The translations under genes were made by a program, and so were the position numbers. Below, piece after piece: positions 1 through 64,000 of a stretch of 64,000 nt of DNA. Source of the stretch: an uncultured Bacteroidales bacterium (lineage in GTDB: Bacteria > Bacteroidota > Bacteroidia > Bacteroidales > B18-G4); the NCBI GenBank assembly GCA_964487735.1, contig CAZASJ010000002.1:36362-100361 (forward strand), given 5' to 3'. The notes under the pieces were generated by a model. That model saw nothing but the letters and a program-made list of their open reading frames with translations, was not told the origin of the DNA and searched no databases. How positions within the stretch are numbered: the first letter of the stretch is position 1; each line of letters begins with the position of its first letter.

Positions 1-1803
1 AGCTACGGAAGTTTGCCCCATGATGGATTCGATTGATCTGCTAATGGAAGTGGGCGTAATACCATGTTTTTCATTGTATTTAAGCTGGGTGGTTCTTCTG
101 CGATCGGTCTCATCCATGGTCTTGCGCATCGAATCCGTGATTTTATCAGCATACATGATCACTTTGCTATCCAGGTTTCTGGCGGCACGGCCTGCGGTTT
201 GTGTCAATGACCTTGCCGATCTTAAAAATCCTTCTTTATCAGCATCCAGAATGGCCACAAGAGCAACTTCAGGCAGGTCAAGTCCTTCACGCAGGAGGTT
301 GACACCTATAAGGACATCAAATTCGCCCAACCTCAGTCCCCTCATAATCTCAACCCTGTCCAGGGTATCTACTTCAGAATGAATGTAGCGACACTTAATA
401 TTCAGGTTCATCATGTATTTGGTCAATTCTTCTGCCATCCGTTTTGTAAGGGTCGTTACCAGCACCCTGTCGCCCTTTTTGATCACTAAGTCGATCTGAT
501 CTAACAGATCATCGATCTGATTGGTGCTGGGCCTGACCTCAATTTCGGGGTCCAGGAGTCCGGTGGGCCGGATCAATTGCTCTACCACGATACCTTCAGC
601 ACGTTGTAGTTCATAGTCAGCCGGCGTGGCACTTACGTATAGTGTTTGCCCGGTGACTTGCTCAAATTCGTCAAATTTCAGAGGCCTGTTATCCATGGCT
701 GAGGGCAACCTGAAGCCATATTCCACAAGATTGTGCTTGCGCGATCTGTCACCGCCATACATGGCCCGGATCTGCGGAATGGTAGCATGACTTTCATCGA
801 TGATGAGTAGAAAATCATCAGGAAAGTAATCCAGCAGGCAAAATGGCCTGGACCCAGGTTCACGGCCATCAAAATAACGGGAATAATTCTCAATTCCTGA
901 GCAATAACCCAGTTCTCTCATCATTTCAAGGTCATAAGACACCCTGTCTTCTAATCTTTTTGCTTCCAGGTGTTTTCCGTTATCCTTGAAATATGCGACC
1001 TGCCGATTCATATCATCCTGTATATATACCAGGGCATCTTTCATTTTGTCTTTTGAAGTCACAAAAACGTTTGCCGGGTATATGGAGGCACTGTCAAGCA
1101 GGCTAATCCCTTTATTGCTAAGCGGGTCAAAGGTTTCTATACTTTCTACTTCTTCTCCGAAAAATATAATTCTGAAGGCAAAATCGGCATAGGCCGGATG
1201 AATGTCGATGGTATCACCGCGAACGCGGAATTTTCCCCTTCCAAAATCACTTTCTGTCCTGCTGTACAGGCTGTTTACCAGCTGAAAAAGAAATTTATTC
1301 CTGCTAACTTTCTCGCCTACTTTGATCTTTGTTACATTATGGGTGAAATCATCCGGGTTCCCTATGCCATAGATGCATGATACGGAAGAAACAACAATGA
1401 CATCCCTTCTGCCGGATAGCAGACTCGAAGATGCACTCAGTCTTAGTTTATCAATCTCATCATTAATTGATAGATCTTTCTCGATATAAGTGTTGGTAAC
1501 AGGAATATAGGCTTCAGGTTGGTAGTAATCATAATATGAAACAAAATATTCTACAGCATTTTCGGGGAAGAATTGTTTGAATTCACCATATAACTGCGCT
1601 GCCAGGGTTTTGTTATGACTTAATATCAGGGCAGGTCTGTTCAACTGCTGTAAGGCATTCGCTATGGTAAAAGTCTTCCCTGAACCGGTCACACCCAGGA
1701 GCACTTGTGACTGATCTCCCCGATTGACGCCTTCAACGAGTTGCTTTATTGCCTGTGGCTGATCTCCAGTCGGTTTAAAGTCGGAAACTAGTTTAAGATT
1801 CAT
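1..1803 (-). CDS. uvrB: Excinuclease ABC subunit B (UvrB), C-terminus cut by window edge
   Basis: Absent from the ORF track because there is no stop inside the window. My minus-strand translation from the ATG at 1803-1801 reads [99 protein letters not shown]... (Walker A GSGKT). It stays open for 601 codons to position 1. ATGA start/stop overlap with the upstream gene at 1800-1803. Confidence 0.93.
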
Positions 1804-2927
1804 TCATCAGCCTTTCCTAGATAAACGCTTATCGGGAAATGATCTGACAAGCTTTTTTTGTGTACGATGAATTCGTATGATTGAAAATTATCGGAGAAGA
1901 AGATGTAGTCGATGCGCATTGGTGGTAATTTCCCGGCGAAAGTGTTCCCAAGGCCTTGCCCGGCAGTAACAAATGCATCATTCAGGCCTTCGGAGATCTT
2001 ATGGTATGCATAAGATAGGGGAGTGTCATTGAAATCCCCGCATATGATAACAGGATATGGGGACTCCTTAATGCTTCTGACTACAATTAGGGTTTGCCTG
2101 GCCCTCATCTTATATGCATTGTGCAATTTCTTTAGAATGCTTTTAGATCCTTCTCCGAAGGAAGCTGATTCTGTTTGACCTTTGCTTACATCCTCGACGA
2201 ATTTGTAATCTTCATGCTGAAGCCGAATCGATTGCAGGTGAAGGTTATACAATCTGAAGGTGTCTTTCTCGAAAACAATATCGGAATAGATCCCAAAATG
2301 ATGGTATCCTCCGGTCATCGACAAGCTTTGTGTATTTAAAAGCGGATGTTTGCTGAGGATAATCATTGCATCTATCCTGTTTGTTTTATGAGGATAGTAG
2401 TTCGTATGTACGCAATATGAAAAACCTGTCCTCTCTTTCAGATTCTTAAATGTGCCCTCAAAGTCACTTCCTTTTGCCGAAAATTCCTGCAGGCATGTTA
2501 TTTCGGCATTCTCATTCTGAATGAATTCATAAATATCCTGGCGGATGTCAGCATTTTCAATTCCTATATTACTATGAGCCATATTCTGTACATTATAGCT
2601 GAGTAGTTTCATGACTGTGCTTGCCGGGGCCTCTTTTCCAGAGAAGAGTTGTATGTGCTTAATAAATGGCTGATAACCAATCAGGATAATGATCAGTGAT
2701 AGAAAAAGCCTGCGCTTTCTGCGAATGAGCCAAAAAAGCAAGAACAAGGCATTGATCAATAAAAGAGCAGGGTAGCCAAGTCCAAAAAATGCAAAGACCG
2801 TGATGCTTTCAGGGTTTATATATGATGAGAGGTAAGAGGTCAGCAGGAAAAAGGCAAACAGCAGATTCAGCAACCAGATAATGTTGCTGATCAATCCTCT
2901 TCTTTTTCTTGTACTGTTTTCACCCAT
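1800..2927 (-). CDS. Membrane-anchored endonuclease/exonuclease/phosphatase (EEP) family protein
   Basis: 375 aa. N-terminal hydrophobic helices are followed by EEP-like motifs ([33 protein letters not shown]). Stop overlaps the uvrB start. Confidence 0.75.
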
Positions 2928-2936
2928 AAAAGTAGT

Positions 2937-4553
2937 TTATCTGTGGGTCATCTTTAGGTATGAGACTTCTTTACCCGATGAAAGTTTAAGATAATATATA
3001 CCACTTCCCAAGCCGGATGCAGACCATTTTATCTGTTGTTTCCCAGGATTTAAGTTGGCATTCACAGGTATGTCAATTAGCTGTCCTGCTGTATTGAATA
3101 TTTCTGCTTTAATATGCATTTGTTCGTTCAGGTCAAAATGCAATGTAGTCTCATTCATAAATGGGTTGGGATAATTCTGGTACAATGTAAAGGACTCATT
3201 TTCAATACTTATCTCTTCAACAGATATTGGAATATCAACAATAGCAGTATAGATTTCCTGGTTATAGTTTCCGGCTCGGTCATCGGTCCAAACCGGTACA
3301 ATTTTACCATCATAAGCATCTATACCAATATAATCCCCGAAACGTACATTGCTGTTAGGTGTGTTTCCACTAAACGATTCATTGCTCAATCGCATGTTGG
3401 ACCAGGAGTTCCCCTGATCATCAGAGTATGCGATGTATGCATTCATCTCATTGGGTCCTTCCCGCTCATCATAGTAAGCTATAACGATGCGTCCATTGTC
3501 GTCACATTCAATTACAGGCCAGTACTGCATGTTCAAGGTAATATCATTTACAAGGATAGGCTGAGCCATCCAGGTATCTCCATGATCGGTGGAGCGCTGG
3601 AACCAGATATCGTCTGTTCCGCCCCTTGCATCCGACCAGGTTACATAAACATTCCCCCTTGAAGATTTTTGTGAAAAATCGGTGCAGATATATGGGAAGC
3701 TTGTGGTTTGCTGGTAATTGTAAGAACTTATGTAACTATCAGTCCCAAAGCTTGTTCCTCCATCCGTGGACCTGTCGAATACGAGTCCGTTATCCCACCA
3801 TACAATATAAATGTTTCCATTGGTTCCGGTTGAGAGATTTGCTCCCTGGCCCCAATATCCATCGCTAACATTTACGGTAGAACTCCAATTGGTACCACCT
3901 ACATCAGATTTGCGGAACCTGATTTTCGGTACAGGGCCAAAACTGCGCCATACGATCAATACATTGTCGTAAGTACTGTTGGTGCTTACAGGATCACAAA
4001 ATATCCATTCCTTGTCTTCACCCTGGTTGCCGCTTCCTGGCACGGCAACTGCATGAAGGTTCCAGCTTACGCCTTCATCCGTTGATTTATAAACGATCAT
4101 CGACCTGTTGTAGTTAGTAACAGGTTGGCGTGAAGTACTACTTAAATAGAAGTGTCCTGAGGCATCGCTTGTGAGTACCGGATCGCTTTGCGACAAATAG
4201 TCCGGCTCGGGATCGGGGAGGAGCTGGCTTTCCGACCAGGTTACACCCCCATCATGAGAATAGGAGTATCCGATCCTTCGAACTACGTTTGGTTCTTGCC
4301 ATCCTTCCCTGAAATCACGCCAGGCCGCAACAACAACATTCGGATTTGTGCGGCTGATCCGCACCGTAGGCTCATTCACAGGTGTTGATACATTCGAAAT
4401 ATTATGATCAGCAAATACCGGATTATCCAGAAAGCTTTTCATGGGGTAAACGCCCGAATGGTCGATATCAAATGCGTGAAGTTCAGTTTCCTGGGAATAT
4501 AAGTTTACTCCTAGAAAAATGAAAGGAATCACTATGAGTAATTTTTTAATCAT
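2937..4553 (-). CDS. Secreted BNR/Asp-box (sialidase-like six-bladed propeller) protein with T9SS C-terminal sorting domain
   Basis: Signal peptide MIKKLLIVIPFIFLGVNLYSQ. Six Asp-box-like motifs (SHDGGVTW, STDEGVSW, SDVGGTNW, STDGGTSF, STDHGDTW, SDDQGNSW). C-terminal YPNPF...GIYYLKL T9SS-type domain. Start overlaps the upstream stop by 4 nt. Confidence 0.8.
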   Translation of the reverse strand: MIKKLLIVIPFIFLGVNLYSQETELHAFDIDHSGVYPMKSFLDNPVFADHNISNVSTPVNEPTVRISRTNPNVVVAAWRDFREGWQEPNVVRRIGYSYSHDGGVTWSESQLLPDPEPDYLSQSDPVLTSDASGHFYLSSTSRQPVTNYNRSMIVYKSTDEGVSWNLHAVAVPGSGNQGEDKEWIFCDPVSTNSTYDNVLIVWRSFGPVPKIRFRKSDVGGTNWSSTVNVSDGYWGQGANLSTGTNGNIYIVWWDNGLVFDRSTDGGTSFGTDSYISSYNYQQTTSFPYICTDFSQKSSRGNVYVTWSDARGGTDDIWFQRSTDHGDTWMAQPILVNDITLNMQYWPVIECDDNGRIVIAYYDEREGPNEMNAYIAYSDDQGNSWSNMRLSNESFSGNTPNSNVRFGDYIGIDAYDGKIVPVWTDDRAGNYNQEIYTAIVDIPISVEEISIENESFTLYQNYPNPFMNETTLHFDLNEQMHIKAEIFNTAGQLIDIPVNANLNPGKQQIKWSASGLGSGIYYLKLSSGKEVSYLKMTHR

Positions 4554-5485
4554 TTTGAGTTGTTTTTATTGCTGTTGCTAAATAATAGTGCTTTCTCTTC
4601 TTTCGTAAGGCTTTCGTAGCCGGATTGTGAGATCTTATCCAGAATTTCATCAATTCGTTTTTGTTCCCTTGCCTTCAGGCGATTGTATTCATCGTCAGAG
4701 AGAGGGCGTTTAGGTTTCTCGGCCTTTATCTTTGGTTTCTTCCGTTTGATTTTAGGCTTGCCTTTACGCTTATCAAAAATTGAAAATATCTTGCTGAAAT
4801 CCCTGCCCTTCTTAAAATAATACACATATAAAAACCCATATACTGCACCACCGATATGTGCAATGTTCCCTCCGGCATTACCATTTCGGATAGTGAAGAA
4901 ATCCACTATGAATAATATCAATGCAATATAGAAAATCTTAACCCTTCCGAAAAAGATCAGGGAAATGGTATAGTTTGGTACATAAACGGAAATTGCTACC
5001 ACTATGGCCATTACGGATGCACTGGCACCCAATGCCCTGGCCATATATAATGTTTCGCTAAAAACAGGAAAAATGTTAAAAGTAAGAATGTAAAGAAGGC
5101 CGCCTGCAATCCCTCCCAGGAGGTAGGTAGACAGCAGCTGTCTTTGAGTGAGGTAGCTTGTAAATATTCTTCCAAACCAATACAACCATAGCATATTAAA
5201 CAGGATGTGCCAGAAACTGGTATGCAGGAACATATAGGTAAATAAGGTCCAGGGCCTGCTTATCAGCATATCCATATTGGCAGGCAATGCCAGGTAATCC
5301 AGGATGTACTCCTGCATTAAAATATCTGAATAATTAAAAGCCCAGCCAATGATGGTCACCACTTGAACCAAGGCCCAGATGACAAGGTTGATAATGATCA
5401 ACCTGGGTAATATTGCGCTGCCGCGAAAAAACTTTTTCAGGTCTTCCAGGGGATTTGGACGCTGTGTATATTGGAATTGATTCAA
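4550..5485 (-). CDS. Rhomboid family intramembrane serine protease with lysine-rich cytoplasmic tail
   Basis: 311 aa, polytopic. Contains HTSFWHILFNM, GASASVMAIV (GxSx) and AHIGGAVYG (catalytic His region). The C-terminal ~90 aa are charged (KRKGKPKIKRKKPKIK...). Confidence 0.8.
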   Translation of the reverse strand: MNQFQYTQRPNPLEDLKKFFRGSAILPRLIIINLVIWALVQVVTIIGWAFNYSDILMQEYILDYLALPANMDMLISRPWTLFTYMFLHTSFWHILFNMLWLYWFGRIFTSYLTQRQLLSTYLLGGIAGGLLYILTFNIFPVFSETLYMARALGASASVMAIVVAISVYVPNYTISLIFFGRVKIFYIALILFIVDFFTIRNGNAGGNIAHIGGAVYGFLYVYYFKKGRDFSKIFSIFDKRKGKPKIKRKKPKIKAEKPKRPLSDDEYNRLKAREQKRIDEILDKISQSGYESLTKEEKALLFSNSNKNNSK

Positions 5486-5532
5486 TGTTTTTCTTGTTTC
5501 TTGTTATAGGTTGCTGGTTATCTATTTCTTAA

Positions 5533-5570
5533 TTCGTATTTCGTATTTCGTAGTTCGTAATTCATAGTTC
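5533..5570. repeat. Tandem heptanucleotide array, about 5.4 units (TTCGTAT TTCGTAT TTCGTAG TTCGTAA TTCATAG TTC)
   Basis: Read directly. 7-nt periodicity between the stop of the 5570-6319 gene and the start (5485) of the next rhomboid gene. Confidence 0.85.
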
Positions 5571-6319
5571 TAATACACCCCTTTTCTTTTCCAATAAACA
5601 ATCAGGAAATATCCAAATACCATCCCGCCCAGGTGAGCAAAATGGGCAATGCCGTCCTGGGTGCCGGTAACACCGAAATAAAGTTCCAGAACACCATATA
5701 TCATAACAAAATACTTGGCCCTGACGGGTATAGCAAAGAACACATAGATCATGGTATTCGGGAACATCATCCCAAAGGCAAGCAATATTCCAAAAACAGC
5801 TCCGGAAGCACCTACTGTGGGAGTATTGACAGTCTGGTAAAGTGATACCATATTGTCATATCCTTCCTGGGTCAGGCCTGCAATATTTGCCCAGAGTTCA
5901 GGAGCCGTATTGTAAACATGGCTGACTTGTTCGGGTGTAAGCAAGGCTTCCACAGATTGTATCCTGAAAAAGGCCACAATTAATTGTACAAGCCCGGCCC
6001 CAATGCCGGTAATCATATAAAAAGTGAGAAATCGCTTCGGTCCCCAAGCCTGTTCAAGGATACTTCCAAACATCCACAAAGCAAACATATTGAACAGGAG
6101 ATGGTAGAAACCACCGTGCATGAACATATATGAAACAAGCTGCCAGGATTGGAAATATTGAGACGTGAAAAAGTGAAGGCCCAGGATCTGGTACAGATTT
6201 GCCTGTTCCTTGAAAAGTTCTGTAATCAATAAAACCAAGGCATTGATAATAATGAGGTTAAGCACCACGGGTGGCAATCCCATGAAACCTCTTCTGCCGC
6301 TTTGTTGAAATCCACTCAT
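5570..6319 (-). CDS. Rhomboid family intramembrane serine protease
   Basis: 249 aa. Contains FMHGGFYHLLFNM, GASGAVFGILLA (GxSG) and AHLGGMVFG. Confidence 0.85.
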   Translation of the reverse strand: MSGFQQSGRRGFMGLPPVVLNLIIINALVLLITELFKEQANLYQILGLHFFTSQYFQSWQLVSYMFMHGGFYHLLFNMFALWMFGSILEQAWGPKRFLTFYMITGIGAGLVQLIVAFFRIQSVEALLTPEQVSHVYNTAPELWANIAGLTQEGYDNMVSLYQTVNTPTVGASGAVFGILLAFGMMFPNTMIYVFFAIPVRAKYFVMIYGVLELYFGVTGTQDGIAHFAHLGGMVFGYFLIVYWKRKGVY

Positions 6320-6328
6320 GCTTTCTGA

Positions 6329-8152
6329 TTATTTGAATAACTTCTCGATTTCTTCCTGACTGATCATGCTGATAATTCTTTTTCCTGCCGGTGATGTTTC
6401 CGGTACACTGCTGCTAAATAAACTGCTGATCAATCCTTCCATTTCTTCCATTGCCATGCTGCTACTTGATTTCACAGCCAGGTTAGCCGCCATCGCCTTT
6501 GCAAGGTTTGACTTGTTATCCTGATCAAGATCCAGCAGGTTCTTTTTATAGTTATCAAGTATCTTTTCTAACAATTCTCTGATATTCTTGTTCATGGCAC
6601 TCTCAGGAATGCCTGTAATTACAAAAGTATTCTTTCCTAGGTCATTCATACTAAATCCGAGCAATTCCAGTTCGGGTTTGAGTTCTTTAATGATCTCGGC
6701 ATCGCTCAATGGGAAGCTTATCTGTTGTGGAAACAGTTCCTGTTGACTATTGGCTTTTCCACTTTCCATCTGTGCCATAAAACGGTCGTACAATATCCTT
6801 TCATGTGCACGTCTGCGGTCAATGAGCATGATTCCTGAGCTTGTAGCCGTCACTATATATCTTCCTCCAAATAGAAATATTCCTGGTGATCTTGAAGGAT
6901 TTTCATTTTCGTTGGAGAATATAGGTGCATCACTGCTGGTCTGTACAGTTTGATGATCACCTTTATTGTACAGCATCTCCCAGTTTTCCTTATTGCTTCT
7001 TTCTCTATCAGAATCATGCTTCTTAGAAAGGGGTGTTTCTTGCCTCTCGAAAGGATTGTATCCGCTGGGTTTGGTGTCAAAAGGATTTTTAACAGGAAAA
7101 TCCTTGTTCGGTGGCCGGAAAGCGATGCTTTGTTCTACATCAAAGTCGATGGCTGGAGTAATATTGAATTTACCAAGAGCCTGCCTGACGGCAGATTTCA
7201 GGATGGCATAAATATGCTGTTGGTCCTGGAAGTTTACTTCTGTCTTGGTAGGATGAATATTGATGTCTATCCTGTCGGGATCGGTTTCTATATAAATAAA
7301 ATAGGAAGGAAAAGTATCCGCCGGTAAGACCTCCTGGTAAGCCTGATCGATGGAATGATGCAGGTAGGGGTGTTTTATGAACCTGCCGTTGACAAAAAAA
7401 TATTGCTCACCACGTGTCTTACGTGCATATTCCGGCTTCCCAATGAAGCCACTGATATTGGCTATACTTGACTTTTCTTCAATTGGAACCAGTCTTTCTT
7501 TATATGGGTTTCCATAAATAGAAACGATCCTTTCTTTAAGGCCTGATCTCTTCAGCTGATAAATGACCTTATTATTGGCTTGAAAGCTAAATGCAATGTC
7601 TTCATGCACCATCGCAACTCTCAGGAATTCTTCAGTGATATGCCTAAGCTCGGCAGTATTTGATTTCAGGAAATTCCTGCGTGCAGGAACATTGAAAAAA
7701 AGGTTTTTAACAGAGAGAATGCTTCCATTCGAGGTAGTACAAGCTGCCTGGTCGGTTATTTTTGAACCTTCAATTGATATCCTGGTACCCAGCTCATCTT
7801 CAAGTCTTTTGGTTTTAAGTTCCACCTGGGCAATGGCGGCAATGGATGCAAGGGCTTCGCCCCTGAATCCAAGCGTCTTGATGGCAAAAAGGTCCTTGGC
7901 ATCTTTTATTTTTGAAGTAGCGTGCCGCTCAAAACTCATGCGGGCATCGGTTCCCGACATTCCACATCCATTGTCAATGACCTGAATCAGTGCCTTGCCG
8001 GAATCTTTAACGATCAGTTGTACATGATCCGCACCTGCATCTACTGCATTCTCCAGCAGTTCTTTTACGGCAGAAGCAGGCCTTTGAATGACCTCACCCG
8101 CAGCGATCTGGTTGGCCACGGCATCCGATAGAAGTTGTATGATATCAGGCAT
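6329..8152 (-). CDS. mutL: DNA mismatch repair protein MutL
   Basis: 607 aa. N-terminal GHKL ATPase motifs (IAAGEVIQRPASAVKELLENAVDAGA, DNGCGM, TLGFRGEALASI). Typical length and C-terminal dimerisation region. Confidence 0.95.
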   Translation of the reverse strand: MPDIIQLLSDAVANQIAAGEVIQRPASAVKELLENAVDAGADHVQLIVKDSGKALIQVIDNGCGMSGTDARMSFERHATSKIKDAKDLFAIKTLGFRGEALASIAAIAQVELKTKRLEDELGTRISIEGSKITDQAACTTSNGSILSVKNLFFNVPARRNFLKSNTAELRHITEEFLRVAMVHEDIAFSFQANNKVIYQLKRSGLKERIVSIYGNPYKERLVPIEEKSSIANISGFIGKPEYARKTRGEQYFFVNGRFIKHPYLHHSIDQAYQEVLPADTFPSYFIYIETDPDRIDINIHPTKTEVNFQDQQHIYAILKSAVRQALGKFNITPAIDFDVEQSIAFRPPNKDFPVKNPFDTKPSGYNPFERQETPLSKKHDSDRERSNKENWEMLYNKGDHQTVQTSSDAPIFSNENENPSRSPGIFLFGGRYIVTATSSGIMLIDRRRAHERILYDRFMAQMESGKANSQQELFPQQISFPLSDAEIIKELKPELELLGFSMNDLGKNTFVITGIPESAMNKNIRELLEKILDNYKKNLLDLDQDNKSNLAKAMAANLAVKSSSSMAMEEMEGLISSLFSSSVPETSPAGKRIISMISQEEIEKLFK

Positions 8153-8469
8153 TACTCTGTGAAAAATCTAACCATATTGTTTATGAAACCGGTGAAGAAG
8201 ATAAAATATACCGCAAAGAATATGACAAGAGCATAAATAAACATCTTCATCCAGGGATTTGCGCGTCCCACTGCATCAGGGGCATGCTTTCGTCGCCACC
8301 TGTTATCCATTCCACTACGCAGGTCCGACTTGATCTCCTCTGTACTGCGTTTTCCATCGCCATCAAGCAGTCGCTTTCTTCTCTCAAATTCTTCAGCTTC
8401 CGGATCCCAATACCTTGGTTTGTATTCAAATGCCTTCGGCTTCGGACGCCTAAAAAAAACTATTTTCAT
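8152..8469 (-). CDS. Small conserved-looking hypothetical protein with C-terminal TM helix
   Basis: The ORF track gives 8152-8541. I prefer the internal ATG (MKIVFFRRPKPKAF...) at 8469, because the upstream 24 codons look like non-coding leader. 1-nt TAATG overlap with the mutL start. Function unknown. Confidence 0.5.
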   Translation of the reverse strand: MKIVFFRRPKPKAFEYKPRYWDPEAEEFERRKRLLDGDGKRSTEEIKSDLRSGMDNRWRRKHAPDAVGRANPWMKMFIYALVIFFAVYFIFFTGFINNMVRFFTE

Positions 8470-8681
8470 TGCATTCTTGTATTTCAAGTATTCCAAGTAC
8501 TTCCCCCCGATAAAAATCGGGCATGAATACTTTTCCTGCAAATTTACTCAATTTTATCATTCAAAACGTGCTCAGTCCTGAGGTAGTGCAATCACTTTAA
8601 AGCAGGTCAATGGTTCATCAGGAATAAATACCTGAGAAAGAAAATGAATGTAAATTATAATAAGTTGAGAAAGTTGGCCTT

Positions 8682-9239
8682 TTATGATCTTGCAAGTACA
8701 GGAAAACGCTGTTGAGCATAATAAAAAGCACCAAAGAAAACTGCATTATAAAAGAATCCTCCCATGATTTCATTCAGGAAGAAAGAAAGTCCGTAAGAAC
8801 CATCATTGAAAAATACCAGGCCTGCAGTATACGCCTGCATAAGGCCACCAACATTTTGCGTATAAAGTTGTGGTGAGCTCAGCCATGCAGCAAAATTTGT
8901 AATAAGAAAAAATACAACAGAAGCTGTAAGGGATGCTCCCATCACTTTTCCAAAAGTTATCTTTTTACTTATGAACAAGCCTATGGTCACAGTTACAGCA
9001 AATGCAATATAAACTGCAAGCATACTATCGTGGAAGCCGATGAGCAGATCACTGATGAGCATGGCAGCAATAGGAATTGCAAAAGCCAGGTATTTTTTGC
9101 CAAGATAAGCACCACCAAATAAAGCCATAGCAGCGATCGGAGTGAAATTAGGCCAGTGAGGGATAAGTCTCATTAGGGCTCCGGCAAATATAATACCGAT
9201 CAATACTGTTAAGCGTGTATTCCAGATTTTCTTGTTCAT
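8682..9239 (-). CDS. Polytopic membrane protein (resembles DUF6580 / ECF S-component-like putative transporter)
   Basis: 185 aa with 5-6 hydrophobic helices. Contains the LIPHWPNFTPIAAMALFGG motif recalled from that family. Family assignment is from memory only. Confidence 0.5.
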   Translation of the reverse strand: MNKKIWNTRLTVLIGIIFAGALMRLIPHWPNFTPIAAMALFGGAYLGKKYLAFAIPIAAMLISDLLIGFHDSMLAVYIAFAVTVTIGLFISKKITFGKVMGASLTASVVFFLITNFAAWLSSPQLYTQNVGGLMQAYTAGLVFFNDGSYGLSFFLNEIMGGFFYNAVFFGAFYYAQQRFPVLARS

Positions 9240-9328
9240 AATCAGTGGGTTATTATTTCTGTGTAAAATTACAAAATTAGAATTAGCGAACTAATTTATC
9301 CTAAATTAAATTTAGAACACGAAATTAC

Positions 9329-9336
9329 TAAATTTG
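9329..9336 (+). promoter_or_regulatory. Candidate Bacteroidota -7 box TAAATTTG
   Basis: Matches TAnnTTTG, 24 nt upstream of the ATG at 9360. Confidence 0.35.
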
Positions 9337-9359
9337 TTTAATAAAAATTTTCCTTCTTT

Positions 9360-11006
9360 ATGAAAAACGCACTTTATTTCCCGGTAATCTTACTGCTTAG
9401 CCTTTTAACTTCCTGCAATACAATGAAAAAACCTGCCGACCTGATCATCAAAAATGCAACTATTTATACCCTTGATAAAAACTTTTCTCTTGCCGGCTGC
9501 CTCGTGGTTAAAGATGGAAAGATCCTGGCGGTGGGAAAGAACAGCCTGGCAAATGAATATGATTCAGAGAATATTATTGATGCTGAAGGGAATTTTGTTT
9601 ATCCAGGATTTTATGATGCACATTGTCATTTTCTTAGTTATGGCGTGGGGAAACTGCAAAGGGCAGACCTGAGCGGAACTGTTTCATTCGAAGCCGTTTT
9701 GGAACGTGTAGCAGAACATGCAAAAGCAAATCCTTCTGAATGGGTCGAAGGCAGGGGCTGGGACCAGAATGATTGGGAACTGAAAGATTTTCCCGACAGG
9801 AAACAACTCGACCTGATGTTTCCTGATCGCCCGGTTATGCTCATCCGTATCGACGGACATGCGGCACTTGTCAATGGAGAAGCACTCCGCAGGGCAGGCA
9901 TTTCTGCAAAGACTAAAGTTGTTGGAGGCGACATCATCATAAAGGATGCTGTGCCTACAGGTGTTCTGATCGACAATGCCATTGAGCTTGTACGTGACAT
10001 GATCCCTTCTGATGATCCTGATCTCATTAAATCAGGATTACTTGCTGGACAGGAAGATTGTTTTGCAGTTGGACTGACCTCTGTGATGGATGCCGGACTT
10101 GCAGTGAAAGACATTAAGATCATAGATCAGCTACAACAGGAAGGATTGTTAAAGATGAAGGTCAATGCCATGCTTAGTCCCATGGATACGAATTACCTGG
10201 CATTCATGGAAGGAGGCATTTATAAAACGGATCGCCTTCATGTGAATTCCATCAAATTATATGCAGATGGTGCTCTCGGATCACGCGGTGCATGCATGTT
10301 GCATGATTATTCAGATGATCCTGGCAATCGTGGCCTCATCATGCACCAGGAAGCCTATTATCGTGAAGTAATTGAGAATGCATACAAATACAATTTCCAG
10401 GTAAATACACATGCCATCGGTGATTCAGGCAATAGGTTTATCCTTGATTTATATGCAGAATACCTTGAAGGACCCAACGACAGACGCTGGCGGGTGGAAC
10501 ATGCTCAGATCGTTCATGAAGATGACTTTTCTAAGTTTAAGGACTTTAATATCATTCCTTCTGTACAGGCAACCCACGCTACTTCCGATATGTATTGGGC
10601 TGGCAACAGGGTGGGAGAAAAAAGGATGAAAGGTGCATATGCCTATAAAACACTTCTTTCATTGAATGGCTGGCTGCCAAACGGAACAGATTTCCCAATT
10701 GAAAAGATCAGTCCATTGCTGACATATTATGCTGCTGTTGCCCGAAAAGACCTGAATGGATATCCTGAGGGAGGTTTTCAGATGCAAGATGCCTTGAGCA
10801 GGAAAGATGCACTTCGCTCAATAACCATTTGGGCAGCTAAGAGTGCATTTGAAGAAAATGAAAAAGGAAGCCTGGAAATAGGAAAGGATGCGGATATCGT
10901 CATTCTGGATACCGACCTGATGAATGCAAATGAGGCAGACCTGCCATTGTCAGAAGTCATTTATACCTATAGCAACGGGGAGTTGGTTTACCAACGCCAG
11001 AAGTAA
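9360..11006 (+). CDS. Amidohydrolase family (YtcJ-like metal-dependent hydrolase) lipoprotein
   Basis: 548 aa. Lipobox LLTSC. Metal-binding YPGFYDAHCHF near the N-terminus, plus HAIGD and VEHAQ motifs. Confidence 0.8.
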   Translation: MKNALYFPVILLLSLLTSCNTMKKPADLIIKNATIYTLDKNFSLAGCLVVKDGKILAVGKNSLANEYDSENIIDAEGNFVYPGFYDAHCHFLSYGVGKLQRADLSGTVSFEAVLERVAEHAKANPSEWVEGRGWDQNDWELKDFPDRKQLDLMFPDRPVMLIRIDGHAALVNGEALRRAGISAKTKVVGGDIIIKDAVPTGVLIDNAIELVRDMIPSDDPDLIKSGLLAGQEDCFAVGLTSVMDAGLAVKDIKIIDQLQQEGLLKMKVNAMLSPMDTNYLAFMEGGIYKTDRLHVNSIKLYADGALGSRGACMLHDYSDDPGNRGLIMHQEAYYREVIENAYKYNFQVNTHAIGDSGNRFILDLYAEYLEGPNDRRWRVEHAQIVHEDDFSKFKDFNIIPSVQATHATSDMYWAGNRVGEKRMKGAYAYKTLLSLNGWLPNGTDFPIEKISPLLTYYAAVARKDLNGYPEGGFQMQDALSRKDALRSITIWAAKSAFEENEKGSLEIGKDADIVILDTDLMNANEADLPLSEVIYTYSNGELVYQRQK

Positions 11007-11112
11007 GCATAAATAAAAGGGGAAATAGCATCCTTTTTTACTTTTAAGTTTTATTAAGAAATATCGGGAAACGCTTTGCCGTTTTTTATATAACCCATAA
11101 AATCTGCGCCTT

Positions 11113-14100
11113 ATGTTAATGAGAAACCTGAACCTTTTTGGATTCATATCCATGCTCGCCCTTGTGCTTTTCACATCCTGTGATAGCGGAAAAAGATCAG
11201 AAAATGTTGTAAACAGCCCCGAATTGGCCAATTATGTTTCGGCCTATACATCCGGAGTGATCTCAACTGAATCAGAACTGATCGTTCGTTTTACGGAAAG
11301 CAACCCTTTAGCGGGGAACTTTTATGAAGCCCTCGAGCATAATCCCTTCACACTAGATCCTCAGGTTGAAGGCCAGGCATACTGGATCAATGGAAATACC
11401 ATTGCCTTCAAGCCATTGGAGAAATTTGAGCAAGCGAAGAAATACAATGCAAGCTTCAACCTTTCATCCCTGCTTGATGTTTCTGGCCAATTATCTGAAT
11501 TTTATTTCAGTTTCCAGACAAGGGTTCAGGATTTTAAGGTTCATATCGCTGCGTTGAGGCCATATCCCGGACAGGGGAAGTATTATTTCCTGAGTGGAGA
11601 TCTGGACTTTGCAGATGTCTTTGAACAGGACAAAGCCGCACAAATCTTGAATGCTACACAGAATGGTAAAGCCCTGGATATTGAATGGAGAGCCATGCAA
11701 AGCAATCGTTTGTTTGAATTTACCATTGATAGCATACTCAGAGGGAAAGAAGTCGGGAAGATTGAAATTTCCTGGGATGGATCAACATTTGGAATTGAAA
11801 ATAAGGATAATGAGAATATTTCCGTCCCTTCATTATCAGATTTTGAGTTGTTGGATGTCAGGGTTTATCAATTGCCTTCTCAGAGGGTCGTGATCAGCTT
11901 TTCCGATCAACTGAAAGCAGGTCAGGAATTGGATGGATTGATCTCTCTGGATGATGATAACGAGCTTACATTCAGAATTGATGGAAATGAATTGGAAGTA
12001 TTTTCTGAAAATACTTATGAGGGGCCGGTCAGCTTGATGATAGAGCCGGGCATTAAAAGTGTATCAGGAGCAAAGATCCGTAAACAAATAATCAGGGAAC
12101 TCAGTTTTTCAAGGTTAAAACCACAAGTGAGCCTGGTAAACAGAGGAGTAATACTGCCATCCTCTCAAGGCCTTATGTTGCCCTTTAAAGCTGTAGGTCT
12201 TAATAGTGTAGATGTCAGGATCATCAAGATATTTGAAAGCAATATCCCTCAGTTTCTCCAGGTAAATAAGATCGATAATGACTATGAGATCAGAAGGGTT
12301 GGAAGGCCGGTATTGCGCCATACGATCGACCTGGCATCAACTGGACTTGATATGAATACCTGGAACTTTTTCTCTATCGACCTGAGCGACCTCATCACAC
12401 CTGAACCCGGAGCTATTTACAATATTGAATTTAGCTTTTTTAAGAAATATTCCGCTTATGAATGTAGCGGGGTCATCAATAATTCAGATCTGGAGGCTCA
12501 AGATGAAGCTGAAAGCTTTGAATATGAAGAAAGTTCTTTCTGGGACAATCTCAATAGTTATTATTGGGGGTATTGGCCTGATGGCTATGACTGGCGTGAG
12601 GAAGATAATCCGTGTCATGTTTCATATTATACCCATTATCGGTTTGTTTCAACCAATGTCCTGGCCTCCGACCTTGGGCTCATTGTCAAGTCGGGTTCCG
12701 CTGATGAACTCCTGGTAGCCATTACCGATCTCATCTCAGCGGAGCCTTTGCAAGGGGTTTCTGTCGCCGCATATAATTATCAATTACAAAAAATAGGATC
12801 AGGAATCAGCGGTGCCGATGGCCTTGTTGAAATTAAGATCGAAGGCAATCCTTTCATGCTGATCGCTGAAAAAGAAAAGCAAAAGGGATACCTGCGCATT
12901 GATGACGGTAGTGCACTGTCGGTAAGCAACTTCGATGTAAGCGGTAAAACGGTGGAGAAAGGACTGAGAGGCTATATTTATGGCGATCGCGGTGTATGGA
13001 GGCCGGGAGATACCCTTTTCCTGAATTTTATACTCGATGACAGGCAGAATAGGTTGCCTGAAGAGCATCCTGTAGTTTTTGAACTTTTAAACCCTCAAGG
13101 TAGAGTCATAAAGCGTCTTGTTCGGACCGAGGCAAAAGGGAATATCTATGATTTCATGACAACAACTTCCACCGAGGCACCTACCGGAAGCTGGACTGCC
13201 CGCGTAAAAGTGGGAGGGGTTGTATTTACGAAATCAATACGCATAGAGACAGTTAAACCCAACCGATTGAAACTTTCCATGGATATGGGAAAAGGGCCTT
13301 TGAAAGGTGGCGATAAGATCTCCGGCGACCTTATTGTTAAATGGTTGCATGGAGCTCCTGCCAGGAACTTGAAGGCAAAGGTTGATGTGAGCCTGTATAA
13401 AAGCAGCACTGGATTTGAAAAATATCCTGAATATACCTTTCAGGATCCCTCAAGATATTTTTACCCGGATGATATGAACATATTTGATGGAAAACTGAAT
13501 ATGCAGGGAGAAGCTGATATCAACTTCAGTCCGCCTTATATTTCAAATGCTCCCGGCATGCTGAAGGCGGCATTTACAGTCAGGGCTTTTGAGGAAGGTG
13601 GCGACTTCAGCACGGATTTCTTCACAATGGACTATGCTCCGTATGAAAAATTCATTGGAATTAAATTGCCCGTTGGGGATAAGCGGGGAATGCTGCTCAC
13701 TGATACAAGCCATACTGTGGATATCATCAGCTGTGATGCAGATGGCAATCCTGTTTCCATAAGGAAACTGAATGCTGCAATCTATAAGGTTTCATGGCGA
13801 TGGTGGTGGAATGCTTCGGATAATGATATGGCCACCTATTTCGGATCTGAATATGCTGTTCCCATCGAGGAAGCCATCGTTTATACAAACAAGAATGGCA
13901 AAGGTGTATTTAAATTCAAAATTGAATATCCTGACTGGGGACGGTATTTTGTACGTGTGTGGGATGAGAATGGCGGTGCCGCCACAGGGAAAACAGTCTA
14001 CATTGACTGGCCAGGTTGGGCAGGACAGGCAAAACGTGAATTTCCGGGAGCAGCTTCACTATTGACATTTACTGCTGATAAAACAAATTATAAAGTGGGT

Positions 14101-16665
14101 GAAATTGCTACTGTCGTATTTCCTTCTTCCAGTGTTGGAAGGGCTTTGCTTACCATAGAATCAGGATCGGGTATTCTGGATGCTGATTGGGTGATCCCCC
14201 AGGGAGAACAAAGTCAATATAGTTTCGAGATCACTCCCGAAATGGCACCAAATGTTTATGTGAGTATTACACTTGTTCAACCGCACAGTCAGAGCGTGAA
14301 TGATGCTCCCATCCGGCTGTATGGAACAATACCCATCATGGTTGAGGATCCTGATTCCAGGATTACGCCTGTATTGGAAATGCCGGATGTACTGGAACCT
14401 GAAAAACAAGTGAATCTGAAGGTTTACGAAATGAATGGCATGCCAATGACCTATACCATTGCCATGGTAGATGAGGGTTTGCTGGATCTGACAAGATTCA
14501 AAACACCTGACCCCTGGAAACATTTCTATGCACGTGAAGCTTTGGGTGTTAAGACCTGGGACCTTTATTCTTATGTAATTGGTGCCTATGGTGGTAAACT
14601 TGAGAAAGTATTTGGTATAGGTGGGGGTGATGAGATGGCACCAGAAGAAGATATCAAGGCAAATCGCTTTAAACCTGTAGTTAAATTTCTGGGACCTTTT
14701 AAACTCGAAAAAGGAGAAACTGCAAAACATTCCTTCATTATGCCTAATTATATTGGTTCAGTGAGGACTATGGTGGTTTCTGCCGGATATATGGCATATG
14801 GATCAACAGAGAAGACAACAGCAGTGAAGAAACCGCTTATGGTACTTGCGACCCTTCCAAGGGTGCTGGGTCCGGGTGAAAAAGTATCACTTCCTGTTAC
14901 GGTCTTTGCCATGCAGGAAGATGTTAAGGATGTCAGCTTGAATATTAAAGCAAATAATCTTTTCACAAAGAATAATCTTAACAAAAAGGTCCATTTTGAT
15001 GCAGAAGGAGATATGGTGGTTAATTTTGAACTTGAAACCATTTATAATACAGGGACTGGAAAGGTAGAAATTGAAGCGGTTTGTGGCAATTATCGTGCAA
15101 CTTATATTATTGATATTGAGGTAAGAAATCCCAATCCACCAATTACATATGTATTCCGAAGGAGGGTGATTCCCGGTGAAACGATCACGCATACACAGAC
15201 AATGCCTGGAATGCCTGGTAGTAATTCTGCTGTCCTGGAAATTTCCGGATTGCCTCCGCTTGATCTTGAAAGGAGACTGAATTATCTGATCCGTTATCCG
15301 CATGGTTGTCTGGAACAAACAGTATCGGCTGCTTTCCCCCAATTATACATTAGGAATTTAATGGATATTAGCAATGCATATGAGAAACGAATTACAAGGA
15401 ATGTTCGTGCTGCATTAAATAAGATATTGAGATTTCAGGCCAATGACGGAGGCCTGTCTCTTTGGCCGGGGGGAAGTGGAAATGATTGGGTCACGTCCTA
15501 TGTCGGGCATTTTATGCTGGAAGCTGAAAAGCAGGGCTATGCACTACCGGTAGGATTAAAATCAGCATGGTTGACCTATCAGCAGAATAATGCGAATAAC
15601 TGGACTACTAAAGATGCTGAAGTATATAAAACAGGATTGAGTCAGTCATACAGGCTTTATACCCTTGCCCTGGCGGGATATCCAAACCTTAGAGCGATGA
15701 ACAGGTTGAGGGAAACACCAGGTTTGTGTACAACTGCACGCTGGCAACTTGTATCCTCATATTTACTGGCTGGTCAACCTGAAGCAGCCAGGCAATTGGC
15801 AAATGAAACAGGATATGATGTATCCCAATATATGGATTTTAACCAGACCTATGGATCAGACATGCGCGACAAAGCACTGATATTGCAAAGTTTAAGTGCT
15901 ATTGGTGATGAAGAGAATGCATTTTCCTTTGCGCAGGATATCTCAAAATCCCTTACCGGGAAAGGATGGATGAGTACTCAAACCACCGCTTTCTGCCTAA
16001 TGTCAATGTCAGAATATTACAACAGGAATGTTAAAGTCACCAATGGGATGCGATATGAATATGCTGTTGATGGCAATGCACAAGAGATCAGTACGGATCT
16101 TAATCTTACACAGGCCAGTCTGAATGTTGATAACAGGGATAAGATCAGCCTGAGCTTTACAAATACCGATAGCAAAGATCTGTTCCTTGCCCTGGCAGTG
16201 AGTGGTAAGCCATTGGTAGACAGTATAAACAATGTGGATAATAATATCAGCATGAGTGTTGTTTACAGGGATATTGAAGGTAAGGTGATCGATCCTTCAG
16301 TATTGGAACAGGGTACTGATTTCATTGCTGAAATTAGTATCGGGAATGCCGGTGTGTACACAAGATACAGGGATCTGGCGCTTACCCAGATATTCCCTTC
16401 GGGATGGGAGATCATTAATAAAAGGATGTATAACGTTCCTGATGCCTTGAAGGAAAGTTCTTTCGAATACAGGGATATCAGGGATGACCGCGTGATTACT
16501 TATTTCAGCATTTATCGCCGCGGAACGGTGAAATTCGTTGTTTTACTCAATGCTGCCTACGCTGGCCGCTTCTACCTGCCCGGCCCTCAATTAGAAGCCA
16601 TGTACAACAATGATGTGTATGCAAGAAGAAGTGGTAAATGGGTGGAAGTTATTAAAGCTGAATAG
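11113..16665 (+). CDS. Bacterial alpha-2-macroglobulin family lipoprotein with intact thioester motif
   Basis: 1850 aa. Lipobox LFTSC. The thioester CLEQ motif sits in YPHGCLEQTVSAAFPQLY (Cys codon at 15307-15309, residue 1399). The size and layout are typical of this family. Confidence 0.9.
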   Translation: MLMRNLNLFGFISMLALVLFTSCDSGKRSENVVNSPELANYVSAYTSGVISTESELIVRFTESNPLAGNFYEALEHNPFTLDPQVEGQAYWINGNTIAFKPLEKFEQAKKYNASFNLSSLLDVSGQLSEFYFSFQTRVQDFKVHIAALRPYPGQGKYYFLSGDLDFADVFEQDKAAQILNATQNGKALDIEWRAMQSNRLFEFTIDSILRGKEVGKIEISWDGSTFGIENKDNENISVPSLSDFELLDVRVYQLPSQRVVISFSDQLKAGQELDGLISLDDDNELTFRIDGNELEVFSENTYEGPVSLMIEPGIKSVSGAKIRKQIIRELSFSRLKPQVSLVNRGVILPSSQGLMLPFKAVGLNSVDVRIIKIFESNIPQFLQVNKIDNDYEIRRVGRPVLRHTIDLASTGLDMNTWNFFSIDLSDLITPEPGAIYNIEFSFFKKYSAYECSGVINNSDLEAQDEAESFEYEESSFWDNLNSYYWGYWPDGYDWREEDNPCHVSYYTHYRFVSTNVLASDLGLIVKSGSADELLVAITDLISAEPLQGVSVAAYNYQLQKIGSGISGADGLVEIKIEGNPFMLIAEKEKQKGYLRIDDGSALSVSNFDVSGKTVEKGLRGYIYGDRGVWRPGDTLFLNFILDDRQNRLPEEHPVVFELLNPQGRVIKRLVRTEAKGNIYDFMTTTSTEAPTGSWTARVKVGGVVFTKSIRIETVKPNRLKLSMDMGKGPLKGGDKISGDLIVKWLHGAPARNLKAKVDVSLYKSSTGFEKYPEYTFQDPSRYFYPDDMNIFDGKLNMQGEADINFSPPYISNAPGMLKAAFTVRAFEEGGDFSTDFFTMDYAPYEKFIGIKLPVGDKRGMLLTDTSHTVDIISCDADGNPVSIRKLNAAIYKVSWRWWWNASDNDMATYFGSEYAVPIEEAIVYTNKNGKGVFKFKIEYPDWGRYFVRVWDENGGAATGKTVYIDWPGWAGQAKREFPGAASLLTFTADKTNYKVGEIATVVFPSSSVGRALLTIESGSGILDADWVIPQGEQSQYSFEITPEMAPNVYVSITLVQPHSQSVNDAPIRLYGTIPIMVEDPDSRITPVLEMPDVLEPEKQVNLKVYEMNGMPMTYTIAMVDEGLLDLTRFKTPDPWKHFYAREALGVKTWDLYSYVIGAYGGKLEKVFGIGGGDEMAPEEDIKANRFKPVVKFLGPFKLEKGETAKHSFIMPNYIGSVRTMVVSAGYMAYGSTEKTTAVKKPLMVLATLPRVLGPGEKVSLPVTVFAMQEDVKDVSLNIKANNLFTKNNLNKKVHFDAEGDMVVNFELETIYNTGTGKVEIEAVCGNYRATYIIDIEVRNPNPPITYVFRRRVIPGETITHTQTMPGMPGSNSAVLEISGLPPLDLERRLNYLIRYPHGCLEQTVSAAFPQLYIRNLMDISNAYEKRITRNVRAALNKILRFQANDGGLSLWPGGSGNDWVTSYVGHFMLEAEKQGYALPVGLKSAWLTYQQNNANNWTTKDAEVYKTGLSQSYRLYTLALAGYPNLRAMNRLRETPGLCTTARWQLVSSYLLAGQPEAARQLANETGYDVSQYMDFNQTYGSDMRDKALILQSLSAIGDEENAFSFAQDISKSLTGKGWMSTQTTAFCLMSMSEYYNRNVKVTNGMRYEYAVDGNAQEISTDLNLTQASLNVDNRDKISLSFTNTDSKDLFLALAVSGKPLVDSINNVDNNISMSVVYRDIEGKVIDPSVLEQGTDFIAEISIGNAGVYTRYRDLALTQIFPSGWEIINKRMYNVPDALKESSFEYRDIRDDRVITYFSIYRRGTVKFVVLLNAAYAGRFYLPGPQLEAMYNNDVYARRSGKWVEVIKAE

Positions 16666-16670
16666 GATAG

Positions 16671-19025
16671 ATGTTCTTATTTAAAAATAAAAAGATCAAC
16701 ACTAAAAGGAATTGGGCACTTTTGTTCATTGTTTTGGTGTTGGTCTTTTTTGCACTACGACCACCCGGTTTTGATGATCCCTATTCCACAGTGATGGAAG
16801 ATCGCAATGATGAATTGCTTGGAGCTTTAATTGCCGGAGATGGGCAATGGCGTTTCCCGCCACCCGACAGCATCCCGGAACGAATGAAAGCCTGCATCAC
16901 TTTGTTTGAGGATAAGAACTTCTTTTATCACCCCGGTGTTGACCTCGGCGCCATTGGCCGGGCAATGTACCTGAACATCAGAAATAAAAGTATTGTAAGT
17001 GGTGGAAGTACGATCAGTATGCAGGTAATCAGGCTGATGCGAAAAGGCAGGTCCCGAACCGTTTGGGAAAAAATTGTAGAAATGACCCTTGCTTTACGGC
17101 TTGAAATAATGCATTCCAAAGACGAGATTCTGAATTTGTACCTTTCACACGCTCCCTTCGGTGGTAATGTGGTTGGCCTGGAAGCTGCCTCCTGGCGATA
17201 CTTCGGATGTAAACCCAATAAACTTACCTGGGCAGATGCAGCAACGCTGGCCGTCTTGCCAAATGCCCCATCTGTGATTCATCCCGGAAGGAACAGGGAA
17301 GTATTGCATGATAAAAGGAACAAGCTGCTTGATCGCCTGCTTGAAACAAATGAAATAGATTCATTGACATGGATGCTGGCCTGTTCGGAACCATTGCCTG
17401 ATAAACCACGTCCATTGCCCCAGGTTGCCCCTCATCTATTGGCATATTTCCATGCAACACAACAAGGTCTCAGGATAAAAACAACCATCGACAGGCATGT
17501 TCAGATGAAGGCGCAGGAGATGCTGGATAGGCATGTTAAGGGATTAAGGCAAAATGAGATACATAATTCAGCTGCACTGATACTTGAAGTGGAAACAGGA
17601 AATGTATTAGCCTATGTTGGAAATACAAATCTCACAGGAGGAAAACATGGGGAGATGGTGGATATTGTCAGAGCCAGAAGAAGCAGTGGAAGCATTTTGA
17701 AGCCACTTTTATATGCAGCGCTGCTTGATGACGGAAGCATCTTACCGAAGACTTTGATTCCTGATATCCCTACCCGAATGACAGGATTTTCGCCCAAGAA
17801 CTTCAGTGGGACTTTTGATGGGGCGGTGCCTGCGGACATGGCTCTTTCACGTTCACTCAATATCCCTGCAGTGAAGATGTTACAGGTTTATGGGGTGGAT
17901 AAATTCAGATTGTTTCTGACAGATATGGGCATGACCACACTTTTCAGGTCAGCAGGATCTTATGGATTATCATTGATCTTAGGTGGTGCTGAGACCACAG
18001 TCTGGGACCTGGCAGGCATATATGCCAGCATGTCGCGGACATTAAATCATTTTTACGAATATAGCGGGAAGTATGACCCTGATGATGTTCATCCACCCAG
18101 ATTAAGTTTTCAGGGAAACAAGGAAATTATACATACGGATGAATCCTTGCTTGGTGCTGCATCTATATGGTTGACATATAGGGCTATGGAGGAAGTTAAT
18201 CGCCCGGAGAGAGAAGCTAATTGGGATGTATTTTCTTCTTCCAGAAGGATTGCCTGGAAGACCGGTACCAGTTTTGGTTTCAGGGATGCCTGGTCGGTAG
18301 GGACAGATCCTGCTTATGTTGTGGCAGTCTGGGCAGGCAATGCTGATGGAGAGGGCAGGCCGGGGCTTACAGGTGTATCTTCGGCTGCACCCTTAATGTT
18401 TGAATTATTTGACCTTCTTCCGGCAGGAGAATGGTTTGATCAACCTTATGATGAAATGAGACAAATTGCTGTTTGCAGTCAAAGTGGCCATAGGATGGGA
18501 CCTGATTGTGAGGATGCAGATACAATGTGGGTGCCTGTAAGAGGCTTGCGCTCAGAATCATGTCCATATCATTATGTTATACACCTGGATAAGGATGCGT
18601 ATTTCAGAGTTACAGAAAATTGCATGGATGTAAATGAGATGGTTCATAAGAAATGGTTTGTCTTGCCTCCGGCAATGGAGTGGTACTATAAGGCAGGACA
18701 TGCCTGGTACAGGGATTTGCCACCCTATAAGGAAGGTTGTACAGAGGAAGGACAGGAGCCGGCCATGGCCTTCATTTACCCTGATTGGGGATCACAGATC
18801 TATATACCTGTGGGACTTGATGGTACGCCCGGGGAAGCCATCCTGGAAATTGCCCACAGAAAACCTGAAACAAATATCTATTGGCATCTTGATGAGGAAT
18901 ACATAGGCAAAACAAAGCATAAACATCAGATGGGAATTCATCCGGAAAAGGGAGAGCACGTGGTCACGGCAGTGGATGAAAGTGGTGAAAGTATTGTGGT
19001 TGGGTTTAAGGTTGTGAGCAGATAA
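16671..19025 (+). CDS. pbpC: Penicillin-binding protein 1C
   Basis: 784 aa. Glycosyltransferase motifs (EDKNFFYHPGVD, GGSTISMQ). Transpeptidase region (SSGSILKP, KTGTSFGFRD). Starts 5 nt after the A2M stop, the classic A2M-pbpC pairing. Confidence 0.9.
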   Translation: MFLFKNKKINTKRNWALLFIVLVLVFFALRPPGFDDPYSTVMEDRNDELLGALIAGDGQWRFPPPDSIPERMKACITLFEDKNFFYHPGVDLGAIGRAMYLNIRNKSIVSGGSTISMQVIRLMRKGRSRTVWEKIVEMTLALRLEIMHSKDEILNLYLSHAPFGGNVVGLEAASWRYFGCKPNKLTWADAATLAVLPNAPSVIHPGRNREVLHDKRNKLLDRLLETNEIDSLTWMLACSEPLPDKPRPLPQVAPHLLAYFHATQQGLRIKTTIDRHVQMKAQEMLDRHVKGLRQNEIHNSAALILEVETGNVLAYVGNTNLTGGKHGEMVDIVRARRSSGSILKPLLYAALLDDGSILPKTLIPDIPTRMTGFSPKNFSGTFDGAVPADMALSRSLNIPAVKMLQVYGVDKFRLFLTDMGMTTLFRSAGSYGLSLILGGAETTVWDLAGIYASMSRTLNHFYEYSGKYDPDDVHPPRLSFQGNKEIIHTDESLLGAASIWLTYRAMEEVNRPEREANWDVFSSSRRIAWKTGTSFGFRDAWSVGTDPAYVVAVWAGNADGEGRPGLTGVSSAAPLMFELFDLLPAGEWFDQPYDEMRQIAVCSQSGHRMGPDCEDADTMWVPVRGLRSESCPYHYVIHLDKDAYFRVTENCMDVNEMVHKKWFVLPPAMEWYYKAGHAWYRDLPPYKEGCTEEGQEPAMAFIYPDWGSQIYIPVGLDGTPGEAILEIAHRKPETNIYWHLDEEYIGKTKHKHQMGIHPEKGEHVVTAVDESGESIVVGFKVVSR

Positions 19026-19902
19026 ACTTCCTGATAAATGTTTTTCCATTCATTACAACTTTACAAACATACATTCCGGATTTCAAATCACTTAGAACAA
19101 CTTCAGGATCTTTTATCCCTGCCGGGAAGTGTTTTTCTATGACTTTCCTCCCTGAAAGATCAAAGACTTCAATAAATTCAACAATCCCTGAAGATTGCAG
19201 CTGAATTTTATCCCTGGCGGGGTTTGGAAAAAGGTTTAAATTAGTTGAATATTCAGATTCATTCAGTCCTGTGCCATGAACATAGCAGGCATCAAACCCT
19301 TCCCGCATATAGAGTAGGGAATCGTTTCTGTGGAAACAGAGAAGGTCCCAGGTTGGACATACAATGCACATATAATATTTTGAATGTATTGGACCCAGGC
19401 TCCCTCCAATACCTTCTATCCAGAAATCAAAAAATCCCAAATATTCATCCAGATGCCATCTGCGCCGCTGCACCCCTAAATATTCAATGGTATCGATCAT
19501 ACTGATCAGAATTGGGACAGACTCATCTCCGCAAAACATGTTTTTGATGCTACAGGTATCGCCTACGGCAAGATTAAAGTTATAAAGGATACCTTCTGTT
19601 CCCATAGGGGGAACAAAAAAAACGATATTGGAATCTTCCCGCATCAATCCCTGGTACGACCATGATGCATCCACAGAGTCCATCGTTAACCAGATGATTT
19701 TATAGTTATATCCATTTTGTACTGAATCCCCTTCGATTTTGTAGCTTTCTGTTCCTATAAAGCTTGGATAGCCTGTCACATATACATTCCAGGTATTGTT
19801 TTCTGAAACGATGCCTTGTGCAAATACAGAACTGAAAAGGAAGTATAAGATAAGGCAAGCAACAATTGCAGTCAGGAAGATTGTTTTAATAAATGAGATC
19901 AT
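19006..19902 (-). CDS. T9SS-sorted secreted protein, paralog of the 20107-20985 gene
   Basis: The ORF track extends to 20103. I prefer Met68 (19902), which gives the signal peptide MISFIKTIFLTAIVACLILYFLFSSVFA/QG, parallel to the paralog's ...SSA/QG. C-terminal LFPNPARDKIQLQ...GMYVCKV T9SS domain. About 40% identity by eye to the neighbour. Confidence 0.6.
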   Translation of the reverse strand: MISFIKTIFLTAIVACLILYFLFSSVFAQGIVSENNTWNVYVTGYPSFIGTESYKIEGDSVQNGYNYKIIWLTMDSVDASWSYQGLMREDSNIVFFVPPMGTEGILYNFNLAVGDTCSIKNMFCGDESVPILISMIDTIEYLGVQRRRWHLDEYLGFFDFWIEGIGGSLGPIHSKYYMCIVCPTWDLLCFHRNDSLLYMREGFDACYVHGTGLNESEYSTNLNLFPNPARDKIQLQSSGIVEFIEVFDLSGRKVIEKHFPAGIKDPEVVLSDLKSGMYVCKVVMNGKTFIRKFICSQP

Positions 19903-20106
19903 ATTTTTACGGCGTATTGAAGTCCTGATCTTGTTTTTTATCCGTTCACGCTCTTCCCTGGGGATGCTGTCCGGGTGAATAGGATGGTTCTTCATCTCCT
20001 TGTGCAATGCATCATAAATCGTATTATGACGGTCACGGTATCTGTTTCTCAGAATCAGGTTGTTCTGAAGAATAACCCTCATGTTTTCAGCATGCCCGCC
20101 CATGGT

Positions 20107-20985
20107 TTATCTTTTAATTAGCTTTTTATAAATGATTTCTTCTTCATTGGTGAGTTTCAAAATGTAAGTTCCTTTATCAAGTCCGGAGATATCAATACAG
20201 GATGAACTTATAAGCTTATTTGTTTTTTTCATTAATTGCCCCTGAATATTCAGGATTTGAATTTCATAAATGCTTTCATTGTTGTTTTTTATTGTGATTT
20301 TGTCATATGCCGGGTTTGGATAGATTATAATATCTTCCTTAAGGCTAAATTCATCAATATCAACATGTGTGATGAGGCAATTGCTGTATCCTTCTTTCAT
20401 GAAGAGCAAAGTATCATTATGATGATAACAGAGCAGGTTCCAGGTCAAATATGGCGGCATGAAATGTTGAACCATAGTATGGATAGGTCCACGGCTACTG
20501 CCAATTCCCTCGATCCAAAAGTCCTCATTTCCAAAAGCATCTTCCAAAAACCATCTTTTTCTTTCAATGCCGTAATATTCGGCTGTATCTATGTTTGTGA
20601 CAAATATTTTAAAAGCATCATCATATTTGAACATGCAAATGATCATGGCGGAATCTCCAATTTCTAAATTGAAGTCATACAGAAGCCCTTCATCTTCACC
20701 AGGATATATATAATAAATTCTGTTGGATTCTTCCCTGAGCAGGCCCGCTGAAAAACTATTTCCATTTCCGTAATAATTTGCCTGCATGATCTTGTAATTA
20801 TATCCTCCCAATGCACTATCACCATCAAAATGCAGGATCTCTGTGTCTATATCATTTGAGATCAATTCCTCCACGAGTACATTCCATGTATTGTGATCGT
20901 TCAGGAGCCCCTGAGCTGAACTTGTATGAATAAAAAGGAATCCCAAGACAAAAAAAGTTAGGATAAGCAGGGCTTTAGTTTTCAT
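20107..20985 (-). CDS. T9SS-sorted secreted protein of unknown function (paralog pair)
   Basis: 292 aa with a signal peptide. Shares HNTWNV, GYNYKI, DFWIEGIG, GPIH and NLLCYHHNDTLLFM motifs with the 19006 gene. C-terminal IYPNPAYDKITI...GTYILKL. Confidence 0.75.
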   Translation of the reverse strand: MKTKALLILTFFVLGFLFIHTSSAQGLLNDHNTWNVLVEELISNDIDTEILHFDGDSALGGYNYKIMQANYYGNGNSFSAGLLREESNRIYYIYPGEDEGLLYDFNLEIGDSAMIICMFKYDDAFKIFVTNIDTAEYYGIERKRWFLEDAFGNEDFWIEGIGSSRGPIHTMVQHFMPPYLTWNLLCYHHNDTLLFMKEGYSNCLITHVDIDEFSLKEDIIIYPNPAYDKITIKNNNESIYEIQILNIQGQLMKKTNKLISSSCIDISGLDKGTYILKLTNEEEIIYKKLIKR

Positions 20986-21009
20986 TTTGAAGCAGTTTAA
21001 TCAAATAAT

Positions 21010-21031
21010 TCCTCGTGGCTTGCCACGAGGA
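21010..21031 (-). terminator. Candidate hairpin terminator after the 21104-21547 gene
   Basis: TCCTCGTGG-CTTG-CCACGAGGA, a perfect 9-bp stem. The downstream minus-strand tail AATTATTTGATT is only moderately T-rich. Confidence 0.4.
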
Positions 21032-21103
21032 TATTTAAATTAAAAATTTCCTTTATTTATTTGTTATTAGGACTTAAAATCTTAATCAACAGCCAAAGAG
21101 CTC

Positions 21104-21547
21104 CTAGTAAGCTGACAATAAAATCGAAATTGCATCCACTGCAATGATCACCAGGAAGCCAAGCTCTGGCTTCACTTTAGCACGTGTGGCCAATCCTGCG
21201 ATTCCTACCAGTAGGACAAAAATGGCTGCCAGGATGACATTTCCATGCCAATGCATCAATGTCCAGAGCCAGAATAAAAAGATGCCTGCCGTCATAAGGC
21301 AGATGACAAGACGGCTCAGGAGTTCCCGGTTTTTATCGGCAAGTCCGTAGAAAAATCCCAGGCCAACAAATCCCAGATACATATACAATCCTTCATTGAA
21401 TAACTTGAGGTCAGGGATCAAAATAATGCTTATTGCAATAACCATCCCTATCGTAATGACCATGGGAATCACCTTTTTGATCTTGAAAGTCCAGTAGATC
21501 CCAAAAATACCGGCAAGCATGATAAGAATGACAGACAGGGTTTCCAT
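21104..21547 (-). CDS. Small polytopic membrane protein, unknown function
   Basis: 147 aa with about 5 hydrophobic helices. Starts 5 nt after the upstream stop. Confidence 0.6.
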   Translation of the reverse strand: METLSVILIMLAGIFGIYWTFKIKKVIPMVITIGMVIAISIILIPDLKLFNEGLYMYLGFVGLGFFYGLADKNRELLSRLVICLMTAGIFLFWLWTLMHWHGNVILAAIFVLLVGIAGLATRAKVKPELGFLVIIAVDAISILLSAY

Positions 21548-21552
21548 AATAT

Positions 21553-22335
21553 CTAGTATTTAATGAATTTTTCGCTTGAATAAATATCTTCTCCCTGGAT
21601 ATTGATATAGTAAATGCCTGCCGGAAGCTCAGATATATTGATGGTTGCAGCATTTTCGGTCAAAAGCATTGATCTGTATAGCTTTCCATTTTGATCAACA
21701 ATGGTCAGGTTGGGGGAGAAGTCACTGTTTGAAATTAAATTCACATTGATAAAATCTTGTGCAGGGTTTGGAAATATCCTCATTTTCGAAGCCATGTCAA
21801 AGTTTTGGTCATTCACTGATGTAGTGTATCCTTCAGGGCACATTTCCATTAATTCAAATATAAGTTTACCATCATTATCCAGGGTTCCTCTCCAACAATT
21901 GCCATCTGGCGATTTCATGATGATGCCCTTATTGATATCCCTGATGTAAATATCACCATTGCTTACCTGGAGTTTTGCGTAGGGTGTATGGCTTCCCACA
22001 CTGAAATAACCATTCATGACACATACATTTCCCATACCGTCAAAACTTAATTCTGCCCTTTCATCGGTTTTGTTGTAAATGGCAAAATTCAGTACATCGT
22101 TTCCCTTCGTATTATTTATTATTGCATATACATCTCCTGCCAGTTCATCCGTATCCTCAAACCTTACTGAAGGATTTAGCGTTCTGATGTAAATTCCCCT
22201 TATTCCGTTGGGCACAATTCCTACTCCGAGGTTGCCGCCCTGTTGATAGATGTTGTAGCTAATGGTGTCGGTCTGGGAAAATAGGGTCATGCTTATGCAT
22301 AAAATGACCATAGAAAAAAGACTGAATTTTTTCAT
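21553..22335 (-). CDS. T9SS-sorted secreted protein, unknown function
   Basis: 260 aa. Signal peptide MKKFSLFSMVILCISMTLFSQ. C-terminal IFPNPAQDFINV...GIYYINI. Confidence 0.7.
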   Translation of the reverse strand: MKKFSLFSMVILCISMTLFSQTDTISYNIYQQGGNLGVGIVPNGIRGIYIRTLNPSVRFEDTDELAGDVYAIINNTKGNDVLNFAIYNKTDERAELSFDGMGNVCVMNGYFSVGSHTPYAKLQVSNGDIYIRDINKGIIMKSPDGNCWRGTLDNDGKLIFELMEMCPEGYTTSVNDQNFDMASKMRIFPNPAQDFINVNLISNSDFSPNLTIVDQNGKLYRSMLLTENAATINISELPAGIYYINIQGEDIYSSEKFIKY

Positions 22336-22550
22336 GCTTTTGGTTTTTGATTCCTAATCGTAAATATACGCAATTTATAAATATGAATCAAGCCCAAAGG
22401 GTAAAAGAATTGTAAGTTGTATTAAATCAATGGAATAGCCATACTATATTGGGGTATTTCCCTTTCACATTAAAACTGAAAAATGATAATTTGAACATGC
22501 TAAAGATTAATTTCCCTGGTATCCGGTGCACGGTATCTTGCATTCTTAAT

Positions 22551-23228
22551 TTAGTCTGCCAGTAAATCAGGCCTGCGCTTTTTCGTTCTCTCAATGGCCT
22601 GTTCCAGCTTCCATTTATCAATGTTTTCCTGGTGGCCGGAAAGGAGGATTTCAGGGACATGAAGGCCACGGAATTCACGTGGACGCGTATAGACAGGAGG
22701 GGAGAGGAGATCGTTTTGAAATGAATCAGAGAGGGCAGAAGTTTCATCACCCAAGACCCCGGGAATAAGCCGTACAATGCTGTCGACAAGAACAGCAGCA
22801 CCGAGCTCACCACCGCTAAGTACATAGTCACCGATTGATATTTCTCTCGTAATAAACATCTCTCTGATCCTTTCATCTACACCTTTGTAATGGCCACAAA
22901 GCATGATGATATTTTCTTTCAACGACAGCTCATTTGAAATACCTTGATTGAGTAATTCTCCGTCAGGAGTGAGGAATATGACTTCATCGTATTCTCTTTC
23001 GGCTTTCAGTTTATCAAAGCATTTTGCGATGGGTTCTGCACTCATCACCATGCCGGCACCGCCCCCAAAGGCATAATCATCCACACTACGGTGTTTATCT
23101 GCGGTGAAATCACGAAGATCATGCAAATGTATCTCTACCAGCTTTTTATCCATGGATCGCTTGATAATGGAATGACCGAAAGGGCCGCTGAACATGTCGG
23201 GGAAAATGGTGATGATGTCGATTCTCAT
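22551..23228 (-). CDS. trmD: tRNA (guanine37-N1)-methyltransferase
   Basis: 225 aa. Begins [13 protein letters not shown] and contains [13 protein letters not shown] and [11 protein letters not shown]. Confidence 0.95.
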
Positions 23229-23236
23229 GCTTTAAG

Positions 23237-23250
23237 TGTTGAGTGTTGAG
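23237..23250. repeat. Heptamer array TGTTGAG x2; a third unit follows the inserted element at 23337-23343
   Basis: Read directly: aag TGTTGAG TGTTGAG [element] TGTTGAG tgg. Confidence 0.8.
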
Positions 23251-23336
23251 TCCCGACAAAACCCAAATGGTTGACTTGGTATTTTGTCGAGGATCCACGA
23301 AAAACAATGAATTCAAAGAATTCTGGTTTTTCGGGA
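23251..23336. mobile_element. MITE-like non-coding hairpin element, copy 1 (86 bp)
   Basis: Termini TCCCGAcAAAACC ... GGTTTTTCGGGA are inverted repeats (6 bp perfect, 12 of 13 extended). A perfect 7-bp direct repeat TGTTGAG abuts both ends. Two internal hairpins: CGACAAAA...TTTTGTCG and CGAAAAAC...GTTTTTCG. The right-hand ~55 nt closely match 51412-51462. Confidence 0.45.
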
Positions 23337-23457
23337 TGTTGAGTGGATTTCTGTATGATCAAATGCTCAATAACGAATACATTGTACCACATTCACTGCT
23401 ATGAACAATATTACTGAAAAACTTTGTAGGGGGAGAAAAAAAAAGGAAATAAAAAAA

Positions 23458-23493
23458 GGACTGTGCAAAAAGCAGACGGGAAAAGCACAGTCC
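23458..23493 (-). terminator. Rho-independent terminator oriented for the minus strand
   Basis: Stem AGGACTGTGC / GCACAGTCCT (10 bp) with a 16-nt loop. On the minus strand it is followed by TTTTTTTATTTCCTTTTTTTTT. Confidence 0.65.
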
Positions 23494-23682
23494 TTAACCA
23501 AATCTTATAACTTAATCAAAAAGCTGATGTAAAAATACAATCATTGAATCACATAAATCAAATATTCAACCTCACAAATACTCTACATACATTTCTGAAC
23601 AAAATTGAATTCTAAAATGTTACTTATATATATTTAATAATGAGCTGTTTATAAAACAGTAAGTAGTAACACGTAATTTATG

Positions 23683-23690
23683 TATTTTTG
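23683..23690 (+). promoter_or_regulatory. Candidate -7 box TATTTTTG for the S8 peptidase gene
   Basis: Matches TAnnTTTG, 57 nt upstream of the ATG at 23747. The same GTATTTTTGCA context precedes rpmG. Confidence 0.45.
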
Positions 23691-23746
23691 CATTTCCGGG
23701 AAATGAAATCCGGATTATCTTTATCACAATACTCAAATATAACTAA

Positions 23747-25420
23747 ATGAAACGAATTAGCCTGCTTTTTTTGATCCTCTTTGCCAGCACTATGATCAGT
23801 AGTGCGCAGATCGCCATCGATAAGTATTATGTTCAGTTTACCGACAAGAACAACTCGCCCTATTCAATCAGCAATCCTGAAGCATACCTTTCGCAAAGGT
23901 CTATTGCCAGGAGGGTGGCCCACAATATTGCAATTGATATGAAAGACATTCCTGTGAATCCTCAATACCTGCAAGGTGTTCGTGATGCAGGAGCCACTAT
24001 ACTCAACCCTACAAAGTGGTTGAACGGGGTTAGCATCAAAACAACGGATCCTTCTGTTGTAGCAGCGATTGAGGCATTGCCCTATGTGCAAAATGTGGTA
24101 AAATCTCCGGTCAGTCCGGCAAATACTAAAGTTGAGAAGGTATTCTTTATGAATGAATCATACGGAGTTTCACCTTCTGCAAATGCACATCTGAAAGAAA
24201 CATCATTTTATGACTATGGTCCTTCCTTTAGCCAGATCAGTATGCTGAAAGGCGACCAGATGCATGAAATGGGATATCGCGGTCAAGGAGTTTTAATTGG
24301 TGTCCTGGATGCAGGTTATGACAATGCAGATGAACTTCCTGTATTTGATTCTCTCTGGAATAATGGCCAGATACTGACCACCCGGGATTTTGTAGATGGG
24401 GGAGAAGTAACATTTAATAAACATTATCATGGCACCATGGTATTATCTACCATGGGAGGAAATTATCCGGGAGAGGTCGTTGGAACAGCTCCCGAAGCGG
24501 ATTATATATTGATACGTACTGAAGACGGTGGATCAGAATACCTCATTGAAGAATACAACTGGGTATCAGGGGCTGAATTTGCAGATAGCATTGGTGCTGA
24601 GGTTTTGAATACTTCACTGGGATACAGCGATTTTGATGATCCATCACAAAACCATACCTATGAACAAATGGACGGTAATATCACTGCCATCACCCGCGGA
24701 GCTGATATTGCTGCCAGCAGGGGAATGATTGTCGTAAACTCAGCCGGTAATTCAGGTACTTCTGCATGGTATTACATTACGGCGCCTGCCGATGGCGACA
24801 GTGTATTTACCATTGGAGCTGTTAACTCACAGGGAGTTCCTGCCGGTTTTAGTGGAAACGGACCTACATACGACGGCCGTACAAAACCAAATGTATCTGC
24901 TCAGGGCGAAGGCGCTTATTTTGCAAATACCGACGGAAGTTTTATTTATGGAAATGGAACCTCCTTTTCATCTCCGATTATGGCCGGTATGATGGCTTGC
25001 CTTTTACAGGCCAACCCATACATGAGCAATATGGAACTGCAGAATGCAGTGCAAGCCAGTGGTAGCATTGCCACCGCTCCTGATAATAAGATTGGCTGGG
25101 GTATTCCTGATTTCATGGCAGCTCATAATATCCTGACAATAATCGACGGAGATAATGAGGAGATCCTTTCCGAGGCTTATTTGTATCCGAATCCTTTCTC
25201 TTCATATTTTGAATTGAATTTTTATGCCGAAAAGAATACCAATGGACAAATGAGTGTTGTGGATATGACAGGCAGGACTGTTTACAGCAATATCTACCGC
25301 ATTGAGCAGGGTGTCAATAATATTCGTATTAGTGAATTGAGCAATGTACCTGCCGGCATCTATTTTCTCAGGCTGGAAAGCGGTTCATCAGTGATCACTA
25401 CCAAATTAATCAGGCAATAA
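23747..25420 (+). CDS. S8 (subtilisin-like) serine peptidase with T9SS C-terminal domain
   Basis: 557 aa with a signal peptide. Catalytic triad contexts GVLDAGY (Asp), HGTMVLS (His) and GTSFSSP (Ser). C-terminal LYPNPFSSYFEL...GIYFLRL. Confidence 0.9.
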   Translation: MKRISLLFLILFASTMISSAQIAIDKYYVQFTDKNNSPYSISNPEAYLSQRSIARRVAHNIAIDMKDIPVNPQYLQGVRDAGATILNPTKWLNGVSIKTTDPSVVAAIEALPYVQNVVKSPVSPANTKVEKVFFMNESYGVSPSANAHLKETSFYDYGPSFSQISMLKGDQMHEMGYRGQGVLIGVLDAGYDNADELPVFDSLWNNGQILTTRDFVDGGEVTFNKHYHGTMVLSTMGGNYPGEVVGTAPEADYILIRTEDGGSEYLIEEYNWVSGAEFADSIGAEVLNTSLGYSDFDDPSQNHTYEQMDGNITAITRGADIAASRGMIVVNSAGNSGTSAWYYITAPADGDSVFTIGAVNSQGVPAGFSGNGPTYDGRTKPNVSAQGEGAYFANTDGSFIYGNGTSFSSPIMAGMMACLLQANPYMSNMELQNAVQASGSIATAPDNKIGWGIPDFMAAHNILTIIDGDNEEILSEAYLYPNPFSSYFELNFYAEKNTNGQMSVVDMTGRTVYSNIYRIEQGVNNIRISELSNVPAGIYFLRLESGSSVITTKLIRQ

Positions 25421-25421
25421 G

Positions 25422-27158
25422 CTAAAGGTTCAGATCATCGGTGATCTTTTCCATTTTGTTTTCGAGTGCCTTACGGACTTTCTCATAATCTGAGATATCT
25501 TTCAATTGCTCTTTAACCCCAAAGTAAAATTTGATCTTTGGTTCTGTTCCGGAAGGACGCATACTGATCTTGCTGCCATCTTCCAGGAAGAACTGCAAAA
25601 CATTGGATTTAGGAAGGTTTATAGGCGCTTCAGTGCCATTTATCATATCCTTTGCAAGGGAGATGTCATAATCCTTGATCATTACAACCCTGCTGTTATT
25701 TATCACTGCTGGAGGATTGCTTCTGAAACGATCCATGATCGCGGCAATTTCTTCTGCTCCCGACATCCCTTTTTTAACGACTGCGATCAATCCTTCAAGA
25801 TAGAATCCGAACTCCATGTAGATATCAAGCAATATATCAAAGATGGTTTTGCCTTGCGATGCAGCCCAGGCAGCAGTTTCAGCAATTAAGGCGCATGAGC
25901 TCACAGCATCTTTGTCGCGTACGAAATCACCGATCATATACCCATAACTTTCTTCGCCTCCGGCAATAAAGGTTTTCTTTCCTTCATTTTTCCTGATGAT
26001 GTCAGCGATCCATTTAAATCCAGTGAGCACATCATAGGTTTCAATATCATATTTAACTGCAAGGTCGATCAGCAATTCTGAGGTGACAATTGTTTTCACC
26101 ATGAATTCATTTCCGGTGATCTTTCCGTTCTCTTTCCATTTGCGGAAAATATAATACAAGAGTACTGCTGCTGTCTGGTTCCCGTTTAGCAGGATGAATT
26201 TGCCGTGATTGTCTTTAACTGCAATGCCAACCCTGTCGGCATCGGGATCTGTTGCCATTACAAGCGAGGCTCCTTCGCTTTCAGCTTTTGCAATGGCCAT
26301 TTCCAGGGCAGAGGCTTCTTCCGGATTTGGGGATTTCACAGTAGGGAAATTCCCGTCAGCTGTGGCTTGCTCAGCAACCATACTGATATTCGTAAACCCA
26401 AAGTTCTTTAAACACCATGGTACCATTTTAGCTCCGGTGCCGTGCAAAGGTGTGTATACAATGGGAATGCCATGGTATTGCTGAATGATCTCAGGGCTGA
26501 GTGATAACTCTTTCAGCTTGTTGAGGTAGAGAATATCTGTTTCTTCACCTATCATCTGTATCAATTCATCTTTTCCATCGAACCTTACATCATCAAATGA
26601 TTTGATCTTCCTGACTTCATCTATTACATTCTTATCATGGGGAGCAATGAGTTGTGCGCCATCGTCCCAATAGGCTTTATAGCCGTTATATTCTTTAGGA
26701 TTGTGTGAGGCAGTAACCACAACACCACTCTGGCAACCATAATGCCTGATGGCAAAGGAGAGTTCCGGTGTAGGACGAAGTCCGTTAAAAAGGTATACGT
26801 AAATACCATTTGCAGAGAATACTTCCGCTGTGATCCTTGCAAATTCAGGGCTATTGTTCCTTGAATCGTGTGCAATCGCCACTTTAATCTGATTTTTATC
26901 CTTATAAACCTTTTTGAGGTAATTGGCCAGGCCCTGTGTAGCCATACCCAGGGTGTACTTGTTCATCCTGTTGGTGCCAACTCCCATGATGCCTCTTAAT
27001 CCACCTGTTCCGAATTCCAGGCCTTGATAGAAAGATTCAGTCAGTTCCTGTGGATCATTGTCCATCATATTCCTGATCGCTTCTTTGCTATCAGCATCAA
27101 TATTTCCATTAAGCCAGGCATTGGCATTGCTCATTACGGTTTCTTGTAAATCACTCAT
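25422..27158 (-). CDS. Phosphosugar mutase (phosphoglucomutase/phosphomannomutase family)
   Basis: 578 aa. Active-site loop TASHNPKEYNGYK and metal loop TDPDADR. Confidence 0.9.
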   Translation of the reverse strand: MSDLQETVMSNANAWLNGNIDADSKEAIRNMMDNDPQELTESFYQGLEFGTGGLRGIMGVGTNRMNKYTLGMATQGLANYLKKVYKDKNQIKVAIAHDSRNNSPEFARITAEVFSANGIYVYLFNGLRPTPELSFAIRHYGCQSGVVVTASHNPKEYNGYKAYWDDGAQLIAPHDKNVIDEVRKIKSFDDVRFDGKDELIQMIGEETDILYLNKLKELSLSPEIIQQYHGIPIVYTPLHGTGAKMVPWCLKNFGFTNISMVAEQATADGNFPTVKSPNPEEASALEMAIAKAESEGASLVMATDPDADRVGIAVKDNHGKFILLNGNQTAAVLLYYIFRKWKENGKITGNEFMVKTIVTSELLIDLAVKYDIETYDVLTGFKWIADIIRKNEGKKTFIAGGEESYGYMIGDFVRDKDAVSSCALIAETAAWAASQGKTIFDILLDIYMEFGFYLEGLIAVVKKGMSGAEEIAAIMDRFRSNPPAVINNSRVVMIKDYDISLAKDMINGTEAPINLPKSNVLQFFLEDGSKISMRPSGTEPKIKFYFGVKEQLKDISDYEKVRKALENKMEKITDDLNL

Positions 27159-27161
27159 TTC

Positions 27162-28028
27162 TTATTGTTTATCAAGTTTAACTATACATTTTCTTAAAGA
27201 GTCTTTCCAATCGGGAATCTCTAAGTTGAAATCCTTTTTGATCTTGCCTTTATCCAAAAGGCTGTAAGCCGGTCTTGCCGCTTTTGAAAATCCATATTCT
27301 TTTGTAGTTACAGGAACTACTTTGCAATGAAGACCTGAATATTCAATGATGGTTTGAGCAAATTCAGCCCAATTTGTAAGGCCTTCATTTGAATAGTTGT
27401 AAATCTGTACCCCTTTAAAGTCATTCAATTGTGGAAGCATGCTCAGGATTGCATTTGCAAGGTCCATTGCATATGTTGGAGTTCCCATCTGGTCTTTTAC
27501 TACCCTTAATTCATGATGCTCAGTTGCCAGCTTTCTGATGGTTTTAACAAAGTTATGTGCATATTCTGAGTAAAGCCATGATGTCCGGATGATGGCTGCA
27601 TTGGGTTTGGCAGTATGAACCGATTGTTCGCCAATAAACTTTGAATGAGCATATTTGGACTGAGGATGTGGCTCGTCCAATTCAGTATAGGCACTTCCTT
27701 TTTTCCCATCGAAGATATAATCCGTTGAAATATGGATCAAGGCAAAATCATTCTTTCTGGCTAAACCGGCAAGGATCTGAACAGCTTTCCCGTTAATATT
27801 AAGGGCCTGGATGGGATCCTCTTCCGCCTGATCAACGGCATTATACGAAGCACAGTTAATCATGACATCAGGCTGCCAGGATAATACTCTTTTCTCTACA
27901 GCATCATAATTTGTAATGTCAAGTTCATCAATATCCGTGAACATGAATTGAAACTGAGGCTTGTCTTTTGCTGCAACCTGCAATGATTGGCCAAGCTGGC
28001 CATTTGCTCCACTTACCAACACTTTCAT
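27162..28028 (-). CDS. rfbD: dTDP-4-dehydrorhamnose reductase-like (RmlD family)
   Basis: 288 aa. Begins MKVLVSGANGQLG and contains STDYIFDG and YAHSK (YxxxK). Length is typical of RmlD. Confidence 0.8.
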   Translation of the reverse strand: MKVLVSGANGQLGQSLQVAAKDKPQFQFMFTDIDELDITNYDAVEKRVLSWQPDVMINCASYNAVDQAEEDPIQALNINGKAVQILAGLARKNDFALIHISTDYIFDGKKGSAYTELDEPHPQSKYAHSKFIGEQSVHTAKPNAAIIRTSWLYSEYAHNFVKTIRKLATEHHELRVVKDQMGTPTYAMDLANAILSMLPQLNDFKGVQIYNYSNEGLTNWAEFAQTIIEYSGLHCKVVPVTTKEYGFSKAARPAYSLLDKGKIKKDFNLEIPDWKDSLRKCIVKLDKQ

Positions 28029-28030
28029 GT

Positions 28031-28981
28031 TTATTCTCCGTTTTTTTGAAGCGTTTTGAAATATGCGATCGTTTTTTGCAAACCGCTTTTAACGTCTGTT
28101 ATCGGTTCCCAGCCAAAGGTTTTCTTTGCGAGGCTGATATTGGGCTGTCGTTGCAATGGATCGTCTTCAGGGAGCTTTTTGAAAGCGATCTTTGAAGAGG
28201 AAGATGTTAGATCAAGTATCATTGCTGAAAGCTCAAGCATACTCATTTCTACCGGATTTCCCAGGTTTACAGGGCCATTGAAGCTGTCATCGGTATTCAT
28301 GAGCCTGATCAGGCCTTCCACCATGTCGTCGACAAAGCAGAAACTCCTGCTTTGTTTACCTGATCCGTATATGGTAATGTCGGTGCCATTGAGGGCCTGC
28401 ATAATGAAGTTACTCACCACGCGCCCATCCTGAGGATCCATACGTGGCCCGTAAGTGTTGAAGATCCTTGCGATCTTGATCTTTACATTATTTTGTTTTT
28501 TATAATTGACAAAAAGGGCTTCTGCGCATCTTTTCCCTTCATCGTAGCAAGCCCTGGAGCCAATGGGGTTAACATGCCCCCAATAATCTTCTGTTTGAGG
28601 GTGTACCTGCGGGTCACCATAAACCTCGCTTGTTGATGCCTGCAGAATTTTTGCATTTATCCTCTTAGCCAATCCAAGCATGTTAATGCTTCCCATAACA
28701 CTGGTTTTGATGGTCTTAATGGGATTGAGTTGGTAGTGGATGGGGGAGGCGGGACAGGCCAGGTTGTAAATTTCGTCCACTTCAATGAAGAAAGGCATGG
28801 TGATATCGTGTCTGATAACCTCAAAAAAGGGATTGTTCATCAGATGGACGATGTTTTTTTTGTTACCTGTAAAGAAATTGTCGAGACAGATCACCTCATG
28901 GCCATCAGTAAGCAATCTTTCGCACAAATGTGATCCCAGGAATCCGGCTCCGCCTGTAACAAGTATCTTTTTTTTCTTCAT
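28031..28981 (-). CDS. UDP-glucuronate decarboxylase (UDP-xylose synthase) family SDR
   Basis: 316 aa. Contains [35 protein letters not shown] and YDEGKR. Confidence 0.85.
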
Positions 28982-28992
28982 GGTATTTTCAT

Positions 28993-30306
28993 TTATTTGC
29001 CAATGGCAAAATATATAAATCCTGCAGCATCGAGTTCCTCTTTGTCATAAATGTTCCGCCCATCAAATACAGCCGGATATTTCATCATGCTTTTCATCCT
29101 GTTCAGATCGGGAACCCTGAATTCTTTCCATTCTGTAACCAATAAGAGGCAATCAGCATCCTTCAGTACAGCATACTGGTCTTCAAGTAATTCTATTTTG
29201 TCGCCAAGCAGTCGTTTTGCTTCATCAAGAGCCACAGGATCGTAGGCCGAAACCTCACATCCGGCCTGGAGGAAAAGATCAATAAGGACGCGTGAAGGGG
29301 CTTCCCTCATGTCATCTGTTTGCGGTTTGAATGACAATCCCCAGATGGCAATTTTTCTTCCTTTCAGGGCATCATTGAAATGAGCTTTAACTTTATTGAA
29401 AAGCACTTCTTTTTGTGCATCATTAACCTCTTCAACGGCTTTTAGCAGGTTCATAATGAACTTATTGTCACTGGCCGTTTTGATCAGGGCTTTTACATCC
29501 TTTGGAAAGCAGGATCCGCCATAGCCAATGCCCGGATAGATAAATTTGCTTCCGATCCTTGGATCACTGCCGATGCCTTTTCTTACCATTTCCACATTGG
29601 CACCGATAATCTCACAAAGATTGGCCATTTCATTCATGAAACTGATGCGTGTTGCCAGCATGGCATTGGCGGCATACTTTGTCATTTCAGCAGATGGAAT
29701 GTCCATAAAGATCAATGGATGTCCATTGAGTGTGAATGGTTTATAGAGTTTTTGCATGATCTTAACAGCCCTATCCGATTCAGTTCCGATCACGATGCGG
29801 TCAGGCTTCAGGAAATCCTGTATTGCGGCTCCCTCTTTGAGGAATTCCGGATTGGAGGCTACATCGAAGCGAAGCTTGCTGGCTCGTTTATCCAGTTCTG
29901 ATTGAACGGCTTTTCTGACTTTTTCTCCCGTGCCCACAGGGACTGTACTTTTGGTGGCAACAAGAATGTAATCGTTCATATTGGCTCCAACTTCACGGGC
30001 TACTTCCAGTACATATTTCAGGTCGGCACTGCCATCCTCATCAGGAGGGGTGCCTACGGCAATAAAGATTACTTCACAATTTTTAAGTGTTGAGGCCAGA
30101 TCAGTCGTAAAATGCAGTCTTCCTTTTTCCACATTCCGGCTTATCATGGCATCAAGTCCCGGTTCATATATGGGTACGATCCCCTTTTTGAGGCCTTCGA
30201 TCTTCTGCTTATCGACATCAACACAGTTGACTTCTATGCCAACTTCTGCAAAGCATGTACCTGTAACCAGACCAACATATCCTGAACCTACAATTGTAAT
30301 TTTCAT
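28993..30306 (-). CDS. ugd: UDP-glucose 6-dehydrogenase
   Basis: 437 aa. Begins [16 protein letters not shown] and contains the GGSCFPKD catalytic Cys motif. Confidence 0.93.
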
Positions 30307-30370
30307 ATGAGAATTCTACTGTTTTTATAATCAATATTAGAGGTGGTAAAGATAGGGAATTCTTCCTTTA

Positions 30371-30405
30371 TGAATTATGAATAATGGATTATGGATTATG
30401 GATGG
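30371..30405. repeat. Tandem heptanucleotide array, 5 units (TGAATTA TGAATAA TGGATTA TGGATTA TGGATGG)
   Basis: Read directly. Lies 65-99 nt upstream of the ugd start codon. Confidence 0.85.
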
Positions 30406-30467
30406 GGTGCGAGATACCAGCTACCCGCTGCGGAAGATAAATCAATCTGCCTTTTTGCCAGGGTGTT

Positions 30468-31844
30468 TTATTGCTTGATCAGCTTCAGGTTCGCGTTGGT
30501 ATAATTATTTGAAACATGCACAATCAGGATTCCCTTTGGCAGATTTAGCATTTCGAGTTGAAAATAGTCCTGCTTGTAGGCAGTGTGTACAGCAAGCTGT
30601 TTTCCTGACATATCAAAAACCCGGATCATTGTTTTAGTATCGAAAGGGAATTCGATCCTGCTCATATTGATTGCAGGGTTAGGATATGCAGAAATGGCAG
30701 CTGTAGCCCCATTAAGATCCTGGATGCCGGTAACATCAGTATAATAATAATGCTTTAAGATATGATCCGGATGCATGAAGTAATCAGGTTGAACCAACCA
30801 GCTCATCAATACTGAATCCAGGGTATAATTATCCTCATTGCACCAATAGGTTTCCTCCCGGACAATGGAATCATTGTTATTTTGGTTTATTGAATAAGTA
30901 AATACATAGTTAACGTATCCAGGGACTTTTGTGTGAATTTCATAGTAATTGATATTTTTCCATGCATTTTCAATATAAGTATCTTGATAATAATACCTTA
31001 GGGTGTCAGAATTGTAATTTGTCATTCTACTGTCTGGCTCAGGAATAGAGTCTGTAATATAGTAAGTTATTCTCTGGCTTTCATTCTCATTATACCAGAA
31101 TGTTGAATCAATATATAGCAAACTACTATCCTGGGCAGGAGGGTCATGGATATATGAATATGCTGTTACCAGCCTGTTTAAATCATCGTATTCCATGAGT
31201 TCTGTCCGCCAGGGATTTAAAGCATAAACAGTATCATTGTCAAAATAGGTTTTCCGAAAGATGATATTGTTATATTCATCCACATGCTGGATTACTTTAT
31301 TCACAGCTAATAATTCACCTTCAATAAGATTTAATGTTACACTTTGAATCATATTGTCATTTAAATCATATTCATATGAAGAAGATTGTATGATTTCCCA
31401 GGAGTTGTTTAATGTATCAAACCGGTAATTTGTTCTTTGGACAACCCTGTCATTTGAATTATGAACTGATATTTCATATTGGTTTAGATACCAGTCATTT
31501 AATTCCTGATCCCAAAGATATCTGTCATTTCGGATCCATTGATAATTAAGATAATAATAGCCTGACCCCCTTATCGGAATCCAGGTATCATTTTCCCTGG
31601 CATATTCAAATCGCTTATAAATATTTGTATCACCTCTGGTTTCTTCTTCATAGATGGTCAAATCAGCATTCATCCAGTTTTCCGGAAGATATTTTTCAAA
31701 AACAATCATTGAATCCAGCCTGTAATCTTCAACAAGAAAAATATTTAATGAATCAGAACTTTTCAACTGATCATTTATCCTTATTTGTGCAAACAGGCTT
31801 GTTGAAAATAATGCCAGAACGAAAAAGGGTAGAAAGTTTCTCAT
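30468..31844 (-). CDS. T9SS-sorted secreted protein rich in N/Y/D/W repeats, unknown function
   Basis: 458 aa. Signal peptide MRNFLPFFVLALFSTSLFAQ. Repeated W/Y-rich modules of YD-repeat flavour. C-terminal AYPNPAINMSRIEF...GILIVHV. Confidence 0.7.
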   Translation of the reverse strand: MRNFLPFFVLALFSTSLFAQIRINDQLKSSDSLNIFLVEDYRLDSMIVFEKYLPENWMNADLTIYEEETRGDTNIYKRFEYARENDTWIPIRGSGYYYLNYQWIRNDRYLWDQELNDWYLNQYEISVHNSNDRVVQRTNYRFDTLNNSWEIIQSSSYEYDLNDNMIQSVTLNLIEGELLAVNKVIQHVDEYNNIIFRKTYFDNDTVYALNPWRTELMEYDDLNRLVTAYSYIHDPPAQDSSLLYIDSTFWYNENESQRITYYITDSIPEPDSRMTNYNSDTLRYYYQDTYIENAWKNINYYEIHTKVPGYVNYVFTYSINQNNNDSIVREETYWCNEDNYTLDSVLMSWLVQPDYFMHPDHILKHYYYTDVTGIQDLNGATAAISAYPNPAINMSRIEFPFDTKTMIRVFDMSGKQLAVHTAYKQDYFQLEMLNLPKGILIVHVSNNYTNANLKLIKQ

Positions 31845-31909
31845 GATGATGGTTTTTGTGATTTAATGCTAACATTCCCAAGATTATGCCAAAATATCAA
31901 AGATAATTT

Positions 31910-31930
31910 TGAATTATGGATCAGGATGGG
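31910..31930. repeat. Short heptamer array of the same family as 30371-30405 (TGAATTA TGGATCA GGATGGG)
   Basis: Read directly. Lies 66-86 nt upstream of the start codon at 31844. Confidence 0.6.
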
Positions 31931-31999
31931 CTATGATGTACCAGGCTATTAAATTACATAGCCATTTAAGCATTCAACAATTTACTCAATCATTGTTAA

Positions 32000-32476
32000 C
32001 TAATAATGTATATCCATTCCACTCTCGCTCCATTCCTTAAATGCTTCGATTGCTTCATCGCGCATTTTATTGATGAAGGGGATTTTTCTATCTTTCGGTA
32101 AGCGCTCAATTTCTTCATAGATGAAGTCATCATCGAATCCTGAATTTGCGGCGTCTTTACGTGTACCTGCATAATAGACACGATCGGGGCGAGCCCAGTA
32201 AATGGCTCCAAGGCACATGGGGCATGGTTCGCAGCTGGAGTAGATTTCACATCCTTCCAATTGATAGGTCTTCAGTGCTTTGCATGCACGACGTATGGCC
32301 AAAACTTCTGCATGTGCTGTAGGATCGTCGGTGGATGTAACTTCGTTCATGGCCGTAGAAATGATCTTTCCATTCTTTACTACCACTGCTCCAAAGGGGC
32401 CGCCTTTTCTCTGCCTTGTATTCTCTCTGGCCAATTCAATGGCTTCCTTCATGAATTTCGGATCGTACTTTTCCAT
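32000..32476 (-). CDS. Nucleoside/nucleotide deaminase (CMP/dCMP deaminase zinc-binding fold; guanine or tRNA-adenosine deaminase-like)
   Basis: 158 aa. Zinc motifs HAEVLAI and PCPMCLGAI. Confidence 0.8.
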   Translation of the reverse strand: MEKYDPKFMKEAIELARENTRQRKGGPFGAVVVKNGKIISTAMNEVTSTDDPTAHAEVLAIRRACKALKTYQLEGCEIYSSCEPCPMCLGAIYWARPDRVYYAGTRKDAANSGFDDDFIYEEIERLPKDRKIPFINKMRDEAIEAFKEWSESGMDIHY

Positions 32477-33165
32477 TATCTCAAATAATTATTCCAGTTT
32501 CCTTTAAAAGTTGGTTGAGAAACTGATTTCTCCAATTGTTCCATAAACTCTTTCCTGGCCAGGTTTATTGCCCCCAGGCTTCTCATATGATCCGTATCCT
32601 GTTGCACATCTATCAGGTCAAACTCCCAGGCCCTAAGCAATTCAACCAGGTGGTAAAGAGCAAATTTTGATGCATCCGTTTTTGTATGGAACATCGATTC
32701 ACCAAAAAATACCTTTCCAAGCGACACGCCATACAATCCACCTACCAGTTCCCCTTTAAATCTGGTTTCCACAGAGTGTGCAAAACCTTCCTTATGCAGC
32801 ATAATATATGCCTTGAGCATGTCATTTGTGATCCAGGTCCCATCTTGTCCCCTGCGGGGGATGGCCGCACAATGCTGTATCACCTTAACAAAATCACTGT
32901 CGAAGCTAATGCTGTATTTTTCGCTTTTGATGAGCTGCTTCAGGCTTTTCGATATTTTTAATTTATCTGGATACAACACCATACGAGGATCAGGAGCCCA
33001 CCACATGAGGGGGGCCCCTTTCATAGGCCATGGGAAAATGCCGTTGGCATACGCAAGGATCAGTCTGTCTACCGACAAATCTCCTCCAATTGCCAGGATC
33101 CCTTCTTCTTCAGCATACGAAGGATCAGGGAAGACAAGTTCTTTATTTAACCTGTAAATCGGCAT
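32476..33165 (-). CDS. aat: Leucyl/phenylalanyl-tRNA--protein transferase
   Basis: 229 aa. Contains GILAIGGDLSVDRLILAYANGIFPW, WWAPDPR and GESMFH. Confidence 0.9.
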   Translation of the reverse strand: MPIYRLNKELVFPDPSYAEEEGILAIGGDLSVDRLILAYANGIFPWPMKGAPLMWWAPDPRMVLYPDKLKISKSLKQLIKSEKYSISFDSDFVKVIQHCAAIPRRGQDGTWITNDMLKAYIMLHKEGFAHSVETRFKGELVGGLYGVSLGKVFFGESMFHTKTDASKFALYHLVELLRAWEFDLIDVQQDTDHMRSLGAINLARKEFMEQLEKSVSQPTFKGNWNNYLR

Positions 33166-33172
33166 ACAAAAA

Positions 33173-34363
33173 CTATATTTTATTCAGGCATTTGATAATT
33201 GCATCGGCTGTTTCTTCAACTTGTTCAGGAGTGATGATAAGGGGAGGAGCGATACGGAATGCGGAAGGCATAAAGAGAAAGCGATCGGTGATCAGACCTT
33301 CTTCCACAAACAATTCCACTAGTTTATTGGTGGCCTCAAGATTGTGGAGCTCAACAGCCATCATCAGGCCTTGATATCTGATTTCCTTAATGACAGGATG
33401 CCCTTTCAGCCTTTCAAAAAACTGCTGTCCACGTTCGTTTGCAGCCTGAATGAGTCCGTTGTTAAGGATCACTTCAAGGTTTGCCAGAGCTGCAGCACAG
33501 GAAACGGGATGTCCGCCAAAGGTGGTGATATGTCCAAGTGCAGGATTAAATGTAAGCTCATCCATGATCTGCCTTGAACTGATAAAGGCTCCCGTTGGCA
33601 TTCCACCACCCATTCCTTTGGCCAGGCAAAGAATATCCGGAACGATTCCCGAATGCTCGAAGCTGAAAAGTTTTCCGGTCCTTCCGAATCCCATCTGTAT
33701 GTCGTCAACTATCATCAAAGCGCCTGTTTCATCGCATTTCTTTCTAACATTCTGTATGAATCCGGAGGAGGGAAGGATGATCCCAGCCTCTGCCTGTATG
33801 CATTCCAGCACTACGCAAGCTGTTTTTGTACTGATCTCTTCCAGCATTGCATTCTTATTGTATTCCAGGAACCTGATATCAGGGATAAGAGGCCGGAATG
33901 CCTGCTTAAGTTTCTCATTTCCAAGAATACTGAGAGCCCCGGCTGTACCTCCGTGATAAGCATTTTTGAAGGCAATGATTTCCGTTCGCCCGCTATGACG
34001 TTTTGCGAGCTTTAATGCTCCTTCGATGGCTTCGCTGCCCGAATTTACAAAGTAAACTGCTGTTAGTGGTTCAGGTAATTGAGAAGCCAGTTTTGCTGCC
34101 AGTCTTACCTGTGGGGATTGGATGTATTCACCATACACCATCAGGTGCATATATTTTTCAAGCTGATCATGGATTGCCTGTATCACCTTTGGGTGGCGAT
34201 GCCCAACATTGCTCACTGCAACTCCGGAAACCAGGTCTGTATAACGCTTACCATTCGTGTCATAAAAATATATGCCTTCCGCCTTTTCGACTTCAATGGC
34301 CAGTGGCGTATGGGAGGGGAGTCCCATATGCTTGAAATAGAGTTCTCTCAATCTTGACATCAT
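33173..34363 (-). CDS. Class III PLP-dependent aminotransferase (acetylornithine aminotransferase-like)
   Basis: 396 aa. Contains NSGSEA, DDIQMGFGRTGKLF and LAKGMGGG (PLP Lys context). Confidence 0.85.
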   Translation of the reverse strand: MMSRLRELYFKHMGLPSHTPLAIEVEKAEGIYFYDTNGKRYTDLVSGVAVSNVGHRHPKVIQAIHDQLEKYMHLMVYGEYIQSPQVRLAAKLASQLPEPLTAVYFVNSGSEAIEGALKLAKRHSGRTEIIAFKNAYHGGTAGALSILGNEKLKQAFRPLIPDIRFLEYNKNAMLEEISTKTACVVLECIQAEAGIILPSSGFIQNVRKKCDETGALMIVDDIQMGFGRTGKLFSFEHSGIVPDILCLAKGMGGGMPTGAFISSRQIMDELTFNPALGHITTFGGHPVSCAAALANLEVILNNGLIQAANERGQQFFERLKGHPVIKEIRYQGLMMAVELHNLEATNKLVELFVEEGLITDRFLFMPSAFRIAPPLIITPEQVEETADAIIKCLNKI

Positions 34364-34459
34364 CTACTGCTTTATATATACAAATGTAAGGAAAGATGTT
34401 AGTTATTTTGTTCATAAAATTATGCATGCTCTAATAAAATTTACGTTATACTTGCACAC

Positions 34460-35278
34460 ATGCATATGAAATTCAAAGACAAAGTGGTTATCATTACAGG
34501 GGCATCCTCAGGGATCGGCAAGGCCCTTGCAATGGAGTTTGCCGGAATGGGCGCAAAAATAGTTATGGCCGCCCGCAATGAAAAACGGCTTAATGAAGCC
34601 ATGGAAGATGTTAAAGCTGTTGGCGCGGAGGTCATTGGGGTTTCTACAGATGTTTCTGTGGAAGAAGATTGTAAATTGCTCATCGATAAAGCAGTAGAGA
34701 AGTTTTCTGCTATTGATATTTTGATCAATAATGCGGGCATATCCATGCGGGCGGTATTTGAAGATACTGAGCTGGATGTCCTCAAACGATTGATGGATAT
34801 TAACTTTTGGGGCACTGTGTATTGTACAAAATTTGCGCTTCCATATTTATTAAAAAGCAAAGGGAGCGTGGTTGGGGTATCATCCATCGCCGGCTACAAA
34901 GGGCTTCCGGGACGAACCGGTTATTCATCATCAAAATTTGCTATTCATGGATTCCTGGAGACCTTGCGAATAGAAAATATGAAGAAGGACCTGCATGTGC
35001 TGATCGCATGTCCCGGGTTTACGGCTTCAAATATCAGAAATACTGCACTGAATGAAAAAGGGGAGATGCAGGGCGAATCACCAAGGGATGAAGGCAAGAT
35101 GATGAGTGCCGAAGAAGTTGCAAGGCACATTGCCAGGGCAATCTCAAAGCGTAAAGACAGACTTACGCTTACTTTTCAGGGAAAGATGACTGTATTGCTC
35201 AATAAGTTTTTTCCTAAGTTTTTAGACAAACAAGTATATAATCATATGGCTAAAGAGCCTGATTCACCATTTAAATAA
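34460..35278 (+). CDS. Short-chain dehydrogenase/reductase (SDR) family oxidoreductase
   Basis: 272 aa. Contains ITGASSGIGKALA, NNAG and YSSSKFAIHG. Confidence 0.9.
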   Translation: MHMKFKDKVVIITGASSGIGKALAMEFAGMGAKIVMAARNEKRLNEAMEDVKAVGAEVIGVSTDVSVEEDCKLLIDKAVEKFSAIDILINNAGISMRAVFEDTELDVLKRLMDINFWGTVYCTKFALPYLLKSKGSVVGVSSIAGYKGLPGRTGYSSSKFAIHGFLETLRIENMKKDLHVLIACPGFTASNIRNTALNEKGEMQGESPRDEGKMMSAEEVARHIARAISKRKDRLTLTFQGKMTVLLNKFFPKFLDKQVYNHMAKEPDSPFK

Positions 35279-35284
35279 GTAAAT

Positions 35285-35743
35285 ATGAAAAACCTTGTAC
35301 CTGAGATCAAGCCGAAGGAAGGCTTCGGAGACTTGAAATTCGGTGAAATTTCCGAACATGTGATCGAAATTCTGGGAGAACCGGAAGAATTTGAAAATTT
35401 TGAAGATGACGATGAATTCAATACAACGATATTAAACTACTGGGAAATTGGCCTTTCTGTGTTTTTTGAAGGCACCGAGAAATCAGTGGTTTCCTGCTTT
35501 GAGACCGATATACCCGAATCTACCCTTTATGGCAAGAAGGTATTCGAGATGGATGAAAAATCCGTGATTGCCCTGATGAAGGAAAAAGGCTTTGAAGTTG
35601 AAGAAATAGAAGAAGATCCCAGTGGTGAACGCCGTATTTCGTATGACGATGCCCTTATCGATTTCTTTTTCCATGATGATGAACTGATTGCCGTGAATTG
35701 GGGTGTTCTCATTAATCAAAAAGGCGAAATAGAAGAGTTTTAG
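35285..35743 (+). CDS. Acidic cytoplasmic hypothetical protein
   Basis: 152 aa with coding-like composition. No motif I recognise. Confidence 0.55.
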   Translation: MKNLVPEIKPKEGFGDLKFGEISEHVIEILGEPEEFENFEDDDEFNTTILNYWEIGLSVFFEGTEKSVVSCFETDIPESTLYGKKVFEMDEKSVIALMKEKGFEVEEIEEDPSGERRISYDDALIDFFFHDDELIAVNWGVLINQKGEIEEF

Positions 35744-35747
35744 TATT

Positions 35748-36647
35748 CTAACTCCTCGGGTGATACATCTGAATGGTACTTTTCAGATATTCCCTGTCAA
35801 GATGTGTATAAATTTCGGTGGTAATGATGGATTCATGCCCAAGCATTTCCTGTACAGCCCTGAGGTCCGCACCTCCTTCAACAAGGTGAGTGGCAAATGA
35901 ATGGCGAAAAGTATGCGGACTGATGCTTTTGCGAATCCCTGCTTTTTGGCCAAGATCCTTCACGATCAGGAAGATCATTGTTCTGCTTAGCCTTCCGCCT
36001 CTTCGGTTAAGAAAAACAATATCCCCATCATTTTTTCCGGCTTGAACCAGATTCCTGCTATTTTCCAGGTAGAGCTTGATATGCTTAACAGCGGTATTGC
36101 CAATTGGAACCAGCCTTTCCTTATTCCCTTTTCCAATGACTTTAATGAACATATCCCGAAAAAAGATGTCGGTGATCCTCAGGTTAGTGAGTTCTGAAAC
36201 CCGCAAGCCACATCCATAGAGGGTTTCAAGGATGGCTTTATTGCGTTCCCCTTCAGGGAGGCTCATGTCAATGGCATTAATAACTTTATCAACTTCCTCT
36301 TTTGATAAGGTATCAGGCAGTTTTCGGCCTGGCCTAGGAGCTTCAAGCATGCTTGCAGGATCTTTTGTGATGATGCTTTCAAGATATAAATATTTGAAAA
36401 AGGCTTTAAGTCCGGAAATGATCCTTGCCTGTGTCCTGGCACTCAATCCAATTTCGTTGATCTGCTTAATAAAAAGCTGAAGGTCGGCAAGATCCAGATC
36501 CGATGCTCTATTCTTATTGATGTATGCTTCTTCAAAGGCAGCAAGCTTTGCCACATCATTTAGATAGGCTTCCACGGAATTGGCCGAAAGCGATTTTTCA
36601 AGCTTCAGATATGCCTTAAATCCTGAAATGAGTGGAGGCCAGTTCAT
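35748..36647 (-). CDS. xerD: Site-specific tyrosine recombinase XerD
   Basis: 299 aa. N-terminal SAM-like domain. Catalytic region contains GLRVSEL, HTFRHSFATHL, LGHESIITTEIYTH. Confidence 0.88.
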   Translation of the reverse strand: MNWPPLISGFKAYLKLEKSLSANSVEAYLNDVAKLAAFEEAYINKNRASDLDLADLQLFIKQINEIGLSARTQARIISGLKAFFKYLYLESIITKDPASMLEAPRPGRKLPDTLSKEEVDKVINAIDMSLPEGERNKAILETLYGCGLRVSELTNLRITDIFFRDMFIKVIGKGNKERLVPIGNTAVKHIKLYLENSRNLVQAGKNDGDIVFLNRRGGRLSRTMIFLIVKDLGQKAGIRKSISPHTFRHSFATHLVEGGADLRAVQEMLGHESIITTEIYTHLDREYLKSTIQMYHPRS

Positions 36648-36725
36648 GGCTTAAAGATAGGGAAATAGGAGATACGGATCTATTTTGAATATTGGCTAAA
36701 CATTGTGTAAAATATGCTAAGCTTC

Positions 36726-37742
36726 TTATGGTGCATTAAGTTCAAATGGATAGATCAGTTTCCAGTCGTTTTCCATATCAATGATGGTCCATCCTTTTTC
36801 AATAGCCTCATCAAGGCCCTTGTCGAGATGGCCTATTGCTGATTGCCTGTCATAAGCCCATTCCCTGATAGAATCCGTATGGTGCAAATAGAGCATGAAA
36901 TTTGCACCATCCCCCTGAGAAGTCCATTGCATCATGGCCAGGTCGCCATCGGAATTTCCTGAACAAAAAACCGGGCGTCGTCCAATAAACTTGTGAATGC
37001 CAATGGGCTTGCCTTCCTTATCATCAATAAAATCAATTTCTGGCAAGCGCTGTATCATGGCTATTCCATCTTTCAGCACAAATTCTGTTTTAATGCTGCT
37101 GCCTATTACCTGATCGTTGGGAATGCCATATGCTTCCTCCACCCAGGCCCGCATAAATTCCACACCGCCTCCGGAAACAATAAAAGTCTTGAATTCATTC
37201 TCACGCAAATAGGAAAGCAATTCAAGCATAGGCTGATATACCAGATCAGTATATGGCCTGTTGAAACGTGGATGCCTTGATTTTGAAAGCCATTCCTTCA
37301 CTATATCCTGAAATTCTTCAGTGTTCATTTCAGCATGGGTCGCCATTACGATCTCCAGAAGACCATGCGTACCATATCCCATCAATGCATTTATATCGTT
37401 TTCCAGTACTGCTTTGAATGGTTGCTCTGATTTCCACTCAGGATGCTCGGGTGCAAGCTCCTTAACGCGGTCAATGGCGAAAAACAATTGGAAATAGGCC
37501 GGTTGTTCCGACCAGAGATTTCCGTCATTGTCAAAAACAGCAATTCGATCCTGCACAGCAATGTAGTTTTGGCTTTCAGGATTGATGGCTTCCTCAACAA
37601 AATTGATTATGGATTGCTTTGTATTTCCTTCATTCCAGGATGGTAATGGATTGAAATGAATTTCTTCTTTTTCCTGTATATTTGTACAGGAAAATATCAC
37701 AGATATTATTGCGATAAAAGTGAATAAGCTTATCTTTTTCAT
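36726..37742 (-). CDS. Secreted HAD-superfamily hydrolase (HAD-IB-like)
   Basis: 338 aa with a signal peptide. Motif I-like FDNDGNLW, plus SGGGVEF and GNSDGD. Confidence 0.65.
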   Translation of the reverse strand: MKKISLFTFIAIISVIFSCTNIQEKEEIHFNPLPSWNEGNTKQSIINFVEEAINPESQNYIAVQDRIAVFDNDGNLWSEQPAYFQLFFAIDRVKELAPEHPEWKSEQPFKAVLENDINALMGYGTHGLLEIVMATHAEMNTEEFQDIVKEWLSKSRHPRFNRPYTDLVYQPMLELLSYLRENEFKTFIVSGGGVEFMRAWVEEAYGIPNDQVIGSSIKTEFVLKDGIAMIQRLPEIDFIDDKEGKPIGIHKFIGRRPVFCSGNSDGDLAMMQWTSQGDGANFMLYLHHTDSIREWAYDRQSAIGHLDKGLDEAIEKGWTIIDMENDWKLIYPFELNAP

Positions 37743-37814
37743 AATCTAAAATTAATAAATATTTCCTAATAACAGATGCCTCACACTTCATACCTTAAAT
37801 TATTTCCAATAAAG

Positions 37815-37846
37815 TTTTGATATTTAAATAAAGTCTTGTATTTTTG
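37815..37846 (+). promoter_or_regulatory. Candidate Bacteroidota promoter for rpmG (-33 TTTG at 37816-37819, -7 TATTTTTG at 37839-37846)
   Basis: TTTG, then 19 nt, then TATTTTTG. Matches the TTTG / TAnnTTTG consensus spacing. Lies 31 nt upstream of the rpmG ATG. Confidence 0.55.
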
Positions 37847-37876
37847 CACCCCGAAATTTATAGGAGAACCAGGAAA

Positions 37877-38065
37877 ATGGCTAAAAAATCGAAAGATCAA
37901 AGGGTGCAGGTAATTCTGGAGTGCACAGAGCATAAAACAAGCGGAATGCCGGGTACTTCAAGGTACATCACCACAAAGAACAAGAAAAACACGCCCGACA
38001 GGCTCGAGATTAAAAAATACAATCCGATCCTGAAGAAGATGACAGTTCATAAAGAAATTAAATAA
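37877..38065 (+). CDS. rpmG: 50S ribosomal protein L33
   Basis: [62 protein letters not shown]. The ORF-track start at 37844 lies inside the promoter, so the ATG at 37877 is preferred. Confidence 0.93.
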
Positions 38066-38074
38066 TATTATACC

Positions 38075-38227
38075 ATGGCTAAGAAAGTAGTTGCTTCGTT
38101 ACAATCCCAAGGCAAAGATTTTGCCAAGGTTATCAGAATGGTGAAATCACCTAAATCTGGTGCTTATTCATTCAAGGAAAACATTATTCCTTCCGACTCG
38201 GTAAAGGAATTTTTATCAAAGAAATAA
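38075..38227 (+). CDS. Small conserved protein (DUF4295-like) that follows rpmG in Bacteroidota
   Basis: Below the ORF-track size cutoff. My translation is MAKKVVASLQSQGKDFAKVIRMVKSPKSGAYSFKENIIPSDSVKEFLSKK (50 aa). It starts 9 nt after the rpmG stop. Family recalled from memory. Confidence 0.7.
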   Translation: MAKKVVASLQSQGKDFAKVIRMVKSPKSGAYSFKENIIPSDSVKEFLSKK

Positions 38228-38248
38228 GTGATACATACCTCATAATTA

Positions 38249-38282
38249 AAGCTTTTTCCTTTAACGGAAGAAGCTTTTTTTA
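38249..38282 (+). terminator. Rho-independent terminator/attenuator between the r-protein genes and ftsY
   Basis: Stem AAGCTTTTTCC / GGAAGAAGCTT (11 bp, one mismatch), loop TTTAAC, then a T6 run. Ends about 15 nt before the ftsY ATG. Confidence 0.6.
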
Positions 38283-38296
38283 TAAATACATAGATT

Positions 38297-39250
38297 ATGG
38301 GTGTTTTTAAAATATTTTCAAGGGAAAAAAAGGAAAGGCTGGAAGAAGGCCTTGATAAAACCCGTAGCAGCGTATTTAGTAAGATCTCAAAAGCTGTCGT
38401 TGGTAAATCAAAAGTGGATGAAGAAGTTCTTGATAATCTGGAAGAAATATTGGTGACCTCTGATGTTGGTGTTGAAACTACATTAAAGATCATTGAAAGG
38501 ATAGAGGAGAGGGTGGCCCGCGACAAATACCTGGGCACTTCCGAGTTAAATACCATTCTTAAGGAAGAGATCGCACAACTTCTTCAGGAAAATGGTGACT
38601 CCGAACTCCCTGATTTTGAAGCACCGCTGGCGAAGACGCCCTATGTGATCATGGTTGTTGGTGTAAATGGAGTGGGTAAAACCACCACAATAGGAAAACT
38701 TGCTTATCAGTTTAAGAAAGCCGGAAAAAAGGTTATGCTGGGTGCCAGCGATACTTTCCGTGCCGCGGCTGTCGACCAGCTACAGATCTGGGCCAACAGG
38801 GTAGGCGTGCCAATGTCGTCAAAAGGCATGGGAGCGGATCCTGCTGCAGTTGCTTATGAAACCATGCAGGAGGCAGTCGATCAGGGAATTGACATTGTAA
38901 TTATTGATACGGCGGGGAGGCTGCATAACAAAGTGGGCCTGATGAATGAACTGACCAAGATCAAGCGTGTAATGCAAAAAGTAATCCCTGATGCTCCACA
39001 TGATGTATTGCTAATTCTTGATGCATCCACCGGACAGAATGCTATTGAGCAGGCGAAACAATTTACTGCTGCGACTGAAGTTACTTCACTGGCGCTCACG
39101 AAACTCGATGGTACAGCCAAAGGGGGTGTTGCCATTGGGATATCCGACCAGTTCAGGATTCCTGTAAAATATATCGGCATTGGTGAACAAATGGAGGACC
39201 TGCAGGTTTTCAATCGTAACGAATTCGTTGATTCTCTATTTCATTCTTAA
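38297..39250 (+). CDS. ftsY: Signal recognition particle receptor FtsY
   Basis: 317 aa. GTPase motifs GVNGVGKTTT, DTAGR and TKLDG. Confidence 0.95.
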   Translation: MGVFKIFSREKKERLEEGLDKTRSSVFSKISKAVVGKSKVDEEVLDNLEEILVTSDVGVETTLKIIERIEERVARDKYLGTSELNTILKEEIAQLLQENGDSELPDFEAPLAKTPYVIMVVGVNGVGKTTTIGKLAYQFKKAGKKVMLGASDTFRAAAVDQLQIWANRVGVPMSSKGMGADPAAVAYETMQEAVDQGIDIVIIDTAGRLHNKVGLMNELTKIKRVMQKVIPDAPHDVLLILDASTGQNAIEQAKQFTAATEVTSLALTKLDGTAKGGVAIGISDQFRIPVKYIGIGEQMEDLQVFNRNEFVDSLFHS

Positions 39251-39253
39251 AAG

Positions 39254-40537
39254 ATGACTAAAAAGGTCAATATTATCACCCTCGGGTGTTCCAAAAATCT
39301 TGTAGACTCAGAATTCCTGCTTGGGGAACTCAAAGCCGGTGGACTGGAAGTGATGCATGAATCAAACGAACCCGCCGATTATGTGATCATAAATACATGT
39401 GGGTTTATAAGCGATGCGAAGGAAGAATCCATCAATACTATACTGGATTATGCTGAGGCCAAGAAGAATGGTCAACTTGAAAAACTTTTTGTTACTGGTT
39501 GTCTATCACAACGATATGCTTCTCAACTCAGGGATGAGATTCACGAAGTGGATGGCTTTTATGGAACGGAAGATGTCCCCGCCATTTTGCGTGATCTGGG
39601 TTTCGATCCAAAACGTGAACTTGTGGGTGAAAGAATGCTCACAACCCCTTCACATTATGCTTATTTGAAGATATCGGAAGGCTGCGACAGGAATTGCTCC
39701 TTTTGTGCCATTCCGTTCATCAGGGGGATGCATAAATCAAGAACTCCTGAATCGCTGGTAAAGGAAGCTGAACTGCTTGTTTCAAAAGGTGTTAAAGAGT
39801 TGATATTGATTGCCCAGGATCTAACATGGTATGGTATTGACCTGTATAAGGAACAAAAACTTGCCTATTTGCTTGAGCAGCTTGCTGCCGTGAAAGGGCT
39901 TGATTGGATTCGCTTGCATTATGCTTATCCTGCTTCATTTCCTGAGGATGTACTTCAGGTAATGAAAGATCATGATAATATTTGCAATTATCTTGATATT
40001 CCACTGCAACATATCAGCGACCCTATACTGAAATCAATGAAGAGAGGCCTGGGTGGCATTGATACTCGCAAACTGATCAAAAGGATCAGGGAAACGGTTC
40101 CCGGCATCGCCATACGTACCACCATGCTGGTTGGTTATCCGGGCGAAACGGATGAAGATTTTCAGGAATTGCTTGAATTTGTAAAGGAAAGCCGATTTGA
40201 ACGACTGGGAGTTTTCACATATAGTCCCGAAAAAGGCACTTCTTCATATGATCTCCCTGATGATGTTCCTGAAGAAGTGAAACAAGAACGCCTGGAAGAA
40301 CTGCTGGCCCTGCAACAAGATATTTCTCTTGAATTGAATGAAGAGAAGATCGGAAAGGTTTTTAAAGTGTTGATCGATAGCAGAGAAGGTGATTTCATGA
40401 CCGGCAGAACAGAATATGATTCACCGGAGGTGGATAATGAAGTGATCATACGTGATTTGAGCCTTAAAACAGGTGAATACCACAATATTCGAATCAGTTC
40501 AGCCTCTGAATTTGACCTCAGCGGAGAAAAAGTTTGA
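39254..40537 (+). CDS. rimO: Ribosomal protein S12 methylthiotransferase RimO
   Basis: 427 aa. N-terminal MTTase Cys residues (LGCSKN, NTCGF). Radical SAM motif CDRNCSFC. C-terminal TRAM domain. Confidence 0.92.
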   Translation: MTKKVNIITLGCSKNLVDSEFLLGELKAGGLEVMHESNEPADYVIINTCGFISDAKEESINTILDYAEAKKNGQLEKLFVTGCLSQRYASQLRDEIHEVDGFYGTEDVPAILRDLGFDPKRELVGERMLTTPSHYAYLKISEGCDRNCSFCAIPFIRGMHKSRTPESLVKEAELLVSKGVKELILIAQDLTWYGIDLYKEQKLAYLLEQLAAVKGLDWIRLHYAYPASFPEDVLQVMKDHDNICNYLDIPLQHISDPILKSMKRGLGGIDTRKLIKRIRETVPGIAIRTTMLVGYPGETDEDFQELLEFVKESRFERLGVFTYSPEKGTSSYDLPDDVPEEVKQERLEELLALQQDISLELNEEKIGKVFKVLIDSREGDFMTGRTEYDSPEVDNEVIIRDLSLKTGEYHNIRISSASEFDLSGEKV

Positions 40538-40593
40538 TTTAGGCTTGATTTTTCATTCAAGCTTCCTACATTTGTTAGATAAATCCTACAATT

Positions 40594-41403
40594 ATGAAAA
40601 ATATAATTTTATTGTTTCTATTCGCAATGCTGATTTCAGCTACACAACTCAGTGCCCAGGCCACTTATGAGGTCAATGAATCCGGTGACACAGTCAATTT
40701 TACGGATGTAAATGGCTTAAAACAGGGTTACTGGAATGAAATGGATAGAAATATAAGCAGCAAGGGAGCTTATTTAGATGGCGTAAAAGAAGGAACCTGG
40801 ATGTATTATCACCCAAGGGGGTTTATGTCAAAACTTGAGACGTATAAAAATGGAAAGTTGAACGGTATCTATATAGGAATCGATAACAGAGGCTACCTCT
40901 CAAGGGAAGAATTCTATGTCGATGATAAGTTGGAAGGCCTGGCAATCATTTATAAATATGGTGGAAATCCCCAAAGCAAGATTTATTATAAAAAAGGTGT
41001 TAAGCATGGTAAATCGGAGCTGTATTATGAAAATACCAAGCTTCAGGAGTCATCTATTTATTCCAATGGCGAGCGCGATGGGGCAACAGTCTGGTATGAT
41101 ATGACAGGAAAGAAAATAGCTGAGTTTCAGTATAAAAAAGGCGTCTTTGACGGCGTACAGAAAACATACTATGTCAATGACAGCTTGCAGTCGATCGAAT
41201 ATTATGAGAACAATCAAGCAGAAGGTGAATTCTTTGAGTTTCATGAAAATGGGAAGGCTAAAACCACCGGACAGTTCAAGAACGGAAAAAAGATCGGTAC
41301 CTGGAAAGAATACAATGATCTGGGTGTTATAACAAAGGAAACACGTTATAAGGATGGAGAGGTAAAAAGTGAAAAAGTCTACTTCGAAGAGGCGGATCAA
41401 TAA
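40594..41403 (+). CDS. Secreted MORN-variant repeat protein (YwqK-like repeat family)
   Basis: 269 aa with signal peptide MKNIILLFLFAMLISATQLSAQA. Repeated YKNGKLNG / YKKGVKHG / YKKGVFDG units. Confidence 0.7.
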   Translation: MKNIILLFLFAMLISATQLSAQATYEVNESGDTVNFTDVNGLKQGYWNEMDRNISSKGAYLDGVKEGTWMYYHPRGFMSKLETYKNGKLNGIYIGIDNRGYLSREEFYVDDKLEGLAIIYKYGGNPQSKIYYKKGVKHGKSELYYENTKLQESSIYSNGERDGATVWYDMTGKKIAEFQYKKGVFDGVQKTYYVNDSLQSIEYYENNQAEGEFFEFHENGKAKTTGQFKNGKKIGTWKEYNDLGVITKETRYKDGEVKSEKVYFEEADQ

Positions 41404-41863
41404 TCCATTTACATCGATAGAAGGTTATAATTGTTTTGGTTGTTCACCAAACAATCCCTGCGGCCTTCATATGCAGTTTTATGAGGATGGGGAGGAAGTG
41501 GTATCAGAATGGCAACCTGGCCAGCATTTGCAGGGATATGGCAACGTATTGCACGGAGGAATTATCAGCACCATTATGGATGAGATCGCCAGCTGGTATA
41601 TCATGACAAAATTAAAAACGGCAGGCGTCACGTATCAATTGCAAACCAATTTTCTATCACCGTTATACACCAACAAAGGCAAAATTACCCTCCGAGCCTC
41701 ACTCAAAGAGCAGCGCAGGCGTAAGACAGATATTGATGTGAAAGTATTTGATAATGAAGGCCAGCTTTGCGCAGAAGGTGTTGTTGGTTATTTCGTTTTC
41801 CCTGAAAAAATGGCAAAAGAAAAGCTATACTATCCTGACTTTGATAGTTTCTTTGACGAATGA
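41369..41863 (+). CDS. PaaI-family hotdog-fold thioesterase
   Basis: 164 aa. Contains CFGCSPNNPCGLHM and HGGIISTIMDE. The start is uncertain: the GTG at 41369 overlaps the previous gene by 35 nt, and no in-frame ATG lies upstream of the conserved NPF...CFGC region. Confidence 0.75.
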   Translation: MKKSTSKRRINNPFTSIEGYNCFGCSPNNPCGLHMQFYEDGEEVVSEWQPGQHLQGYGNVLHGGIISTIMDEIASWYIMTKLKTAGVTYQLQTNFLSPLYTNKGKITLRASLKEQRRRKTDIDVKVFDNEGQLCAEGVVGYFVFPEKMAKEKLYYPDFDSFFDE

Positions 41864-42991
41864 TCAATATTGCTTTGCAATTTCTTGAATGAGGGCCGAC
41901 CAGTGTACATCTCCCCGTTTACTTCCAAATCTAACAATGATCAGGTTTTTTGATGGATCTAAATAAATATATTGCCCAAGGATTCCCTTGGCAAACACAG
42001 AACCATCATCCATGACACGCCAGAAATAGGTATATGGGTAATTCTCAGAGTCCCTGGAATCATTGTGTATCCCCATTGAATAATGAACAAACTCTTCAGG
42101 GATGATCTGCTTTCCCTTCCAATTGCCATGATTCAGGTAAAGCCGCCCAAACTTGGCGAAATCAATCGCTGTAGCATTTAAACAGCAAAAGGCTTTGACC
42201 ATTCCATTCTTTTTACAATCGTAATTCCATGTGGCTTCGTGCTCCATTCCTAATTGTGACCAGATCTTTTCCTGAAAATAATCAGTGAACTTTTGTCCGG
42301 TTACTTTTTCTATGATCATGGCAAGTATCTGGGTATTGCCACTGTTATAGTAATATTCCGTCCCCGGTTTCTTATTGATTTTTAGCTTGTAAACATATTT
42401 CTCAAGATTGCGTCCATAATAAAACTTTGCGGCGTGGCCGAAGGGATTGTAATAGGTTTCACTAAATTTGATCCCACTACGCATATTCAGTAGGTTTTTA
42501 AGGCTTACCTCATCAAATCCGGGATGCTTGAAATCTGTCAGGAAATCTGTAACAGGCTGATCAACGGATTTAATATATCCTTCGCCTATGGCAACTCCTG
42601 TCAGGGCTGATACAAAGGTTTTTGCAATACTAAACCCTGTCAGCTTCGAATCACGCTCTGAACCATTCAAATACTTCTCATAGAGGAGGCTGTCGTTGCG
42701 GATCACAAGGAAAGCAAAGGTCTTGTTTTCTTTAAGCAACTGGTCAAAGTTCTCATACTTTCCCTTCGAATTATGGTTTATTGGTACCTGAGGGGATTGA
42801 GGGTTGTCGTTTTCAATAAAATTGAATAAAGGTGTTGAATTTGGGATTTTGTAGGCAGGAAACCTGTTCTGGTCTTTTGTATCGGCTGTATTCCAGATTA
42901 CATAGCGTCCGGCATGGCATCCACTTAGAAAGCTCATAGCGGCAAGGATTAAAAAAAAATGTAAAAAGCGTTGCTTTTTCATAAGCGGCAA
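41864..42991 (-). CDS. Serine hydrolase (class C beta-lactamase/esterase family) lipoprotein
   Basis: 375 aa. Lipobox LSGC, an SxxK motif (SIAKTF) and a YYN motif region. Confidence 0.8.
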   Translation of the reverse strand: MPLMKKQRFLHFFLILAAMSFLSGCHAGRYVIWNTADTKDQNRFPAYKIPNSTPLFNFIENDNPQSPQVPINHNSKGKYENFDQLLKENKTFAFLVIRNDSLLYEKYLNGSERDSKLTGFSIAKTFVSALTGVAIGEGYIKSVDQPVTDFLTDFKHPGFDEVSLKNLLNMRSGIKFSETYYNPFGHAAKFYYGRNLEKYVYKLKINKKPGTEYYYNSGNTQILAMIIEKVTGQKFTDYFQEKIWSQLGMEHEATWNYDCKKNGMVKAFCCLNATAIDFAKFGRLYLNHGNWKGKQIIPEEFVHYSMGIHNDSRDSENYPYTYFWRVMDDGSVFAKGILGQYIYLDPSKNLIIVRFGSKRGDVHWSALIQEIAKQY

Positions 42992-43104
42992 ATATAATTA
43001 ATAAACGCTATTAAACTTTTTCCACTTGCAGAAATCAAAAGCAGGATTTTGGGGAGCCTCCTCAGACAGCGGCTCCTGGCAGTCAAAATTCAGATTTAAA
43101 ATGA

Positions 43105-45261
43105 TCAAACTTCCAGGTTGGTCATTTTATCTGTAATTTCAAACTCATAATCATGGTATTGATATATTGGCATAACCTTTTCAGTTTGAGATACTGAATA
43201 GCCATATGTTGATTCATATTCAGAAGCCTCTTCACCCAGGGCTTCCATTTGATGGATATAGGCCATGATGGATTTTGATTCCACAATAGTGACCTTTCCC
43301 ATTTTTTCAATGATAGGGGAGTGCCAACGGGTTTGATCATGTTCAAACAGAAGCACTCTTTTCCCACCAGGGGTAATGCCTATTGTTCTAAATGTAAGGC
43401 TTTTCCCTACACCGGGAAGGTTTAATACATTTCTGTCCAAAGCCAGGAATGGGAGTTTGGCTTTTTCCCTGATCTCAGCCAAAATTTCTTTGCTATGTTC
43501 GGCATGTAAACCTATATTTCTGATCTGTTCAAGGTATTTTGATGGAACTGCTCCATGCACTTTTTCTTGCATTTGTTCCTGCACAGCCCTTTCATTCGGA
43601 GTAAAATTGGCAGAATTCTCCTTAAAGCCTTTTACTGAAAAGGTATAATAGGTAAGGATGCCGAGATCATTTAGTACCTGTCTAAGCTTGTTCGTATGTC
43701 CGCGCTTTGAGGCGCCTACCGTAAATACCAGCTGATTTGTTATGATCCATCCTGATGACTGCAAACGCTCTATTGCCCTGCGAGCTTCCGGTGTTATCTC
43801 CAAGGCAGTCTCAAAGTGTGATTGGATTACAAATTGAGTCATGCCAATTTTCTTGGCTTTCCTCTTAAATTCGCTTAATACAGCAATCAGTTCATGAGAA
43901 ACCCGCATAGGGAGATAGGCCGGCAATCTTGTTCCTAATCTGATGCGCCTCATTTCGGCATATTTTTCACCGTCAGGGCGTTCCTTGTTGTCATTGATTT
44001 TCCTTAATGCCATCCTATAAACAGCATCAAGCACAGATTTCAGGGATTTATCTGAGGCCATCAGAGCATCGCCTCCGGTAATAAGAATATCGCGTAATTG
44101 TGAATCATTCCTGAAATATTCCATGAATTGCTCCAGGCGATCAGGCCAGTTGGACTTGGGCTTTAGGCGATTAAGATCGAAATTTAGGTTGCCACGCTGA
44201 AAATCATACATCCGCTGGCACGATGAACATAGCCCTGCACATGCCCTTCCCATCGTATTGGGAATAAGAATGGCAACTTCAGGATACCTTCTGTGAAGGG
44301 AGTGACTGGAAGGCAGAATCCAACCTGCAGCATTGGGTTCACCAGGCTTTACAATATCTTCTTTTTCCCATGCATGGATCTTTCCAAATTCTTGTACAAG
44401 TTCTTTGCTGTAAAAAATATACTCACGGATGGCTTCGTCTGTCCCCTTTAAATGCATTTCAGGATGTACCATTAAAAGAGATAGATAATAAGGGTTCACA
44501 AATGTGGGAATACCTGCTTCCTTTGCCTTCCTAAGTTGGTTGAATCTCTTTTCTGAAATAGAATTGTCAAGCATTTCCATAAGGACTTCCGGATCCCTGA
44601 TGGCGAAGCGGAGATGGAAGAGTCTGCTTTGCCACCACGTCAGCATAAGAGCGTATTTCTTGTCTTGCGACATGCCGGGTTCAAAAAAGAACTTTGCATC
44701 CCGGATGCGGCCAACATCCATCATCTCAATAAATTTACGGATGATCCTGTCCCTGTTTTCATTGCGGATAGTGACAATTTCCGGATCGAGGCCTGAAGGA
44801 TGCCTGTCAATCCATTCAAGTATCTTTTCTTTGGAGGGAACACTTTTATTGAGCTTGCCTGAGAACTGCCTGAAGAGCATAATATTATCCATGACAAAGT
44901 CAGGCTTGAAATCATAATTTTTAGTTTTTATGGCATTGAAAAGCTGTCCGAAAGGATCAGAAATTACTTGCTTTTTGCTAATATTTGGATCCTCAACTTT
45001 AATGCCTGCATAATCCAGGTAATCGATCATACGAAGGGCAGCAACATCTTTCCATTTCAGTTTCCTGAAGTCTTGCCTGCTTATCTCACCAGACATAATG
45101 CAATTCAACAAATGCGGACGTTCTTTAGCATATGACATAACCCATGCTCTGATCGAATTCTTAAAGATTTCATCAGTTGCACTTTCCTGAATACTTTCCC
45201 TTAGGAACCTGTTTTCGGAGAGTAATAAATTGAGCAAAGCCTGAAGTCTAGTTAATATCAT
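43105..45261 (-). CDS. KamA-family (lysine 2,3-aminomutase-like) radical SAM protein with ~300-aa N-terminal extension
   Basis: 718 aa. Core motifs WWQSRLFHLRF, FVNPYYLSLL, HRRYPEVAIL, CAGLCSSCQR (CxxxCxxC) and DILITGGDAL, plus a candidate PLP Lys in LPGVGKS. Confidence 0.8.
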   Translation of the reverse strand: MILTRLQALLNLLLSENRFLRESIQESATDEIFKNSIRAWVMSYAKERPHLLNCIMSGEISRQDFRKLKWKDVAALRMIDYLDYAGIKVEDPNISKKQVISDPFGQLFNAIKTKNYDFKPDFVMDNIMLFRQFSGKLNKSVPSKEKILEWIDRHPSGLDPEIVTIRNENRDRIIRKFIEMMDVGRIRDAKFFFEPGMSQDKKYALMLTWWQSRLFHLRFAIRDPEVLMEMLDNSISEKRFNQLRKAKEAGIPTFVNPYYLSLLMVHPEMHLKGTDEAIREYIFYSKELVQEFGKIHAWEKEDIVKPGEPNAAGWILPSSHSLHRRYPEVAILIPNTMGRACAGLCSSCQRMYDFQRGNLNFDLNRLKPKSNWPDRLEQFMEYFRNDSQLRDILITGGDALMASDKSLKSVLDAVYRMALRKINDNKERPDGEKYAEMRRIRLGTRLPAYLPMRVSHELIAVLSEFKRKAKKIGMTQFVIQSHFETALEITPEARRAIERLQSSGWIITNQLVFTVGASKRGHTNKLRQVLNDLGILTYYTFSVKGFKENSANFTPNERAVQEQMQEKVHGAVPSKYLEQIRNIGLHAEHSKEILAEIREKAKLPFLALDRNVLNLPGVGKSLTFRTIGITPGGKRVLLFEHDQTRWHSPIIEKMGKVTIVESKSIMAYIHQMEALGEEASEYESTYGYSVSQTEKVMPIYQYHDYEFEITDKMTNLEV

Positions 45262-45565
45262 TTCACAAACATTTGTGTTTTACCTATCAATAGCTAAACA
45301 AAAACCTATGCTGTTTGTTATATCAGAAAGATAGATCAAAACAATCGACTTATGATAGGTAATTGTAAATAAATCAGTCGATTAGAGTTATATTTTTGAT
45401 CGGTAATGCAAAGATAAGCATTTTTTTAAAAGGATAGAAAATGAAGTGCCTTATCTCCATATTAATCCTTAGGCTTATGCAAAAGCGTATGATTTCTGGC
45501 AATCAGACATAAAATAGACCCAGTGAAAACCAATAGCAATAGTACAAACATCAATATTTATTATC

Positions 45566-47194
45566 ATGTTAAGAGGATTTTTTGAGGCTCCAGCAGCCTA
45601 TAACGAAGTAGTAAAAGACTATGCACCCGGAAGTCGTGAAAGGGAAAGCCTTCAGAATACATTAAAAGAAATGAGGGCTGCTCCACGAGACATCCCAATG
45701 ATCATTGGCGGGAAAGAAGTCAGGACTGAGCATAAACTTGATATACATCCTCCTCATGATCATGATCATCTGCTTGGCCATTATTATATGGGAGATGCCT
45801 CTCACGTGAACATGGCAATAGATGCAGCTTTGGCGGCCAGGCAGGGATGGCAGTCATTGTCATGGGAACACCGGGCTTCCATCTTTTTGAAAGCGGCAGA
45901 CCTGATCTCAGGTCCTTATCGGGATAAAATCAATGCCTCCACCATGTTGGGGCAATCGAAGAATGTATATCAGGCTGAGATTGATGCAGCTTGTGAAATG
46001 GCTGACTTTTTTCGTTTCAATGTTCAATTTATGGTACAAATTTACAAAGACCAGCCTGTTTCATCAAAAGGGATATGGAACCGCGTTGAACAACGCCCCC
46101 TTGAAGGTTTCGTATATTCTGTTACACCTTTTAATTTCACTTCTATTGCAGCAAACCTTTCTGCCGCACCTGCTCTCATGGGAAATGTAGTGGTATGGAA
46201 ACCATCCGAAACCCAGATCTATTCGGCTGCTGTTATTATGGACGTTTTTAAAGAAGCCGGATTGCCGGATGGTGTGATCAATATGGTATTGGTTGATGGA
46301 CCGGTAGGCGGAAAAGTGATGTCGACCCATCCTGACTTTGTCGGGGTGCATTTTACAGGATCCACAGAAGTATTCAAAAAAATATGGAAAGCCATTGGTG
46401 ATAATGTGATGTTACACAATACGTATCCCAAGATCGTGGGAGAAACAGGAGGGAAGGATTTTGTAATGGTGCACAAAACCGCAGATCCCATACAGGTAGC
46501 TACTGCCTTGTCGAGGGGAGCTTTCGAATACCAGGGACAAAAATGCTCTGCAGCATCGAGGGCATATATCCCAAAAGGAATGAGGCAGGAAGTTAAGGAA
46601 CGATTGGTAGAAGATGTAAACAGCTTTAAAATGGGAGGCCCGGAAGATTTCGGGAACTTCATCAATGCGGTGATTGATGAAAAAGCCTTTCTGAAGATAA
46701 CTGGCTATATCGACAGGGCAAAAGAACATCCCGACACTGAAATTATAGCAGGTGGGGACTATGACCGTTCAAAAGGCTGGTATATCAGGCCAACTGTGAT
46801 ACTCTCGAAGGATCCGTTGTATGAATCCATGCAGGAAGAGATCTTTGGGCCGGTACTCACCATTTACCTTTATGATGACGAGAAATACGAAGAAACCCTC
46901 CAACTGGTCGATAGTACCTCTCCTTATGCGCTTACAGGAGCTATCTTTGCCAACGATCGCTTTGCAATAGATCTGGCGTTGAGCAAATTGGAAAATGCTG
47001 CCGGAAATTTCTACATCAATGATAAGCCAACAGGTGCCGTTGTCGGACAACAACCGTTCGGAGGTGCAAGGGCATCTGGGACAAATGACAAATCAGGTTC
47101 ATATCTGAACCTTCTTCGCTGGGTTTCTCCACGCACGATCAAGGAAAATTTTAACCCGCCAACAGATTACAGGTATCCATTTCTTGGTGAATAA
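45566..47194 (+). CDS. pruA: L-glutamate gamma-semialdehyde (1-pyrroline-5-carboxylate) dehydrogenase
   Basis: 542 aa aldehyde dehydrogenase. Contains ETGGKDF and the GQKCSAASR catalytic Cys. Length and N-terminus are typical of PruA. Confidence 0.88.
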   Translation: MLRGFFEAPAAYNEVVKDYAPGSRERESLQNTLKEMRAAPRDIPMIIGGKEVRTEHKLDIHPPHDHDHLLGHYYMGDASHVNMAIDAALAARQGWQSLSWEHRASIFLKAADLISGPYRDKINASTMLGQSKNVYQAEIDAACEMADFFRFNVQFMVQIYKDQPVSSKGIWNRVEQRPLEGFVYSVTPFNFTSIAANLSAAPALMGNVVVWKPSETQIYSAAVIMDVFKEAGLPDGVINMVLVDGPVGGKVMSTHPDFVGVHFTGSTEVFKKIWKAIGDNVMLHNTYPKIVGETGGKDFVMVHKTADPIQVATALSRGAFEYQGQKCSAASRAYIPKGMRQEVKERLVEDVNSFKMGGPEDFGNFINAVIDEKAFLKITGYIDRAKEHPDTEIIAGGDYDRSKGWYIRPTVILSKDPLYESMQEEIFGPVLTIYLYDDEKYEETLQLVDSTSPYALTGAIFANDRFAIDLALSKLENAAGNFYINDKPTGAVVGQQPFGGARASGTNDKSGSYLNLLRWVSPRTIKENFNPPTDYRYPFLGE

Positions 47195-47259
47195 AAAATA
47201 TTGAACTTATGAAGTAGTAAGGGATATTGAAGAGGTAAGCTGTATCGGGTAACAAGTAC

Positions 47260-47475
47260 CTATTTTTTAATTACATATTTCTTACGAACCGGCGATTTCT
47301 TAACAAATGAATTCCTGGCGTTCGGGCTTTTATATGCTTTGATTCTTGAAGACTTGTTGTAGGCTACTTTACTGTGGGTATTATAGGCTCTTTGTGAGCA
47401 GGATGCAGAGGTCACCAAGAATAAGCCAACGATAAGAGTAGCAATAACGAAAGAAAGGCTTAATCGAAACTTCAT
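47260..47475 (-). CDS. Small basic putative lipoprotein
   Basis: 71 aa. Signal/lipobox LVTSASC followed by a K/R-rich tail. Weak support. Confidence 0.4.
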   Translation of the reverse strand: MKFRLSLSFVIATLIVGLFLVTSASCSQRAYNTHSKVAYNKSSRIKAYKSPNARNSFVKKSPVRKKYVIKK

Positions 47476-47559
47476 TTTGTAATAATTAGGGTTGGGCCAT
47501 TAAATCTTTGGTAAAATTAACATTTTTTTAATAAACGCTTTAACGGCTCTAAAATTTCC

Positions 47560-47567
47560 TACCTTTG
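47560..47567 (+). promoter_or_regulatory. Candidate -7 box TACCTTTG driving the riboswitch leader
   Basis: Matches TAnnTTTG and ends 5 nt before the P1 helix of the riboswitch. Confidence 0.5.
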
Positions 47568-47571
47568 ACAT

Positions 47572-47762
47572 ATTCAATGGTGTGCAATACTGCCCTGCAG
47601 TAACGCCATAATAGGGAATGGGGTGTAAATCCTCAACAGTTCCCGCTGCTGTGAATCTTAAGCCTTAGGGCAAGCGTTTCGGAAATCCTTAAGCCACTGT
47701 CTGATAGTAATGATGGGAAGGCCTTCCGGAACGGAGATAAGTCAGAAGACCTGCCATTGAAT
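47572..47762 (+). promoter_or_regulatory. Cobalamin (B12) riboswitch
   Basis: The closing helix pairs TTCAATGG (47573-47580) with CCATTGAA (47754-47761). Conserved core: AATAGGGAATGGGGTGTAAATCCTCAACAGTTCCCGCTGCTGTGAA. B12 box GCCACTG at 47693-47699, then GGGAAGGC and AGTCAGAAGACCTGCC. Lies upstream of a TonB-dependent receptor. Confidence 0.9.
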
Positions 47763-47858
47763 GAAAATGAAAGGCTTTCGGGTAAAAGGCTCTTGATAAA
47801 TTTCAACGATTTATTCAAAGTTTTCTCCCTGGAAATAATCCCTTAAAAGGGTTATTTG

Positions 47859-49757
47859 ATGACGTTAAAAGGATTTATATCGATCTCGTTTGCTTTGCTG
47901 GCATGTGTTCTTGAAGCACAACATGCAAAGCCTGATACGATCATGAGCCTCGACACTGTGAATATAAGTGCAGAGCGCTATTCAGCCTATTCATCCGGAC
48001 AGAAACTGATAAGCATTAATGCAGAGGTTTTATCGGAGGATCAAAGCAATAATATTGGCGATATTCTTAATGAGCATACATCTGTATATGTACGCTCATA
48101 TGGTGGAGGTTCCATCTCAAGTATGTCGTTCAGGGGTACTTCTTCAAATCAAAGCAGTATTTTCTGGAACGGGATCAATATACGGATGCCCAGCCTGGGA
48201 AGTTCAGACCTTTCACTCATACCGGCTCCTTTTTTTGAAAATGCGTCCATCGTTTTTGGGGGCAGCAGTATCCGGTATGGCAGTGGGACGATAGGAGGGG
48301 CTGTGTTTCTTGATAATAAGGCTTCATTTGACGGCAAAACAAATGCTGCTGCAAATTTCAGAACAGGTAGCTTTGGATATATGGGAACTTCCTTGCAAGC
48401 TTCTTCATCAGGAGAAAAAATTTATGTTAAGTTGGCTTTTACTGCCAGTGAAGCGAGAAATGATTACTTATATAAAAACATAAGAGGAGAGGAGAAGAGA
48501 CTCGATAATGCAAAAGTAAGCAGCATAGGCCTGAATATCCATGCAGCAGCAAAACTGGGACCCCGGAATCAACTTGATCTGTTTTTCTGGTATCAGGAAG
48601 CTTTACGAGAGATCCCGCCAACCCTTAGCATGAGTGCAAGCGATTCATATCAGTCGGATCGTGCAGGAAGAAGCTCCATACAGTGGAAGCGATTTTTTGA
48701 TCATGGTGCCCTGTACGTTAAAACAGCATGGTTCTCAGAATATGAGAATTTTACAGATCCTTCTATTGCATTGCAATCAAGCATTAAGACCAATACCTAT
48801 TTTATTGAAACCGAATACCGGCATCAGCTTTTTAAAAATGCCAGTATGGATGCCGGGATAAGTTTTACCGGTGAAATGGCTGATATTGATGCATATGGCG
48901 GTATACAGAACAGGGATTGGATTGCTTTATTTGTAAACTACAAACAATATTTACCTAAGATCCGGTGGAACTTCGTGGCAGGCGCCCGGCAGGAGATAAG
49001 TGGAAAAACACTCTCTCCTTTTACACCATCCATTGGAATTGAAGGCCCGATCGCAGCTTTCTTATCTCAAAAATTGAGTGTTTCAAGAAACTACAGGCTT
49101 CCAAGCATGAATGAATTGTATTGGCAACCGGGAGGGAAGCCCGATATCAAACCCGAAAGCAGCTGGAATGCTGAATTCAGTTTATTAGCAGGACTATTAG
49201 AAAAACAGAACACAGGTCTGCACTTCGTGGCCACTGCATACAGTTCCTATGTATCTGACTGGATCCTTTGGTTGCCGAAAGAGAACTTCTGGACTGCCGA
49301 CAATATTAAAAATGTATGGGCCAGGGGGGTGGAATTATCAGGGGATTACGAAATCGGAAATCAGGAGAGATCATTGCAATTCGGGCTTTCATATACCTTC
49401 TCCCGGTCAACAAACGAATCTTCAGACGTAAATGGAGATTCTGAAGGAAAGCAATTGATCTATACGCCTTTGCATAATGCATCTGCCAGGCTAAAACTTG
49501 CAGTTCAAAGCTGGAAACTCATATTCATATCAAATTATTCAGGCATGAGTTATACAACAAGCGATAACCTTACTTCATTACCTGGGTACTATCTTGCTGA
49601 TATTGCCCTGCATAAGAAATTTAAAACAAGGCATATTGATATTGGACTTGTGGCAAGGATCAACAACCTCTTTAACAAGGAATATGAAGTTGTTGCATAC
49701 AGGCCCATGCCTGGTACAAATTTTAATTTTTCACTTACACTCAACTTTAATAACTAA
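47859..49757 (+). CDS. btuB: TonB-dependent receptor, probable vitamin B12 transporter (BtuB-like)
   Basis: The ORF track starts at the TTG at 47856; the ATG at 47859 is preferred. Signal peptide, then a plug domain (DTVNISAER, VYVRSYGGG, FRGTSSNQ) and a beta-barrel with aromatic-rich C-terminal strands. The B12 assignment comes from the riboswitch context. Confidence 0.8.
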   Translation: MTLKGFISISFALLACVLEAQHAKPDTIMSLDTVNISAERYSAYSSGQKLISINAEVLSEDQSNNIGDILNEHTSVYVRSYGGGSISSMSFRGTSSNQSSIFWNGINIRMPSLGSSDLSLIPAPFFENASIVFGGSSIRYGSGTIGGAVFLDNKASFDGKTNAAANFRTGSFGYMGTSLQASSSGEKIYVKLAFTASEARNDYLYKNIRGEEKRLDNAKVSSIGLNIHAAAKLGPRNQLDLFFWYQEALREIPPTLSMSASDSYQSDRAGRSSIQWKRFFDHGALYVKTAWFSEYENFTDPSIALQSSIKTNTYFIETEYRHQLFKNASMDAGISFTGEMADIDAYGGIQNRDWIALFVNYKQYLPKIRWNFVAGARQEISGKTLSPFTPSIGIEGPIAAFLSQKLSVSRNYRLPSMNELYWQPGGKPDIKPESSWNAEFSLLAGLLEKQNTGLHFVATAYSSYVSDWILWLPKENFWTADNIKNVWARGVELSGDYEIGNQERSLQFGLSYTFSRSTNESSDVNGDSEGKQLIYTPLHNASARLKLAVQSWKLIFISNYSGMSYTTSDNLTSLPGYYLADIALHKKFKTRHIDIGLVARINNLFNKEYEVVAYRPMPGTNFNFSLTLNFNN

Positions 49758-49759
49758 GC

Positions 49760-50830
49760 ATGTACAGAAAAAGTTTATTTAGTATTTTGTTGCCGGTATT
49801 GGCAATTCTTACATTGATAATATCATGTAAGAAGGATAAGGGCACAGAACCTCCTGTAATTAGGCCGGATAACCGAGTTTTTATTGTCAATGAGGGGCCT
49901 TTCCAGGATGGAGTTGGCTCATTGAGTATTTTCTATAGGGATACCGAAGAGGTAGAGAACAATGTTTTTGAAAAAATCAATGGTTTTCCGCTTGGGAATC
50001 TTGCACAATCAATTGCTGTTTATGGAGATAAAGTATATATCGTGGTGAATAATGCCGGAAGAATTGAAGTTGCATCAAAAGAAGACCTTGTTTCCCTTGG
50101 AGCGATCGAAGGTGTGGGCATGCCAAGGTATTTTCTGGGTGTGAGCGATCGAAAAGGGTATGTAACAAGCTGGGATAATATGGTGTATGTAATAGATCTT
50201 GAGGACAATACAATAATCGGTAACATCCCCACAGCTACTGGCCCTGAAAAGATGCTGATGGTGAATGAAGAGATATGGGTGTTGAATCAGGGAGGGTACA
50301 GTTACGATAGCATAGTGACAATAATTGATGGAAACAATGATCAGCTAATTATGAACCTGGTAGTCGGCAATAAGCCGAGTGGTATTGTGCAGGATAAAAA
50401 CGGAAATATCTGGGTGATGTGTTCAGGTAACGGATGGAATGGTTTTCCAGGGCCTGATGATACCCCTGCAGAATTGATTTGTATAGATCCTGTTGATCAT
50501 GGCCTTCTAAAAACCATCATTTTCCCGGATTCGGTAAATCATCCTGAAAAACTGGTTATTGATGCTGCGGGAGAGACCATGTATTTTAATTATCCGGGAG
50601 GATTGTACGCCCAATCCATATCTGAAGAAACACTTGAACTAAGGCTTGTATTGTCATCTCAAACAATGTATTACGCATTGGGATATGATCCCATTTCTAA
50701 ACTTATTTATGTAAGTGATCCCATCGACTATGTTCAGAACGGAAAGGTGTTTATGATAGATCCTGAAAATGAAGAGATCATTAAAACCATTGATGCAGGA
50801 GTGATTCCTGGTGAATTTTATTTTAATTAA
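49760..50830 (+). CDS. Surface beta-propeller lipoprotein (YncE/YVTN-like repeats), candidate cobalamin-binding BtuG-like partner
   Basis: 356 aa. Lipobox LIISCK. Repeated ...YV.N/...VID... blades. Starts 2 nt after the receptor stop. The BtuG analogy is inference from context. Confidence 0.55.
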   Translation: MYRKSLFSILLPVLAILTLIISCKKDKGTEPPVIRPDNRVFIVNEGPFQDGVGSLSIFYRDTEEVENNVFEKINGFPLGNLAQSIAVYGDKVYIVVNNAGRIEVASKEDLVSLGAIEGVGMPRYFLGVSDRKGYVTSWDNMVYVIDLEDNTIIGNIPTATGPEKMLMVNEEIWVLNQGGYSYDSIVTIIDGNNDQLIMNLVVGNKPSGIVQDKNGNIWVMCSGNGWNGFPGPDDTPAELICIDPVDHGLLKTIIFPDSVNHPEKLVIDAAGETMYFNYPGGLYAQSISEETLELRLVLSSQTMYYALGYDPISKLIYVSDPIDYVQNGKVFMIDPENEEIIKTIDAGVIPGEFYFN

Positions 50831-50967
50831 TAAATGTTATTTTTTATTGGCTTCTTATTGCCGATAGCTTACCTCTTAAGCCACTTATGCGGTATTCGAT
50901 ACTCTGGTTTCAGCAGCCGATAAACAATTATCTTTACAAATTGTTAGCTTATTAAATCAATACAAAT

Positions 50968-51381
50968 ATGAAGCATAAAATATCAAGCCTCTGGAAAGAA
51001 AACATGTCCTTTGAGGCGGAAGTAAATGGATTTAAGATCACTCTTGATGCTGACGAAGCTGTTGGCGGACAGAATCTTGGGCCCAGACCAAAGGCACTTA
51101 CACTTGTTTCCCTGGCGGGATGTACATCCATGGATGTGATCTCGATTCTCAAAAAAATGAGGGTAAATCCGGATTATTTTAATGTGGAAGTTGAAGGTGA
51201 ACTTACTGAGGAGCATCCAAAGTATTATGAGCACATTCATATTAAATATATCTTCAGGGGCAAAGACTTGCCAATGGATAAACTGGAGAAGGCGATAAAT
51301 CTTTCGCAAGACAGGTATTGTGGTGTTAGCGCCATGCTCAATAAGTCAGCACGGATCACCCACGAAATAGTAGTGGAATAA
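50968..51381 (+). CDS. OsmC family peroxiredoxin-like protein
   Basis: 137 aa. Contains GPRPKALTLVSLAGCTSMDV and YCGVSAML, the two conserved Cys. Confidence 0.88.
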   Translation: MKHKISSLWKENMSFEAEVNGFKITLDADEAVGGQNLGPRPKALTLVSLAGCTSMDVISILKKMRVNPDYFNVEVEGELTEEHPKYYEHIHIKYIFRGKDLPMDKLEKAINLSQDRYCGVSAMLNKSARITHEIVVE

Positions 51382-51390
51382 ACCATTCAG

Positions 51391-51462
51391 TCCCGATTCC
51401 TGGTCCCCGGGATCGAAGATCAACGAAAAACAATGAAATCAAGTATTTTTGGTTTTTCGGGA
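51391..51462. mobile_element. MITE-like non-coding hairpin element, copy 2 (72 bp)
   Basis: Termini TCCCGA ... TCGGGA. Flanking 7-mers are CATTCAG (51384-51390) and CATCCAG (51463-51469), 6 of 7 identical. The core TCGAAGATCAACGAAAAACAATGAAATCAAGTATTTTTGGTTTTTCGGGA aligns with 23287-23336. Confidence 0.45.
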
Positions 51463-51490
51463 CATCCAGTATCTAGTATCCAGTATCCAA
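51463..51490. repeat. Tandem heptanucleotide array, 4 units (CATCCAG TATCTAG TATCCAG TATCCAA)
   Basis: Read directly. Overlaps the last five codons and the stop codon of the NUDIX gene. Confidence 0.85.
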
Positions 51491-52117
51491 CACATCCACC
51501 ACTTCCCTTAGCATCATAGCTGTAGCACCCCAAATAATGTGGTTCTGTATATAAAAACAGGGAACGTCAATAATATTGAATTCCCTGTGGGAAATATTTC
51601 TGTTTTGCATATTCTCAGGATTTAAGAGATCATATAGTGGAATACAGAGAATTTGCGAAACCTCAGCAGGTTCAGGCTTCAGATCAGGTTTTTCATTGCA
51701 CCAGCCAACAACAGGCTTTACGATGAAATTGCTGGGAGGAATATAAACAGGAGTCATTTCTCCAAGGACCTCAACGGATTCCATCTGAATATTCGTTTCT
51801 TCTTCCGCTTCGCGTAATGCTGTGTATGTCAGGTCAGGATCACTCTTCTCAAATTGGCCTCCCGGGAATGATATCTGCCCACTGTGGACACCATCATATT
51901 CATTTCTTTTTATCAGGATCAGATGAATGTCTCCTGGATTGTCGGGGTAAAAGCAAATCAGGACCGCTGATTTCTTTGCCTTTTGATTCCATGAATAGCT
52001 CTCAATTTCTTTCCTTCTGATCTCCGGTATCATCTTCAATTGAGATTGCAGTCCGGGAAGTTTCCCTGCGAGTTTTCGTTTTAGGGATATTTTAAATTCG
52101 TTTTGCTTATCAGTCAT
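51473..52117 (-). CDS. NUDIX hydrolase (CoA pyrophosphatase-like)
   Basis: 214 aa. Nudix box GGQFEKSDPDLTYTALREAEEETNI. Confidence 0.85.
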   Translation of the reverse strand: MTDKQNEFKISLKRKLAGKLPGLQSQLKMIPEIRRKEIESYSWNQKAKKSAVLICFYPDNPGDIHLILIKRNEYDGVHSGQISFPGGQFEKSDPDLTYTALREAEEETNIQMESVEVLGEMTPVYIPPSNFIVKPVVGWCNEKPDLKPEPAEVSQILCIPLYDLLNPENMQNRNISHREFNIIDVPCFYIQNHIIWGATAMMLREVVDVLDTGY

Positions 52118-52294
52118 TGCATTGCAAAAGTATAAAAACTCATCTTGCCCAACTTCAAGTATTCTGCGTTTTTCATCGGATTTAAGTTTTGAAGGGACCT
52201 TTTATGACATCTTTCATCAACAATAAAACTATTTCCACAATTTTGTCCAAAGCTGCTAAAAATTCATTATCTTTATCCATCTGTTTTCCAATGC

Positions 52295-52567
52295 ATGGTA
52301 AAAGAAAAAACATATATATCAGGAGATACAGATGAGCTCTTGTCAGATGAACGATCTTTAGTGTTGTTCAACGATGATCATAACACATTTGATCATGTGA
52401 TCAAGTCATTGATTGAAGTATGCAGACATGAACATCAACAGGCGGAGCAGTGTGCTCTGATAACCCATCTTAATGGGAAATGCGGAGTGAAGTCCGGCCC
52501 GATTGATGAATTGAAACCCATACATAAAGAACTGGGACGAAGAGACCTTACCGTGGAAATACACTAA
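52295..52567 (+). CDS. clpS: ATP-dependent Clp protease adaptor ClpS
   Basis: 90 aa. Contains LVLFNDDHNTFDHVIKSLIEVCRH...QAEQCALITHLNGKCGV. Confidence 0.9.
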   Translation: MVKEKTYISGDTDELLSDERSLVLFNDDHNTFDHVIKSLIEVCRHEHQQAEQCALITHLNGKCGVKSGPIDELKPIHKELGRRDLTVEIH

Positions 52568-52590
52568 ATGTTGAATTAAATTTTCAATAA

Positions 52591-53058
52591 ATGTTCTGGC
52601 TTGTTGTAGTTACCTTAATATTGATAGGACTGGCTTTCCTCTTACTGGAAATATTGGTTATTCCCGGTACAGGCGTAGCCGGAATTGTTGGATTTATTGT
52701 GCTTGGAATCGGAGTGTGGCAGGGGTATTCATATTATGGAGACACTACCGGCCATTGGATCTTGGGAGGCACCATTTTAGGAACAGTTGCCGTGCTGGCC
52801 TATTCGTTACGGGCTAAAACCTGGCGAAGGGTGGCATTAAATTCAGAGATTGATAGCCGGGTGAACCTCATTGACGAAGTGAACCTGAAGCGGGGTGATG
52901 AAGGAAAGACTGTTTCCAGACTGGCCCCTTCAGGAAAAGCTATGTTTAATAATGAGTTCTGCGAGGTACATACATTTGGAGCCTTTATTGATCCTGGAAA
53001 AGCAATTATTATTGAGAAAATAGAAGACCACAAAATTTTTGTTAAACCAAAAGAATAA
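52591..53058 (+). CDS. NfeD family membrane protein
   Basis: 155 aa. N-terminal TM helices plus a C-terminal OB-fold-like domain ([15 protein letters not shown]...). Sits immediately upstream of floA. Confidence 0.8.
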
Positions 53059-53063
53059 ATAAC

Positions 53064-54071
53064 ATGGACCCACAAGTTTGGATTATTATTGCGATCGGAT
53101 TCGGAGCACTTTTTGCCCTATGGCTGATCTTTTACTTTATTCCGGTTGGATTATGGTTTAAAGCGCTGGTTTCCGGTGTCAAAATATCATTGTTGCAACT
53201 CGTATTTATGCGCTGGAGAAAAGTGCCTCCACCTGTAATTGTAAATAGCCTCATTGCTTCTACCAAAGCTGGATTAAAGCTGAACAGAGATGCACTGGAA
53301 GCACATTATCTTGCCGGCGGGCATGTAAAGTCAGTAGTTAATGCGCTAATTTCCGCTGATAAGGCCAATATGTCGCTCGATTTCAAAACAGCAACAGCTA
53401 TTGACCTTGCGGGAAGGGATGTTCTGGAGGCAGTGCAGATGTCAGTAAACCCAAAAGTTATTGACACTCCACCCGTTACAGCTGTTGCAAAAGATGGTAT
53501 TCAGCTAATTGCTAAAGCCAGGGTTACTGTAAGAGCCAATATCAAGCAATTGGTTGGTGGTGCCGGTGAAGAGACTGTCCTTGCCAGGGTTGGTGAAGGT
53601 GTTGTTTCTTCTATCGGGTCGGCAGATTCACATAAATCAGTACTGGAGAACCCTGATTCAATTTCGAGGGTAGTTTTGGAAAAAGGACTTGACTCAGGAA
53701 CTGCATTTGAGATATTATCCATCGATATTGCTGATATTGACATCGGAAAAAATATTGGTGCCGTGCTTCAAATGGACCAGGCCAATGCCGATAAAAATAT
53801 TGCCCAGGCAAAAGCGGAAGAACGCAGGGCCATGGCTGTTGCTTCTGAACAGGAAATGAAGGCCAAAGCACAGGAAGCCAGGGCCAATGTGATCCAGGCA
53901 GAAGCAGAAATACCAAGGGCTATTGCTGAGGCATTCCGTGCAGGTAACCTTGGCGTAATGGATTATTATAAATATAAAAACATTATGGCAGATACCAATA
54001 TGAGGGAATCCATTGCTGAACCACCTGTAAAACCTTCCAAAATCAGTCGTGAAGATAAAGACGATGAATAA
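53064..54071 (+). CDS. floA: Flotillin-like protein FloA (SPFH domain)
   Basis: 335 aa. One N-terminal TM helix. Contains [21 protein letters not shown] and an Ala/Glu-rich coiled coil. Confidence 0.88.
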
Positions 54072-54094
54072 ACGATAAGGAAATTATATCTTAT

Positions 54095-54135
54095 AAATCC
54101 CTGCCAATCAGTAGTGATGGCAGGGATTTTTAATT
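54095..54135 (+). terminator. Rho-independent terminator after floA
   Basis: Stem AAATCCCTGCCA / TGGCAGGGATTT (12 bp), 11-nt loop, followed by TTAATTTATTT. Confidence 0.75.
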
Positions 54136-54143
54136 TATTTGGC

Positions 54144-54151
54144 TATTTTTG
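54144..54151 (+). promoter_or_regulatory. Candidate -7 box TATTTTTG for the RelA/SpoT gene
   Basis: Matches TAnnTTTG, 31 nt upstream of the ATG at 54182. The ORF-track TTG start at 54149 lies inside this box. Confidence 0.45.
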
Positions 54152-54181
54152 CGCCAGCCCGCTAGTATAATAAGCATATAC

Positions 54182-56365
54182 ATGACACTTCAAACGGAAG
54201 AAATAAGAGAGACAGAACTTCTCTTTAATAAGCTTAAAGATAGCTGTATAGCCTTCTGCGATGAAGATGAATTGGCCTTGATACAAAAGGCCTATGAAAT
54301 GGCTCTCAGAGGTCATGGGAATACCAGGGCGGCCAATGGACAGCTCAATGTAGTTCATTCCTTGCATATTGCCCGTTCTACAACCGAAGACATTGGCCTG
54401 GGAGCTACCTCCATTGTATCTGCATTGCTTCACGATGTTGTAAACAAAACCGAAATTACGCTGCCTGAGATCAGGGAAACGTTTGGAAGCCTGGTATCAA
54501 ATCTCATTGAGGAATATACAAAACTTTCCAATCTGAATACTAAGCGAATAGAAGTGAATTCAGTAAAGTTCAGAAACCTTTTCATGACCATTGTGGATGA
54601 TGTACGGGTTATCTTGCTTAAACTGGCTCACCGCTTGCATGACATGCGTACAATACATGATCTTCCAAAGGAAAAACAGGAGTTGTTTCTTGCTGAAACA
54701 GAACATGTATACCTGCCGATCACACACAGGCTTGGCTTGTATAAAGTAAAAACTGAACTTGAGGAAAGATTGATGCAGTATAAGCTCCCGGAGGTTTTTG
54801 CAGAACTATCAGAAAAGATAACAGTTACTGAAAGCAAACGCAAACTTTTTATCAACGATTTCATCGAACCTATCAGAAGGGAGTTGATCACCCAGGGCTT
54901 TGATTGTGAAATAAAAGGAAGACCAAAATCGATCCATTCCATTTGGGATAAGATGAAGCGTCAGGATGATGATTTCGAAGAAGTTTACGATCTTTTTGCA
55001 ATTCGAATCATCAGTGAAAGCAAAAAGAAGAATGAAAAAACCGATTGCTGGAGAATTTATTCCATTGTTACGAATATATATCCGCCGAACCCGAAACGAC
55101 TTCGGGATTGGATAAGTACTCCCAAGGCAAGTGGTTATGAATCGCTTCATACCACTGTTCAAGACCCCAATAAGAGATGGGTAGAAGTCCAGATCCGCAG
55201 CAGGAGAATGGACGAACTTGCTGAAAAGGGACAGGCAGCTCACTGGAGGTATAAAGGATTTGATACGGGAAAAGATGCTCAGTCTTATCTTGAACAAGTT
55301 CGTGATATCATCGAAAACCCCGGCCAGATAAATTTTGATATCCAGCAGGATAAGGCCAGATCTGCCAAAGCGCAAAAAATCTTTGTTTTTACCCCTAACG
55401 GAGATCTAAAAGAACTGCCCAACGGGGCCACAATCCTTGATTTTGCTTATGAAGTCCACACCAGGGTGGGAGACCAGTGCAATGGTGCCAGGGTAAACAA
55501 TAAAATTGTTCCTATCAGGTATGTCTTGAATAACGGTGACAAGGTTGAGATCATTACATCCAAAAACCAAAAACCCAAACTCGACTGGTTGAAGGTAGTG
55601 ATCACAACCAAGGCGAAAAACAAGATCAAACGATCCATAAAAGAACAGAAGTTTCATGAAGCCCAGGAGGGAAATGATATACTGAGAAGAAAGCTCAGGA
55701 ACTGGAAAATGACTTTCAATGACGAGAATGTGGATAAACTTGTAAAACATTATAAGTTGTCTTCTTCTCTTGATCTCTATAGCATGATTGCTTTTGAGAA
55801 GGTTGATATGAACGAGATCAGGCAATTATTACAGGATAAAACTGACCCTGATAAGGTGAAACCTGATCCTGTGCTACCTGTACCCGGCAAATTAAGCACT
55901 CATCAGGAAGATAATTTTCTTCTGATCGATAATAATCTTGATCATGTTAACTATAAACTTGCAAAATGTTGCAATCCAATTCCAGGAGATGATGTCAGCG
56001 GATTTGTAACAATAGGACATGGCATAAGCATTCATAGAAAGTCATGTCCGAACGCAAAACGTATGCTGGAAAAATATGGATACCGACACATCAATGTCGA
56101 GTGGAAGAAACCAGAAGGCGAATCTGCATTCCAAACAACCATCCGGATTACCGGAGAGGATAAGATTGGTATGCTGGGAGAAATAACAGCAGTTATCTCA
56201 GGTGATCTGAGGGTGAATATGCAATCCGTAAAAGTAGATTCAAAAAATAAAGTGTTTACAGGGCATATTAAGCTCACTGTGCGAGATTCCAGGCATTTGG
56301 ATGAATTGGTTCATAAATTATTAAAAATTAAAGGAGTTATTAAAGCAAATAGAATTGATAAATAG
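54182..56365 (+). CDS. Bifunctional (p)ppGpp synthetase/hydrolase (RelA/SpoT homolog)
   Basis: About 727 aa from the ATG at 54182. HD hydrolase domain (ALLHDVV). Synthetase region (GRPKSIHSIWDKM, YESLHTTV). TGS domain (VFTPNGDLKELPNGATILDFAY) and a C-terminal ACT-like domain. Confidence 0.92.
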   Translation: MTLQTEEIRETELLFNKLKDSCIAFCDEDELALIQKAYEMALRGHGNTRAANGQLNVVHSLHIARSTTEDIGLGATSIVSALLHDVVNKTEITLPEIRETFGSLVSNLIEEYTKLSNLNTKRIEVNSVKFRNLFMTIVDDVRVILLKLAHRLHDMRTIHDLPKEKQELFLAETEHVYLPITHRLGLYKVKTELEERLMQYKLPEVFAELSEKITVTESKRKLFINDFIEPIRRELITQGFDCEIKGRPKSIHSIWDKMKRQDDDFEEVYDLFAIRIISESKKKNEKTDCWRIYSIVTNIYPPNPKRLRDWISTPKASGYESLHTTVQDPNKRWVEVQIRSRRMDELAEKGQAAHWRYKGFDTGKDAQSYLEQVRDIIENPGQINFDIQQDKARSAKAQKIFVFTPNGDLKELPNGATILDFAYEVHTRVGDQCNGARVNNKIVPIRYVLNNGDKVEIITSKNQKPKLDWLKVVITTKAKNKIKRSIKEQKFHEAQEGNDILRRKLRNWKMTFNDENVDKLVKHYKLSSSLDLYSMIAFEKVDMNEIRQLLQDKTDPDKVKPDPVLPVPGKLSTHQEDNFLLIDNNLDHVNYKLAKCCNPIPGDDVSGFVTIGHGISIHRKSCPNAKRMLEKYGYRHINVEWKKPEGESAFQTTIRITGEDKIGMLGEITAVISGDLRVNMQSVKVDSKNKVFTGHIKLTVRDSRHLDELVHKLLKIKGVIKANRIDK

Positions 56366-56594
56366 TTGCTTTTTGGATGAAGAATTCGTATCTTTACTTC
56401 TGAAAATTCTTGATCAATAGAAAGTTTGTGTTAAATATTTGTTAAAGAAAAAACATAGAAGCAGTAATTTTGTTTATTTGTTAAGACTAAGAAAAGTATA
56501 TGATATTCCAGGAAGAGCTTGGCTATTACCTCTTTCCTTTCTTTAATTCTCTATTGGTTTTTATTCGTGATCAAGGGTAATAGCCTTTTTTAGA

Positions 56595-56624
56595 AAACGG
56601 CGGCTCAGGCCGCCGTTTTTTTTA
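56595..56624 (+). terminator. Rho-independent terminator
   Basis: AAAACGGCGGC-TCAG-GCCGCCGTTTT followed by TTTT. GC-rich stem. Confidence 0.8.
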
Positions 56625-56641
56625 TCTTTGTTCGAGTCATT

Positions 56642-57751
56642 ATGATTCATGAACAAAGGCAAATCATGCGATTGAAACCAAAAATCCTCATTTTTTCTAC
56701 ATTATTTCTTTTCCCAATATGGGCTATTACACAATCCACAAATAAAGAGATTGTTTTTCCTGACATTAATGGATATCAAACATTGCTTTGCGATTTTCAT
56801 ATGCATACGGTCTTTTCCGATGGCCTGGTATGGCCCACAGTAAGAGTAAGTGAGGCCGTTTCAGAAGGACTTGACGCCATTTGTATCACCGACCATTTAG
56901 AATATCAGTCTCATAGTGATGATCTTAGCGGAGATCATAACCGATCTTATGAAATAGCAAAACCCCTTGCTGATAAAAAGGGTCTAATATTGATCAGGGG
57001 CACTGAACTTACAAAAAGCATGCCTCCCGGCCACTTTAATATGCTCTTTGTCAAGGATGCAAATCCCATTGATGTTCCTGACTGGAAGGAATCTTTGAGA
57101 ATTGCAAATGAACAGGGTGCTTTCGTTTTCTGGAACCATCCAGGCTGGCGTCAGGAAGGCGAAATCCCCATTTGGTATAAGGAGCATTCCTGGATTTTAT
57201 CGAAAGGATGGATACAGGGCATTGAAATCGTGAATGAAAACAGCTATTACCCTCTGGCATACGAATGGGCCATTGATTCTAATCTGACCATTCTGGGCAA
57301 CTCAGATATTCATGACCCACTTGATTTTTTCTTCGATCGCTGTGAAGGTGAACACAGGCCTGTAACACTTGTTTTTGCAAAGGAAAGAACAGAAACCGGT
57401 ATCAGGGAAGCCCTGGATCATAAACGTACAGCTATTTATTATAAAACCCTGCTGATAGGTAATGCCGACCTTGTTTCGGAAATCTTTCTGGAATCAATAG
57501 AAATTCAGTATCCTGAAATCAAAAACCAAAATAATTCCAATATAGTGTTCTGTCAGAATAATGCATCCATCGGATATGAAGTGATCGTAATGGATCAGGA
57601 TGAAAATCAAAAGGATAGCTACTACCTAAGTCCGGGTGGCTTAACGAAATTGATTCTTCCAGATGAATTGTCAGGGGATGTATTTATGATCAACAATATT
57701 CATGTGGGCCCCAATCATAAATTGCTTATCAGCCCCGCTTTAATGAGATAA
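56642..57751 (+). CDS. Secreted PHP-domain metal-dependent phosphoesterase
   Basis: 369 aa. Contains CDFHMHTVFSDG (PHP HxH motif), ITDH, WNHPGW and NSDIHD. The signal-peptide-like MRLKPKILIFSTLFLFPIWA suggests the true start may be the ATG at 56666. Confidence 0.75.
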   Translation: MIHEQRQIMRLKPKILIFSTLFLFPIWAITQSTNKEIVFPDINGYQTLLCDFHMHTVFSDGLVWPTVRVSEAVSEGLDAICITDHLEYQSHSDDLSGDHNRSYEIAKPLADKKGLILIRGTELTKSMPPGHFNMLFVKDANPIDVPDWKESLRIANEQGAFVFWNHPGWRQEGEIPIWYKEHSWILSKGWIQGIEIVNENSYYPLAYEWAIDSNLTILGNSDIHDPLDFFFDRCEGEHRPVTLVFAKERTETGIREALDHKRTAIYYKTLLIGNADLVSEIFLESIEIQYPEIKNQNNSNIVFCQNNASIGYEVIVMDQDENQKDSYYLSPGGLTKLILPDELSGDVFMINNIHVGPNHKLLISPALMR

Positions 57752-59371
57752 ATGAGAAGAAATATAATCCTGATATGTTTTGCGATGGTTATTCTTACAT
57801 CCTGTAAAGAAGAATACAGGAATGAAGGATTGTCTATATTCCGCTACAATGAATCTGCCGGAATTACCTCTCTGGACCCAGCCTTTTCGAAAGACCTTGC
57901 AAATATATGGGCTTGCAACCAGGTTTTCGATGGATTGGTCAAGCTTGATGATAAACTCATTGTAAGCCCTTCGGTAGCTGAAAGCTGGAGTATCTCAGAT
58001 GATGGCACGATCTATACTTTCAAGATCAGGCCTGATGTCTTCTTTCATTCTCATCATTGTTTTCCCGAAGGAAAGGGCAGAAAGGTGACTGCATTTGATT
58101 TTGAGTTTTCTTTTTACAGGATAATGGATCCCTCGCTTGCTTCGCCGGGAGCATGGGTTTTCAATAATGTAGCAGATAGCGGGTTCAAGGCCCTGAATGA
58201 TACAACTTTTCAAATCACACTTGATCAGGCGTTCATGCCATTCCTGGGCCTGTTATCCATGCAATACTGCGCCGTAATACCTCATGAGGTAGTAACAGAA
58301 TATGGAAGGGACTTTCGTAAGCATCCAATCGGTTGTGGCCCATTCGTCTTTACCTACTGGAAAGAAGGGGTAAAGCTGGTCATGAGAAAGAATGAAAATT
58401 ATTTTGAGTATGATGATACAGGAGTCAGGCTTCCATACCTTGATGCAGTAGCCATCACTTTCCTGATCGACAAACAATCAGCCTTTCTTCAATTTGTTCA
58501 GGGGAAATTGGATTTTATGTCAGGTATCGACGCAAGCTATAAAGATGAACTGCTGAGCCCGGAAGGGAAACTAAATCCAGAATATGATGATCTCATATAC
58601 CTGATCTCTGAACCATATCTGAATACGGAATACCTTGGTGTGATGGTTGACAGTATTACAGGTTCTGCCATGAAACCCCTTACAAATAAACTGGTGAGGC
58701 AGGCCATTAGCCATGGTTTTGACAGAAGGAAAATGATGAGATACTTACGCAATAGTATCGGTATTCCTGGAAATGGAGGTTTCATTCCGGCAGGGATGCC
58801 ATCTTTCGACACAAGCTATTCATATGGATATACTTATGATCCTCAGAAAGCACTTGCTTTGCTTGATGAAGCAGCTTACCCGGGAGGGAAAGGCCTTCCG
58901 TCTATTACTTTGAGCACTTCAGCTGAATACCTGGATCTATGCAAGTACATACAACATGAATTGATGCTGATAGGAATAAATACAGAGATATCGGTAAGTC
59001 CGCCAGCAGCGATTAAAGAGATGAAAGCTCAGGCGAAGATCCCATTCTTCAGAGCATCATGGATTGCGGACTACCCGGATGAAGAAAATTACCTTTCACT
59101 ATTCTACTCAAAAAATTTCTGTCCATCCGGTCCCAATTATACCCACTTTTCAAAACCAGAATTTGATGCCTTGTACCTCAGGTCACTGTCGATGGTAAAT
59201 GATTCCATGCGCTATGAGGTTTATCGGGAAATGGATCGGATGGTAATGGAAGAAGCTGCAGTAATTATATTGTTCTATGATGTGGTGCTACGCTTTGTAA
59301 ATAAGGATGTTAGCGGTCTTGGAAGCAATCCTGTCAACCTGTTGGATCTTACTTATGTTCAAAAAAAATAA
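57752..59371 (+). CDS. ABC-type substrate-binding lipoprotein, family 5 (peptide/nickel-type)
   Basis: 539 aa. Lipobox ILTSCK. SBP_bac_5-like motifs (LDPAF, GLVKLD, HPIGCGPF, WIADYPD). No permease or ATPase gene is adjacent. Confidence 0.8.
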   Translation: MRRNIILICFAMVILTSCKEEYRNEGLSIFRYNESAGITSLDPAFSKDLANIWACNQVFDGLVKLDDKLIVSPSVAESWSISDDGTIYTFKIRPDVFFHSHHCFPEGKGRKVTAFDFEFSFYRIMDPSLASPGAWVFNNVADSGFKALNDTTFQITLDQAFMPFLGLLSMQYCAVIPHEVVTEYGRDFRKHPIGCGPFVFTYWKEGVKLVMRKNENYFEYDDTGVRLPYLDAVAITFLIDKQSAFLQFVQGKLDFMSGIDASYKDELLSPEGKLNPEYDDLIYLISEPYLNTEYLGVMVDSITGSAMKPLTNKLVRQAISHGFDRRKMMRYLRNSIGIPGNGGFIPAGMPSFDTSYSYGYTYDPQKALALLDEAAYPGGKGLPSITLSTSAEYLDLCKYIQHELMLIGINTEISVSPPAAIKEMKAQAKIPFFRASWIADYPDEENYLSLFYSKNFCPSGPNYTHFSKPEFDALYLRSLSMVNDSMRYEVYREMDRMVMEEAAVIILFYDVVLRFVNKDVSGLGSNPVNLLDLTYVQKK

Positions 59372-59382
59372 TCAGAATAATT

Positions 59383-59889
59383 ATGGGTTTTAAAAATATA
59401 AAAGCGACAGAAATCAGTGATAATGCGGTTCAGATCATTGGCCACGACTGGATGTTGATCAGCGCGGGAACAGCAGATAATTTTAATACAATGACTGCTG
59501 CCTGGGGAAGCCTTGGCTTTTTGTGGAAGGAACCGGCGGCCACTATATTTATCAGGCCGCAACGGTATACCTATGATTTCGTTGAGAAGTATGAAACTTT
59601 TACCCTTTGTTTCTTTGATAAAAAATATCATGAAGCACTGAAAATATGCGGAAGTAAATCAGGAAGGGATATTGATAAAATGAAAGAAACAGGACTGAGC
59701 CCAAAGGTATCGAAGGAAGGAAATATCTATTTTGATGAAGCACGGCTTGTGATCGAATGCAGGAAGGTTTACTATGATGATATCAAACCTGAATTTTTTC
59801 TCGAAAAAGAACTTAATAAAATTTATCCTTCAAAGGATTATCACAGAATGTATATTGGCTTTATTACCAATTGCATGATAAAAAAATGA
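59383..59889 (+). CDS. Flavin reductase-like FMN-binding split-barrel protein
   Basis: 168 aa. Contains IGHDWMLISAGTADNFNTMTAAWG and GSKSGRDIDK. Confidence 0.75.
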   Translation: MGFKNIKATEISDNAVQIIGHDWMLISAGTADNFNTMTAAWGSLGFLWKEPAATIFIRPQRYTYDFVEKYETFTLCFFDKKYHEALKICGSKSGRDIDKMKETGLSPKVSKEGNIYFDEARLVIECRKVYYDDIKPEFFLEKELNKIYPSKDYHRMYIGFITNCMIKK

Positions 59890-59949
59890 TCATCGCATTT
59901 TAAGCTTAAATTCTATACCTTTACCTGACCTATAAAATGAGTTAAAGCA

Positions 59950-60507
59950 TTGAATATCATCGTAAATATAAGGGAAAAAGCAGGTCTTGCAAGTCTGAAA
60001 CGTGAATCAGGGAGGCTTGTCAGGGATAAAAAGATCATTAATCTTGGAGATGCCGAGAAGATTGGAATCCTGTATTTTCTTCCTGATGAACCAACATATC
60101 GAACGATTAGTAAGTATGTTAAGAAACTGCAGGAGGCAGGAAAGAATGTAAAAGCACTTGGGTATGTCAAAAGTAAGCGGCTTACGGGTCAATTCATGCC
60201 TAAGCTTTCGTATGATTTTCTATATCCAACAGGATTAAGCTGGAATTTTAAGCCTGTTTCAATGGCAGCCCGTGATTTCACGGAAAAAGAATTTGATATT
60301 TTGCTGGACCTTAGCACAGAAGAACACTTGCCCTTGTTATTTATTACAGCTTTATCAAATGCTAAATTCAAGGCAGGTATGCAAAGCAAGAGAAAAGCCA
60401 AGCACCTGGATCTGATGATAAGTCTTGGTGAGGAAGATGGCCTTGATAAATTAATATTACAAATTGACCATTATTTATCTATTATAAACAAGAAAAATGA
60501 AAGCTGA
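59950..60507 (+). CDS. Hypothetical protein upstream of dapA
   Basis: 185 aa ORF with coding-like composition. TTG start as given by the track, so the start is uncertain. 11-nt overlap with the dapA start. Confidence 0.5.
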   Translation: MNIIVNIREKAGLASLKRESGRLVRDKKIINLGDAEKIGILYFLPDEPTYRTISKYVKKLQEAGKNVKALGYVKSKRLTGQFMPKLSYDFLYPTGLSWNFKPVSMAARDFTEKEFDILLDLSTEEHLPLLFITALSNAKFKAGMQSKRKAKHLDLMISLGEEDGLDKLILQIDHYLSIINKKNES

Positions 60508-61381
60508 TATAATCAAAGGGACCGGTGTGGCATTGATCACGCCCTTTAATAATGATGGTAAGATCGACTTTGTTGCTCTTGGAAAACTTATAGTGCATGT
60601 AATTTCAGGAGGCGTTGATTTCCTGGTTGCTCTGGGAACTACAAGCGAGGCCCCAGTATTAAGTGCCGATGAAAGAAATGCTGTGTTGAATTATATTGTG
60701 AAGCATGCAGAAGGGAAAATTCCTGTAATTGTAGGTGTTGGTGGGAATAATACTCAAGCTTTGGAAGATACCTTGAAATCAATGGATTTCAACGGTATAA
60801 GTGGCATTTTATCCGTTGCTCCTTATTACAATAAGCCTAACCAAACAGGATTGTATTATCATTTCAAAGCGATTTCAGAGGCTAGTCCTGTCCCAATTAT
60901 TCTTTATAATGTTCCGGGACGCACAAGCTCAAATATTACAGCTGCTACAACCCTCAAACTTGCTGCTGAATTTAAAAACATTGTAGCCATCAAAGAAGCT
61001 TCAGGTAATTTCAGCCAGATTATGGAGATCATCCATAATAAACCTGAGGGTTTTACCGTCTTATCGGGCGATGATGCCCTTACGTATCCAATGATGGCAA
61101 TCGGAGCAGAAGGGGTAATTTCGGTGGTGGCAAATGCATATCCTCAGAGATTCTCGAAGATGGTAAATTATTGCCTGGCTGATCATTACAAAGAAGCCAG
61201 AACAGCTCATTATGAGTTGTTGAATATCATGGAAGCCTTGTTCGAGGATGGAAATCCGGCAGGTGTAAAAGCAGCACTCGAAGTAATGGGAATTATAAAT
61301 AATAAACTGCGTTTGCCACTTGTAAAAGCAAATGAGGCAACCTTTAATAAAATTAAAAATCTTATAAGTGAGCTCAAATAA
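60497..61381 (+). CDS. dapA: 4-hydroxy-tetrahydrodipicolinate synthase
   Basis: 294 aa. Contains GTGVALITPF, GTTSE, YNVPGRT and the IKEASG active-site Lys. Confidence 0.95.
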   Translation: MKADIIKGTGVALITPFNNDGKIDFVALGKLIVHVISGGVDFLVALGTTSEAPVLSADERNAVLNYIVKHAEGKIPVIVGVGGNNTQALEDTLKSMDFNGISGILSVAPYYNKPNQTGLYYHFKAISEASPVPIILYNVPGRTSSNITAATTLKLAAEFKNIVAIKEASGNFSQIMEIIHNKPEGFTVLSGDDALTYPMMAIGAEGVISVVANAYPQRFSKMVNYCLADHYKEARTAHYELLNIMEALFEDGNPAGVKAALEVMGIINNKLRLPLVKANEATFNKIKNLISELK

Positions 61382-61412
61382 TATTAATTTTGTGCTTTAA
61401 AATATCTTCATC

Positions 61413-62906
61413 ATGCTTAAGAAAATACTTTTGATCTCAATTTTGACAGTGTTTGCATTGTTTACAAGCGGTCAGGACATAAATGAAATATTCGCCGACA
61501 GGGGGGAAATATACTTTACTTTTCAGGCGGGTTCCGTATCAAATGTACAGGACTTATCGAGGATTATTTCCATTGATAAGGTAGATGAAAACCTGCAGGT
61601 TCTTGCATATGCAAATAAAGCGGAATTTGAGCGATTCCTTCAGAAGGGACTGGATTTTAAGATCCTTCAACATCCCGGAACACTCATTCATCCAAGAATG
61701 CTTGATGAAGTTGATATTAAAGCCATCACTGCCTGGGATTTCTACCCTACTTACAATGCTTACATTGATATGATGCATCAATTTGAAGCCGATTTTCCGG
61801 ATCTGTGTGAAGTCGTTCATTTTGGTTATACCAATGAAGAAAGAGACTTGCTGGCATTGAGGATTTCTGACAACATTAATGAGGATGAAGGCGAGCCTGA
61901 ATTCTTTTTCACATCTTCCATTCATGGAGATGAAACAACAGGATATGTATTGATGCTCCGTTTGATCGATTACCTGCTTAATGGTTATGGCAGTGATCAG
62001 AGAATAACAGATATTGTGAATGGCATGGATATCTACATTAACCCGCTGGCCAACCCTGATGGATCTTTTCATGGCGGAAATGCCAGTATTTACGGTGCCC
62101 AGCGTGGGAATGCCTTCTATATTGATATGAACAGGAATTATCCTGATCCTGAAGATGGCCCTCATCCAGATGGGAATGCATGGCAAAAAGAAACCATTCA
62201 TTTTATGGAATTCGCTGAAGAGCGCGATTTTGTGATGGGATCGAATTTCCACGGTGGGGAAGAGGTATTGAATTACCCCTGGGATACATGGCCACGCCTG
62301 GCAGCAGACGACGACTGGTGGATTCACGTTTGCCGTGAATTTGCAGATACAGTTCATCTCTATTCACCTTCAAACTATCTTAGTGGATACAATAACGGGA
62401 TCACAAATGGATATCAGTGGTATTCTATTTCCGGAGGACGTCAGGATTATATGAACTATTTTCAGCAGGCAAGGGAACTGACGCATGAGATATCAGATGT
62501 AAAACTTCTTCCTGCCAGCCAGTTGCCTTCTCACTGGGAATGGAATTACAGGTCGTTCCTGAACTATCTGGAGCAGGCCATGTATGGATTAAGAGGAAGG
62601 ATCACTGATTCTGCCACCGGTGAATCACTGGAGGCGGAAGTTTTTGTCTTAAATCATGAGCTTGACAGCTCATGGGTGTATTCATCACTGCCGGCAGGTA
62701 ATTATCATCGTTTGCTTGATGAAGGGAATTACAGTGTGCGTTATTCAAAATCCGGATATCTTTCCCAAACACATGATGTGACCATCAGCAGGGAAGTGGC
62801 TACCATCCTGGATATCGAGTTGGTAACTGCCTTTTCAGGGGTAGATGACCATAGCATGATCGATTTCAGCGTATATCCGAATCCGGCATCTTCAAATTGC
62901 GGCTGA
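61413..62906 (+). CDS. M14 family zinc carboxypeptidase; its T9SS C-terminal domain is interrupted by a frameshift
   Basis: 497 aa with a signal peptide. Zinc ligand contexts SIHGDETTG and NFHGGEE, then a carboxypeptidase regulatory-like domain (GRITDSATGESL). The ORF stops right after VYPNPASS, the start of a T9SS domain. Confidence 0.85.
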   Translation: MLKKILLISILTVFALFTSGQDINEIFADRGEIYFTFQAGSVSNVQDLSRIISIDKVDENLQVLAYANKAEFERFLQKGLDFKILQHPGTLIHPRMLDEVDIKAITAWDFYPTYNAYIDMMHQFEADFPDLCEVVHFGYTNEERDLLALRISDNINEDEGEPEFFFTSSIHGDETTGYVLMLRLIDYLLNGYGSDQRITDIVNGMDIYINPLANPDGSFHGGNASIYGAQRGNAFYIDMNRNYPDPEDGPHPDGNAWQKETIHFMEFAEERDFVMGSNFHGGEEVLNYPWDTWPRLAADDDWWIHVCREFADTVHLYSPSNYLSGYNNGITNGYQWYSISGGRQDYMNYFQQARELTHEISDVKLLPASQLPSHWEWNYRSFLNYLEQAMYGLRGRITDSATGESLEAEVFVLNHELDSSWVYSSLPAGNYHRLLDEGNYSVRYSKSGYLSQTHDVTISREVATILDIELVTAFSGVDDHSMIDFSVYPNPASSNCG

Positions 62907-63069
62907 AAAAATTCAGCTCTTTTCAATGGTAGGAGAATTGATCTCGGTGCATTTTCCTGATGGGAATAAGAACATCTTTATTGATATCTCATCCCTTAGA
63001 TCTGGTACATACATCCTTAGTTTTGAGCTAAACGGAAAAACTTCCAAAAGAAAATTCGTGAAAATCTAG
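62860..63069 (+). other. Out-of-frame remainder of the T9SS C-terminal sorting domain of the M14 peptidase
   Basis: The +1 frame is open from 62860 to the TAG at 63067-63069. It reads ...IAAEKIQLFSMVGELISVHFPDGNKNIFIDISSLRSGTYILSFELNGKTSKRKFVKI, a typical T9SS CTD tail. Confidence 0.75.
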
Positions 63070-64000
63070 CCTATTGGGATTCCTATTCCCAATACGATCC
63101 TGTAAAGCAGGATAAAAAAGATGGCATACAGTATCGTTTTTGCCTTAGGCTTAATTTTTACCTTGTCTTCTTCAAAATACATGGAAGGATAAAATCTGTA
63201 TCCTATCGCAATAGGAATAATACTGATTAAGAGTGCAAGTGACACGGTCATATCATATACCAGGATCTTTGGCATCATGATCATGCCGATTATCAGGTTT
63301 CCCAGAAGAAAAGGCGTGATGACCTGTGCCCATATAAAATAGCGTTGCTTTCGGCTTTCAAGGTGAGAATAGTATGTATTGGCCGAGATAAGGAATGAGC
63401 GGGTGGTAAACACCCCGATCAGAAAAAGGGCTGTAAGGGAAATAATGGAATAGATCACTTTTTCAGTATCAGAGATATACGCCCAAATAATTGCATATCC
63501 AAAACCTCTTCCGAATATGCTCCCAATGAGGAGGGATCCGAAAAAAGCATTAAATCCATGCATAAACGTCCAGAGAATGAAGAGTTTAGCAAGGCCCCTG
63601 TCTGTTCTTACGTAAGAGAAAAGTATTGCGAAGATCACTGCAATGATCCCTGCTATAATGGGAGGGGAGGAGTAAACCATTTTAACAGAATCGCCAAACC
63701 ATTGGTCGGGTTTCACAAGCCAGAGCACCTCATTGAAAAAAACGATGGACTTATAATCAAAGAATACACCCGCTATTGAAGAAGTCAACAATCCGATTAG
63801 AAAAATAAGAAGATAGGCAGCAACAAAAAGCAGGCTTGAATGAAGGCTGATAATAAGGAATTCAAAGAGAAGCTTTTTGTTTTCTTTGATCTTTCTTAAA
63901 AGTGAGGGGATGTTTGCAGGGTTGAAGAGAAGAATGCTCCTAATGGTTTCTCTCCAACAAACTCTTGTATAAAACCGGATCAGTTTTCTTCGTTTTCGGT
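63066..64000 (-). CDS. Polytopic membrane protein, N-terminus beyond window edge
   Basis: The ORF track starts at a TTG at 63791. My translation shows the frame stays open upstream to position 64000 (...RKRRKLIRFYTRVCWRETIRSILLFNPANIPSLLRKIKENKKLLFEFLIISLHSSLLFVAAYLLIFLIGLLTSS...). The gene is therefore probably longer and truncated. Function unknown. Confidence 0.55.
   Translation of the reverse strand, partial: RKRRKLIRFYTRVCWRETIRSILLFNPANIPSLLRKIKENKKLLFEFLIISLHSSLLFVAAYLLIFLIGLLTSSIAGVFFDYKSIVFFNEVLWLVKPDQWFGDSVKMVYSSPPIIAGIIAVIFAILFSYVRTDRGLAKLFILWTFMHGFNAFFGSLLIGSIFGRGFGYAIIWAYISDTEKVIYSIISLTALFLIGVFTTRSFLISANTYYSHLESRKQRYFIWAQVITPFLLGNLIIGMIMMPKILVYDMTVSLALLISIIPIAIGYRFYPSMYFEEDKVKIKPKAKTILYAIFFILLYRIVLGIGIPIG

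Follow-up and report, generated by a model that had tools for sequence, protein, structure and literature searches.

In the genome of an uncultured Bacteroidales bacterium, an 86-bp double-hairpin element lies just upstream of trmD (referred to here as copy A), and sequence comparison places it in a large family of small, selfish, palindromic elements of DNA, distributed among the Bacteroidota and the Patescibacteria (candidate phyla radiation), that seems not to have been described before. The explanation that we regard as probable is that copy A is a non-autonomous selfish mobile DNA element with a double hairpin, comparable to REPINs, Rickettsia palindromic elements (RPEs) and the double-hairpin elements of mitochondria. 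Palindromic repeats of this small size, among them REPs, RPEs and the hairpin elements of organelles, occur widely, but how most of them move is unknown. The present family could make this question testable, given its exact boundaries, its clean filled and empty pairs (one of them in groEL) and a single recurrent protein neighbour; its almost invariant 14-bp core is shared by two phyla that are very distant from each other, one of which, the Patescibacteria, has tiny genomes that offer few candidate enzymes.

The element at trmD and its family

The stretch of DNA that was analysed (the window) is 64,000 nucleotides long; its proteins bear sorting domains of type IX secretion (T9SS), and the closest named relatives of its TrmD are recorded as "Bacteroidales bacterium". 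Copy A ends in TCCCGA and TCGGGA and consists of two tandem hairpins (Table 1). A preliminary description of this DNA had reported the 86-bp element with its inverted ends, its two hairpins and a TGTTGAG on each side, and the reading of the sequence bears this out, with the qualification that the terminal inverted repeat is perfect over 6 bp and reaches 12 of 13 bases only if one 1-nt indel is allowed. The local sequence is catg ctttaag TGTTGAG TGTTGAG [TCCCGACAAAACC...GGTTTTTCGGGA] TGTTGAG tgg, where the outer bracket encloses copy A. The gene trmD is on the minus strand and 22 nt separate its ATG from the element, which occupies the region 23–108 nt upstream of the ATG, inside a 518-bp divergent spacer that has trmD on one side and the gene of an S8 peptidase on the other; the earlier placement of the element within the trmD 5′ region is therefore correct, as is the statement that the window contains no transposase. 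No perfect TAnnTTTG promoter box was seen by eye within the element (a sigma-70 consensus scan is uninformative for Bacteroidota).

Table 1. Positions in the window of the two copies of the element, the heptamer units around them and trmD.
Feature	Position	Strand	Evidence or context
trmD CDS	22551..23228	-	ORF; Pfam PF01746; homologs
Two TGTTGAG units, left of copy A (23237-23243 and 23244-23250)	23237..23250	+	CTCAACA on the trmD strand; arrays of L101 and L100 without element
Copy A, double-hairpin element (TCC + hairpin 1 + centre + hairpin 2 + GGA)	23251..23336	.	Sequence, folds, profile match; none at six trmD orthologs
Hairpin 1 of copy A, CGACAAAACCCAAATGGTTGACTTGGTATTTTGTCG	23254..23289
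Centre of copy A, AGGATCCA	23290..23297
Hairpin 2 of copy A, CGAAAAACAATGAATTCAAAGAATTCTGGTTTTTCG	23298..23333
Third TGTTGAG unit (23337-23343) and partial unit TGG, right of copy A	23337..23346	+	Same array
Heptamer unit CATTCAG, left of copy B	51384..51390	+
Copy B, short-hairpin-1 subtype, degenerate centre TCGAAGATCAACGA	51391..51462	.	Between convergent OsmC-family and NUDIX-family genes
Heptamer array CATCCAG TATCTAG TATCCAG TATCCAA, right of copy B	51463..51490	+

A degenerate second copy of 72 bp (copy B) has the same termini as copy A, and the two further agree in AGTCCCGA at the left and in the right half (TCGARGATCMACGAAAAACAATGAAWTCAA..GGTTTTTCGGGA). Its centre is mutated and its fold is weak (z = -2.0 and -0.6), so that it looks decayed. 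The 19-nt core of the element is matched twice in the window, against 0.16 matches expected, and an nhmmer profile built from 53 copies of other genomes only recovered copy A with E = 6.8e-18 and copy B with E = 1e-9, with no third match within the 64 kb. The second copy proposed earlier is thereby confirmed.

The members of the family have the form TCC-[CGA..hairpin..TCG]-AGGATCCT-[CGA..hairpin..TCG]-GGA and measure 48–105 bp. The modular plan that emerges from sorted copies is TCC-[CGA..stem..loop..stem..TCG]-AGGATCC(T/A)-[CGA..TCG]-GGA; the half-sites TCC/CGA ... TCG-A-GGA/TCC-T-CGA ... TCG/GGA are invariant, the sequence and length of the hairpins are free, and the hairpin modules are shuffled among copies. 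Copies are precise from TCCCGA to TCGGGA, and these termini are present on every listed copy by construction, since both search patterns demanded these ends. The scan of a genome collection with the pattern TCCCGA-N-CGAAAAAC-N-GTTTTTCGGGA (set 1) yielded at least 94 loci, nearly all of them in metagenome-assembled genomes of Bacteroidales/Bacteroidota, together with one isolate, Carboxylicivirga fragile N1Y90, whose copy is L028; among the matches listed, several genomes have many copies each. The metagenome scan, which specified the termini and the centre only (TCGAGGATCCTCGA; set 2), yielded at least 120 loci with element lengths of 48–105 bp, the smallest of which, among the matches listed, are made of two mini-hairpins. 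Both scans used exact-match patterns, in which the query fixed hairpin 2 (set 1) or the centre (set 2), and the copy numbers are lower bounds. Even so, they lie far above what the preliminary description could know, and they agree with its portrait of a multi-copy, non-coding, hairpin-forming element with inverted termini. Most hairpin units were scored as doublets (150/184), and the majority of the 34 solo units belong to doublets in which the other half failed the criteria. Among the matches listed, 71 of 90 Bacteroidales copies are outside long open frames, and copies are found between divergent as well as convergent genes. Literature searches found no description of the family in Bacteroidetes or in the candidate phyla radiation.

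Mobility, target sites and heptamer arrays

The pattern of presence and absence among relatives indicates that the element is mobile. It is missing from all six syntenic trmD orthologs (TrmD 83–87% identical, gene order kept), and copy B is missing from both syntenic OsmC/NUDIX loci (L103 and L105); the empty sites in relatives that had been suggested as worth looking for thus exist for both copies. A search of the JGI metagenome collection with the pattern of the empty allele at the trmD site gave no match, and neither excision intermediates nor within-population polymorphism were found.

A filled and empty pair in unique sequence is provided by a groEL gene of Patescibacteria, in which a copy of 63 bp, lying between G and C, adds exactly 21 codons (empty aaagaaaG/Cagatag; filled aaagaaaG[TCCCGA..TCGGGA]Ccgataa). 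The filled ORF encodes 569 aa, against 548 aa in three relatives that are 91–95% identical and from which exactly 21 residues are absent. The protein matches solved chaperonins (E = 1e-156), relative to which the element-encoded residues form an insertion, and its named relatives, 73–85% identical, belong to Minisyncoccota, Paceibacterota and other Patescibacteria. Many short copies sit well within the long open frames of housekeeping genes, which encode GroEL, ValRS, GatB, UvrC, a Mur ligase and a glycosyltransferase. When frames of at least 230 codons are considered, the length of the element is a multiple of 3 in 31 of 32 cases, and the exception (L148) lacks hairpin symmetry. This has a consequence for annotation, namely that in-frame copies lengthen essential proteins in metagenome-assembled genomes.

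The site of insertion follows a simple rule, a purine/pyrimidine step that is usually G/C or G/T. Among 63 listed non-tRNA copies, position -1 is a purine in 62 and position +1 a pyrimidine in 54, while G occupies position -1 in 65% of the listed metagenome copies and C position +1 in 64%, with the symmetric consensus T-W-G/C-W-A. The family, moreover, inserts without duplicating its target: no direct flank repeat of k = 2–10 is enriched around 115 distinct listed metagenome copies, which show no periodicity either, and in 27 listed copies located in the D-loops of partial tRNA genes the flanks match at 0–2 of 7 bases.

The matching 7-bp flanks of copy A are an older heptamer array in which the element landed. 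In the locus L101, whose TrmD is 85% identical, the units CTCAACA CTCAACA CTCAAAA directly precede the ATG without any element; this locus reads aaaaCTCAACACTCAACACTCAAAACTTTAATCC-ATG and the minus strand of the window reads ccaCTCAACA[element]CTCAACACTCAACACTTAAAGC-ATG, with three units in each. A related AACTCAA array without the element is present in L100, and the orthologs of the copy-B locus have CATCGAC/AATCGAC arrays at the same spot, from which the element is absent. These element-free arrays show that each copy of the window was inserted, in this lineage only, at a unit boundary of an older array. The same holds on a wider scale: at least 5 of 7 flanking positions are identical in 69% of 62 listed non-tRNA Bacteroidales copies, against a background of 7.7%, and both flanks of these copies are periodic (autocorrelation of 0.5 at lag 7 and 0.44 at lag 14). 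Period-7 arrays are the commonest tandem repeat in the sequence of these genomes (n = 159, against 73 for period 8 and 13 for period 6), and 98 of the 159 have no element nearby. According to PMC4679880, which cites earlier work (Mrazek et al., 2007), some bacterial genomes are known to contain simple repeats of heptamers as a general feature. Two further period-7 arrays are present elsewhere in the window.

The perfect 7-bp target-site duplication of the preliminary description is thus contradicted by the empty three-unit array of L101, by the flanks in tRNA fragments, by the 115 metagenome copies and by the groEL pair. Other copies were found that lack matching flanks of 7 nt, which speaks against duplication and leaves mobility intact. 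The label "MITE-like" survives in part: the element is non-autonomous, mobile and multi-copy, with inverted termini, but it makes no target-site duplication. The seeming preference for arrays may in part be due to survivorship, that is, the persistence of only those copies that landed on neutral sites. Two other views of the arrays were rejected. They are not a part of the element, since the flanks are direct and not inverted around a palindrome, orthologs have element-free arrays, and the tRNA and coding copies have none; nor is it necessary to regard them as footprints left by the excision of 7-bp duplications, once the absence of duplication has been shown and given that heptamer repeats are known elsewhere. 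The apparent duplication serves as a warning that elements inserted in simple-repeat arrays imitate transposon footprints.

At trmD, copy A is probably a tolerated passenger of the 5′ untranslated region and not a regulator, since the relatives manage without it. The consequence for the gene is likely to be small, one additional double hairpin in its 5′ leader.

Folding and tRNA-linked cassettes

Folded as single-stranded DNA, either strand of copy A gives the same pair of tandem hairpins with -21.2 kcal/mol (z = -5.0 and -5.2), while the corresponding values for RNA are z = -3.6 and -5.7. In 71 distinct hairpin-1 sequences, stem positions 4–8 form Watson-Crick pairs in 86–100% of cases, compared with 40–55% when partners are shuffled; the pairs AT, TA, CG and GC are all present, and each stem has a conserved bulge. 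RNA structures would accept G:U pairs and would not accept A:C pairs. The hairpin-1 stems contain about as many G:T pairs (10) as A:C pairs (12), and this equality argues for a constraint at the level of DNA, as do the equally good folds of the two strands and the presence of copies in both orientations. Taken together, these observations point to stems that are maintained as a DNA-level palindrome, without strand bias; any sequence is accepted in the interior of a hairpin, provided that it pairs. A search of Rfam returned nothing at the gathering threshold and only chance-level matches (E ≥ 0.77), and a scan for intrinsic terminators found none at the element, which has no U-tail and whose T-runs sit inside the stems.

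The termini, the centre and the bases of the hairpins are four copies of one half-site and, for this reason, two alternative single-strand folds are possible. One would be a nicked dumbbell, which the flanks would enter opposite the GGA/TCC centre; in the other, a four-way junction, the two termini would be paired and a separate hairpin would form at the centre. The predicted fold of copy B is the four-way-junction form.

A different setting is that of the copies in tRNA-gene fragments, which mark a tRNA-targeting GIY-YIG cassette for which literature searches found no description. Its layout comprises a promoter-like box, the tRNA from position 1 to approximately 17–19, the element, the remainder of the D-arm to approximately the anticodon, a short leader, a GIY-YIG ORF and an intact copy of the same tRNA. 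Cassettes were recognised at L015, L040, L052, L053, L026, L119, L159, L204 and L225, with tRNAs for Pro, Met/fMet, Ala and Glu, on contigs of Bacteroidales and on Patescibacteria-like contigs. The protein is a stand-alone GIY-YIG domain of 78–90 aa that contains the catalytic domain only (Pfam PF01541, E = 5e-17), and its gene starts 16–22 nt downstream of the copy in nine tRNA-linked cassettes and 50 nt downstream in a tenth, L026. Among the matches listed, it adjoins the element in 10 loci of set 1 and 6 loci of set 2, and it is the only protein family that recurs beside copies.

Several variants of this layout exist. In the tRNA-Pro cassettes the last GIY-YIG codons and the stop lie within the 5′ part of the intact tRNA, and in L090 the order is reversed, so that the intact tRNA precedes the interrupted partial copy. 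Tandem amplification is seen in L040 (twofold) and in the ORF-less tRNA-Ile units of L204 (threefold), while short-spacer forms such as L011 look like cassettes that have lost the ORF. A bystander cassette, L201, has a different palindrome of 20 bp in the leftover D-arm, and L037 has both that palindrome and the element. Within the fragments the element is located in the D-loop of the non-functional copy, rarely in the T-loop (L086 and L028), and its orientation relative to the fragment is 21 in one direction and 9 in the other (set 1 table). The idea of an intron or insertion in a live tRNA was discarded, given that removal in silico never restored a tRNA and that an intact copy of the same tRNA is always present on one side or the other, downstream or upstream, at a distance of 23–64 nt (approximately 300 nt where the GIY-YIG gene intervenes). 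Although every part of the fragment should be neutral, the element keeps to the D-loop, which suggests a real target specificity.

The tRNA-Pro cassettes L015, L053, L052 and L040 maintain one architecture across species, with compensatory changes in the stems, and the only hint of orthology is an ABC-F gene that four loci share; this pattern could reflect function in place or gene conversion rather than repeated transposition. The association with the GIY-YIG gene, drawn from loci that were selected for having the element, could arise only from both features sitting at tRNA-gene fragments. Relatives of the nuclease in viral contigs (8 loci) have neither a tRNA nor the element beside them. A functional link between element and nuclease is plausible but hypothetical.

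Mechanism, rival explanations and known systems

Copy A landed at a unit boundary of the older CTCAACA array, 22 nt upstream of trmD, after divergence from the relatives with 83–87% identical TrmD, and the second copy, now decayed, landed in another heptamer array. We infer that a structure-specific enzyme acting in trans recognises the folded element together with its conserved half-sites and moves it, the substrate being the nicked dumbbell or, alternatively, the four-way junction. No mobilising enzyme is encoded within the window. The best candidate, put forward tentatively, is the small stand-alone GIY-YIG nuclease, which would suit a structure-specific role because it has no DNA-binding domain. 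A broader proposal, unlikely as it stands, is that the element and this nuclease form a previously unrecognised bacterial mobile system in which the nuclease acts on the folded element. In such a system, a nuclease related to structure-specific enzymes of the Slx1/UvrC type would read the four-way junction or dumbbell and excise or insert it precisely at purine/pyrimidine steps; the tRNA-linked cassettes would act as autonomous masters, the solitary copies, hundreds in number and with that of trmD among them, would be non-autonomous riders, and a transfer between Bacteroidota and Patescibacteria would have taken place.

The model of the preliminary description, a classical MITE derived by deletion from a DDE insertion sequence and moved by cut-and-paste with a fixed 7-bp target-site duplication, can hardly be sustained. 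The inverted termini, the multiple copies and the 69% of listed non-tRNA Bacteroidales copies with similar flanks would agree with it, but those flanks are heptamer tandem arrays with periodicity at lags 7 and 14, such arrays exist without the element in orthologs and, for the most part (98/159), away from any element, and duplication is missing from the tRNA D-loop copies, the 115 metagenome copies and the groEL pair. In approximately 1.4 Mb of sequence around the copies, moreover, no insertion sequence with TCCCGA ends was seen as a possible parent, and no hairpin units flanking an ORF, as in an autonomous form, were found around copies. A REPIN-type mechanism, in which single-stranded DNA is mobilised by a single-copy HUH tyrosine transposase encoded elsewhere (a RAYT or an IS200/IS605-like TnpA), accommodates more of the evidence and is still distinctly unlikely. 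The inverted doublet of two hairpin units, which the scoring of 150/184 units supports, the conserved bulge of each stem, the lack of target duplication and the extragenic, high-copy occurrence in Bacteroidales are all properties described for REPINs and the ends of IS608 (PMC3116915, PMC3733652). However, the units run from TCC(N)CGA to TCG(N)GGA, without a GTAG or CGTC tag, and, as a mild argument, the flank preference (T-W-G/C-W-A) is symmetric and not a one-sided target tetranucleotide. A tblastn search with two approximate Y1-transposase queries found no homolog in approximately 0.7 Mb around copies, a small sample that weighs little, and RAYTs are not known from the tiny Patescibacteria genomes.

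Another alternative dispenses with a dedicated enzyme. Spread among similar heptamer arrays and tRNA D-arms by gene conversion or by template switching during replication, with the repeated flanks as homology, would account for the insertion of copies in phase with the array and without duplication, for the shuffling of hairpin modules between copies, and for the way in which element subtypes correlate with heptamer types, both inside one genome and from genome to genome (TGTTGRG in L005, L007 and the window; TTCTTA/TTCCTTG in L046, L065 and L094). It does not account for the exact TCCCGA...TCGGGA boundaries beside unrelated flanks, including unique coding sequence without homology, nor for the spread across phyla, and the homology in D-arms is only 8–15 bp; as an explanation by itself it is very unlikely. 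The groEL pair, in unique sequence, argues against gene conversion as the sole mechanism, although local conversion between like arrays may add to either enzymatic route, as the correlation of subtype and heptamer type suggests. Even less probable is a conserved, non-mobile structure acting in cis at trmD or at gene boundaries, be it a terminator or insulator, a hairpin that stabilises or processes mRNA, or a protein-binding site. Stems with A-runs and T-runs resemble bidirectional terminators, copy B is located between convergent genes, the stems covary, and the copies in tRNA-Pro/GIY-YIG cassettes persist across species. Against these points stand the absence of the element from 6/6 trmD orthologs and 2/2 copy-B orthologs, its presence in either orientation at tRNA fragments (21 to 9) and between divergent as well as convergent genes, the in-frame insertions in groEL, valS, gatB and uvrC, the missing U-tail, the finding that G:T pairs are no commoner than A:C pairs, and the lack of a match to any Rfam family. 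Furthermore, trmD is essential, and a strong terminator only 22 nt away from its start would be harmful; in the orientation of trmD it should be impossible.

Among known systems, the REP doublets or REPINs that are associated with RAYT transposases (Bertels and Rainey, 2011, PMC3116915; Di Nocera et al., 2013, PMC3733652) share with the present family the short hairpin units in head-to-head inversion, the high copy number, the non-coding nature, the mostly extragenic and sometimes intragenic location, the lack of a classical target duplication and a presumed mobilisation in trans. Unlike REPINs, the family has no GTAG/CGTC tag, its hairpins abut at an almost invariant GGATCC centre while their interiors vary freely, no RAYT was found with approximate queries in approximately 0.7 Mb, and the same core occurs in two distant phyla. 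The palindrome-associated elements of the IS200/IS605 type insert 3′ of a specific tetra- or pentanucleotide that lies on one side, whereas the flank preference of the family is symmetric (purine/pyrimidine).

PMC3733652 also mentions RPEs. The RPEs, which Ogata and colleagues are said to have reported in 2000, reportedly measure approximately 100–150 bp and are specific to Rickettsia. Like them, the family is palindromic selfish DNA that is found in frame in housekeeping protein genes (GroEL, ValRS, GatB, UvrC), to which it adds a peptide segment, although the two copies of the window are intergenic and do not conform to this type. It differs from RPEs in its length of 48–105 bp, in its unrelated sequence, and in that it also targets simple-repeat arrays and the D-loops of tRNA fragments.

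The MITEs that derive from DDE insertion sequences, for example Correia/NEMIS, RUP and Nezha (listed in PMC3733652), are also small, non-coding and multi-copy, with inverted termini, but they have a fixed-length target duplication and ends in common with a parent insertion sequence; the family makes no such duplication, and no parent with its ends was seen in the approximately 1.4 Mb around copies. Free-standing GIY-YIG homing endonuclease genes, such as those of the T4 Seg proteins, with SegB in a tRNA gene region, offer a parallel for the cassettes. To the extent that they are described in PMC13096335 and PMC2988022, they resemble them in having a small GIY-YIG gene beside tRNA genes and in the local tandem amplification of a flanking segment (twofold in L040, threefold in L204). 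The cassettes differ from the Seg genes of these accounts in that their proteins consist of the catalytic domain only (78–90 aa) and are chromosomal, and in that they carry a partial duplicate tRNA with a palindromic element in its D-loop, in whose movement the nuclease is a candidate participant.

The mitochondrial double-hairpin elements of Allomyces and related repetitive elements that form hairpins (Paquin, Laforest and Lang, 2000) are, in the summary given by PMC2800124, two consecutive hairpins that are mobile between close relatives, have no flanking duplication and are found both between genes and within them, in which case they stay in the transcripts; the family resembles them in these respects. 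According to the same summary, they are organellar and rich in G+C, and they are unrelated to the family in sequence; literature searches found no bacterial counterpart of them. The closest analogues of the family are REPINs, RPEs and, especially, these mitochondrial double-hairpin elements, and it takes its place with them as small palindromic selfish DNA, whose unusual traits are a core conserved across phyla, the landing in simple-repeat arrays, tRNA D-loops and in-frame coding sites, and a GIY-YIG neighbour.

Cassettes and palindromes at tRNA copies

In the cassettes that link the small stand-alone nuclease gene GIY-YIG to tRNA genes, a partial tRNA copy that keeps the 5′ part comes first, a GIY-YIG ORF of 80–90 aa second, and an intact copy of that tRNA last; where the tRNA is tRNA-Pro, the stop codon of the ORF falls within the intact copy. 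The units can be amplified in tandem (two in L040, and three in L204, which are tRNA-Ile units without the ORF), and the cassettes are present in Bacteroidales and Patescibacteria-like contigs alike. No published description of them was found in the literature searched.

The D-arm of partial tRNA copies beside GIY-YIG genes is also interrupted by a second, different palindrome, which is perfect, and because of this palindromic insertions of any kind seem to have a hotspot in the leftover D-arm. In a mosaic around tRNA-Phe (L086) there are several pieces of D-arm, anticodon arm and T-arm, some in one orientation and some in the other, with double-hairpin elements in one D-loop and one T-loop, and another truncated element copy.

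Coordinates of the features described (L-numbers are loci from genome and metagenome collections)
Feature	Location	Strand	Remarks
tRNA-linked GIY-YIG cassettes	L015, L040 (e.g. 4732-5479), L052, L053, L026, L119, L159, L204, L225		
20-bp palindrome	L201:~300-330	reverse	CCTGCCTGCCGGCAGGCAGG
20-bp palindrome	L037:~2520-2545		CCTGCCTGCCGGCAGGCAGG
tRNA-Phe mosaic	L086:300-1100		
In-frame element copies	L173:10570-10632	reverse	Patescibacteria-like contigs
In-frame element copies	L208, L110, L143, L135, L161/L118		Patescibacteria-like contigs
Element-free heptamer arrays	window 5490-5574, 30368-30403; L065:5404-5701; many further loci		
Cobalamin riboswitch	window 47561-47772	+	RF00174, 93.5 bits
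~85-nt block	window 23444-23588	minus	cagctttttgattaagttataagatttggttaaggactgtgcttttcccgtctgctttttgcacagtcctttttttatttcct; conserved across trmD-upstream regions

Element copies within protein genes

In Patescibacteria-like contigs, in-frame copies of the element add 16–35 residues to the products of groEL, valS, gatB, uvrC, a Mur-ligase-like gene and a glycosyltransferase gene, and the encoded peptide reads ..NRGSS.., ..IEDPR.. or ..SRILD.. depending on the frame.

Heptamer arrays and the region upstream of trmD

In 688 kb of sequence from related Bacteroidales, tandem repeats have a period of seven far more often than any other. Orthologous intergenic sites retain their arrays even as the repeat unit diverges in sequence, and arrays free of the element have units such as TTTCTTG, TATTTCG/TTCGTAA and TTATGGA, or CCCAAAC repeated 44 times (L065). 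The cobalamin riboswitch of the window is ordinary and bears no relation to the element.

Upstream of trmD, the ~85-nt block is near-invariant in all seven orthologous regions, where TrmD identity is only 83–87%. A promoter-like box precedes it, and on the trmD strand its end is formed by a hairpin, GGACTGTGC/GCACAGTCC, with T7 after it. Rfam holds no family matching the block, which is a candidate for a small RNA or for a leader/attenuator of trmD.

Follow-up and report, generated by a model that had tools for sequence, protein, structure and literature searches.

A widespread small double-hairpin repeat of Bacteroidota and its eroded copy in a heptanucleotide array between convergent OsmC and NUDIX genes

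The 72-nt segment at positions 51391–51462 of the analysed window (the whole 64-kb stretch of Bacteroidales DNA) belongs to a widespread, previously unnamed family of small hairpin repeats of Bacteroidota, for which we found neither an Rfam family nor a describing paper. With moderate confidence, we regard this copy (copy 2) as an eroding, non-autonomous REP/PATE-like repeat that inserts without target duplication 3' of a CAG/CGG-like motif and uses heptanucleotide arrays as its main landing sites. Copy 2 and its surroundings consist of the following features:

50968–51381, plus strand: OsmC-family gene, ending with a stop codon 9 nt short of the element (syntenic homologues have a Pfam OsmC annotation)
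51384–51390, no strand: left flanking 7-mer CATTCAG, a degenerate last array unit that ends in the CAG-like motif typical of the left ends of the family
51391–51462, plus strand: element copy 2 (TCCCGA...TCGGGA), an interspersed repeat of 72 nt with two hairpins, which has decayed and belongs to the 'TTCCCGG' left-hairpin sub-family
51391–51419, plus strand: hairpin unit 1 (variable module), TCC-CGAT-T-CCTGG-TCC-CCGGG-ATCG-A-AGA, read from the sequence
51417–51422, plus strand: hairpin-unit junction AGATCA, a degenerate version of the GGATCC of the family
51420–51462, plus strand: hairpin unit 2 (conserved module), with its outer stem CGAAAAAC/GTTTTTCG intact
51463–51490, no strand: heptanucleotide microsatellite CATCCAG TATCTAG TATCCAG TATCCAA, which reads (GGATACT)n on the minus strand
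51473–52117, minus strand: NUDIX (CoA pyrophosphatase-like) gene, convergent with the OsmC gene, its 3' end encoded by array units

Tandem Repeats Finder called the array at 51464–51489 with period 7. The array overlaps the NUDIX gene, covering its stop codon (51473–51475) and its last five codons (..LDTGY*).

The other copy in the window lies in front of trmD:

23237–23250, no strand: two TGTTGAG units left of copy 1, a third unit lying to its right at 23337–23343
23251–23336, plus strand: element copy 1, of 86 nt, whose structure is intact and whose left hairpin is unlike that of copy 2, 22 nt upstream of the trmD start codon

The sequence-only reading had described 51391–51462 as a second copy of a hairpin element with TCCCGA...TCGGGA termini, had noted a right half shared by the two copies, and had proposed a modular element with an exchanged left third. 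All of this was borne out. The right 50 nt of copy 2 are 86% identical to 23287–23336 of copy 1, whereas the left third reads CGAT-T-CCTGG-TCC-CCGGG-ATCG in copy 2 and CGACAAAA...TTTTGTCG in copy 1, and left hairpins differ likewise across the family. The flanks of copy 2 were also as described: CATTCAG on the left matches CATCCAG on the right (51463–51469) at 6 of 7 positions, and the right flank is the first unit of the array. The 20-mer ACGAAAAACAATGAAATCAA, searched with up to 3 mismatches, occurs at only two sites in the window, both of them in element copies (0.01 expected by chance), and no third copy was found within the 64 kb.

Copy 2 is an old, partly eroded and decaying passenger copy. 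It differs from the commonest sequence of its sub-family, TCCCGATTCCCGGTTCCCGGGATCGNGGATCCWCGAAAAACAATGAAATCGAAGATTTCTGGTTTTTCGGGA, at approximately 9 of 72 positions (manual count), and its age follows from these differences, which include the junction (AGATCA) and two inner-stem pairs. The closing GGA of hairpin unit 1 has become AGA by mutation, and in the inner palindrome of unit 2 (GAAATC-AAG-TATTTT) two of the six pairs are broken. The fold z-scores of copy 2 (−0.99 and +0.56) are no better than those of shuffled sequence. Copy 1 folds far better than its shuffles (z-scores of −3.6 and −6.3 for the two strands), its terminal inverted repeats TCCCGA/TCGGGA reach approximately 13 nt, and it is identical in two ENA metagenome contigs (L001 and L002), the second of which stops within the element.

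The family as a whole has a simple architecture. Two hairpin units of 29–47 nt, both built as TCC(N)CGA...TCG(N)GGA, abut at GGATCC, and nearly all intact copies have CG-N-GGATCC-W-CG at this junction. The units are arranged head-to-tail, that is, as direct rather than inverted copies, and every copy has TCC(N)CGA as its foot. The right unit is the one conserved across orders; the left one can be exchanged, and our census contains many different left-end types. In one sub-family, the left unit is a diverged duplicate of the right one. Both stems show compensatory changes. In the inner stem of hairpin 2, four of the six pairs have changes on both sides, and none of 500 shuffles reached the observed values; the variants include GAAATC/GATTTC, GAATTC/GAATTC, AAAATC/GATTTT and GAAATT/AATTTC, and the loop and bulge positions vary freely. 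In hairpin unit 1, the stem is CCCGG/CCGGG in most copies and has the compensatory form CCTGG/CCAGG in one (L028).

To define the distribution of the family, public genomes, one per species, were scanned with the pattern CGAAAAACAA-N(8-28)-GGTTTTTCGGGA, which demands 22 exact bases, so that the resulting census is biased towards conserved copies. The scan yielded at least 83 core-pattern matches in at least 74 genome loci, of which at least 60 have the exact 39-nt core present in the window. The carriers among the matches listed are metagenome-assembled genomes (MAGs) labelled Bacteroidales, Lentimicrobiaceae, Porphyromonadaceae, Vicingaceae and Bacteroidota, together with one isolate, Draconibacterium orientale DSM 25947. 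Most of the listed copies come from Bacteroidales and Lentimicrobiaceae MAGs, Draconibacterium and Vicingaceae being represented by single genomes. One MAG contains at least 21 copies and another at least 10, and contigs frequently end inside the element. The remaining matches of the scan, in Firmicutes, Proteobacteria and others, have other spacings and no family features and were taken as chance. No element copies were detected in the plasmids, phages and viral contigs scanned. In Rfam, the sole match in the window above the gathering score is a cobalamin riboswitch, and E-value scans of both copies gave chance-level matches only; the element thus corresponds to no described RNA family. The literature on heptanucleotide repeats, on REP/RAYT systems in Bacteroidetes and on MITEs in tRNA D-loops provided background and no description of the element.

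The association with heptamer arrays, which the sequence-only reading had judged unlikely to arise by chance, is strong. Array context was defined by a Hamming distance of ≤2 between the two flanking 7-mers and by a lag-7 autocorrelation of ≥0.5, and was scored for the 53 copies with both flanks available and for 2,658 random non-coding positions in the same loci. Both thresholds were reached by 34 of the 53 copies and by 0.3% of the random positions; 10 more copies reached one threshold and 1–2 reached none, while 7–8 of the 53 have tRNA-like flanks. In the scanned loci, arrays are thus found around copies far beyond chance. Period 7 is itself prominent in these genomes: 465 kb of loci contain 74 period-7 arrays versus 0–5 for each of the periods 4–6 and 8–12, and the window contains 4 versus 0–1 for periods 5, 6 and 8–12. 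Within 60 nt of a strict-core element lie 34 of the 74 arrays; the other 40 do not, and these consist of many unrelated units. A looser scan of the same loci revealed a few variant element copies besides the strict-core ones. Period-7 arrays are thus a more general feature than the element, yet the association between the two is real.

Element sub-families and array units go together. Each of the 26 copies of the 'TTCCCGG' sub-family, among them copy 2 and five additional ones from metagenomes, is located in a YRTCNGG/YATCCAG array, and 8 of 9 'AAAAAATGCAA' copies have TAGGCAG-type flanks, the ninth having AACCAG flanks and no array. Other arrays in the same MAGs (GAGTTTT, TTTTCCC, GATACTT and others) do not adjoin a strict-core element. 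These sub-family-specific units and the array enrichment fit the earlier suggestion that the element targets heptamer arrays. The insertion boundaries point to a short and loose rule. Read on the element strand, 41 of 50 non-redundant copies are preceded by G at position −1, where T does not occur, and 44 of 50 are followed on the right by C or T at position +1, where G is absent. The last three bases of the left flank are CAG, CGG, AGG, GAG or AAG, and the target motif may be written (C)NRG, with CAA and TTA as exceptions. Relative to the heptamer strand, array copies have one orientation in all cases.

A second class of sites lies in tRNA sequences. At least eight copies have the arrangement ...GCTCAG-element-YTGGTAGAGC..., exactly contiguous with the D-arm sequence of a neighbouring intact tRNA and with no base duplicated; they are associated with genes for tRNA-Gly (L040), Asn (L067), Arg (L027), Met (L048 and L005), Val (L036), Trp (L064) and Ala (L039). 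The copies occupy truncated or degenerate tRNA pseudo-copies, each of which is adjoined by an intact tRNA gene. The sites are near-palindromic (CAG-CTG or CAG-TTG) and contain the element in both orientations, the left flank always being CAG, TAG or CAA. The possibility that these D-loop copies are tRNA introns was ruled out by the adjoining intact tRNA genes, the truncated or degenerate state of the pseudo-copies and the presence of both orientations. Small GIY-YIG ORFs were considered as a general partner of the element and rejected, because they adjoin two tRNA-linked copies only.

The 7-bp flanking repeat had initially been read as a target-site duplication. This interpretation did not hold. 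In heterogeneous arrays, the mean Hamming distance between the 7-mers across the element is 1.21, versus 1.14 and 1.5 for adjacent units, and the tRNA-linked copies are free of duplication. Since an insertion anywhere in a period-7 array will have matching 7-mers on its two sides, a flank match is not diagnostic of duplication; the apparent 7-bp repeat is the array period.

Related loci provide an independent view of the arrays. Exact-protein look-ups gave no match for OsmC and NUDIX and the same strain only for TrmD, a metagenome scan with the NUDIX protein detected no relative, and the nearest NUDIX homologues are approximately 67% identical. Distant syntenic loci were thus used as a stand-in for a filled/empty pair of near-identical strains. 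The NUDIX–OsmC pair, with FloA–NfeD–ClpS alongside, is syntenic in three lineages, in which the NUDIX protein is only approximately 65% identical. The NUDIX–OsmC spacers of these lineages (L077–L082) contain no element and do contain a (GGATACT/GGATTCT/AGATCCT)n array, which starts inside the last NUDIX codons (..VLDTG[Y/F]*) and is followed by a second, (CGATATT)n array. Since element-free arrays of the same type are present in all three lineages, the array at copy 2 is common to distant relatives at the same position, and the simplest reading is that the element entered a pre-existing array between the last two units at the NUDIX 3' end. Upstream of trmD, relatives with 85–89% TrmD identity have no element and, depending on the lineage, no array, 9-mer arrays or other heptamers; copy 1 looks lineage-specific and placed in a simple-repeat hot spot. 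In two related genomes that share a further locus (L049 and L092), one of the two element copies is decayed and the arrays beside them are two units apart in length, which indicates that arrays change length beside a fixed element. The proposal that repeated insertion and excision footprints create the arrays fares poorly against these observations: arrays outnumber elements, their units are diverse, relatives have element-free arrays, and array length shifts beside a resident element. Arrays are thus unlikely to be footprints. Heptanucleotide arrays have been recognised in several phyla without an explanation (Mrazek 2007, as cited in PMC4679880), and TAACTGA repeats occur in Beggiatoaceae, Cyanobacteria and Bacteroidetes (PMC4679880).

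Judging from copy number, near-identity within genomes and varied flanks, we infer that the element is mobile. In the mechanism that we propose, the left end with the variable hairpin would join directly 3' of a short CAG/CGG-like motif, read on the strand of the element. Heptamer arrays, which are abundant in these genomes, would offer this motif once per unit and would therefore be the main landing sites; the D-loop sequence CTCAG-YTGG in spare, truncated tRNA gene copies would be a second one. The arrays themselves vary in length independently of the element. At the locus of copy 2, insertion into the (GGATACT)n array common to relatives would have been followed by decay, and a hairpin at the 3' ends of the two convergent transcripts, like any other local effect, would be incidental. 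The element would be mobilised in trans by a single-strand hairpin-binding HUH (Y1) transposase of the IS200/IS605 or RAYT type. The absence of duplication, the strand-specific short target at the left end and the hairpin at each end suggest such an enzyme as the most likely mobiliser. In the 567 kb around copies, however, a regex search with HUH...Y motifs detected no Y1/HUH-like ORF, all-against-all clustering of the ORFs around copies gave no recurrent neighbour and only spurious ORFs reading through arrays, and searches of the retrieved loci and of plasmids, phages and viral contigs revealed no autonomous IS with the same ends. An IS608-like guide, in which the heptamer unit would be complementary to the left hairpin, was considered and dropped, as the two showed only a vague resemblance, in one sub-family (ATCCGG versus ATCCCGG).

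Other explanations were weighed against this duplication-free insertion. The element may mainly be a functional structured motif under selection, which would form a hairpin at transcript ends in both directions, stabilise mRNA, serve as a processing signal or bind a conserved host protein. In favour of such a role, the 39-nt core of hairpin 2 is almost identical across orders, which is unusual for REPs; the stems covary; intact copies fold far better than shuffles on both strands, as seen for copy 1; the convergent genes around copy 2 offer a place where a two-way hairpin could be useful; and insertions at the same locus persist across related species (L026/L054 and L049/L092). We nevertheless consider a mainly functional role unlikely. 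There is no orientation bias, the copies between tandem genes being in the same direction in 10 cases and opposite in 12, with 11 copies between convergent and 8 between divergent genes, and copies occur in 5' and 3' as well as tandem contexts. No Rfam match was obtained, relatives lack the element at both window sites, copies decay in place (copy 2 and L092), and the many near-identical copies per genome and the assembly breaks are typical of repeats. The element also has no stem plus T-run signature, by which a reading as an intrinsic terminator was ruled out. Function and mobility are compatible and not mutually exclusive, and given the near-identity of hairpin 2 across orders, a role in binding a host factor is possible.

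Another account, in which the element is a cut-and-paste MITE with a 7-bp target-site duplication whose insertion and excision footprints pile up into arrays, is very improbable in our view. It would account for the identical or near-identical flanking 7-mers of most array copies, for the short terminal inverted repeats TCCCGA/TCGGGA, for array units that track element sub-families, and for a copy outside a clear array whose flanks still match at six of seven positions (L038, CAACCAG/TAACCAG). However, it is difficult to reconcile with tRNA-linked copies that lack duplication of any length and with flanking 7-mers that are no more similar than neighbouring units. Furthermore, 40 of the 74 arrays, with diverse units, lie away from any strict-core element; arrays of up to approximately 18 units (L047) would require equally many cycles at one spot; array length shifts beside a resident element (L049 versus L092); no DDE transposase sharing the ends was seen around copies; and heptamer arrays are abundant also in phyla where the element was not found (Mrazek 2007, as cited in PMC4679880). 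Alternatively, the element may carry or seed its own heptamers, with terminal heptamers that are mobile or added by an enzyme and are then expanded by slippage, so that element-free arrays would be former insertions. The sub-family-specific units (26 of 26, and 8 of 9 for the TAGGCAG type), the constant phase and orientation in which the element lies within its array, and the occurrence of the same unit at many loci per genome, which slippage alone does not explain, would fit this, and since copy 2 is old, an ancestral insertion between NUDIX and OsmC followed by loss elsewhere is conceivable. On the other hand, copies embedded in tRNA sequence arrive without heptamers, a single left-hairpin type (TCCCGATAAAA..GCAAATC) occurs with TTTCAAG, TTCCTTG and TGTTGGG units, the same genomes contain many array types that are not associated with any element, and the array at the NUDIX site starts inside conserved codons in all lineages, which together make such seeding doubtful to a high degree. 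We attach a similarly low probability to the joint proposal that the element is a site-specific repeat of single-strand DNA whose machinery both seeds or disperses arrays of the same unit and traps partial tandem duplications of tRNA genes. The 5' tRNA fragments with the element in the D-loop are stacked ahead of the intact tRNA.

In its workings, the element resembles a REP/BIME or an IS200/IS605-derived PATE. Like REP/BIME sequences, which are associated with RAYT (TnpA-REP, Y1), it consists of short imperfect palindromes, is present in high copy number, is mostly intergenic and often forms dimers, and neither leaves a target duplication. Its units of 29–47 nt and its at least 21 copies in one MAG also agree with the description of a REP as an imperfect palindrome of 20–65 nt with many intergenic copies. 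Two RAYT subclasses, 2.4 and 2.6, are reported from Bacteroidetes and have 'atypical secondary structures' (PMC6006769). On the other hand, REP hairpins have a conserved GTAG/GTGG tetranucleotide at the 5' foot (PMC6006769), where the element has TCC(N)CGA. REPs are specific to a species or genus, whereas the 39-nt core of the element is common to Bacteroidales, Lentimicrobiaceae, Draconibacterium and Vicingaceae genomes; the hairpins of REP/BIME are inverted, whereas those of the element are direct and head-to-tail; and REP/BIME have a cognate RAYT gene in the same genome, with copies of the repeat on either side, whereas none is linked to the element in the 567 kb around copies. A preference for heptamer arrays and tRNA D-loops is that of the element and is not mentioned for REPs in two reviews.

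IS200/IS605 elements move by 'peel and paste', a single-strand and strand-specific insertion that puts the left end 3' of a short target without duplication (PMC6006769). PATEs, which derive from this group, likewise have a hairpin at each end, show no duplication and place the left end 3' of a short strand-specific target; the element shares all of these features, with a degenerate target. A strand-specific rule of this type for the left end would explain why the orientation is fixed in arrays and mixed at tRNA sites, which are near-palindromic. The target of IS200/IS605 is a fixed tetra- or pentanucleotide, however, whereas that of the element is loose and CAG/CGG-like. Moreover, the element has essentially no spacer between its left boundary and hairpin 1, as would be needed for an IS608-style guide sequence, and no TnpA or TnpB partner was found for it. 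MITEs are similarly small, non-autonomous, multi-copy and modular, with short terminal inverted repeats comparable to the TCCCGA/TCGGGA of the element; bacterial examples include Correia/NEMIS and BrickBuilt of Porphyromonas. They have a target duplication of fixed length and ends in common with a DDE insertion sequence, whereas the element lacks duplication at the at least eight tRNA sites and no parent IS was found in the sequences scanned.

The flanking arrays themselves are ordinary heptanucleotide simple-sequence repeats. They are of the same kind as the LSSR (Mrazek 2007), the cyanobacterial STRR and the TAACTGA repeats, which, according to PMC4679880, have period 7, are intergenic, lie near start or stop codons and comprise many units per genome. 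That paper mentions no embedded hairpin element, whereas here a specific repeat family lies within arrays of particular units in one phase and one orientation. Since the element departs from REPs in its foot and its lack of species specificity and from MITEs in its lack of target duplication, it stands outside any named family, and we filed it as a variant of the small hairpin-repeat kind.

What is new here is that such a family exists and that it is strongly specific for tRNA D-loop sequence and for microsatellites made of a given unit, which points to a short single-strand target rule that is testable biochemically. The results also call for caution, in that 'target-site duplications' inside tandem arrays are uninformative. 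If the array-seeding reading were true, mobile hairpins would be linked to the origin of heptanucleotide arrays, and this would give a first mechanistic handle on the 7-nt arrays of the same unit at many Bacteroidota loci and perhaps on STRR/TAACTGA arrays elsewhere. In practical terms, the element breaks short-read assemblies and creates spurious ORFs. At the NUDIX–OsmC locus, the heptamer array is a feature common to relatives that encodes the last NUDIX residues, and the element is a passenger. In one of the three syntenic lineages, three extra array units make the NUDIX protein seven residues longer.

In genomes other than that of the window, the hairpin element occupies the D-loop of truncated 5' tRNA pseudo-copies, where it is inserted at CTCAG|YTGG (the bar marking the insertion point), in the following loci fetched from those genomes:

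L040:2481-2827, element in the D-loop of a tRNA pseudo-copy
L067:2350-2580, the same
L027:6046-6400, the same
L048:1406-1760, the same
L036:5300-5506, the same
L064:930-1184, the same
L005, the same

These element-bearing pseudo-copies form stacks of one to two units, which often include the upstream region, immediately before an intact gene for tRNA-Gly, -Asn, -Arg, -Met, -Val or -Trp. The unit duplicated at tRNA-linked element sites ranges from ~38 to ~150 nt. One idea is that the element traps rare partial tRNA duplications, because their collapse would place the element inside the only functional tRNA.

Two further copies have other tRNA-linked contexts:

L048:1180-1320, minus strand, variant element copy that interrupts a 3' tRNA-Met fragment at GCCCAG|CTGGGCC
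L039:6440-6640, minus strand, element copy within a second tRNA-Ala-like gene, in its D-loop

The tRNA-Met fragment lies downstream of the intact tRNA-Met gene. A small GIY-YIG ORF overlaps the 5' end of the second tRNA-Ala-like gene, and in L067 tRNA-Asn is followed by a GIY-YIG ORF similar to that of L039. Contigs L016 and L089 share the unique right flank of one element copy, whereas their left flanks differ, which reflects either recombination among copies of the element or a chimeric assembly formed via the 72-nt repeat.

Within the 64-kb window, seven is the sole over-represented tandem period, and heptamer arrays are also present without the hairpin element:

5490-5574, TTTCTTG/TATTTCG units, adjoining a gene end
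30368-30407, TTATGGA units, upstream of the start of a minus-strand gene
55556-55579, weak CCAAAAA array

In relatives, 9-nt tandem arrays (TTAGTTGAA / CTGGTTGAA; L085:60-130 and L087:1020-1110) are found upstream of trmD, at the position taken in the window by heptamers and the first element copy, and the variant elements in L023 and L032 have 9-mer flanks (ACTTTATAG). Period 7 is therefore dominant, not exclusive.

The trmD-upstream region also carries another feature:

~23440-23600, minus strand, conserved non-coding block of ~140 nt

Among relatives whose TrmD is 85-89% identical, this block shows strong conservation, and it ends with a GC stem and a T-run (GGACTGTGC...GCACAGTCC TTTTTTT), with one compensatory change in the stem in L087. 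A search of Rfam gave no match for the block. It may represent a small RNA gene that lacks annotation, together with its terminator.

Heptamer units also extend into a coding sequence:

51476-51497, NUDIX C-terminal codons within heptamer units (compared with L077:2115-2165, an element-free NUDIX-OsmC spacer array)

These units encode the final residues (..LDTGY) of the window NUDIX protein, and three additional units lengthen the ORF of the homologue P0002 by seven residues (VLDSGCWVLDTG); thus, the microsatellite shapes the protein C-terminus.

Elsewhere in the window, a regulatory RNA was identified:

47561-47772, cobalamin riboswitch (Rfam RF00174, 93.5 bits)

It lies immediately upstream of a 633-aa ORF (47856-49757) that, as its sequence reads, we take to encode a putative outer-membrane receptor.
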